Source: an uncultured Thermodesulfobacteriota bacterium (lineage in GTDB: Bacteria > Desulfobacterota > Deferrisomatia > Deferrisomatales > JACRMM01). Taken from it: a stretch of DNA of 26,875 bases. The notes beneath the pieces are model-generated. The model was not told the origin of the DNA. It did not search any database and worked only from the letters and a program-made list of their open reading frames with translations. The stretch covers positions 1-26,875 of the forward strand of contig CAZYJP010000001.1 of NCBI GenBank assembly GCA_964647795.1, read 5' to 3'. Made by a program: the position numbers and the translations under genes. Below are positions 1 through 26,875 of the stretch, in pieces; positions within the stretch are counted from its first letter, which is position 1; each line of letters opens with the position of its first letter.

Positions 1-27
1 GCCCTCCCGGACGTTTGGTTGCCGTTC

Positions 28-633
28 TTACTCCCCCGGCTGGGCCTCGGCCGGCGGGGCCGCCTCGGCCTTGGCTTCCGGCGAGGCGGCAGGCGCCTCT
101 TCGGCCCTGGGCCTCACCCTTCGGGGCTTGACTTCCCCTTCCGTCCCTCCCTCGGGGGGCGGGGGCCTGGGCTTGGGCACGATGCCCTGCGCCTGCACCC
201 GGTCTCGCAGCCTCGCCAGGAGGTCGAAGTGAAAGGCGTGCCGGGAGAAGGCGGCGAGCTGGTAGTCCCCGGAGTACTCCAGGGCCGACGTGGGGCACAC
301 CTCGACGCAGTTGCCGCACAGGCTGCACTTGGTGAAGTCGAGGAGGTATCCCGTGAGCACCTTCTTCTTCGAGCCCTCGGGTTTCTCCCCGGTAACCGTG
401 ATGCACTGGGAGGGGCAGGCGCCCTGGCACATCATGCAGACGATGCACTTGTCCCCCGCGGTCTCCGGGTCGACGACGAGGTCGGTGTGGCCCCGGAAGT
501 TCGGGGTGATAGGCAGCGTCTCGTACGGGTAGTGACAGGTGACGGTGGGTGCCACGGCGTACCGCGCCGTCAGCCTCAGGCCCACCAAGAGCGTCCACAG
601 CCCGCCAAAAATTTCCCTGAAGTAATTGATCAT
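28..633 (-). CDS. nuoI: NADH-quinone oxidoreductase subunit I (2x[4Fe-4S]) with Pro/Ala/Glu-rich C-terminal tail
   Basis: TCHYPYE...FRG start; two ferredoxin motifs CIVCMMCQGACP and CSLCGNCVEVCP; directly downstream of nuoH. Confidence 0.95.
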   Translation of the reverse strand: MINYFREIFGGLWTLLVGLRLTARYAVAPTVTCHYPYETLPITPNFRGHTDLVVDPETAGDKCIVCMMCQGACPSQCITVTGEKPEGSKKKVLTGYLLDFTKCSLCGNCVEVCPTSALEYSGDYQLAAFSRHAFHFDLLARLRDRVQAQGIVPKPRPPPPEGGTEGEVKPRRVRPRAEEAPAASPEAKAEAAPPAEAQPGE

Positions 634-637
634 AACA

Positions 638-1675
638 TCAACCCGCGAAAGGGGTTTTGAGCCAAAGGGCCGTGATGGCGAGGTTCGCCAGGGAGATCGG
701 GATCAGGATCTTCCAGCAGAAGTTCAGGAGCTGGTCGAAGCGCACCCGGGGGAAGGTCCACCGGATCCAGATCATCACCACCAGGAGCCCGTAGGTCTTG
801 AGGAGGAACCACGTGAGTTGATAGAGGTTGGCCAGAACGCCCGTCGAGGTGACCTCGAGGAAGGCAGGGGCGCCCCAGCCCCCGAGAAACAGGGTCGTGG
901 CGATGGCGCACACCAGGACCATGTTGGTGTACTCCCCGAGGAAGAAGAGGCCGAAGCCCATGCCCGCGTACTCGGTGTGGAAGCCGGCGGTCAGCTCGCT
1001 CTCGGCCTCCGGCATGTCGAAAGGGGCCCGATTGGTCTCGGCCATCCCCGTGATGAAATAGATCACGAAGGCCACGAACCCCATCGGGGTGAAGACGAAC
1101 CAATTGGGGATCACCCAGAGCCAGGAGCCTTGCTGCGCCTGGACGATCTCGCTCATCCGGAAACTGCCCACCCACAGCACGATCGTGACGAGGCAGATGA
1201 GGAGCGGGATCTCGTAGGCCACGCTCTGGGCCACGGCCCGGATCGAGCCGAAGAGGCTGTACTTGTTGTTCGAGCTCCACCCGGCAACGAGGATCGCGAG
1301 CACGTTAATCGCGGCGAGGAACATGATGAAGAGCACCCCGATGTCGAGGTCGCGCACCTGGAGCCGGGAGGAGAAGGGCACGACGATCAGGGCGGCGATG
1401 GGCGGCACGAAGCTCAGCAACGGGGCCAGGCGGAAGAGCTTCCGGTCGGCGCCTTCGGGGATCAGGATCTGCTTGCCCATGAGCTTGAGGCCGTCCACGG
1501 CCGTCTGCAGGAGGCCGTGGGGTCCCACCTCGAAGGGGCCGGGGCGCCGTTGGATGTGGCCGCAGACCTTCCGCTCCACCAGCACCATGATGGCGGCGTT
1601 GGCGAAGGCGAAGATCACGATCACCGCCACCGAGACGGCGATGCGCAGGAGTTCGGGCGGCAAGGCGTCGACCAT
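638..1675 (-). CDS. nuoH: NADH-quinone oxidoreductase subunit H
   Basis: ERKVCGHIQRRPGP, GWSSNNKYSLFG, AETNRAPFDMPEAESELTAGFHTEY, PRVRFDQL motifs; multiple TM helices. Start set to ATG 1675 (AAGGA upstream) rather than the track's 1798. Confidence 0.96.
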   Translation of the reverse strand: MVDALPPELLRIAVSVAVIVIFAFANAAIMVLVERKVCGHIQRRPGPFEVGPHGLLQTAVDGLKLMGKQILIPEGADRKLFRLAPLLSFVPPIAALIVVPFSSRLQVRDLDIGVLFIMFLAAINVLAILVAGWSSNNKYSLFGSIRAVAQSVAYEIPLLICLVTIVLWVGSFRMSEIVQAQQGSWLWVIPNWFVFTPMGFVAFVIYFITGMAETNRAPFDMPEAESELTAGFHTEYAGMGFGLFFLGEYTNMVLVCAIATTLFLGGWGAPAFLEVTSTGVLANLYQLTWFLLKTYGLLVVMIWIRWTFPRVRFDQLLNFCWKILIPISLANLAITALWLKTPFAG

Positions 1676-1693
1676 GCGGAGTGTCCTTATGGT

Positions 1694-1798
1694 TTGCTCG
1701 TTGCCTGTTGCTCGTTGCCCGTTGTGGGGCTCGCCCCATAGCCGATGGCGCGACCACGAACCTTCGAACGACGACCTGCCACGGCCCGCAACCCGCAA
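1694..1798. repeat. Degenerate heptamer tandem repeats in the nuoD-nuoH spacer
   Basis: TTGCTCG-TTGCCTG-TTGCTCG-TTGCCCG-TTG at 1694-1724, a TGGGG/CCCCA mini-hairpin at 1725-1738, and CCCGCAA x2 at 1785-1798 (TTGC core in the opposite orientation). Confidence 0.8.
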
Positions 1799-1816
1799 CC
1801 CCCGACGTGCAAGGGG

Positions 1817-2929
1817 TTACCGATCAATCTCCGGAATGACGAGATCCAGGCTGCCCCCGATGGCCACGAGGTCCGAGAGGAGCACCCCCTCGGCGAGCTC
1901 GGAGAGCAGGCTCAGGTTCGAGTAGCTCGGCGGCCGGATCTTCATCCGGTACGGCCGGTCGGTGCCGTCGCCCACGAGGTAGTAGTCGAGCTGCCCCCGT
2001 GCGGCCTCCACGGCCTGCACGGTGTCGCCGGGGCCGACTTTGAGCTTCTTGGGCACCTTGGCCATGAACGGTCCGTCGGGCAGCTTGGCCAGCGCCTGCT
2101 CGACGATCCGGAGCGACTGCTCCATCTCGGCCATCCGCACCAGGTAGCGGGCCATGGAGTCCCCCTCGGGTCGGGTGGGGATCTCGAAGTCGAACTCGGG
2201 GTAGAGGGAGTAAGGCTCCACCCGGCGGATGTCGTAGGGCACGCCGCTGGCCCGGATCACAGGGCCGGTGGCGCCGTACTTGAGGGCCATGTCCTTGGAG
2301 ATGACGCCCACTCCCTCGTTTCGCTTGCGGAAGATGATGTTGCCAGTGACGAGCTTCTCGTAGGTGTCGAAACGCCCGCGCAGGCGCTGAATGAACTCCT
2401 GCGTTCCCTGGAGGAAGTGGTCGTCGAGATCCCGCGCCACCCCCCCGATCCGGTGGTAGCTGAAGGTGATCCGCGCCCCGGTGACGTGCTCCAGGAGGTC
2501 CAGGAGGTACTCGCGGTCGTCGAAGGCGTAGAGGATCGGGGTGAAGGCCCCGAGATCCAGGAGGCAGGCGCCGAACCAGAGCAGGTGGCTCGCGATGCGG
2601 TTGAGCTCGGTGGTGATGACCCGGATGTACTCGGCCCGGGGCGGCACCTCGATACCGGCCAGGCGCTCCACGGCGAGCACGTGGCCGTGGCCGAAGGAGA
2701 GAGCCCCCGCGTAGTCCATCCGGCCCACGTTGGCGTAGAAGCCGGGGTAGGTGCGCACCTCGGCCATCTTCTCGTGCATGCGGTGGCCGTACCCGATCAC
2801 CGGGACCGCCTCGAGGACGTACTCGCCGTCGAGCCGCAGCACGATCCGCAGCACCCCGTGGGTCGCGGGGTGCTGGGGCCCCATGTTGAGGACGAGGGTC
2901 TCCTGGCTGGGATCGACCCTGGGGATCAT
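1817..2929 (-). CDS. nuoD: NADH-quinone oxidoreductase subunit D
   Basis: NMGPQHPATHGVLR, GYGHRMHEK, GRMDY, RMKIRPPS, C-terminal DLVIPEIDR. Start ATG 2929 overlaps the nuoC stop (ATGA); the track's upstream extension is out-of-frame nuoC sequence. Confidence 0.96.
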   Translation of the reverse strand: MIPRVDPSQETLVLNMGPQHPATHGVLRIVLRLDGEYVLEAVPVIGYGHRMHEKMAEVRTYPGFYANVGRMDYAGALSFGHGHVLAVERLAGIEVPPRAEYIRVITTELNRIASHLLWFGACLLDLGAFTPILYAFDDREYLLDLLEHVTGARITFSYHRIGGVARDLDDHFLQGTQEFIQRLRGRFDTYEKLVTGNIIFRKRNEGVGVISKDMALKYGATGPVIRASGVPYDIRRVEPYSLYPEFDFEIPTRPEGDSMARYLVRMAEMEQSLRIVEQALAKLPDGPFMAKVPKKLKVGPGDTVQAVEAARGQLDYYLVGDGTDRPYRMKIRPPSYSNLSLLSELAEGVLLSDLVAIGGSLDLVIPEIDR

Positions 2930-3477
2930 GCGCCTTCCTCCCCGGACACGTCGTTCTTGGGGCGCGGCTTCAGGGGATTTTCTGCGACCTCGGCCCCGGG
3001 GGGCGGGCCGAACTCGGGGATGAGCTCGGCCAGGGCCTTGAGGGAGGTCCCGTCCTTGCGCAGAGGCCGCAGGTCCCCGGCGTCCTCGGGCAGGATCAGA
3101 GGGCTCAGGTCGGGGTGCCCCTCGAAGACCACGCCGTAGAAGTCGTGGGTCTCGCGCTCGTGCCAGTCGGCCCCGGGGTAGATGTCGCGAATCGTGGGCG
3201 CGGTGGGGTTTTCCCGGTCGGTGAGGAGCTTGAGAGCTGTGCGGCAACCCCCCTCCACGTGGCTGAAGTGGTACACCACCAGGAGTTGGGGGACCGCGTC
3301 CACCGCCGTCACGTGGTCGATCAGGAACGCGCGCTCCCGCAGGGCGGCAGCGGCCTCCCGGAGCTGCGAGCGGGTCACCAAGGCGTCCACGTGGACGCCC
3401 CGCACCGCGTAGTCGGGCTGCACCACGCGGGCCGCGCCGAGACTCTCCAAGATCGTGCGGATCTCCTCAGGCGACAT
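2926..3477 (-). CDS. nuoC: NADH-quinone oxidoreductase subunit C
   Basis: [29 protein letters not shown]...PLRKD motif; lies between nuoB and nuoD. Confidence 0.93.
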
Positions 3478-4078
3478 CCGAGCCCCTGGCCTTTCTCTTG
3501 GGGACGAACGCGCCCCGCATCTGGGGGAAGGGGTGCCGCACGCCGGCGATCTTCTCCTGGAGCTTGAAGATCCCCTCCATCAGTCCCTCCGGCCGCGGCG
3601 GGCACCCGGGCACGTACACGTCCACCGGGATGAGGCGGTCGACTCCCTCGATCACGTTGTAGTTCTCCGGGATCTTGAAGGGCCCGCCGGAGATCGCGCA
3701 ATTGCCCATGGCGATGACGTACTTGGGGGAGGGCATCTGCTCATACAGGGTGACCACTGCCGGGGCCATCTTCTTGTTCACCGTTCCGGCCACGATCATC
3801 AGGTCGCACTGCCGAGGCGAGGGTCGGAACACCTCGGCGCCGTACCGGGATGCGTCGAGCCGGGCCATCCCCATGGCCATCATCTCCAGGGCGCAGCAGG
3901 CAAGCCCGAAGGTCATGGGCCACACCGAGTTGGCGCGGCAGTACGCGAGAACCGTCTCCAAGGCCTGGTTTCGCAGGACCGAGGGCGACTCGTTATAGAA
4001 GTACCCCGGCCCGGGCTCGATCGCCGGGCACGCGGCGCACCCGGGGACTGTTAACGCGTTGGGATCTTTCGGGGCCAC
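3467..4078 (-). CDS. nuoB: NADH-quinone oxidoreductase subunit B
   Basis: [49 protein letters not shown]. Start placed at GTG 4078 (GGGAG upstream), overlapping the nuoA 3' end; the exact start is less certain. Confidence 0.95.
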
Positions 4079-4440
4079 GTGAACACTCCCTTGCGCCAGG
4101 CGTAGGCGATGGCGAGCGAGAGAATCGCGACGAACAGAATCACTTCGAAGGCGACGCCGTACCCGGGGATCTTCCGGTAGGCGACGGCGGCCGGGAAGAG
4201 GTAGAGCACGTCGACGTCGAAGGCGAGGAACATGAGGGCGTAGAGGTAGTAGAGGACTCCGTAGCGGATCCAGGCCGGACCGATGGGGTCCATGCCGCAC
4301 TCATAGGGGTCGTTGGTCTTGGACCAGGTGCTGCGAGGGGCGAGGAGGGCGGAGACGGCGAAGGGGAGGGCGGCGGCGAGGAATCCCACGGAGAGGAAGA
4401 TGAGGACGTAGGCGTGGTCGAGAACCCACTCGTTATCCAA
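4051..4440 (-). CDS. nuoA: NADH-quinone oxidoreductase subunit A
   Basis: Three TM segments, PYECGMDP loop, [18 protein letters not shown] start at 4440 is preceded by AGGAGGT at 5 nt spacing. Confidence 0.93.
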
Positions 4441-4479
4441 GTCCCACCTCCTGGAAGACCATTTGTCCGACGCGGCGGG

Positions 4480-4509
4480 ACCATATTCCATTCGCTGTTT
4501 TCGTGTCAA
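4480..4509 (-). promoter_or_regulatory. Putative sigma70 promoter of the nuo operon
   Basis: Minus strand TTGACA (4509-4504), 18 nt spacer, TATGGT (4485-4480), 40 nt upstream of the nuoA start. Confidence 0.55.
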
Positions 4510-4888
4510 CACATTGCGGCGAGCGTGTCGGTGTCGGCTGTGTTTGTGCCCGTCGCGGCTCTGAAAAGTGCATGTTATGGAATGGTGCTTCGTGTTCTAA
4601 AGCGACACTCGGTCGGCCGAGATGAGAACATCATACGAAACGACCAAACTACGTTTTGACATTGGGTGCTTTGAATACTCCGCAATTTTTCGTGAGAAAA
4701 CGGGGCGTCTGGTTCGCGAGATCAAACCGTGTCAAACCGGGTTAACTTGCGGGCCCCGCCGAAGGGCCGCGCCGGGGACGGTCGGATCGACGACAGGGGG
4801 ATTTGACGCCCCCCCCGGCGGAGGGCATTCTGACCGCGCCTGTGCGGCAGCGTATCGGAGCTGTCCTTCCCAGGAGGTGTCGTCCGCC

Positions 4889-5833
4889 GTGATCGCTGCG
4901 TCGTTCCTGACCTTGGGGGGGGTGCTGCTGCTGTACGGTGGGGCGGAGGCCCTGGTTCGAGGCAGTGCCGCCCTGGCGCTGCGGCTGGGACTCTCCCCCC
5001 TCCTCATCGGCCTGACGGTCGTGGCCTTCGGCACCAGCAGCCCCGAGCTTGCGGTCAGCGTGCGCGCCTCCCTGGCGGGCCAGGGGGACATCGCCCTGGG
5101 CAACGTGGTGGGTTCCAACATCGCAAACGTGGCCCTCGTCCTCGGTGTCTGCGCCCTCGTGTGCCCGCTGCGGGTCAATGCCCAGGTGGTTCGCTGGGAT
5201 GCTCCGATCCTGCTCGGCTGTTCGGTGCTCCTGGTGGCCCTGCTGGCGGACGGGGTGTTGAGCCGCTCGGAAGGGGCAGCGCTCTTCGCAGGGGTCTTCG
5301 GCTATACGGCGCTGAGTGTCCTCTTGGCCCGGCGAGAGGCATCCCCCTCGGTCCAGGGCGAGTTTGCGGAAGGCCTACCCGCCGCCCCCCGCCGCCTGTG
5401 GGCCGAGGTCTTCCTGGTGTCGGCCGGTCTGGGACTGCTGGTGTTGGGGGGGCAACTCCTGGTCTCGGGCGCGGTCACGGTTGCCCGAGGGTTGGGGCTG
5501 ACCGAGGCCTTCATCGGGCTGACGGTCGTCGCGGTGGGGACGAGCCTTCCCGAGCTTGCCACCTCGGTTGTGGCCGCGGGGCGAGGCGAGGCGGACCTGG
5601 CGGTGGGCAACGTGGTGGGTTCGAACATCTTCAACGTGCTGTGCGTATCGGGTCTGGCGTCCCTCATCCACCCTCTGGCGTCGGCGGGAGTGACCCGGTT
5701 CGACCTCTGGGTGATGGTCGCCTCCGCTGCCGCAGTTCTCCCGGTGGTCTGGACCGGTTATCGGGTGAGCCGCATCGAGGGGACTTTGCTGACCCTCGGC
5801 TACTGCGGCTACTTGGGATGGCTGCTCGCGTGA
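4889..5833 (+). CDS. Calcium/sodium antiporter (YrbG-like, CaCA family)
   Basis: Two alpha repeats, GTSSPEL...GNVVGSNIAN and GTSLPEL...GNVVGSNIFN; about 10 TMs. Start placed at GTG 4889 after AGGAGG (4872-4877). Confidence 0.9.
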   Translation: MIAASFLTLGGVLLLYGGAEALVRGSAALALRLGLSPLLIGLTVVAFGTSSPELAVSVRASLAGQGDIALGNVVGSNIANVALVLGVCALVCPLRVNAQVVRWDAPILLGCSVLLVALLADGVLSRSEGAALFAGVFGYTALSVLLARREASPSVQGEFAEGLPAAPRRLWAEVFLVSAGLGLLVLGGQLLVSGAVTVARGLGLTEAFIGLTVVAVGTSLPELATSVVAAGRGEADLAVGNVVGSNIFNVLCVSGLASLIHPLASAGVTRFDLWVMVASAAAVLPVVWTGYRVSRIEGTLLTLGYCGYLGWLLA

Positions 5834-5973
5834 CTCCCGGTGAGCGGCGCGCCGCCGAGGGCGGCGCCGTGGACCGGCCGTGGCCCGTCGCAGCGAACCC
5901 TCTGGGCCCGTTTGGTGTCTTCCGGAGCTCTCGGTGCAATCCGTCCGTGGCGCGGGCGAAAGGAGAGACAGCC

Positions 5974-6567
5974 GTGGGAAGCGTTGATTGGAGTCGGAGG
6001 GCCTTTCTGGCCGCAGGAGCGTCTGCCCTGGTTTCAGCCGGTCCCGGTTGGGCGCGCTGCGTTGCGACGCCGAAAAACGTGGAAGGCCCCTTCTATCTGC
6101 CCGGTGCACCGTTTCGGGCTGAGCTCGCCCCGGAAGGGGAACCCGGGGACCGCCTCACGATCCGGGGCCGGGTACTGGGTTCGGCCGAGTGTGAGCCGCT
6201 CCCGGGGGCGATGGTGGACGTGTGGCACGCGAGCGCGGAGGGTTTCTACTACGACATGGAAGGGCCGACGGACCCGGAAGCCTATGCGCTGCGGGGGCGC
6301 GTGCGCACCGACGAAGGGGGCAGGTACTCCTTCACCACCATCCTCCCGGGTCATTACCGCCTCACCCGAACGCGGTGGCGCCCCCGACACATCCACTACC
6401 GGGTGTCCCACCCCCGGCATCGGACCCTGGTTACTCAGCTCTATTTTGCGGGGGATCCCCACCTCTCGGGAGACCCATTCGCGTTGCCGTCCCTCGTCGT
6501 TTCTCTTTCCGAGGCGCCGGGAGGGGGGCTGCAGGGCGCGTTCGACGTGGTCTTGGACCGGGACTGA
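5974..6567 (+). CDS. Intradiol ring-cleavage dioxygenase-like protein with twin-arginine signal
   Basis: SRRAFL Tat motif; EGPFY, VDVWHASAEGFY, TILPGHY, RPRHIH (Tyr/Tyr/His/His iron ligands); GTG 5974 preceded by AAAGGAG. Confidence 0.85.
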   Translation: MGSVDWSRRAFLAAGASALVSAGPGWARCVATPKNVEGPFYLPGAPFRAELAPEGEPGDRLTIRGRVLGSAECEPLPGAMVDVWHASAEGFYYDMEGPTDPEAYALRGRVRTDEGGRYSFTTILPGHYRLTRTRWRPRHIHYRVSHPRHRTLVTQLYFAGDPHLSGDPFALPSLVVSLSEAPGGGLQGAFDVVLDRD

Positions 6568-6582
6568 GACCTGGGGGACGCC

Positions 6583-7716
6583 ATGGGAACCCGAGAGCCG
6601 CGCCGGAGGGGCCGTGCCCCCGAGTGTCTTCGCCCGTCGCAGGAGCTCCACGAGCTCGTGCTCAGCAACATTTCGGATGCTGTCTTCATTACCGACGAGG
6701 CCGGGAGATTCACGTACATCTGCCCCAACGTCCACAACATCTTCGGGCGCTCTTTCGACGAGGTGACGTCCATGGGAAGCATTCAGGGGCTCCTGGGCGA
6801 CTTCACCTTCGACCGGGCGCGGCTGGAGGTCGAGGGCGAACTGGAGAATCTGGAACGGAGGGTCCGGGACAAAGCCGGCACCGAACATGTCCTGCTGGTC
6901 AACGTGAAGCGGGTGCGAATCGAGGACGGCACCTTGCTCTTCAGCTGCCGCGACGCGACCGAGCGCAAGAAGATGGAAGAGGCCCTGAGCCGGAGCGAGA
7001 GCCGGCTGCGCGAGTTGGGGCGCCAACTGGTCTCCGCTCAGGAGGAAGAACGGGCGCGCGTTTCTCGGGAGCTCCACGACGAGGCCGGTCAGTCCCTTAC
7101 CGCGCTCAAGATCCACCTGGAGCTGCTCCAGGGGGAACTGCCCGCCGGCGCTCGGGAGTTGGAGGCTCGATTGCGCGATGCGGTGGCCTTGGTGGAGTCC
7201 ACGGTGGACCGGGTCCGCTCCCTGGCCCAGGACCTGCGCCCCCCTTCCCTCGACACCCTGGGGCTCAACCGCACACTCGAGGGGTTTTGCCGGACATTCG
7301 GGGGCCGAACACACCTTCCCGTCGAGTACCGGGGTATGGAGTTTCCACCCCTGCGCGATGCCTCCCAGGTCTGCCTCTACCGTTTTCTCCAGGAGGCGCT
7401 CACCAACGCGGTGAAGCACGCCCGCGCGACCCGGGTCCGGGTCCGGTTGGATTGCCGTGCCGGGAAGGCACGCCTGGCCGTCGAAGACGACGGGGTGGGG
7501 TTCGATGTCGCCACTATTCTCGGCGACCAGGGGAGCAGAGGGGGGCTCGGCCTGGCCGGCATGCGGGAACGTTTGGATTTGCTCGACGGGCACCTGGAGA
7601 TCCGTTCGGCCCCGGGGCTGGGGACGTCCATGGTCGCCGTGGTTCCGGCGGAAGGGGCACCTCCCTCCCGCGAGGCTGGAAAGAAAGCCCGGGCAGGACA
7701 GGAGGGGCGGTCATGA
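6583..7716 (+). CDS. Cytoplasmic PAS sensor histidine kinase (HisKA_3, NarX/UhpB type)
   Basis: PAS-like N-terminus, EEERARVSRELHDEAGQ H-box, QEALTNAVKHA, EDDGVGF, GLGLAGMRER; no TM segment seen. Confidence 0.92.
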   Translation: MGTREPRRRGRAPECLRPSQELHELVLSNISDAVFITDEAGRFTYICPNVHNIFGRSFDEVTSMGSIQGLLGDFTFDRARLEVEGELENLERRVRDKAGTEHVLLVNVKRVRIEDGTLLFSCRDATERKKMEEALSRSESRLRELGRQLVSAQEEERARVSRELHDEAGQSLTALKIHLELLQGELPAGARELEARLRDAVALVESTVDRVRSLAQDLRPPSLDTLGLNRTLEGFCRTFGGRTHLPVEYRGMEFPPLRDASQVCLYRFLQEALTNAVKHARATRVRVRLDCRAGKARLAVEDDGVGFDVATILGDQGSRGGLGLAGMRERLDLLDGHLEIRSAPGLGTSMVAVVPAEGAPPSREAGKKARAGQEGRS

Positions 7717-8366
7717 TCCGCGTCATCGTAGCGGACGATCACCATCTGGTCCGCCAGGGGATTTGCGCGCTCCTCGAAAAGGCGCCGGACATGGAGGTGG
7801 TGGGCGAGGCGGAGGATGGGATCGCTGCCCTGGAATTGGTGCGCCGCACTCCCCCCGACATCCTCGTGGTCGACCTGGCCATGCCGCGGATGAACGGTAT
7901 TCAGACCATCGAACGGGTGCAGGCGCTGGGCGGGCGAACCCGGGTCGTGGTGCTCTCCATGTACTCGGACGAGACACTGGTGCGACAGGCCATCCGGACC
8001 GGCGCCGCGGGCTACCTGCTGAAGCGCTCGGTAACCGAGGAGCTCCTCCTGGCGGTGCGGGCGGCGGCTCGGGGAGAGACCTATCTGAGTCCCTCGGTTT
8101 CCCGGGTTCTGGTGGACGCCGTGCGGGGGGAGTCTGTCGAGCCCAAGGGGCAGATGCCGCTGGACCGCCTCACTCCTCGCGAGAGGCAGGTGCTGCAGTT
8201 GGTGGCCGAAGGGCGCTCGAACGGCGAGATCGGTCGGACACTGGGGGTGACCAGGAAGACTGTGGAAAAACACCGGGCCAGCGTGGTGGCGAAACTGGGG
8301 GTGAAGGATCTGGCCGGCCTGATCCGCATCGCTCTCAAGCAGGGACTGATCTTTCTAGAAGAGTAG
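7713..8366 (+). CDS. NarL/LuxR-family response regulator
   Basis: ADDHHLVRQG, VVDLAMPRMNG, GYLLK, LTPRERQVL...TVEKHRASVVAKL HTH; ATGA overlap with the kinase stop. Confidence 0.94.
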   Translation: MIRVIVADDHHLVRQGICALLEKAPDMEVVGEAEDGIAALELVRRTPPDILVVDLAMPRMNGIQTIERVQALGGRTRVVVLSMYSDETLVRQAIRTGAAGYLLKRSVTEELLLAVRAAARGETYLSPSVSRVLVDAVRGESVEPKGQMPLDRLTPRERQVLQLVAEGRSNGEIGRTLGVTRKTVEKHRASVVAKLGVKDLAGLIRIALKQGLIFLEE

Positions 8367-8422
8367 GGCAGTTCTGCGGCGGATGGTCGGCATGCCCCCA
8401 GAGATATGGTAGGGTAAGATTC

Positions 8423-8452
8423 TTGAAACAGTAGTGATTGCCCCCATATCTT
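8423..8452 (+). promoter_or_regulatory. Possible sigma70 promoter of the glutamate-synthase-family gene
   Basis: TTGAAA (8423-8428), 18 nt spacer, TATCTT (8447-8452) in an AT-richer intergenic patch. Confidence 0.35.
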
Positions 8453-8521
8453 CCCCCGGCGGGGGCGAGCGACTCTTAGGGCCTTTCCGGACCAAACTTC
8501 CACTCCCCCAACGGAGGCTCC

Positions 8522-10111
8522 ATGAACCTGCGTCAGCCCAACGGCAACGAAGCCACCAGCACCTTCAACCGCTCCCGAGACGTGGTGCCCATGTCCGGGA
8601 TCTGCACCGCATGCCTGGACGGATGCAAGGGCGGGTGCGAGATCTGGCTCGCCAGCTTCCGAGGTCGGGAGGTGCTCTATCCCTCCCGTTACGGGGAAGT
8701 AACGGCCGGGGCAGACAAGAACTACCCGGTGGACTACTCCCACCTCAATATCCAGGGCTACGCGGTGGGGGCCGAAGGCCTGCCCGCCGGCACCGAGCCC
8801 GGGCCCGACACGGCGATCTTTCCGGCCGTAGGCACCGAGACGGCGTACGGGTGGGACAAGAAGGTCAAGATGAAGGCGCCCGTCTTCACCGGTGCTTTGG
8901 GCTCCACCGATATCGCCCGCAAGAACTGGGAGCACTTCGCGGTGGGTGCTGCAATCGCCGGCGTCACCCTGGTTTGCGGTGAGAACGTGTGCGGCATCGA
9001 TCCCCAACTCGAGCTTGGCCCAGGGGGGAAGGTCAGGAGTTCGCCGGAGATGGATCGCCGCATCTCCACCTACCGCAGGTTTCACGAGGGCTACGGCGAG
9101 ATCCTGGTGCAGATGAACGTGGAGGACACGCGGCTGGGTGTGGCGGAGTACGTTATCGAAAAGCACGGCCTCGACACCATCGAGCTCAAGTGGGGGCAGG
9201 GGGCCAAGTGCATCGGAGGGGAGATCAAGGTCGACACCCTGGAACGCGCTGTGGAGTTGAAGCGGCGGGGCTACGTGGTGCTCCCGGACCCGACCCTGCA
9301 CGAGAACGAGCGGGCCTTCCGGCATGGTGCCCTGCGGCAGTTCGAGCGCCACTCGCGCCTGGGGTTCGTTACCAAGGAGGGGTTCCTGGGGGAAGTGGAG
9401 CGCCTCCGGGGGCTGGGCTTTCGGAGGGTCACCCTCAAGACGGGGGCGTACTCCATGGTGGAGCTCGCCATGGCCTTGCGGTGGGCGTCCGAGGCGAAGA
9501 TCGACCTGCTGACCATCGACGGGGCGCCCGGGGGGACCGGGATGAGCCCATGGCCGATGATGAACGAGTGGGGCATTCCCACCTTCTACCTTCAGGCGCT
9601 GGCCTATGATTTCGCCCAGAAGCTAGCGGCGAAGGGGCTGCGGGTTCCGGATCTGGCAATCGCCGGGGGGTTCTCCTCGGAGGACGGCGTGTTCAAGGCA
9701 CTGGCAATGGGCGCTCCGTACTTCAAGGCTGTCTGCATGGGGCGGGCGTTGATGATCCCAGGGATGGTCGGGAAGAACATCGGCGAGTGGATGGAAAAGG
9801 GAGAGCTCCCCAAGACCGTGTCCCAGTATGGTACCCAGGCGGACCAGATCTTCGTGGTCATCGAAGATCTCCAGGACAAGTACGGCGCCGACATCAAGGA
9901 CATCCCCTATGGCGCCATCGGGATCTACACCTACGCAGAGAAATTCAAGACCGGCCTCCGGCAGCTCATGGCCGGCGCGCGAAAGTTTTCCTTGGGACTC
10001 TTGGACCGAAGCGATCTCATGGCTCTCACCGAAGAGGCCTCTCGGGTTTCCGGCATCCCGTACGTGATGGAAGCCCGCCGGGACGAGGCGGAAAGCATTC
10101 TGCTCGGCTGA
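8522..10111 (+). CDS. FMN-binding glutamate synthase family protein (stand-alone FMN domain)
   Basis: IELKWGQGAK, LKTG, TIDGAPGGTG, AIAGG, KALAMGA, GRALM motifs of the GltB FMN barrel; N-terminal CxxCxxxCxxxC; no amidotransferase domain; GGAGG RBS. Confidence 0.85.
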   Translation: MNLRQPNGNEATSTFNRSRDVVPMSGICTACLDGCKGGCEIWLASFRGREVLYPSRYGEVTAGADKNYPVDYSHLNIQGYAVGAEGLPAGTEPGPDTAIFPAVGTETAYGWDKKVKMKAPVFTGALGSTDIARKNWEHFAVGAAIAGVTLVCGENVCGIDPQLELGPGGKVRSSPEMDRRISTYRRFHEGYGEILVQMNVEDTRLGVAEYVIEKHGLDTIELKWGQGAKCIGGEIKVDTLERAVELKRRGYVVLPDPTLHENERAFRHGALRQFERHSRLGFVTKEGFLGEVERLRGLGFRRVTLKTGAYSMVELAMALRWASEAKIDLLTIDGAPGGTGMSPWPMMNEWGIPTFYLQALAYDFAQKLAAKGLRVPDLAIAGGFSSEDGVFKALAMGAPYFKAVCMGRALMIPGMVGKNIGEWMEKGELPKTVSQYGTQADQIFVVIEDLQDKYGADIKDIPYGAIGIYTYAEKFKTGLRQLMAGARKFSLGLLDRSDLMALTEEASRVSGIPYVMEARRDEAESILLG

Positions 10112-10131
10112 ACCGGTCGGGTTGGAAAAGT

Positions 10132-10174
10132 AGGGCCGGGGGAGCGTGCGAGGGGCCGCTCCCCCGGCCCTTTT
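10132..10174 (+). terminator. Rho-independent terminator
   Basis: Perfect 15-bp stem AGGGCCGGGGGAGCG / CGCTCCCCCGGCCCT, 10-nt loop, followed by TTT, 20 nt after the stop codon. Confidence 0.8.
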
Positions 10175-10298
10175 GGGGCCCCCGATGCGTTCCCGGGCCC
10201 CGGGGTGGGCGAGAACCATTTCTTGACGCGCCTGCCGGTCTCGGGGTTCCATAGGGCGGCTACCGTTTCGGCCCGAATCCCTCCACGGAGCGCCCCCA

Positions 10299-11366
10299 AT
10301 GGCGCAGCGGTCCCCCCTGGAAGAAGACCTCCGCCCCGCGGCCCAGGCCAGCGGGTTCCTACTCCCGATCGTCCTGTGCGGTGCGATCCTGGCCGCTGGG
10401 CTCTCGACCCTGGGATCTCGGGAGCCGGCGCCCTGGGCAGAAAGAGGCTCGTCCCTTTCGATCTCCTCGCCCACGAGACCCCCCTCCCACCTGTTGACTT
10501 TCGAGACCACCTCGGCACGAAACCTGGCGGCCCTTCTGGACGCTGCCTGGACCACCCCGACAGCTCAGGACGCCGTTCCGAACCTCGCACCGCTGCGGCT
10601 TCCCCCGGATATGGACGAGCTCGACCGGGACGCAAAGAAAGAAGTGTTCCTTCGGGCGATACTCCCTCACCTGCTCGCGGTGAATCGTAGGATTCGTGCG
10701 GATCGGTCGCGATTGCGGCAGATTCGCGAAGACCTCCTCTCCGGGCGGGAGCTCACGCCGGAACAAGACGCCTTCGTCTCCCGGATGGTGGAACAGTACC
10801 GCGTGGATCCCGAGGGGACCGAGCCCGCGGCTCGCGCCTCCGCGGCCCTGCTGGAGGAATTGTGGACCCGGGCCGACGTCGTTCCCCCAAGCCTGGGCCT
10901 GGCCCAAGCGGCGATCGAGTCCGCCTGGGGGGGCTCTCGTTTCGCGAGACTGGGAAACAGTCTGTTCGGACAGTGGGTGTTTTCTGCGGACAAGGGGATA
11001 GCCCCCCTGTTGCGGGACGAAGGGGCCAACTACTCCGTCGCTCGCTTCGGCGACCTGGGCGAGGCGGTGGAAGCCTACCTCCGCAACCTCAACACGTTTT
11101 GGGCCTACGAGGAATTTCGCACGCTGCGAAAGGGAATGAGGGAGTCAGGGCTTGCACTCGATCCGCATGCCTTGGCCGAGGGGCTGCTCCTGTACTCCGT
11201 GCGTAGAGACGAGTACGTGGAGGAGGTGCGGAGCGTGCTTAGGGACAACAGGTTGGACCGGTTCGACGGCCGACGCCTGGCGCAGGTGCCCGACTCGGTC
11301 TGGAACACGATCCTGGCGGACCTGGATGAAGCGCCTTCCTTCCGCTCCGTCCACCTCCCGGAGTGA
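10299..11366 (+). CDS. Membrane-anchored glucosaminidase-domain protein (Bax-like, GH73)
   Basis: N-terminal hydrophobic anchor; KKEVFLRAILP, LAQAAIESAWGGSRFARLGNSLFG, YLRNLNT, YS..R..EY motifs. Confidence 0.85.
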   Translation: MAQRSPLEEDLRPAAQASGFLLPIVLCGAILAAGLSTLGSREPAPWAERGSSLSISSPTRPPSHLLTFETTSARNLAALLDAAWTTPTAQDAVPNLAPLRLPPDMDELDRDAKKEVFLRAILPHLLAVNRRIRADRSRLRQIREDLLSGRELTPEQDAFVSRMVEQYRVDPEGTEPAARASAALLEELWTRADVVPPSLGLAQAAIESAWGGSRFARLGNSLFGQWVFSADKGIAPLLRDEGANYSVARFGDLGEAVEAYLRNLNTFWAYEEFRTLRKGMRESGLALDPHALAEGLLLYSVRRDEYVEEVRSVLRDNRLDRFDGRRLAQVPDSVWNTILADLDEAPSFRSVHLPE

Positions 11367-11525
11367 GCACCCCGGATGGCTTCCAGGCGCAGGGAGACCA
11401 CCCCGCACTTCCCCGCCTCCCATCCCGCCCGCCTGCTTCTGGACAGTTCTCAAGAAACCCCCGGCACCGGCCGATGGAGGGGAGGGGGTGCCCCTCCAAC
11501 CGTCGTCCACCTGCGAGGAAAGCTG

Positions 11526-12065
11526 ATGGCCCTGGAAGGAACCCTCAACTACATGGACGTCTCTCACCTGCTCGAGGTGGTCGGGATCTCGGGGAAATCC
11601 GGAGTTCTCTCCATCCATTGGGAAGAGCGAACGGCTCGCCTCATCTTCCAGCAGGGGCGGCTTCTGCGCGCTGAGTCCAACCGCATCCGTGACGGCATCG
11701 GGGCACTCCTGGAACAGGCAGGCATCCTGACTGCCGAGTCTTTGGCCCAAGCCTTGGAGATCCAAAAGGCCGAGGGCGGAACGCGGCGCCTGGGAGGCAT
11801 TCTGTGTGATGACTTCGCCGTGGACCCCGCGGACATCGAGAAGGTGCTCCTGGAGCAGTCGAAACAGATTGTCTACGACGTCTTTTCCTGGCCGGGGGGG
11901 CGCTTCACGTTCACATTCCAGGCGCCGGGGGAGGCGCTGGACCGGTTCCACCACAATGCGCTGGAATTCATCCACGATGTGGGGATCGAGGCGGGGTTTC
12001 TCGCGAGAGAGGGGGTCGCCAGGGAACTGGGGACCCGGACACGGGGAAGATCGCCTGCCGGCTGA
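11526..12065 (+). CDS. DUF4388 (PatA_N-like) domain protein with tandem MshEN-like motifs
   Basis: MALEGTL..MDVSHLLEVV...KSGVL, F..GRL..A, IVYDVFSWPGGRFTF pattern. Start set to ATG 11526 instead of 11376. Confidence 0.8.
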   Translation: MALEGTLNYMDVSHLLEVVGISGKSGVLSIHWEERTARLIFQQGRLLRAESNRIRDGIGALLEQAGILTAESLAQALEIQKAEGGTRRLGGILCDDFAVDPADIEKVLLEQSKQIVYDVFSWPGGRFTFTFQAPGEALDRFHHNALEFIHDVGIEAGFLAREGVARELGTRTRGRSPAG

Positions 12066-12215
12066 CCGATCCCACCCGGTGATCCCCGCCCTTGCCGCGG
12101 GGCGGGAGGCGCCGGGATGAGCCCGCCCCGCCCCTCCGGCAGCGCAGGATCCGGTGAGTCCGTTTCCCCCCGCGGCATCCTCGCGCACGCCGTTTTTCAG
12201 CTTCACGAAGGGGCC

Positions 12216-13343
12216 CTAAGGGGGAGGTGTCCGGCCGGCGTCCAGCGGCAGGACTCCTAAGGGCGCTCCCCGGGACTGGACCAGAGCCTTGAAGGACTCC
12301 CCCATTCCGGGATCCGGCAGCAGGAGAGGCGCGGCGGCTCGTCGGGCCTCCAGGGCCTCCACGGCGCTGAGACACCGCTCTTCCAACCGATTCACCTGCT
12401 CGAGGAGTCCCAGTGCGACCAGGAAGTCGCGAAGGGGCAGCAGCCGTGAAGCCTGCAGGCCTAGCGCTTCTCCAGCCTCGCGCAGGGCGGTGAAGTCCAC
12501 GTGCGCCGTGAGATCCTGGAGTCCGGGAGTTGCCAGCAGGTCGTCGCGGACACGGTGGGTCCGGTAGCCCCGCACGGTGCCCCGTGGCCGGTGGACTCCG
12601 TAGAGACGGGACGCCTCGTCCCCGTAATCGATCGTGACCACGTATCCCCGGGCAAGTGCGGCGCTCACCCCGGAGAGCCAGCCGGTCACGCCCAGATTGA
12701 CCTCCATCTCGCACCCCTCCGGGAGTTCCGTGTAGGGTGGCAGACGGCCCAGGAGCTCGGGGCGGCTGGGGGGGCGGAGCACCTCGGTCAGGCCTGACCC
12801 GTCCGAGTCCACGTGAACCTCCCACAAGCGGCCGTCCCGGCGCGTGAGCCGGTGCACGGGGAAGGCGTCCAAGAGCTCGTTGGAGAGGTAGAGGCCCTCC
12901 ACCGGGGTTTGCGGGGGCCATTCCACGATCCGGTCCCGGTGAGGGGTCCAAAGTAGTTTCTGGCGGAGGCGGAGCGCCGGACTCGACTCGTCGGGGGCGT
13001 ACCGCAGGCGGGAGTACAGCGCGGGCGACTCCTCCCGGAGGCAGTCCATCATATCTCGAGCCAGCCGGCCCTCCCCCGGCCCCCCTTCGGCGAGCACGAA
13101 CGGATCGGGCCCTCCGAGAGCGTCGTCCGCTATGCGGACCAGACGGACGAGGCACCGGGCGAAGAGCACCGTCAGGTGGGGGGCGGTGGTGAAGTCGCCC
13201 TGATCCTCCCCCACCCGGACCTGCCCCGAGGCGTAGTAGCCGTGCTCCGGGTGGGAGAGCGCCCAGTCCATAAAGGTGGCGAAGGGGATCGGCCCCTGTT
13301 CGGCGATCCGATCGACGATCCAGCGGAGGAGGGGGGTCTCCAT
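12216..13343 (-). CDS. SAM-dependent methyltransferase, MidA/NDUFAF7 family
   Basis: GPIPFATFM..ALSHPEHGYY, GDFTTAP, EGGPGEGRLA, SNELLDAFPVH, IDYG, PGLQDLTAHVDF, MGESFK. Start ATG 13343 (GGAGG RBS) preferred; 13385 possible. Confidence 0.9.
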   Translation of the reverse strand: METPLLRWIVDRIAEQGPIPFATFMDWALSHPEHGYYASGQVRVGEDQGDFTTAPHLTVLFARCLVRLVRIADDALGGPDPFVLAEGGPGEGRLARDMMDCLREESPALYSRLRYAPDESSPALRLRQKLLWTPHRDRIVEWPPQTPVEGLYLSNELLDAFPVHRLTRRDGRLWEVHVDSDGSGLTEVLRPPSRPELLGRLPPYTELPEGCEMEVNLGVTGWLSGVSAALARGYVVTIDYGDEASRLYGVHRPRGTVRGYRTHRVRDDLLATPGLQDLTAHVDFTALREAGEALGLQASRLLPLRDFLVALGLLEQVNRLEERCLSAVEALEARRAAAPLLLPDPGMGESFKALVQSRGAPLGVLPLDAGRTPPP

Positions 13344-13599
13344 GGGGGCGCCTCCAAGGGGGGTCGGAGAGGGAGTCTCGGTCATTTTCCGTCTGGGCGC
13401 AAGGCGGGGGGCCGCCCGCCTTCGTCACCACCAGGACCCATGGACACCGCACAGTCTCGCGACACCCCGTACCCACGCGGCCGCCGAGGAGGTCCGGGCC
13501 CGTTCTTCCGATGGGCGGTAAGCCCGATCCCCCGGGCTCCTTGAACTGTTCGCCGGGAATGCTGTACCTTCCGCGGGACGTCCTAAGCGAGAGGCCCCC

Positions 13600-14193
13600 A
13601 TGTTTCCTCCCCCCATCGCAAGGCTCTTGCGGGAGTTCCAAAAGCTGCCCGGCGTGGGAGAGAAGACCGCGGTGCGGTTTGCGTTGCATGTGCTGCGGGC
13701 GCCGGCCGAGGATGCTCATTCTCTGGCACGCGCTCTGGCGGATGTCGTGGAGCGGATACGCCCTTGTTCGGTCTGTTTTCAGCTCACCGAAGCCGATCCC
13801 TGTGACATGTGCACCTCGGCGCGGCGCGACCCCCGTCTGGTCTGCGTAGTGGAGGATCAGGCCAGCCTGATGGCGGTGGAGCGCACCCGGTCGTACTTCG
13901 GACGGTATCACGTGCTCGGGGGGCACCTGTCTCCAATGGACGGGATGGGACCGGAGGATCTGCGGATCCGGGAACTCCTCTCGCGAGTGAAACAGCAGGC
14001 GGTGGAGGAAGTGATCCTGGCTACGAATCCGGATGTGGAGGGAGACGCGACCGCTCTCTTCGTCAAACGATTGCTGGATCCTCTGGGGCTCAAGGTGACC
14101 CGGATCGCTCGGGGGGTACCCATGGGGGGCGACCTGGAGTACGCGGATGCCCTCACACTGGGAAGGGCGCTGGAAGGCCGGGGGGTGTACTGA
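13600..14193 (+). CDS. recR: Recombination mediator RecR
   Basis: LPGVGEKTA HhH, C4 zinc finger CSVC...CDMC, VCVVED, YHVLGGHLSPMDGMGP, ATNPDVEGDATA, GGDLEYADALTL. Confidence 0.97.
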   Translation: MFPPPIARLLREFQKLPGVGEKTAVRFALHVLRAPAEDAHSLARALADVVERIRPCSVCFQLTEADPCDMCTSARRDPRLVCVVEDQASLMAVERTRSYFGRYHVLGGHLSPMDGMGPEDLRIRELLSRVKQQAVEEVILATNPDVEGDATALFVKRLLDPLGLKVTRIARGVPMGGDLEYADALTLGRALEGRGVY

Positions 14194-14213
14194 ACCTTGG
14201 GGGGCGGCATCCC

Positions 14214-15464
14214 TCAGCGAATATCGAAACGGGCGAAACGGCAGCGGATCCCTCCGTTGACGAGAGGCCAGTAGCGTTTCGGCTTGAGCTGAAAGGCGCT
14301 AGCCAAACGGCCGTTGGCAAGGAAAAGGTGAATACGAAATCCACGACAGCGAGTCTTGAAGACCCGGCCCATGGTCTGGTACAGGGGAATCAGCTTCTCG
14401 ACTTCCTCGAGACGAACCCCGTAAGGGGGGTTCGTGACTACCGTGGCGCCCCATCCCGGGGTGGGAGCAAAGTCGCCGACGGCTCCCAACTCAAGCCCGA
14501 CGACGTCGCCCAGTCCGGCCGCCTCGATATTGAGGCGGGCGGACTCCAGGGCGGCGGGGTCTGCGTCCCTGCCCCGGATGATCACCCGGCGGGGCCGGTG
14601 TGCCTCGCGGCGCGCTGTTTCGCGCAGCTCCTCCCATCGGGCCGAATCGAAACCTCGCGACCGCTGGAAGGCGAAGTCCTCCGACAGGAGCCCGGGCGCG
14701 ACCCGGGCGGCGAGCAGGCCGGCCTCGATGAGAATCGTTCCGGAGCCGCAAAGCGGGTCGAGGAACGGGCTCTGTCGGTCCCAGCCGCTCAGGTACACGG
14801 CCCCCGCGGCGAGGCACTCCCCCAGGGGTGCCTCGGTGCTTCGGACCCGGTAGCCTCGTCGATGCAGCGAACGTCCTGCGACATCGAGGGAGAGGGTGCA
14901 CCGCGCCTCCACCAGACGAACGAGGATCCGGACGTCCGGGGCCCTGGATTCCACGGAAGGGCGCACGCCCTCCCGCTCCCGGAACCAGTCTGCGACAGCG
15001 TCCTTGACCTTGAGGGCCGCAAAGCCCGAGTGGCGGTGGGTGGGACCCGAGACCTTGGCATCCACTGCGAAGGTTTGATCGGGTCTCAACACCGAGTCCC
15101 AGGACACCCGCCGTGCGCCGTGGTAGAGGGCCTCGGCCGTGGGAGCGTCGAAGCTCGCCAATTCCCGGTAGATGCGCACCGCACACCGCAGGTGGAGCGC
15201 GGCGCGCCACCCCTCCCACTCCGGCCCGTCGAAGCGAACCCCTCCCACTTGAGCCTCGGCTCGGGACAGGCGAAGGCCCCGGACCTCCTCCAGGAGCACG
15301 GACTCCAGCCCGGGGGGACAGGCAGCGAAAAAGGTCTGTCGTTGGGGATTTCGGATGGCCACGGCTTTTCGGGAGAGCGGGAGGAAGAGGTGTTCCAGAG
15401 AAGCACGGGTCCGGGAGCCGAGGCAAGCTTCCTTTGCGCTCACGGTGGACTCAAGGCCGCTCAT
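14214..15464 (-). CDS. rlmL: THUMP-domain class I SAM RNA methyltransferase (RlmL-like, no RlmK half)
   Basis: FAACPPGLE, THUMP region, SLDVAGRSLHRRGYR, APLGECLAA, DPLCGSGTILIEA, NPPYG. Start uncertain (ATG 15464 or GTG 15362); substrate assignment is by family only. Confidence 0.82.
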   Translation of the reverse strand: MSGLESTVSAKEACLGSRTRASLEHLFLPLSRKAVAIRNPQRQTFFAACPPGLESVLLEEVRGLRLSRAEAQVGGVRFDGPEWEGWRAALHLRCAVRIYRELASFDAPTAEALYHGARRVSWDSVLRPDQTFAVDAKVSGPTHRHSGFAALKVKDAVADWFREREGVRPSVESRAPDVRILVRLVEARCTLSLDVAGRSLHRRGYRVRSTEAPLGECLAAGAVYLSGWDRQSPFLDPLCGSGTILIEAGLLAARVAPGLLSEDFAFQRSRGFDSARWEELRETARREAHRPRRVIIRGRDADPAALESARLNIEAAGLGDVVGLELGAVGDFAPTPGWGATVVTNPPYGVRLEEVEKLIPLYQTMGRVFKTRCRGFRIHLFLANGRLASAFQLKPKRYWPLVNGGIRCRFARFDIR

Positions 15465-15556
15465 GACCGCGTGATGTCCTGTCTGGCAGATGGGTCACTC
15501 GGCCCGCGAGGGCTTGCCGAGGGCAGACGTACCCTCTCAGGCGAAGAGATCGCACC

Positions 15557-16903
15557 ATGAGTGGCCTGCGTCTGAACATCGCGAACAAGCTTTTCTTGGG
15601 TTATCTCCCGCTCTTGCTGCTGACCGCCCTGATCGCTTCGTTCGCTCTTCTCAGCCTCACGCGTCTCAACCGGATCACCGACAGCATCGTCCAGGTAGAC
15701 GTCCCCCTGGTGGAGGCTGTGGATCAGTTGGTGGAGAATCTCCTGGCGCAGGACTCCTACGGCCGGCGCTACCTCCTCCTGCGGGATCCCGAGTTGGAAG
15801 AGGTCTTCCGCCAACGAAGCGGCGGGTTTCGCAGTCAATTGGTTAGATTCCGAGAGATACGGGGTTGGGAAGACCCGTGGGTAACACGGGTGGAAGGGCT
15901 CCACCGGCAGTACGAGGACCTCTTCGAGGAGGGGTTTGCCCGCTCCGGGGAGCTCAGTCCAGAGGAGAACCGCACGCTGCGAGGTCAGCACGCTGAAATC
16001 CTGGAGACTCTTCGCCAGGAGTCGAGCGCACTCCGGCGTGCCAGAAACCTGAAGACCCTGCAGACCGGCGAAATTGGGGAGCGGGCCTTCCATGTCACCG
16101 TTATTCTGTTTCTCCTGGGTGCCGCGGTAGCCGGGGGAACTGCCCTGATCATCTCCCGGGGAATCACGGTGGCCGTGCACCGGCTCCAGACCGCCGCCGG
16201 TGAGATCTCGGAGGGACGCTTCGACCGGGTACCGGAACTGGACACGGGGGACGAGATCGGAGATCTCGCCCGGGCCTTTGCGGCCATGTCTTCCCGGCTC
16301 CAGAGGATGGAGCAGACCTGCCTGGATGCGAGTCCCCTGACCCGCCTTCCGGGGGGGGAAGCGATCGAGGATGCTCTTCATCAGCGGATCGAACGAGGGG
16401 ACCCCGTGGCTTTTTGTCTGTTCGATCTGGACAACTTCAAGGCCTACAGCGACAAGTACGGCTACGCCCGAGGCAGCGGCGTGATCAAGTCGGTGGGGCG
16501 GATTCTGGAGAAGACGGTGGAGCAGGCGGGAAAGCCGGAGGATTTCATCGGGCACATCGGGGGAGACGACTTTGTCCTCCTCACGGCCCGAGAGCGGTGC
16601 CGGAGCTTGTGCAACGAGGTGATCCGACGCTTCGACGCGGCGGTGCCGGGGTTCTATGATGAGGAGGATCGATCGCGGGGGTTCATCCGGGGGAAGAGCC
16701 GCCAGGGGGAATCCGCCACGTTTCCCCTTCTTTCCCTTTCGATCGCCGTGGTAACGGAAACGGACCTGGTATACCGCGACCCCATTTCCATCGGCGAAGC
16801 GGCAGCCCGGCTGAAGGAATCCGCCAAGGAAATCCCCGGGAGCGTGACCGTGATCGACGTAGAATCCCTTCCCGGGAGTTTGCCTCCCAGGACGGCGTCA
16901 TGA
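15557..16903 (+). CDS. Membrane sensor with HAMP and GGDEF-like domain (GGDDF)
   Basis: Two TMs flanking a roughly 140-aa helical periplasmic region; HAMP (GDEIGDLARAFAAM); DLDNFK...GHIGGDDF...SLSIAV. Confidence 0.9.
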   Translation: MSGLRLNIANKLFLGYLPLLLLTALIASFALLSLTRLNRITDSIVQVDVPLVEAVDQLVENLLAQDSYGRRYLLLRDPELEEVFRQRSGGFRSQLVRFREIRGWEDPWVTRVEGLHRQYEDLFEEGFARSGELSPEENRTLRGQHAEILETLRQESSALRRARNLKTLQTGEIGERAFHVTVILFLLGAAVAGGTALIISRGITVAVHRLQTAAGEISEGRFDRVPELDTGDEIGDLARAFAAMSSRLQRMEQTCLDASPLTRLPGGEAIEDALHQRIERGDPVAFCLFDLDNFKAYSDKYGYARGSGVIKSVGRILEKTVEQAGKPEDFIGHIGGDDFVLLTARERCRSLCNEVIRRFDAAVPGFYDEEDRSRGFIRGKSRQGESATFPLLSLSIAVVTETDLVYRDPISIGEAAARLKESAKEIPGSVTVIDVESLPGSLPPRTAS

Positions 16904-17574
16904 GGAGCTCAGGGTTTGTTGTCGCGGTCCTGGTGATCGGAGCGTGCGCGTGTACCTCCTTGAGCCCTGCCGGCCGCCTCTATGAGACGTATGCGCGGAT
17001 CGACGGGGGAAAGGTTGCCGGGGAGATCGAGCGCTGGGAGGGCGTGGCCCAGGATGCGCCGGACGGCGCGCTTCGCGCCGGGGCACACTTGCGGCTGGCT
17101 CTGCTCCTGTCCCACCCCGAGCATCCGGAACCCGACTATCGGAGGGCGTTGGAAGAACTGGAGCGCTATCGGTCCCTGGATCCCCGAGGCGCTCGGGACC
17201 TGGAGTTACGTCGACTCCTGGGGGTTCTCTCGGACCTGCGCCGCTGCGAGCTCCAGGAGGAGCGGAGGGGGGATTTGGTGGAGTTCCTGTGGAAGGAGGA
17301 ACAAGACGTTCGGCGACGCCTCGAGGAACTGCGGCAAGACAGTCGGGGGGTGGACGGGCTCCTGGACGTGGTGCTGGAACGGGAGCGCGCCCTGGGGCGG
17401 CAGAATCAGGAGCTCATCCGGGAGCACGAGGAAATCGCGGAGCAGCTTCGGGAGTTGGAGTCGGGCACCCGGACGCTGGAAGCGGAGAACCGGGAATTGA
17501 AGGAAACCCTGGAGCGCCTCAAGAACCTGGACCTCCAACTGGAACGGATGCGATCCGGGGATCCGCCCCGTTGA
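16900..17574 (+). CDS. Putative lipoprotein, helical/TPR-like N-half and long C-terminal coiled coil
   Basis: Signal peptide with lipobox-like VIGA-C16; heptad-rich C-half ending LKETLERLKNLDLQLERMR; ATGA overlap with the GGDEF gene. Confidence 0.75.
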   Translation: MRSSGFVVAVLVIGACACTSLSPAGRLYETYARIDGGKVAGEIERWEGVAQDAPDGALRAGAHLRLALLLSHPEHPEPDYRRALEELERYRSLDPRGARDLELRRLLGVLSDLRRCELQEERRGDLVEFLWKEEQDVRRRLEELRQDSRGVDGLLDVVLERERALGRQNQELIREHEEIAEQLRELESGTRTLEAENRELKETLERLKNLDLQLERMRSGDPPR

Positions 17575-17705
17575 ACGGCCGGCCGGAATCCGTTCGGGGA
17601 ACTAGAAGGCGGTGTTGCCCCCTCGGAGAATCGCCGGCGCGCCGTGCCTGCCCAGGAGACGGAGAGCCCCGGGGAACCCGTGCGCAGGCCCGCCGCCCAT
17701 CGTCC

Positions 17706-17739
17706 CGCATCCGGCGCGCATCCGGTGGCGCGCATCCGG
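17706..17739. repeat. Three copies of CGCATCCGG
   Basis: Copies at 17706-17714, 17717-17725 and 17731-17739 in intergenic DNA. Confidence 0.75.
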
Positions 17740-17743
17740 TGCG

Positions 17744-17773
17744 TTGACCCGCCGGTAGCCGGTCACGTAGAGT
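17744..17773 (+). promoter_or_regulatory. Possible sigma70 promoter of the AAA-ATPase cluster
   Basis: TTGACC (17744-17749), 18 nt spacer, TAGAGT (17768-17773), about 60 nt before ATG 17833. Confidence 0.4.
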
Positions 17774-17832
17774 AGAGATCAAACGATGGTTCGGCTCGCT
17801 GGTGGTGCCGCGGGGCGGAAGAGAGTGGGGCC

Positions 17833-18114
17833 ATGCGCTCGTTTCTCGGCTATTTCGGTCTGGAAACCGGAGAGAAGGCCTGGGATGTCCTGTGCTGGGC
17901 GGCACCCTACCTTCTCCTCCTCGGGACCGCGCTGTTGGGGCTCTCTTTCGGCGTCCAGTGGCTTTTCCCGCTTCCCTTGTGGGTGCACGGGGCAGCGGTC
18001 CTTTTGGCCCTGTTCTATTTTTTCCTGTTTCTGGCGCGCATGCGCCGAAGTGTCGAAGACTCGGACCCGGACGAGGGAGCCGATGCAGGTCCTCCCCCCG
18101 ATGTCCGTGCCTAG
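17833..18114 (+). CDS. Hypothetical small membrane protein (2 TM, acidic tail)
   Basis: Two clear hydrophobic segments, purine-rich upstream sequence, co-oriented with the downstream cluster. Confidence 0.65.
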   Translation: MRSFLGYFGLETGEKAWDVLCWAAPYLLLLGTALLGLSFGVQWLFPLPLWVHGAAVLLALFYFFLFLARMRRSVEDSDPDEGADAGPPPDVRA

Positions 18115-18202
18115 GTGACGGGGGCGAAGCCCCCCAGGTCCCCTCACCCGAGTTATGCCCTTTGAATCGGGTCAGCCTGCAGCGGCACAGCCCGGAGAGA
18201 CC

Positions 18203-19693
18203 ATGGACGTTCGGGAAGAACTGAGCATCCTCATCCGTTCCCGACAGCCTCTCATCTCCCTGGTGACCGGGGAGGAGGAACGGGCGCGCGATCTCCTGCG
18301 GGAACTGGCCGAGGAGCTGGGAAACCGGGAGCTCTTCTTCTGGAACGCCGTGACCGGGTTTCGGAAGGTGGGGAGCGGGGGAAATCCGCTGGAGGAGGGG
18401 CGAATGGACCCACTCACTGCCCTTCAGCGGCTCGAGGCATACCGGGGAGAGGCCCTCTTCGTACTGGAGGACTTCCACCCCTTCTTCGAAGAGCCGGTGG
18501 TGGTGCGGATGCTTCGCAACCTCCTCTATTCCCTGCGGTCTGCCCGGAAGACCGCGGTCCTCATCAGCCACAACTTCAAGCTCCCGGCTGAGTTCCGCGA
18601 AGACGTACCCCAGGTTTTCTTGCCACTACCCGACTACGAGGCCCTTCGGGAGCTTCTCCACGGAGTCTGCGAGGGCAGGGACGTGAAGGTGGATCTGACC
18701 TCGGAGGGAGAGGAGAAATTGGTCAAGTCCGCGTTGGGACTCACCGAGAATCAGGCCCGCGGAGTGTTCGTCAAGTCGATCCTCAAGCACCAAGACCTCA
18801 ACCAGTCGGCGATCGGCCTAGTGCTCTCGGAGAAGCAGAAGATCATAAAGAAGGACGAAGTGCTGGAATTCTTCCCCGCCCGTGAGAGGATTTCCGACAT
18901 TGGCGGTCTCGACAACCTCAAGGAATGGCTAAAGAAGCGAGACAAGGCCTTCAGCAGCCGCGCCAAGGACTACGGGCTCCCCAACCCCAAGGGGATCCTG
19001 ATCATCGGGGTTCAGGGTACGGGGAAGAGCCTGACGGCCAAGGCAACCTCGGCCCTGTGGCGCTTGCCTCTCCTGCGCATGGACATGGGCAAGGTGTTCG
19101 GCAGCCTCGTGGGGGAGTCGGAGGAACGCATCCGCAAGGCCCTCCTCCTGGCCGAGACCATCAGTCCCTGCATCTTGTGGATCGACGAGATCGAGAAGGG
19201 GTTTGCCAGCGTGGCCGGGAGCGGCGACTCCGGGACCTCGGCCCGGGTGTTCGGTACGTTCCTCACCTGGATGCAGGAAAAGGAAAAGCCCGTCTTCGTG
19301 ATCGCTACCGGCAACGATATCGCCAACCTTCCCCCGGAGCTCATGCGCAAGGGCCGCTTCGACGAGATCTTCTTCGTAGACCTCCCCACCTACGACGAGC
19401 GCATCGAGATCTTCCGCGTTCATCTGGCGCGGGTGCGGCCGGTGATCCGCAACTACGAGATCTCCTTCCTGGCCGGCGAGACCGAGGGGTTCAGCGGTGC
19501 CGAGATCGAGCAGGCGATCATCAATGCCATGTACAACGCTTTCGACGACGGGGAACGGGAGTTCACCACCGAAGACATCCGCAAGGGCGCGCGAGAGGTC
19601 ATCCCGATCGCCAAGCTGATGAGCGAACGGATCGAGAAATTGCGCGAGTGGGCGGCCGAGCGGACGCGTCGGGCCAACAAGGAAGCTCACTGA
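18203..19693 (+). CDS. Ycf46-family AAA+ ATPase
   Basis: N-terminus LIRSRQPL...EEERA; degenerate first domain (LEDFHPF, no Walker A); active domain [54 protein letters not shown] 18203 follows GGAGAG. Confidence 0.9.
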
Positions 19694-19702
19694 GGAGGGT
19701 CC

Positions 19703-20077
19703 ATGTCCCATTTCACCAAGGTGCGGACCAAGATCGTCGAGCTGCTCCAACTCAAGCGCGCCCTGGACGACATGAACCTCGAGTACCAGGAGGGCAAGGT
19801 CAAGATTCGAGGCTACCTGGGACAGAAGATGGCCGTGGATCTTCGGGTCCGGACCCCGGAGGGGTACGACATCGGCTTCGTGAAGAGCGGAGACACTTAC
19901 GAGGTCGTGGCCGACTGGGACATGGTCAAGACCTTCACCCAGGAGACCTTCACCCGAGAAGTCGCCCGCCGCTATGCGTACCACGTGGTCAAAGAGCAGC
20001 TCGGCATCCAGGATTTCCGCGTCGTGCAGGAAACCCGGCAGGGGGAGACGGTGAGCCTGACCCTGAGGAGGATGTGA
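19703..20077 (+). CDS. DUF1257 (Ycf35-like) protein
   Basis: MSHFTKVRTKI..L..ALDD, DIGF......YEVVADW, RRYAY pattern; GAGGAGG RBS; typical position after a Ycf46 ATPase. Confidence 0.85.
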   Translation: MSHFTKVRTKIVELLQLKRALDDMNLEYQEGKVKIRGYLGQKMAVDLRVRTPEGYDIGFVKSGDTYEVVADWDMVKTFTQETFTREVARRYAYHVVKEQLGIQDFRVVQETRQGETVSLTLRRM

Positions 20078-20078
20078 G

Positions 20079-20279
20079 TTGGAAGAGGTCAAGGTGTCGA
20101 TCGACGAGGAGGGCAACGTCAAGGTGACCGTCTTCGGGGTTCGGGGGCCAGGGTGTCTGGCGATTACCGAGAAACTCGAGGCCCTCCTCGGGGGGAGCGT
20201 GGAGCGCGAGTTCACCTCGGAGTACTACAGTCAGGTCGAAGAGGTCGGTCAGAAGACCAAGGTGGAGCGCAAGGCCTGA
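20079..20279 (+). CDS. DUF2997 protein
   Basis: I..EG.V.V.V.GV.GPGC...TEKLE..LG....REFTSEYY pattern; TTG start 7 nt after GAGGAGG. Confidence 0.85.
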   Translation: MEEVKVSIDEEGNVKVTVFGVRGPGCLAITEKLEALLGGSVEREFTSEYYSQVEEVGQKTKVERKA

Positions 20280-20285
20280 CGGCAG

Positions 20286-22046
20286 ATGGATCCCCTCGTC
20301 CACCGCCCGGTCGGCGATCTTCTGGAGGAGATCCTCACCCGGGGGGCCGCCCGCTTCCCCGGTTACGTCGAGTTGTATCCGCTGGGCCCCATCCCCTATC
20401 GGACGTCGGTCCTGTTGGGGGGACTCTGCCTCGGCCCCGACACCGAGGCGGAGTTGAGGGACCGACTGACCCGAAGGGACTCTCCGGAAAAGACCCGGCT
20501 CGTGCTGGGCCTCGGCGAGATCGGGCACCCGATGGCCGAGGGGCACCTGGCCCGGGTGCTGCGAGAGCGCGGATCGGAAGAGGTGATGGCCGCGGCTCTC
20601 CGCGGTCTGGGCCGGATTCGGGGGGCGCGCAGTCTTCCGCTGATCCTGCAGCACCTGGAGCAAACCTCGCTGTTCCCGGCCGCGTGCGAGGCCCTGGCCC
20701 TCTACGGAGGTCCCGAGGCGGCGGCGGGTCTGGTGAGGCGGGCGGCCGAATTCCCTGCCTTTCGGGCACTCTGCGAGTTGGGGACCTCCGGGGCCAAGGC
20801 TGAAATCCTCGCCGGCCTGGAGCGGGGGGATCCGTGGGACGCGGAAGCGGCTCGCGGAATCGGGCGTCTGGGCGACAGGGAGCTTGGTAACCGGCTCCTG
20901 CCATGCCTGGAGACGACCAGCCCGGTACTCGCACGGGCCGCCTTCGAGGCCTATGCCCGTCTGGGGGCCCCTGCCGGCGCGGAACCGCTGCTGCGCCTTG
21001 CGGAAGCAGGGCTGGAGGCGTGGATGGTGCCGTCCCTCGCATCTGTGGACGACCCCCGGGTCCACCGCCTGCTCCTCGGGTCCCTGACACCGCTCCCTTC
21101 CAAGGGGCTTCTGGGCCGGCTGTTCCGGAGGCGGAAGGACACCGGGATCGAAGGCCGCGCCGTCTACCGCTCGCTGCGGGGGGCGACCGACCCCGAGGTG
21201 GTTGAGAAGCTCTTGGAACGGCTCGGGGAGACGGCACCGGTCCTGGAGGTTCGCGAGCTCCTGGAGAATCGTTCGTTGCGCACCGAGGTCCGGCACGCCG
21301 AGGCCCTTCTCCCCTTGTGGCGGGAGGGGGATCTTTTCTCACGGTATCTTGCAGCTCGTGTCCTCCTGCAGATACCGAACGCCGCCTTCCTGACCGAGGC
21401 CCTCGAGCTCCTCAAACGCCCCGGTTTTCTTCCCCTCGACGGCGTACCGGCCTCCGCCGACCGAGCCCGCATGTTGGAGGCCTACGCCAGGGACAACAAT
21501 CCCTCCCTCCTGCTGGGTGGTTTTCTGGATACGGGACTGGCAGATGCTTCCGGCCTGCTGGAATCGCTGCGCCGCCGTTTCGCCGCGCATGGGTTTCCGG
21601 AGGGTTGCGAACCGGCGGCCCGATTCTCTGGGCCGGGAGAGGGGGAGATCGGGGAGTTCCTGGGTGCCTTGGTGGCCGCCCACCCCGACAAGGCCGAACC
21701 CCTGACACGGATGTGGGGGCTCCTGGACGAGCTCGACGACCGGGGGGATCGTCTCCTGGACCTCTTCCTGGCTTGGACCGGCGTCCACCGGGGTTCGCTC
21801 CAGCGTGCCCTTGCCCAGGGGATCGGGTTCGCCCTGGGCCGGTTCGTCCAGGGGCAGACCGACCGCTACCTGCCGCTTCTCGACGAGATCGGGGGGCACG
21901 CGCCGAAAGAGGGTCCGTTGGCCGCGCCCGTCCGGGCTGCTCTGGAAGCGGCGCGAGGGACCCTTCAGGCAGCGTGCCACGACATCGCCTTGCTCTCGGA
22001 GGGCCGAAGCCAGCGGGGGGACATGGTGCTCATCGAGGAGCTTTAG
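20286..22046 (+). CDS. HEAT (PBS-lyase-like) repeat protein
   Basis: Repeats such as LGLGEIG, ALRGLGRI, ACEALALYG, AARGIGRLG, AAFEAYARLG in the N-terminal half; helical C-terminal half of unknown type. Confidence 0.8.
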   Translation: MDPLVHRPVGDLLEEILTRGAARFPGYVELYPLGPIPYRTSVLLGGLCLGPDTEAELRDRLTRRDSPEKTRLVLGLGEIGHPMAEGHLARVLRERGSEEVMAAALRGLGRIRGARSLPLILQHLEQTSLFPAACEALALYGGPEAAAGLVRRAAEFPAFRALCELGTSGAKAEILAGLERGDPWDAEAARGIGRLGDRELGNRLLPCLETTSPVLARAAFEAYARLGAPAGAEPLLRLAEAGLEAWMVPSLASVDDPRVHRLLLGSLTPLPSKGLLGRLFRRRKDTGIEGRAVYRSLRGATDPEVVEKLLERLGETAPVLEVRELLENRSLRTEVRHAEALLPLWREGDLFSRYLAARVLLQIPNAAFLTEALELLKRPGFLPLDGVPASADRARMLEAYARDNNPSLLLGGFLDTGLADASGLLESLRRRFAAHGFPEGCEPAARFSGPGEGEIGEFLGALVAAHPDKAEPLTRMWGLLDELDDRGDRLLDLFLAWTGVHRGSLQRALAQGIGFALGRFVQGQTDRYLPLLDEIGGHAPKEGPLAAPVRAALEAARGTLQAACHDIALLSEGRSQRGDMVLIEEL

Positions 22047-22122
22047 CAGGGTGAATCACTACGCTTTTCAAGCGCCGTGATTCGGCGCCCCATGCAGGGC
22101 TGCTTTTTCAGCAGCCTGCTAG
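22044..22122 (-). mobile_element. Truncated MITE-like repeat (copy 1)
   Basis: Ends TTTTTCAGCAGCCTGCTAG (22104-22122); TAGCAGG/CCTGCTA inverted termini; 22079-22093 is the exact reverse complement of 25392-25406. Confidence 0.6.
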
Positions 22123-22209
22123 GGTAAAGACCGCGGTCCTAGAGGTTCCTGGTCTTCAAGGGTTTTTGGGCCGAACCGACGAGTCGGCACGCCGTGCGAA
22201 GGACACACC

Positions 22210-23670
22210 GTGGCAGACCTGACCATCGACCTGGGCAACTACAACACGATCCTGACCTTCCGCCAAGACACGGCGGAAATCAGGGGGCTCCTGAGGGGTG
22301 TGGCTCGGGGAATCCACGAATTTCCCGGAACGCTCTTCGTCCCCTCCCTCATCTATCTCGGGGATCGCACCCTGCTCGGGGAGGAGGTGTTGAGCGAGGG
22401 GCTCTACGAGGACGAGGGGTGCTTTCGGGACCTCAAAGACCACATCCTCCACCCGGCCCCGGTGGCCCGTAGCGTTCGGGGCCTGAGATATACCCACAAG
22501 AAGGCCGCCGCCACCTTTCTCACCGAGCTCACCCGGCGCCTGGCCGCAGAAATGGGGGAGCCCCTCAACCTGGTCTTCCTGTTCCCGAATCAAGGGGGGG
22601 AGCTGTTTCGGGAGTGTCTTCGCTACGTGGACCTGGAAGGAGCCCGCTCCGTGACTCTCTTGGACGAGGACACCGCGGTAGCCCTGGGCTACGATTTGAA
22701 CCTTTTCGTAGACGATCTGGTGTTGGTCTTCGATTTCGGCTTCTCGTCCCTGAGGGCGCGGGTACTCCAGTTCCAGTGGCTCGGTCGCGAGGCATACACG
22801 CCGCCGGTCCTCAAGGCCGCCGCCAGTCTCCCGGTGGGCACGGCGGACCTGCGGATGAAGATCCTGCGCGAGCTTCACGTGGATGACGCCGGCGCGGACC
22901 TGCCCACCTTCTACTGGAAGAAGTTCCGCCTGCACGACGTCGACTCGGAGCCCCTCAGCCACGAACGGTTCGAGGAAGCGCTGCGCAGGGAAGGCCTCGG
23001 CGCACGCGTGCAGGAGGCGCTGGACCGCGCCCTGGAGGAGGCTGCGCTCACGGGGGTGCGGGCGTCGGACATCCGCAAGGTGCTCCTCGTAGGGGGCGGC
23101 ACCCGAATTCCACAGATCCGCCGAACTCTTGACGAGAACTTTGGGGATCGGGTCCTGGGGGACTTGCCGGAGGTGGCCTCTGGAAGGGGTGGTGTCCACT
23201 TCCTCTCGGAGCGCGCTGTGGACGACATGGTACGAGAGACCTACTCGATCCAGGTCCGCGATGCCATCAGCGGGGAGTACCGGTATGCTCCCGTCGTGGA
23301 GAGGTACTCGCGTTACCCCACGCGGAGCCCCACCGCGCGCTACGTGGTGAACACCTTCTACGACGGCCAGTACGAGCTGCACCTGACCATCTTTCGAACC
23401 ACTCGCTCGGGCGAGGCGGAGGCCGGGAGAGAGATCGTGTACGGGGAGGACGGAAGGATCAGTTTCGTCGGCGGCCAGACCCAGGAGGCTCACGAGCCGG
23501 TGATGGTCGCCCCCCTGGTGATCCCGGTCCAACCCCCGGGCAGGATCGGGGAGCGCAGGTTCCTCCTCGAATTCGGTGTGGACAACCAGAAGCGCCTCCT
23601 GGTCACCGTGAAGGATCTGCGAGAGGAGAGGGTGCTGTGGGAGGACAAGCCCCTGATGGAGTTGGCCTAG
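22210..23670 (+). CDS. Divergent Hsp70-family protein (no helical lid)
   Basis: IDLGNYNT, VPSLIY, LLDEDTAVALGY, LVFDFGFSS, VLLVGGGTRIPQIR correspond to the Hsp70 ATPase motifs; beta-rich C-terminal domain; 486 aa; GTG start after AAGGA. Confidence 0.85.
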   Translation: MADLTIDLGNYNTILTFRQDTAEIRGLLRGVARGIHEFPGTLFVPSLIYLGDRTLLGEEVLSEGLYEDEGCFRDLKDHILHPAPVARSVRGLRYTHKKAAATFLTELTRRLAAEMGEPLNLVFLFPNQGGELFRECLRYVDLEGARSVTLLDEDTAVALGYDLNLFVDDLVLVFDFGFSSLRARVLQFQWLGREAYTPPVLKAAASLPVGTADLRMKILRELHVDDAGADLPTFYWKKFRLHDVDSEPLSHERFEEALRREGLGARVQEALDRALEEAALTGVRASDIRKVLLVGGGTRIPQIRRTLDENFGDRVLGDLPEVASGRGGVHFLSERAVDDMVRETYSIQVRDAISGEYRYAPVVERYSRYPTRSPTARYVVNTFYDGQYELHLTIFRTTRSGEAEAGREIVYGEDGRISFVGGQTQEAHEPVMVAPLVIPVQPPGRIGERRFLLEFGVDNQKRLLVTVKDLREERVLWEDKPLMELA

Positions 23671-23933
23671 GCGGCGAACGAGACGGACAGGGACAGGCTG
23701 CGCGTCGGCTGTTCGTCGTCCGGTTGGCAGTGGGCGGGCCCGCCTTCCTCCTGGCGGTGTTCGGGTTGGTCGTCGGCTATCGGCTGGCCGGCCTCCCGTT
23801 GGGAGACGGGAGGTTCTGGTGGGTTCTGGGGCCCGTGATCACGGCCTTTGCCCTCTATCTCGGGCATGCTATTCTGCGCCTCCGATGCCCGACGGGGAGG
23901 CGCCCGGGACCCTTCCCGACGAAGGAGGAGTGA
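23637..23933 (+). CDS. Hypothetical small membrane protein (2 TM)
   Basis: Two hydrophobic segments; AGGAG upstream of GTG 23637; fills the gap between Hsp70 and tpx; start uncertain. Confidence 0.55.
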   Translation: MGGQAPDGVGLGGERDGQGQAARRLFVVRLAVGGPAFLLAVFGLVVGYRLAGLPLGDGRFWWVLGPVITAFALYLGHAILRLRCPTGRRPGPFPTKEE

Positions 23934-23938
23934 ATGAC

Positions 23939-24445
23939 ATGCAGGAGCGCCGGGGGTTCGTAATGCTGAGGGGAAACTCCATGGCCCTGGTTGGGCCGGC
24001 TCTCCAGGCGGGGGACCGCGCCCCCGATTTTACGGTGCTGGACGGGGCCTGGAAGCCGGTCACCCTCGCCGACTTCGCGGGGAAGAAGAAGCTCATCAGT
24101 GCCGTGCCGAGTCTCGATACACCGATTTGCGAGCTCCAGACCAAGCGCTTCCACGAGGAAGCGGGGAAGCTGCCCCCCGACGTCGCGGTCCTCACCGTGT
24201 CCATGGACCTGCCCTTCGCCCAGAGCCGGTTCTGCACCACCCACGGGATCGAGTCGCTCCACGTGCTCTCGGACTACCGGGACGCGTCCTTCGGCCTGGC
24301 CTGGGGCATCCTGATCCGAGACGTGAGGCTCCTGGCCCGGGCCGTCTTTGTGGTCGACGAGCAGGACGTGATCCGGCACCTTGAAATCGTGCCCGAGGTC
24401 TCGGAGCACCCGGACTACGAGGCAGCTTTCGCGGCGATCCGCTGA
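23939..24445 (+). CDS. tpx: Thiol peroxidase (Tpx, atypical 2-Cys peroxiredoxin)
   Basis: GDRAPDF, VPSLDTPICELQTKRF (peroxidatic Cys), SMDLPFAQSRFC (resolving Cys), LLARAVFVVD, HPDYE; ATG 23939 after AGGAGGAG. Confidence 0.95.
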   Translation: MQERRGFVMLRGNSMALVGPALQAGDRAPDFTVLDGAWKPVTLADFAGKKKLISAVPSLDTPICELQTKRFHEEAGKLPPDVAVLTVSMDLPFAQSRFCTTHGIESLHVLSDYRDASFGLAWGILIRDVRLLARAVFVVDEQDVIRHLEIVPEVSEHPDYEAAFAAIR

Positions 24446-24556
24446 ACCCTCGGCCCTCGTTCCCGGACCCGAACCGAGGGGTGGTCTTCCAACGGGCAGG
24501 CCACTGGCGTCGGCGGACCGGAGGAAGAGCGCGGCAAATTTCCGTCGGCCAATGGG

Positions 24557-24584
24557 TTGACAGCGATGAATTGCCTGGTAGTCT
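24557..24584 (+). promoter_or_regulatory. Sigma70-like promoter with extended -10, no ORF immediately downstream
   Basis: TTGACA (24557-24562), 16 nt spacer ending TGG, TAGTCT (24579-24584). Confidence 0.55.
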
Positions 24585-24590
24585 GGAGCA

Positions 24591-24779
24591 TGTGCCAGGT
24601 AGCACACGCGGTACCGGGCCGGCGAGTCTTGCGAGCCTCGGGCCCAGGCAAGGTCGGGGAATATCCGCAACACGCAACGAACCGAGTGCACGCTGACTGT
24701 TGAGAGACCCCTGACAGCCTAGTGACTGCGATGTCCCTGGACAAAGCCGGCCCCGGCAGGGTAGCCCTGCCGGGGCCGG
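24591..24779 (+). ncRNA. Candidate structured ncRNA (end-to-end paired rod, possibly 6S-like)
   Basis: Begins 7 nt after the predicted -10; 24591-24599 pairs with 24736-24743 and 24604-24614 with 24722-24734; ends in a 15-bp hairpin. No Rfam family recognised by eye. Confidence 0.4.
24747..24779. terminator. Perfect 15-bp hairpin, probable terminator or 3' end structure
   Basis: CCGGCCCCGGCAGGG-TAG-CCCTGCCGGGGCCGG; weak U-tracts on either strand, so orientation is uncertain. Confidence 0.55.
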
Positions 24780-24959
24780 TGCATTCGCCTGGTAACCTCG
24801 CCGGATGCCCCGGGTGCCGGGACATAAACTTAACGATAACACTTTCTTTTGTCTTGACTTTATCTCTGACTTCGGCAAACTTCGCAAGCACTCTGCTTTG
24901 GCCATGGGGGTCGAAGGGAGTGCTGTATCTCCGGCGAAGCGTCGGGAAAGGAGGAAGTC

Positions 24960-25271
24960 ATGGGAAAGTGGATCGGCGTCTTGGTGGCGGTCTTGGTGGG
25001 CATCTCCCTGGTAGCCGGCCTCCCACCCGTCTCGGCTGAGGCGGTCGACAAGCCGGCGGCGGCCGAGGCCGACAAGGCGAGGGTCAACCTGAACACAGCG
25101 ACAGCGGAACAACTGAGTACCCTTCCGGGCGTGGGGGAGGTGACGGCCCGGGCGATTGTCGACTTCCGCGGAGTGAACGGTCCCTTCAAGAGCGCCGAGG
25201 ATCTGGCCCAGGTGAAGGGCATCGGGGAGAAGAAGGTGGAGGCGATCCGACCCCTGGTCACCGTCGAGTAA
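24960..25271 (+). CDS. comEA: ComEA-family helix-hairpin-helix DNA-binding protein with signal peptide
   Basis: Signal/TM N-terminus; RVNLNTATAEQLSTLPGVGEVTARAIVDFR..NGPFKSAEDLAQVKGIGEKK; AGGAGG RBS. Confidence 0.92.
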   Translation: MGKWIGVLVAVLVGISLVAGLPPVSAEAVDKPAAAEADKARVNLNTATAEQLSTLPGVGEVTARAIVDFRGVNGPFKSAEDLAQVKGIGEKKVEAIRPLVTVE

Positions 25272-25285
25272 GAGAGGCTGTCGGT

Positions 25286-25324
25286 GCCGGAAGAGGCCCC
25301 CCGGATGCGGGGGCCTCTTCCGGC
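25286..25324. terminator. Perfect 16-bp hairpin after comEA
   Basis: GCCGGAAGAGGCCCCC / GGGGGCCTCTTCCGGC with a 7-nt loop, 14 nt after the stop; no strong U-tract. Confidence 0.6.
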
Positions 25325-25350
25325 CTCCCCAGAGCTTCCGGGAATGCCCC

Positions 25351-25584
25351 CTAGCAGGCCGTCGAAGAACGCCTTGCAGCGCTCCCCACGGATGGGGCGC
25401 CGAATCGCGGAGAGCTTGAAAGGTGTAGCGATCGTAAGGGTTCGAAGGGGCCGCCCCGAGACGATTCCCCAGGACAGGGGAATCGGACGCGCCGTCGGCG
25501 CACCCGGAGGGCGAGCCGCGGGACGGGCCGAGTCAACCCGTCGCTGAAAAAACCCGTGGAGGGGTTTTTTCGGTATCCTGCTGG
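25351..25584 (+). mobile_element. MITE-like repeat (copy 2, longer)
   Basis: Left end CTAGCAGGCCGTCGAAGAA; right end reverse complement CCAGCAGGATACCGAAAAAA; internal block homologous to 22055-22093; no transposase. Confidence 0.6.
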
Positions 25585-25685
25585 TGCGCCGCACCGGACA
25601 CCTTTCCCGGCAGTCGCCGCACCCCGGCCGAGCCGCTCGCGCCTCGAGCCCAGGGCAGCCGGAGCGCAGACACCCGAACCCGCCC

Positions 25686-25714
25686 TTGACATACGCATAA
25701 CTTACGCATATCCT
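25686..25714 (+). promoter_or_regulatory. lexA promoter with overlapping TACGCATA direct repeat (candidate operator)
   Basis: TTGACA (25686-25691), 17 nt spacer, TATCCT (25709-25714); TACGCATA at 25692-25699 and 25703-25710. Confidence 0.75.
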
Positions 25715-25721
25715 TCGGCCC

Positions 25722-26330
25722 ATGACGATGAGCCGCCTGACCCCCAAACAGAAGCGGGTACTCGAGTTCGTCCAAGGGTATTCCGAGCGCCATGGCTGCG
25801 CACCTACCCAGCACGAGATCGCCCGCGAATTCGGCTTTCGCTCCCTCGGCACTGTCCAGAACTACCTGGTCCGCCTCGAGAGCCAGGGCGTCCTCAGGCG
25901 TTCTTGGAACGCCAAGCGGGCTCTGGAAGTGATCCGCCCGGAGGGAGTGGGATGCACGCTGCCCCTTCTGGGATGGGTGGCAGCCGGCCGGCCGATCGAG
26001 GCGGTAGCCTCGGACGACGAGTTGGACGTCCCGCCCTCGATGCTGGGGAGGGGGGAGCACTTCGTGCTGCGAGTACGGGGAGACTCCATGGTGGAGGATG
26101 CGATCCTGGACCGCGATTACCTCGTGGTGCGAAGGCAGGCATCCGCGGACAACGGTCAAACCGTCGTAGCCCTGGTGGACGGGGCGGCCACGGTGAAGCG
26201 ATTGTACCGCCGGGGCGGTGAGGTGGAGCTCCGGCCTGCGAACGGTGCGCTGGGGCCGATCCTGGTCCGAGAAGGGCAGGATTTTCGGGTGGAAGGAATC
26301 ATCGTCGGCGTGATTCGCCGGTGCGGGTAG
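25722..26330 (+). CDS. lexA: LexA repressor
   Basis: LTPKQKRVLEFV...PTQHEIAREFGF winged HTH; VAAG cleavage site; catalytic GDSM Ser and TVKR Lys. Confidence 0.95.
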   Translation: MTMSRLTPKQKRVLEFVQGYSERHGCAPTQHEIAREFGFRSLGTVQNYLVRLESQGVLRRSWNAKRALEVIRPEGVGCTLPLLGWVAAGRPIEAVASDDELDVPPSMLGRGEHFVLRVRGDSMVEDAILDRDYLVVRRQASADNGQTVVALVDGAATVKRLYRRGGEVELRPANGALGPILVREGQDFRVEGIIVGVIRRCG

Positions 26331-26340
26331 AGGAGTTCCC

Positions 26341-26652
26341 ATGAAGCTCATCGCGAGATTGAGTCAGACCGCTGCCGCCGCGGGAGGGTTCTTCGCTGGT
26401 TACCTGTGGGGTGTGTCCCACTGGGCCCGGACCACCGGAGAAGGGGGAGCGGACCTCCTGCGGGCATCCCTGATCCCCGGAGGGTCCCTGGCCCTGGGCT
26501 ACGCGCTCCTCGCCGCATGCCTGTTCTGGTCGTGTCTCCCCGCCCCGCGGGTGCTGGGCCTAAGGGCCATGGTGGCTCCGGCTGCCTTCACCCTGTCCTT
26601 GGCAGCGGGCTTTGCAGGGATCCGCGGAGCGCTTTGGTTCCTCGGGGGTTAG
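26341..26652 (+). CDS. Hypothetical small membrane protein (about 3 TM)
   Basis: Hydrophobic ORF, GAGGAG RBS, 10 nt after the lexA stop; probably co-transcribed. Confidence 0.65.
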   Translation: MKLIARLSQTAAAAGGFFAGYLWGVSHWARTTGEGGADLLRASLIPGGSLALGYALLAACLFWSCLPAPRVLGLRAMVAPAAFTLSLAAGFAGIRGALWFLGG

Positions 26653-26875
26653 GAGCGGCCTCTCCACGATTCAGAGACTCGGCACCGGGTTTGGCGGATC
26701 CGGGGCGATCCTTCATCGAGCCGCGACCCACCCCTTCCGGAAGCCCCCCTTTGGCAGCCAACTCCGCACCCATGGCCGCAGCCCCGGGGCAGGACCGCCC
26801 GCGGCCGCCCGGTTCCGCGTTGCCCGTCCTGGGGCAATCTGTTACCTTGCGACCCTTTCCGGGGAGCCCAACACA

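What the first reader, a model, noticed from the sequence alone, without database searches (positions are those of the whole stretch)
16424..16573. GGDEF domain with Ser at the PleD-D344 specificity position: possible Hypr-type (3',3'-cGAMP) or otherwise re-specified cyclase
Seen: DLDNFKAYSDKYGYARGSGVIK aligns without gaps to PleD DIDFFKKINDTFGHDIGDEVLR, giving N335->S (16448-16450), H340->Y and D344->S (16475-16477). The active loop is GHIGGDDF and the I-site is KPED rather than RxxD. Known: D344->S/T is the signature of Hypr GGDEF enzymes such as Geobacter GacA, which make 3',3'-cGAMP. The extra N335->S change is not part of that signature, so the product could be cGAMP, another dinucleotide, or nothing. 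The TM-periplasmic-HAMP input differs from the receiver-domain input of GacA.
Basis: partly seen in the sequence, partly recalled or inferred. Interest (0 to 1): 0.7.

Follow-up and report, generated by a model that had tools for sequence, protein, structure and literature searches.

The report
Membrane sensor with GSU1937-type GGDDF cyclase
This gene encodes a membrane sensor whose unusual signalling-enzyme domain belongs to the same family as a Geobacter enzyme (GSU1937) reported to make the second messengers cGAMP and c-di-GMP, so it is a new member of a known family, differing by one extra serine at a base-contacting site.

Summary
The 448-aa ORF at 15557-16903 (+) carries Ser298 and Ser307 at the PleD Asn335 and Asp344 positions, Tyr303 for His340, GHIGGDDF and KPED.

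It is not a re-specified GacA-type enzyme. It belongs to a large, deeply separate "GGDDF" clade of GGDEF domains (signature GH[IV]GGDDF, an 18-residue hairpin insert, no NRR arginine). Its full-length TM-HAMP-GGDDF architecture matches Geobacter sulfurreducens GSU1937 (37% identity over 431 aa, E 5e-85). GSU1937 is published as a "second Hypr" enzyme giving cGAMP and c-di-GMP (PMC8835794).

In 430 clade domains the catalytic-type residues are almost invariant, so an active cyclase is likely. The Asp344 position is Ser (302), Asp (79) or Asn (49). The Asn335 position is Asn in 90%. It is replaced by Ser/Gly/Ala/Thr/Val only where the partner position is Ser (45 of 302 against 0 of 128), in at least six lineages. 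Ser298 is fixed in this genus.

The gene overlaps by 4 nt a conserved helical lipoprotein gene. This pairing holds in 89 of 97 orthologous loci, including GSU1937's.

The product was not tested, and no GEMM riboswitch was found in this genome. This scan has met the family several times on other DNA. Verdict: new member of a known kind, modest interest.

The parts
15557..16903 (+). Sensor cyclase gene, 448 aa: TM1, periplasmic helical domain, TM2, HAMP, GGDDF-type GGDEF domain
   Evidence: ORF. Pfam HAMP 199-249 (44 bits) and GGDEF 260-358 (48 bits, profile positions 5-105 of 161). Full-length orthologues at E down to 1e-200.
15590..15658 (+). Putative TM1 (residues about 12-34)
   Evidence: Hydrophobic run LFLGYLPLLLLTALIASFALLSL read by eye. 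No TM predictor was run.
15659..16084 (+). Putative periplasmic helical sensor domain (residues about 35-176), 4HB_MCP/CHASE3-like
   Evidence: Weak Pfam 4HB_MCP_1 hit on residues 6-82, E 2.9e-4, below the cut-off. Several orthologues carry precomputed PF12729 or PF05227 hits.
16085..16153 (+). Putative TM2 (residues about 177-199)
   Evidence: Hydrophobic run AFHVTVILFLLGAAVAGGTALII read by eye.
16151..16303 (+). HAMP domain (residues 199-249)
   Evidence: Pfam PF00672, 44.3 bits, E 2.3e-11.
16322..16858 (+). GGDDF-clade GGDEF (nucleotidyl cyclase palm) domain, residues about 256-434
   Evidence: AlphaFold2 model of residues 250-440, pLDDT 92.9. Foldseek top hits are all diguanylate cyclase GGDEF domains, with query-normalised TM about 0.6-0.7 and target-normalised TM up to about 0.8. 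hhalign to canonical GGDEF gives 99.7% probability.
16355..16357 (+). Gly267, aligned with the first Arg of the canonical NRR motif (the cross-dimer, guanine-stacking Arg; Tyr in GacA)
   Evidence: hhalign. In the clade this position is N 261 / G 137 / S 24 and was not Arg in any of the counts shown. The role of the residue is from PMC6456294.
16448..16450 (+). Ser298 at the PleD Asn335 / GacA Asn339 (sugar-face) position
   Evidence: Clade census: N 385, S 28, G 8, A 4, T 4, V 1.
16475..16477 (+). Ser307 at the PleD Asp344 / GacA Ser348 (Watson-Crick-face) position
   Evidence: Clade census: S 302, D 79, N 49.
16553..16573 (+). His333-Ile-Gly-Gly-Asp-Asp-Phe: the GH[IV]GGDDF signature (His replaces the canonical Arg; the fourth position is Asp, not Glu)
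   Evidence: H 429/430, G336 430/430, D337 430/430, D338 429/430.
16649..16702 (+). Clade-specific 18-residue beta-hairpin insertion (residues 365-382, GFYDEEDRSRGFIRGKSR), with near-invariant Tyr367, Gly375 and Arg382
   Evidence: Gap opposite canonical GGDEFs in hhalign. Strands at model residues 127-131 and 137-141. Conservation.
16900..17574 (+). Partner lipoprotein gene (224 aa): signal peptide plus lipobox Cys16, TPR-like helical hairpin, coiled coil, conserved C-terminal motif EN.EL...LE.LK.LDL.LE. It overlaps the cyclase stop codon by 4 nt (ATGA).
   Evidence: No Pfam family. Homologous downstream lipoprotein in 89 of 97 orthologous loci, including G. sulfurreducens and the same-genus genomes.

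Best explanation
The gene encodes an inner-membrane sensor of the GSU1937 type. A periplasmic helical-bundle domain lies between two transmembrane helices and is followed by a HAMP domain. HAMP controls dimerisation or orientation of a C-terminal GGDDF-clade palm domain, which condenses two purine NTPs into a 3',3'-cyclic dinucleotide. Ser307 sits on the Watson-Crick face, Asp337 is the short central acid of the motif, and the guanine-stacking cross-dimer Arg is absent. The enzyme is therefore most likely promiscuous for ATP and GTP and makes c-di-GMP and/or 3',3'-cGAMP, as reported for the GSU1937 domain. Ser298 replaces the sugar-face Asn and removes the second base-specific contact. This probably relaxes or weakens base selection further and does not kill the enzyme. 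The translationally coupled lipoprotein is probably the periplasmic partner that delivers or modulates the envelope signal.

Shown here: family membership, conservation of catalytic-type residues, the fold, and the gene pairing. Inferred: enzymatic activity, the product, and the lipoprotein interaction.
For: (1) Full-length homology to the G. sulfurreducens PCA protein AAR35313.1 at AE017180.2:2118801-2120111: 37% identity over 431 aa, E 5e-85.

(2) That protein is GSU1937 by elimination. In the PCA genome (G088) only two GGDEF-family domains have Ser at this position. One is the REC-type GacA at 1.82 Mb and the other is this TM-HAMP-GGDDF protein. This matches the statement in PMC8835794.

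(3) Published activity of GSU1937. Its deletion lowers a cGAMP riboswitch reporter by about 25% on fumarate and 70% on Fe(III) citrate. The GacA-REC::GSU1937-GGDDF fusion F4 gives cGAMP and c-di-GMP biosensor signals that the GADDF mutant abolishes.

(4) In 430 clade domains the catalytic-type residues are near-invariant: D290 429, K295 429, D299 429, H333 429, G336 430, D337 430, D338 429, R382 429, K420 424, K424 429.

(5) High-confidence GGDEF fold.

(6) The Goldilocks rule of PMC6456294 (Ser needs GGD.F, not GGE.F) is satisfied, and the cross-dimer Arg is replaced by Gly.

(7) Non-Asn residues at position 298 recur in at least six lineages of the Ser-type subclade, with all other catalytic residues kept.

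(8) The lipoprotein gene lies immediately downstream in 89 of 97 loci, usually with a 4-nt overlap.
Against: No biochemical data exist for any member that lacks the sugar-face Asn. GSU1937, GacA and the canonical cyclases compared here all have Asn. Wild-type GSU1937 and three of four fusions were inactive in E. coli, so the activity evidence for the clade is thin. The fourth motif residue is the general base Glu in canonical enzymes and is Asp here. The PleD Arg446 equivalent is missing. This genome shows no GEMM-I or GEMM-II riboswitch, while two Geobacterales genomes (G001, G007) give 18-20 GEMM-I hits with the same search. The known cGAMP effector class is therefore not evident, although the assembly is only 86% complete.
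Confidence: 0.6

Rival explanations
1. It is an ordinary diguanylate cyclase. The GGDDF clade makes only c-di-GMP in vivo, and Ser307 and Ser298 are neutral lineage variation.
For: The basal members of the clade keep Asn plus Asp, the canonical guanine pair (79 of 430). The GSU1937 F4 fusion made c-di-GMP at a level comparable to GacA. Position 307 drifts between Ser and Asn among orthologues, and position 298 between N, S, G, A, T and V. The genome has seven canonical GGDEF domains and ten HD-GYP proteins, a normal c-di-GMP network.
Against: Asp at position 307 is absent from the whole derived subclade (98/95 support, 36 rows), which suggests a selected change and not drift. The guanine-favouring cross-dimer Arg is also gone. 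Deleting GSU1937 lowers a cGAMP-specific reporter in Geobacter.
Confidence: 0.2
2. It is a re-specified cyclase with a different product (c-di-AMP, a pyrimidine-containing or other dinucleotide, or a linear pppNpN), because both base-reading side chains (Asn335 and Asp344 equivalents) are now small Ser residues.
For: Ser298 plus Ser307 leaves no long hydrogen-bonding side chain on either base edge. Loss of Asn occurs only on the Ser background (45 of 302 against 0 of 128), which suggests the two sites are functionally coupled. Hypr enzymes already accept several purine NTPs. A clade-specific hairpin with invariant Arg382 and Tyr367 could supply new contacts.
Against: The replacement is not one specific residue. 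It is any small residue (S, G, A, T, V), which looks like relaxed constraint and not a new specific contact. The sister genus in the same family has Asn with the same operon. The Goldilocks argument disfavours pyrimidines. There are no data.
Confidence: 0.1
3. It is a catalytically dead, degenerate GGDEF domain that acts as a nucleotide receptor or scaffold.
For: GGDDF departs from the accepted active motif [G/A/S]G[D/E]E[F/Y]. The GGDDF-EAL protein PA3258 is inactive as a cyclase. The Pfam score is low and partial (48 bits against 150-170 bits for canonical paralogues). Wild-type GSU1937 was inactive in E. coli.
Against: The metal-binding and phosphate-binding residues and the Gly-Gly turn are near-absolutely conserved across 430 domains from many phyla. 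There is no I-site for product binding. The F4 fusion is active and its GADDF mutant is dead.
Confidence: 0.05

Closest known systems
GSU1937 of Geobacter sulfurreducens PCA (AAR35313.1), the 'second Hypr GGDEF' with a GGDDF motif (PMC8835794)
   Same: Same architecture over the full length (TM, periplasmic helical domain, TM, HAMP, GGDDF domain): 37% identity over 431 aa, E 5e-85. Same GH[IV]GGDDF signature, Tyr for His340, Ser at the Watson-Crick-face position, no NRR Arg, and the same hairpin insert. Same 4-nt-overlapping downstream lipoprotein of one family.
   Different: GSU1937 keeps Asn at the sugar-face position (DLDNFKAFNDHYGYIKAS), while this protein has Ser298. GSU1937 has an HD-GYP/GAF histidine-kinase gene next downstream, and here an AAA ATPase follows. 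Two Geobacterales genomes searched here (G001, G007; not G. sulfurreducens itself) carry many GEMM-I riboswitches, and this genome shows none.
GacA (GSU1658 / Gmet_1914), the founding Hypr GGDEF cGAMP synthase (PMC6456294; T4-lysozyme fusion structure 6d9m)
   Same: Ser at the Watson-Crick-face position, Asp as the central motif residue (Goldilocks rule), a non-Arg cross-dimer residue, and the GGDEF fold.
   Different: A different clade. GacA sits inside the canonical GGDEFs, across a 100/100 split from the GGDDF clade. The two share only 35% identity over 80 aa. GacA has a REC input, GGDEF with the general-base Glu, Arg before the motif, and Asn339. This protein has a TM-HAMP input, GGDDF, His333 and Ser298.
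Canonical diguanylate cyclases (PleD, WspR, DgcZ, YfiN/TpbB)
   Same: Palm fold (query-normalised TM about 0.6-0.7, target-normalised up to about 0.8). Conserved Asp327, Lys332, Asp336 and Lys442 equivalents and the Gly-Gly turn.
   Different: The Asn335, Asp344, Arg366, Glu371 and Arg446 equivalents, the NRR Arg and the RxxD site are all changed. There is an 18-residue insertion. The Pfam model matches only its first 105 positions.
Lipoprotein-assisted envelope sensors (YfiB-YfiR-YfiN/TpbB; QseG-QseE). This comparison rests on general knowledge and was not tested here.
   Same: A membrane sensor with a periplasmic domain and a HAMP-type transmitter is co-encoded with a lipoprotein. In YfiBNR the output is also a GGDEF cyclase.
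   Different: No YfiR-like periplasmic repressor gene was seen in this operon. The lipoprotein has no Pfam family, so no OmpA/Pal-like domain was detected. It is a TPR-like and coiled-coil protein with its own conserved C-terminal motif. No sequence relation to YfiB or QseG was tested.

Membership tests
GGDEF superfamily (Pfam PF00990) | Match to the family profile above the curated cut-off | tested here: met
   48 bits against a cut-off of 23.8, but only profile positions 5-105 of 161. TIGR00254 gives 46.6 bits against 37.4.
GGDEF superfamily (Pfam PF00990) | GGDEF palm fold | tested here: met
   AF2 pLDDT 92.9. All top Foldseek PDB hits are GGDEF domains, E about 1e-10, target-normalised TM up to 0.81.
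Canonical diguanylate cyclase (PleD type) | Guanine-reading pair Asn335 and Asp344 | tested here: not met
   Ser298 and Ser307.
Canonical diguanylate cyclase (PleD type) | Motif [G/A/S]G[D/E]E[F/Y] with Glu at the fourth position (general base) | tested here: not met
   GGDDF. Asp338 is 429/430 in the clade.
Canonical diguanylate cyclase (PleD type) | Metal and phosphate ligands Asp327, Lys332, residue 370, Lys442, Arg446 | tested here: inconclusive
   D290, K295, D337 and K424 align and are near-invariant. The Arg446 equivalent is absent, and invariant K420 and R382 are possible substitutes.
Canonical diguanylate cyclase (PleD type) | RxxD inhibitory site five residues before the motif | tested here: not met
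   KPED here. The R position is variable in the clade.
Hypr GGDEF (GacA type) | Ser/Thr at the Watson-Crick-face position (GacA Ser348) | tested here: met
   Ser307.
Hypr GGDEF (GacA type) | Central Asp in the motif (Goldilocks rule: Ser requires GGD.F) | tested here: met
   Asp337, 430/430 in the clade.
Hypr GGDEF (GacA type) | Cross-dimer Arg of NRR replaced by another residue | tested here: met
   Gly267 aligns with that Arg. GacA has Tyr (LTGLFNYRY).
Hypr GGDEF (GacA type) | Sugar-face Asn (GacA Asn339) | tested here: not met
   Ser298.
Hypr GGDEF (GacA type) | Phylogenetic membership of the GacA clade | tested here: not met
   GacA-like domains (Geo L184, 57% identical to GacA; own C59 and C585) lie inside the canonical GGDEFs. 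This protein lies across a 100/100 split.
Hypr GGDEF (GacA type) | Production of 3',3'-cGAMP | not testable with these tools
   Needs enzyme assays.
GGDDF clade, GSU1937 type | GH[IV]GGDDF signature with His in place of Arg366 | tested here: met
   GHIGGDDF. Clade conservation.
GGDDF clade, GSU1937 type | Full-length homology and the same TM-HAMP-GGDDF architecture as GSU1937 | tested here: met
   BLASTP 37% over 431 aa, E 5e-85. Identity of the Geobacter protein with GSU1937 was inferred by elimination, because no tool showed the locus tag.
GGDDF clade, GSU1937 type | Placement in the derived Ser/Asn subclade of the GGDDF clade | tested here: met
   Inside the 98/95-supported subclade of 36 rows, together with the Geobacter orthologue L198.
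GGDDF clade, GSU1937 type | Translationally coupled downstream lipoprotein of one family | tested here: met
   4-nt overlap here, in G. sulfurreducens, and in 89 of 97 loci.
GGDDF clade, GSU1937 type | Asn at the sugar-face position, as in the characterised member | tested here: not met
   Ser298 here. Asn in 385 of 430 domains and in GSU1937.

The most novel reading that the evidence does not exclude
The Ser298/Ser307 pair (and the parallel Gly/Ser, Ala/Ser and Thr/Ser pairs elsewhere in the subclade) marks GGDDF cyclases that have given up both base-specific side-chain contacts. They would then make a product spectrum not yet described for GGDEF enzymes, for example mainly c-di-AMP or base-agnostic mixed dinucleotides. 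The clade-specific hairpin (Tyr367, Arg382) would take over nucleotide recognition. The strict coupling 'no Asn only if Ser' would then be a second specificity code layered on the Hypr code.
Probability: 0.12. Interest if true: 0.65.

Novelty: new member of a known kind. Interest (0 to 1): 0.3.

Why it matters
GGDEF enzymes are usually annotated wholesale as c-di-GMP synthases. The GGDDF clade is large (523 clusters at 50% identity with E below 1e-30), occurs in many phyla, and has been characterised only through one artificial fusion of GSU1937. This locus adds a soil Deferrisomatales-like lineage (closest named relative) to the Ser-type subclade. It also shows that the second base-contacting residue (Asn) is dispensable only on the Ser background. 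This gives a concrete, cheap mutational hypothesis (S298N, S307D, and the reverse change in GSU1937) about how base selection is encoded in these cyclases. The almost obligatory lipoprotein partner points to an envelope-sensing input for the whole TM-HAMP-GGDDF family, including GSU1937, whose activating signal is unknown. None of this is new in kind.

Tried and rejected
(1) Complex prediction of the periplasmic domain (residues 36-176, alignment A1) with the mature lipoprotein (residues 17-224, alignment A4) returned 'no answer' (score 0.00). It is evidence neither for nor against binding.

(2) The look-up of sequencing runs: no RNA holder was listed, so there is no evidence on expression. 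The DNA is held by soil metagenome runs of more than one study.

(3) A sigma-54 -24/-12 consensus search gave nothing near the start codon and fewer matches than shuffles.

(4) Routes to the G. sulfurreducens protein that failed: two pattern scans of genome contigs did not list it. The locus from the look-up of encoding contigs was not accepted as a genome handle. The PNAS 2016 Hypr paper is not held, and the supplement of PMC8835794 has no sequence. The protein was finally reached through the search for homologous proteins and a search of the order.

(5) GEMM-I and GEMM-II searches of the own genome were blank. The named controls were uninformative for GEMM-I, so two Geobacterales genomes served as positive controls.

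(6) The idea that R263 (LTRLPG) is the cross-dimer Arg, from gapless counting of 44 residues back from Ser307, was rejected. The profile-profile alignment puts the 4-residue deletion after helix alpha0 and aligns Gly267 with that Arg. A loop residue reaching the site cannot be excluded.

Full report
**The observation.** The finding lies in a 448-aa ORF at 15557..16903 on the + strand. Two independent alignments place DLDNFKAYSDKYGYARGS on the canonical DxDxFKxxNDxxGHxxGD without gaps. One is phmmer against solved diguanylate cyclases. The other is a profile-profile comparison of 72 relatives with 29 canonical GGDEF domains (hhalign probability 99.7%, E 1.2e-25). The PleD equivalents Asn335, His340 and Asp344 are therefore Ser298, Tyr303 and Ser307. 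The PleD reference residues are as listed in PMC6629876. The gapless register holds only locally. Relative to canonical domains there is a 4-residue deletion after helix alpha0, a 4-residue insertion before the motif strand, and an 18-residue insertion (residues 365-382) after it.

**What the protein is.** Pfam finds HAMP (199-249) and only the first two thirds of GGDEF (48 bits, profile positions 5-105 of 161), plus a sub-threshold 4HB_MCP hit at the N-terminus. Two hydrophobic runs (residues about 12-34 and 177-199, read by eye) bracket a helical domain of about 140 residues. The architecture is therefore TM, periplasmic bundle, TM, HAMP, divergent GGDEF. An AlphaFold2 model of residues 250-440 is confident (pLDDT 92.9). 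Its best matches in the PDB are all GGDEF domains. The extra residues form a beta-hairpin.

**The family.** Full-length relatives are abundant (3649 proteins at E of 1e-3 or better among the candidates scored). They occur in Deferrisomatales, Nitrospirota, Thermodesulfovibrionia, Desulfobacterales, Syntrophales and Geobacteraceae. The domain alone finds 523 clusters (50% identity) at E below 1e-30, behind many different N-termini such as REC-sized, HAMP and long multidomain forms.

An HMM-guided census of 430 such domains shows a sharply defined clade signature. GH[IV]GGDDF is nearly fixed (His 429, Gly336 430, Asp337 430, Asp338 429). So are D290, K295, D299, Y301, R382, K420 and K424 (all at least 422 of 430). 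The motif LTRLPG[NG] replaces the canonical LTGLxNRR.

In a maximum-likelihood tree this clade is separated by a 100/100 branch from all canonical domains. The tree used the 8 motif-bearing GGDEF domains of this genome, 24 from a Geobacter genome, and 55 clade representatives. The canonical side includes the GacA-like Ser-bearing ones. The genome carries nine GGDEF matches. Seven are canonical (92-171 bits), one is a second GGDDF protein with Asn and Asp, and one is this protein.

**The known relative.** A literature search for 'GGDDF' led to PMC8835794. Geobacter sulfurreducens GSU1937 is described there as having transmembrane HAMP domains, the diagnostic Ser and a GGDDF motif, with many deltaproteobacterial homologues. 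Its deletion lowers a cGAMP riboswitch reporter, most strongly on Fe(III) citrate. One fusion of its GGDDF domain to the GacA receiver gives both cGAMP and c-di-GMP biosensor signals, and a GADDF mutation abolishes them.

I located the G. sulfurreducens PCA orthologue (AAR35313.1; AE017180.2:2118801-2120111). It aligns with the window protein over 431 residues (37% identity, E 5e-85). No tool showed the locus tag, so I tested the identity by elimination. The genome that holds this protein at 100% identity at the same coordinates (G088) has 30 GGDEF matches. Only two of them have Ser at the Watson-Crick-face position. One is a REC protein at 1.82 Mb with LTGLFNYRY and RYGGDEF, which is GacA. 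The other is this TM-HAMP-GGDDF protein. This is exactly what the paper states for GacA and GSU1937. The window protein is therefore a GSU1937-family member. To GacA it has only 35% identity over 80 residues.

**The two specificity positions in context.** Across the 430 domains, position 307 is Ser 302, Asp 79 and Asn 49. Position 298 is Asn 385, Ser 28, Gly 8, Ala 4, Thr 4 and Val 1. On the tree the basal GGDDF lineages keep Asn and Asp. A derived subclade (98/95 support, 36 rows, mostly TM-HAMP proteins and including the Geobacter orthologue) has only Ser or Asn at position 307.

Every one of the 45 domains without Asn at position 298 has Ser at position 307. None of the 128 Asp-type or Asn-type domains lacks Asn. 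The raw Fisher p of 5e-8 overstates the case because kin are not independent. On the tree, however, the losses fall in at least six separate lineages.

In this genus Ser298 is fixed. Both same-genus genomes have it, as do the metagenomic relatives examined at 65-95% identity. A sister genus of the same family has Asn and Ser, and more distant relatives have Asn/Asn or Gly/Ser. So the 'extra' N335->S is real and lineage-fixed. It is nevertheless one instance of a recurrent relaxation at that site, and the replacing residue is simply small.

**Other Hypr criteria.** PMC6456294 gives three features beyond the Ser. First, a central Asp in the motif, the Goldilocks rule, is met here by Asp337. Second, the guanine-stacking cross-dimer Arg of NRR is replaced. 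This is met, because Gly267 aligns with it, and the clade has N, G or S there and no Arg in the counts shown. Third, the sugar-face Asn339 is not met. The general-base Glu is Asp, as in GSU1937. There is no conserved RxxD site.

**The surroundings.** The stop codon overlaps (ATGA) the start of a 224-aa ORF at 16900..17574. This ORF has a signal peptide, a lipobox Cys, a TPR-like hairpin, a coiled coil and a conserved C-terminal motif. A homologous lipoprotein gene sits immediately downstream in 89 of 97 loci that carry a full-length TM-HAMP-GGDDF gene, mostly with the same 4-nt overlap. These include G. sulfurreducens and the same-genus genomes. The HMM was built from a subset of the same loci, and kin are not independent. 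A structure-based test of binding gave no verdict (listed under Tried and rejected).

Upstream, an RlmL-type THUMP methyltransferase is transcribed divergently, and recR lies beyond it. Downstream lie a small membrane ORF and an AAA ATPase. None is obviously related to the cyclase.

**The signalling network of the genome.** The assembly (601 contigs, 86% complete) has ten HD-GYP proteins. It also has a canonical GacA-like Ser-GGDEF domain on contig C59 and a GacA-like domain with Gly at that site on C585. It shows no GEMM-I or GEMM-II riboswitch. The same GEMM-I search finds 18-20 copies in each of two Geobacterales genomes (G001, G007). If cGAMP is made here, its receptors are not of the Geobacter riboswitch kind, or they lie in the unassembled part.

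**Mechanism and verdict.** The most likely reading (0.6) is an envelope-signal-controlled, dimerisation-dependent cyclic-dinucleotide synthase of the GSU1937 type. It would be promiscuous for purine NTPs and would make c-di-GMP and/or 3',3'-cGAMP. Ser298 would further loosen base reading, and the lipoprotein would be its periplasmic partner.

Family membership, fold, residue conservation and gene pairing are shown. Activity, product and partner binding are inferred. The rivals are a plain diguanylate cyclase (0.2), a new product spectrum (0.1) and a dead domain (0.05).

The kind is already described, and this scan has met it repeatedly on other DNA. What remains specific to this locus is the Ser/Ser active-site pair, which is untested in any enzyme. 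I rate it a new member of a known kind, of modest interest.

Noticed in passing
Own genome G000, contig C59 (GGDEF domain at 5353-5823, + strand; 931-aa open frame): A canonical GGDEF domain with the classical Hypr signature (DLDHFKDVNDTHGHLVGS ... RYGGDEF). It is 44% identical to the G. sulfurreducens GacA domain and pairs with a Geobacter Ser-bearing (NS-type) GGDEF domain, Geo L190, inside the GacA-like group of the tree. The organism may therefore have a GacA-type cGAMP synthase as well.
   Followed up: partly
Own genome G000, contig C585 (919-1392, - strand; ORF cut by the contig end): A GacA-like GGDEF domain (43% identical to GacA) with Gly, not Ser or Asp, at the Watson-Crick-face position (GHLCGG ... 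RYGGDEF).
   Followed up: no
Own genome G000, contig C31 (10522-10806, + strand; 756-aa open frame): A second GGDDF-clade protein in the same genome, with the canonical Asn and Asp pair (DLDHFKSFNDRYGFTRGD ... GHIGGDDF) and a long, different N-terminus.
   Followed up: partly
430 GGDDF-clade domains: Loss of the sugar-face Asn (to S, G, A, T or V) is seen only when the Watson-Crick-face residue is Ser (45 of 302 against 0 of 128), in at least six tree lineages. This is a possible coupling between the two sites and no published model addresses it.
   Followed up: partly
L199 (G. sulfurreducens PCA AE017180.2:2114801-2124111), gene at locus positions 6077-8440: In G. sulfurreducens the GSU1937 and lipoprotein pair is followed by a 787-aa GAF/HisKA/GAF/HD-GYP protein. 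This is a candidate cyclic-dinucleotide phosphodiesterase next to the synthase, and it is absent from the window.
   Followed up: no
L207 (G024:C282:29914-31221): The same-order orthologue (Gly/Ser type, GGDDY) has one in-frame TGA. It may be a pseudogene, a sequencing error or recoding.
   Followed up: no
window 17833-18114 (+) and 18155-19693 (+): A 93-aa hydrophobic ORF with no Pfam family lies just before a 512-aa AAA+ ATPase (AAA and AAA_lid_3), downstream of the lipoprotein gene. Any relation to the cyclase operon is unknown.
   Followed up: no
window 11376-12065 (+) and 6583-7716 (+): A DUF4388 protein and a HisKA_3/HATPase histidine kinase are further signalling genes in the window.
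   Followed up: no
P0324 (Geotalea daltonii FRC-32, ACM20736.1): The GenBank name of this orthologue is 'nucleotide cyclase, HAMP and GGDEF-related domain-containing'. Annotators had already flagged the domain as GGDEF-related and not as a plain GGDEF.
   Followed up: no

Follow-up and report, generated by a model that had tools for sequence, protein, structure and literature searches.

A lidless Hsp70-like protein beside a Ycf46-like AAA+ ATPase: a candidate membrane-associated protein-remodelling locus in an uncultured Thermodesulfobacteriota bacterium

Ssz1 of the yeast ribosome-associated complex is an atypical Hsp70 that has a shortened substrate-binding domain and goes through no productive ATP cycle; it is permanently bound to Zuotin, a segment of which occupies that domain as a pseudo-substrate. 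A second point of reference is the Ycf46/Ycf35 pair of cyanobacteria and red-lineage plastids, a two-tier AAA ATPase with a DUF1257 gene directly downstream, and in S. elongatus the ycf46 operon is induced by severe oxidative stress (PMC13683863). A published cluster of DUF2997, ycf35 and fed7 is a different locus from the one described here (PMC4284462). Our search of the literature found no published description of the present gene set, or of the larger module to which we relate it below.

The window, which is the whole 26,875-nucleotide stretch of DNA that was analysed, comes from a genome of 86% completeness. Seven co-oriented genes on its + strand (17833–23933) encode a small protein with two hydrophobic segments (TM1), a Ycf46-like AAA+ ATPase, a DUF1257 protein, a DUF2997 protein, a HEAT-repeat protein, an Hsp70-like protein and another small protein with two hydrophobic segments (TM2), with tpx directly downstream. 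These are the families given in a first-pass annotation made from the letters alone, and assignment with Pfam profiles, together with hydropathy for the two membrane genes, bears them out. Direct reading of the sequence also agrees with that annotation on the spacing of 9 nt between AAA and DUF1257, 1 nt between DUF1257 and DUF2997 and 6 nt between DUF2997 and HEAT, and on strong ribosome-binding sites, those of GGAGG type preceding both DUF1257 and DUF2997. A consensus scan places a candidate sigma-70-type promoter 5′ of TM1 (17744..17773, + strand; TTGACC, 18 nt, TAGAGT), and the same hexamers and spacing recur between diverged flanks in the relatives L003, L004, L006 and L007. The gene set is found in about 12 related MAGs from soil and groundwater, and related MAGs keep the seven-gene order at Hsp70 identities of 49–72%; with order retained in at least 10 related MAG loci, the arrangement is beyond chance.

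The 163-nt gap before the Hsp70-like gene had been described as half filled by a MITE-like remnant. A repeat element is indeed present, identified by its genome matches (22047..22158, no strand assigned), though it is no remnant: the 112-nt insertion, with two hairpins, is one copy of a dispersed REP/MITE-like family with 34 further matches in the genome at 76–100% identity, and a contig of run X5, from a near-identical strain, joins 22046 to 22159 with the repeat absent. Word depth rises about 25-fold across 22040–22111, and in relatives the intergenic distance between the HEAT and Hsp70-like genes is 20–40 nt. We do not count the repeat as part of the system. Since this gap owes its length to a recent insertion, the Hsp70-like gene is unlikely to be transcribed separately.

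The ATPase (496 aa; 18203..19693, + strand) matches PF00004 (E 2e-29) and AAA_lid_3. Its start is most likely the ATG at 18203 and not 18155; GGAGAG precedes this codon, where alignments with relatives and the gene calls in databases also begin, and the gap from TM1 is therefore 88 nt. The AF2 model (pLDDT 84) fits the D1–D2 tandem of p97/Cdc48 over both tiers (TMq 0.70–0.74, E 1e-20), identifying the ATPase as a type II two-tier AAA+ protein of the Cdc48/p97 kind, and the earlier reading of a dead first ring and an intact second agrees with it. The first tier has the AAA fold and no P-loop; the second carries GTGKS, WIDEIEK (with DE), the sensor-1 Asn in ATGN and the arginines of RKGRFDE. The Walker A and B motifs, the sensor Asn and the arginines of the second region of homology are invariant across 29 homologues, and these motifs and the AAA lid place the protein in the classical clade. 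Pore loop 1 is SLVG, with Leu instead of an aromatic residue, so substrate threading is not assured. A FastTree tree built from 92 AAA sequences groups the window clade with L021/L022 as its sister (support 0.976) and places the cyanobacterial sequences in other, separate clades, hence “Ycf46-like” is the accurate label. Ycf46 proper, that is the cyanobacterial/plastid orthologue, was considered as an identity and is ruled out by this placement outside the cyanobacterial clades.

The DUF1257 protein (Ycf35-like; 124 aa; 19703..20077, + strand; PF06868, E 1e-23) is the sole copy in the genome, and over 30 sequences the family shows an invariant N-terminal M-S-H together with ADW and RYAY motifs. 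DUF2997 (66 aa; 20079..20279, + strand; PF11211, E 4e-14) begins with a TTG 1 nt past the DUF1257 stop, and its invariant residues are three Gly and one Cys.

Pfam gives only a weak PF00012 match for the Hsp70-like protein (486 aa; 22210..23670, + strand). Its AF2 model (pLDDT 84) shows an actin-like nucleotide-binding domain followed by a beta-sandwich substrate-binding domain (about 23227–23667), and in a fold search with the model all of the top 50 matches were Hsp70-family proteins covering both domains, with E down to 2.5e-24. The best matches are DnaK, lid-truncated BiP and Ssz1, and the list of fold matches includes PDB entry 6sr6 (Ssz1–Zuotin). There is no alpha-helical lid: the chain ends just past the last beta strand, at residue 486, and aligned DnaK sequences run about 150 residues beyond this point. 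The residues of the substrate cleft are conserved within the clade.

A candidate ligand for this cleft is found in the neighbouring HEAT-repeat protein (586 aa; 20286..22046, + strand; HEAT_2, PF13646), the fastest-evolving member of the set, with 36–52% identity in relatives compared to 80–89% for the AAA protein. The gene is absent from the locus in L002–L004, and two of these three genomes carry a homologue elsewhere. Its C-terminal tail (..DIALL..RGDMVLIEEL; 21972..22043, + strand) is retained in 7 clade members while the remainder of the protein diverges, and its pattern matches that of the ..[FY]DIE..GEFDIEIE ending in six HEAT-WD40 partners from other phyla; indeed all repeat partners have a conserved C-terminal tail. 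Within this genome the HEAT ORF is the only one with such a tail. Complex prediction, by which the first-pass annotation had suggested checking an association of HEAT with Hsp70, does predict binding, with the tail lying in the cleft of the beta-domain and the last 11 residues (576–586; 22011–22043, + strand) forming the interface as the putative docking segment. None of the three controls rose above 0.00, whereas all three runs gave 0.68, a mark that 51 of 78 solved complexes and 2 of 108 mismatched pairs also attained. The scoring covered the HEAT fragment against the remaining chains of the job, AAA not being among them. Part of this success may come from the predictor's familiarity with known structures, since folding started from single sequences, the fold predicted for the partner itself stayed below a pLDDT of 50 and many Hsp70–peptide structures exist.

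TM1 (93 aa; 17833..18114, + strand) has two hydrophobic segments by hydropathy and an acidic C-terminal end, matches no Pfam family, and has homologues at the equivalent position in L002–L004, L006, L007, L011 and L012. TM2 (98 aa; 23637..23933, + strand), likewise with two hydrophobic segments, overlaps the Hsp70-like gene by 34 nt, and its homologues in L003, L005–L007 and L010–L012 show an equal overlap. Both are thus conserved in the clade and do bracket the block as first described; among the loci compared, such genes are confined to this branch and its sister L021/L022. The thiol peroxidase gene tpx (23939..24445, + strand; NCBIfam, 190 bits against a cut-off of 123) starts, as had been claimed, 5 nt after TM2, which ends at 23933, and is probably co-transcribed with the cluster. 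Its presence recalls the oxidative-stress induction of the S. elongatus operon. It follows the cluster only in L002–L004, the nearest relatives sampled, and is no fixed member of the set.

A larger, rearranged module occurs in several phyla and comprises AAA+, HEAT-WD40, GrpE-like, lidless Hsp70, DUF1257, DUF2997 and NrdG-like radical-SAM genes. Linkage of Hsp70, AAA, DUF1257, DUF2997 and a repeat protein persists through rearrangement (for instance in L015, L021, L024, L026, L041 and L047) and outlasts at least three different gene orders, which supports a functional link between them; the WD40 propeller, GrpE-like and NrdG-like radical-SAM components were each seen in other loci, for example among L024, L026, L029, L041 and L047. 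The distribution over phyla is patchy. A 43%-identical Hsp70-like gene stands alone in L014, and phage families match the AAA protein over its full length as well as DUF1257 and DUF2997. The window cluster holds the core of the module, namely an Hsp70-linked AAA, DUF1257, DUF2997 and a lidless Hsp70, and its HEAT partner ends in the homologous two-part tail, reading RGDMVLIEEL here and GEFDIEIE in the larger module. It differs in that Pfam and NCBIfam find no WD40, GrpE-like or radical-SAM gene in the cluster, in the rewritten phosphate loops of its Hsp70, and in the addition of the two 2-TM genes, which the larger module lacks in 10 loci. Contig C74 carries an NrdG-like gene of 31% identity that is not linked to the cluster. 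In the AAA tree, the proteins linked to Hsp70 group into well-supported clades of their own (1.0 and 0.976), a pattern that indicates co-evolution of both halves. Taken together, the AAA tree and the gene content suggest that the window locus is a reduced, membrane-linked derivative of the larger module, and not, as first proposed, a Ycf46/DUF1257/DUF2997 triad extended by extra parts. Nor is the description of that triad as best known from cyanobacteria supported, as the sampled cyanobacterial loci have AAA and DUF1257 without DUF2997, and their AAA proteins lie in separate clades.

The first-pass annotation envisaged two ATPases, and the Hsp70-like protein could still be an ATP-driven chaperone with an unusual nucleotide site, making the locus a two-motor bi-chaperone like ClpB–DnaK. 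The protein does retain the phosphate-loop-1 Asp, a Lys and a Glu that correspond to DnaK K70 and E171, and the GGGTRIP adenosine motif, and it is under strong constraint (65–83% identity in the clade). However, the sequences of its phosphate loops, here and in all clade members, are IDLGNYNT and FDFGFSSLRAR: throughout the clade GGGT has become GFS[SA], the following Asp is Arg, and GTT/GTS is GNY, whereas the consensus (GTTN/GTSN, GGGTxD) survives in DnaK and in the GrpE-linked Hsp70s of the larger module, with an Asp of the catalytic site that is gone here. Subdomain IIB is shorter by about 35 residues, the sister lineage L021/L022 has lost the phosphate-loop motifs even more completely, Pfam detects neither a GrpE-like nor a J-domain gene at the locus, and a single GrpE match, on another contig, is all that the 86%-complete genome yields. 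The protein has probably lost ATP binding, and given the rewritten loops (GNYN, GFSS..R) it is therefore probably no second ATPase, which leaves the bi-chaperone unlikely.

We consider it similarly improbable that the locus is a biological-conflict system directed against phages or mobile elements, in which HEAT would sense a protein of the invader, and the signal would be turned into a response by the ATPase together with the Hsp70-like protein. Several features point that way, among them the far faster evolution of HEAT relative to AAA, the HEAT-WD40 partners of other phyla, which sometimes occur as several copies sharing a tail, the patchy spread, the carriage of AAA, DUF1257 and DUF2997 by phages, and the related lidless Hsp70s that adjoin a caspase and a STAND-WD40 protein in L019. 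Yet the hits in PADLOC-DB 2.0 are limited to generic AAA-domain similarity to IetA models and a single faint one for HEAT, with none for the DUF1257, DUF2997, Hsp70-like or TM proteins; the Pfam families at the locus include no effector of the nuclease, protease, TIR or pore-forming kind; the flanking genes are housekeeping ones (rRNA methyltransferase, GGDEF, tpx); gene order and promoter appear vertically inherited within the clade; and this genome has a single copy. The anti-phage role named in the first-pass annotation is thus not supported. It would be more surprising still if the Hsp70-like/HEAT/2-TM genes were a unit of their own, next to the AAA/DUF1257/DUF2997 genes without physical coupling. 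Distant lidless Hsp70s are paired with HEAT with the triad not nearby (L016, L017), Hsp70 is missing in 30 of the 42 sampled AAA loci that have DUF1257, and the HEAT gene is able to leave the locus, but the two Hsp70-linked AAA clades, the linkage through rearranged gene orders, and the short or overlapping gaps throughout behind a single conserved promoter argue for one system.

The reading that we prefer, with middling confidence, is that the locus encodes one membrane-associated protein-remodelling complex, a reduced branch of the widespread AAA+/lidless Hsp70/DUF1257/DUF2997 module, most likely with a stress or quality-control role. Fold and motifs suggest that the Cdc48-like AAA+ protein would be the only motor, tier 1 being inactive and tier 2 active, and because of their near-constant adjacency to the ATPase, phages included, DUF1257 and DUF2997 may be its fixed small cofactors. 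HEAT would act as a variable target-binding adaptor whose C-terminal tail is predicted, with controls, to be held in the peptide cleft of the Hsp70-like protein; the latter, with neither lid nor GrpE partner and probably no ATP binding, might be a passive clamp as Ssz1 is for Zuotin. The conservation of the 2-TM proteins suggests that they put the assembly at the membrane.

The Ycf46/Ycf35 proteins share with the window a two-tier AAA at 45–48% identity and DUF1257 directly downstream, though the sampled cyanobacterial loci lack Hsp70 and HEAT as well as DUF2997. ClpB/Hsp104-DnaK-GrpE also couples a two-tier AAA+ machine with an Hsp70-family protein, but here the first tier is dead, an M-domain was not identified, the Hsp70 is probably non-cycling, and J-protein and GrpE are absent from the locus. 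The window ATPase lacks the N-domain of Cdc48/p97, a P-loop in D1 and an aromatic pore loop 1, and identity is 17–21%; nevertheless Cdc48/p97 is its best structural match and follows a similar logic of small cofactors and a repeat adaptor. Unlike Ssz1–Zuotin, the window has no J-domain partner, ribosome link or sequence relationship past the Hsp70 fold, and its docking segment is the C-terminus of the partner; what the two would have in common, if the predicted interface is right, is an atypical Hsp70 holding a segment of its partner in the substrate-binding domain.

The ORF listing and Pfam search of the window confirm the seven co-oriented genes described in the first-pass annotation, with gaps of 9, 1 and 6 nt and GGAGG-type ribosome sites matching its description. 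All lie on the + strand: a small protein with two hydrophobic segments (TM1, 17833-18114), the AAA ATPase, the Pfam families DUF1257 (19703-20077) and DUF2997 (20079-20279), a HEAT_2 protein also identified by Pfam (20286-22046), an Hsp70-like protein that PF00012 reaches by residues 248-313 only (22210-23670), and a second protein with two hydrophobic segments (TM2, 23637-23933), with the start of the thiol peroxidase gene tpx 5 nt past it. The start of the ATPase, originally placed at 18155, is likely wrong, since the ATG at 18203 is preceded by GGAGAG, database gene calls give a protein of 496 aa from this position, and the alignment of relatives begins only there. Upstream of TM1, the hexamers TTGACC and TAGAGT, 18 nt apart, are kept in four relatives amid diverged surroundings, which suggests from sequence that one promoter serves the cluster. 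A terminator scan found none between the genes, its three matches all lying inside coding regions and falling below the number expected from shuffled sequence. Direct repeats of GCATCCGG, three copies spaced 11 and 14 nt apart (17706-17743), abut the -35 hexamer; we considered them as a conserved operator and rejected this, as they are missing from the promoters of relatives, so that they probably arose by slippage or are peculiar to the strain.

The 163-nt gap before the Hsp70-like gene had raised the question of separate transcription, but gives no evidence for it. It is explained by a recent 112-nt insertion (22047-22158) of a dispersed repeat, because bases 22053-22122 match 34 other places among the 601 contigs of the genome and a contig of a strain about 97% identical joins 22046 straight to 22159. 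Relatives have 20-40 nt between the HEAT and Hsp70 genes, and word depth over the repeat in public soil/source metagenomes is raised some 25-fold (about 185 compared to 7.6). The insertion is polymorphic between near-identical strains, and the repeat family is short and dispersed, with two hairpins, and also occurs at 25392-25432 on the - strand. RNA folding of the gap revealed no significant structure overall (z = -1.35).

The order TM1-AAA-DUF1257-DUF2997-HEAT-Hsp70-TM2 is kept in ten Deferrisomatales-type MAG loci and in a locus from an unclassified bacterium (L012). Across related loci the identity is 80-89% for the ATPase, 70-75% for DUF1257, 49-72% for the Hsp70-like protein and only 36-52% for the HEAT protein, whose gene is missing from three loci (L002-L004), with a 47-54% identical homologue elsewhere in two of the three genomes. 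We rejected tpx as a fixed member, as among the relatives sampled it adjoins the cluster in the nearest ones only. Directly upstream of TM1 in the unclassified bacterium (L012:690-3766, SCTA01) are a second HEAT protein (599 aa, tail absent) and an HD-domain protein.

To look beyond these relatives, we sampled 80 loci from many phyla via the ATPase and scored them with custom profiles. Among the 79 lying outside the window's clade, at least 42 have DUF1257 nearby, at least 24 DUF2997 and at least 12 a lidless Hsp70, minimum counts given that short contigs are frequent in the sample. The loci with Hsp70 belong to one Actinomadura isolate and to MAGs that carry the labels Chloroflexota, Planctomycetota, Cyanobacteriota, Pseudomonadota and Nanoarchaeia. 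By Pfam, the larger module contains the AAA ATPase, one or more HEAT-WD40 proteins, often a GrpE-like protein, Hsp70, DUF1257, DUF2997 and an NrdG-like radical-SAM protein. Hsp70-linked sequences form their own clades on the AAA tree, that of the larger module with a support of 1.0, and the window's clade is united (support 0.976) with two loci, L021 and L022, in which the order is HEAT-Hsp70-AAA-DUF1257-DUF2997-2TM and the Hsp70 is even more degenerate. The small 2-TM genes were found only in the window's lineage and these two loci, and not in ten larger-module loci. The tree placement, the gene content of the wider module and the 2-TM distribution thus identify the locus as a reduced, membrane-linked branch, and the earlier picture of a triad with acquired extras is not borne out. 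One locus of a Nanoarchaeia-labelled MAG (L041:199-12678) holds an FGE-sulfatase-fold gene, Hsp70, AAA, DUF1257, DUF2997 and radical-SAM genes, and three of its large proteins share a terminal ..IEIT..KDIEV tail.

The AF2 model of the ATPase (29-sequence alignment; pLDDT 84) aligns in Foldseek over the whole chain with the D1-D2 tandem of p97/Cdc48 (TMq up to 0.74, E about 1e-20). The fold is present in the first tier, which lacks a P-loop, and the motifs GTGKS, WIDEIE, a sensor Asn and RKGRFDE are confined to the second, and so the description of a dead first ring and a live second ring is supported. In pore loop 1 (SLVG), a Leu takes the place of the aromatic residue found in most threading AAA proteins.

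The Hsp70-like protein was modelled by AF2 (pLDDT 84) as a nucleotide-binding domain followed by a beta-sandwich substrate-binding domain, after which the chain stops without a helical lid; its best fold matches are DnaK, lid-truncated BiP and the atypical Hsp70 Ssz1. When aligned with DnaK and homologues from an exhaustive search (240 representative clusters at E < 1e-10), it has GNYN in place of GTTN/GTSN in phosphate loop 1, GFSS..R in place of GGGT..D in phosphate loop 2, and a subdomain IIB about 35 residues shorter. These changes are common to all members of the window's clade; the Hsp70s of the larger module retain the DnaK motifs. We infer from the residues that ATP binding or hydrolysis has been lost or greatly altered. 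A lone gene of this degenerate clade (L014:2933-4393; 43% identity), with no triad within 8 kb, has in addition lost the counterparts of DnaK K70 and E171 (Lys and Glu). A distant lidless Hsp70 (22% identity; L019:8001-17390) adjoins a caspase-family peptidase, an AAA_35-WD40 STAND protein and a protein kinase in a conflict-system-like neighbourhood from which the triad is absent.

BLASTP of the HEAT protein against the HEAT-WD40 partners gave nothing useful, and the sole link is a motif at the C-terminus. Comparison of the C-termini of six HEAT-WD40 partners from other phyla gives ..[FY]DI[EQ].., a stretch of 6-12 residues and then a terminal G[ED][FY]DIE.., and the window's clade has a matching pattern, ..[RKH]DI.[LV].. 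and then RGD[MVI]VL[IV]E.L, which is near-invariant although overall identity is low. As only 1 of 17,732 ORFs in the genome carries the tail, we rejected the idea that it is a tag marking several clients. In one relative (L006:8184-10004) the HEAT frame continues 14 residues beyond the tail, which is thus internal, perhaps through a genuine extension or a misassembly. We predicted a complex of the Hsp70-like protein, DUF1257 and DUF2997 with HEAT residues 400-586 as the partner, the score covering this fragment against the other chains. All three runs scored 0.68, and of three controls, in one of which the Hsp70-like chain was swapped, none exceeded 0.00. Of solved complexes 51 of 78 attain the tool's mark, as do 2 of 108 mismatched pairs, a calibration that is only rough for a four-chain job. 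The PDB is rich in Hsp70-peptide complexes, which also tempers the result, as do the folding of the chains from single sequences and the low confidence in the HEAT partner's own fold (pLDDT under 50). The confident predicted interface places HEAT 576-586 against Hsp70-like residues 349-392 and 438-452, which, from the strand positions of the model and by comparison with DnaK, we take to be strands one to four of the beta-domain with their loops. In DnaK these form the peptide cleft. The cleft residues are conserved inside the window's clade and different in other clades.

DUF1257 begins with an invariant Met-Ser-His (30/30 sequences) and has ADW and RYAY motifs, and in DUF2997 three Gly and a single Cys are invariant, the Cys lying three residues past an invariant Gly; the Met-Ser-His and the Gly/Cys positions are candidate functional sites. 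Profiles of both run against PDB sequences found no credible relative, the best being a BMC-H stretch (E 0.0015), and an Atlas search returned DUF1257 clusters only. As the larger module carries a glycyl-radical-activase-like enzyme, we speculate that DUF1257 or DUF2997 may be its substrate there. The window locus lacks the radical-SAM gene, and the genome has an unlinked NrdG-like one (G000:C74:4616-5152; L111:1462-2106) that scores 85 bits, below the 126-bit NrdG cut-off; the module-linked gene of another sampled locus, L024, also falls short of this cut-off. Next to the unlinked gene, no gene for an anaerobic ribonucleotide reductase was recognised.

The cluster could also, less probably, be a biological-conflict system, in line with the fast evolution of its repeat partner, its patchy occurrence, phage homologues that match the ATPase at full length, and phage families matching DUF1257 and DUF2997. 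However, PADLOC gives generic AAA matches only, the locus contains no effector domain, and the genes around it have housekeeping roles (RlmL-type methyltransferase, GGDEF protein, tpx), and for these reasons we favour a dedicated remodelling or quality-control machine over a defence system. A HAMP-GGDEF gene (15557-16903) overlaps by 4 nt a gene (16900-17574) for a 224-aa protein of no Pfam family, whose N-terminus resembles that of lipoproteins and which has a long charged stretch, probably a coiled coil. The ycf46 operon of S. elongatus is switched on by severe oxidative stress (PMC13683863), and tpx 3' of the cluster, present here and, among the relatives sampled, in the nearest ones only, is a weak hint of such a link.

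For the remodelling machine we tentatively suggest a mechanism, which we consider possible though rather unlikely as a whole. The C-terminal tail of the repeat partner would act as a built-in pseudo-substrate of a private Hsp70, turned in the window's lineage into an ATP-independent clamp, and this would link the variable HEAT adaptor, at the membrane, to a Cdc48-like motor with Ycf35-type (DUF1257) and DUF2997 proteins as obligate cofactors. If true, the minimal version would offer the first concrete, testable mechanism for the long-unexplained Ycf46/Ycf35, conserved frames of cyanobacteria and algal plastids whose mechanism, to our knowledge, has never been worked out. The compact operon, in which relatives of Ycf46 and Ycf35 lie with just a single candidate motor, an Hsp70-type clamp that would be passive and one adaptor whose docking tail is defined, would be the simplest version for reconstituting the complex and searching for clients.

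A literature search, including papers naming DUF1257 or DUF2997, found no description of the cluster. New here are the reduced membrane-linked branch, defined and placed on the AAA tree, the prediction, made with controls, of tail docking in the Hsp70 cleft, and the explanation of the intergenic gap. Kaur et al. (2020) placed Hsp70 in GTPase-centred systems, not in an AAA/DUF1257/DUF2997 cluster, and the published DUF2997-ycf35-fed7 cluster is a separate locus (PMC4284462). Unlike the window, the cyanobacterial loci in our sample have AAA and DUF1257 only and fall in other clades of the AAA tree. The Hsp70-like protein would be a bacterial case of an Hsp70 become a structural pseudo-enzyme, for which yeast Ssz1 provides a parallel.
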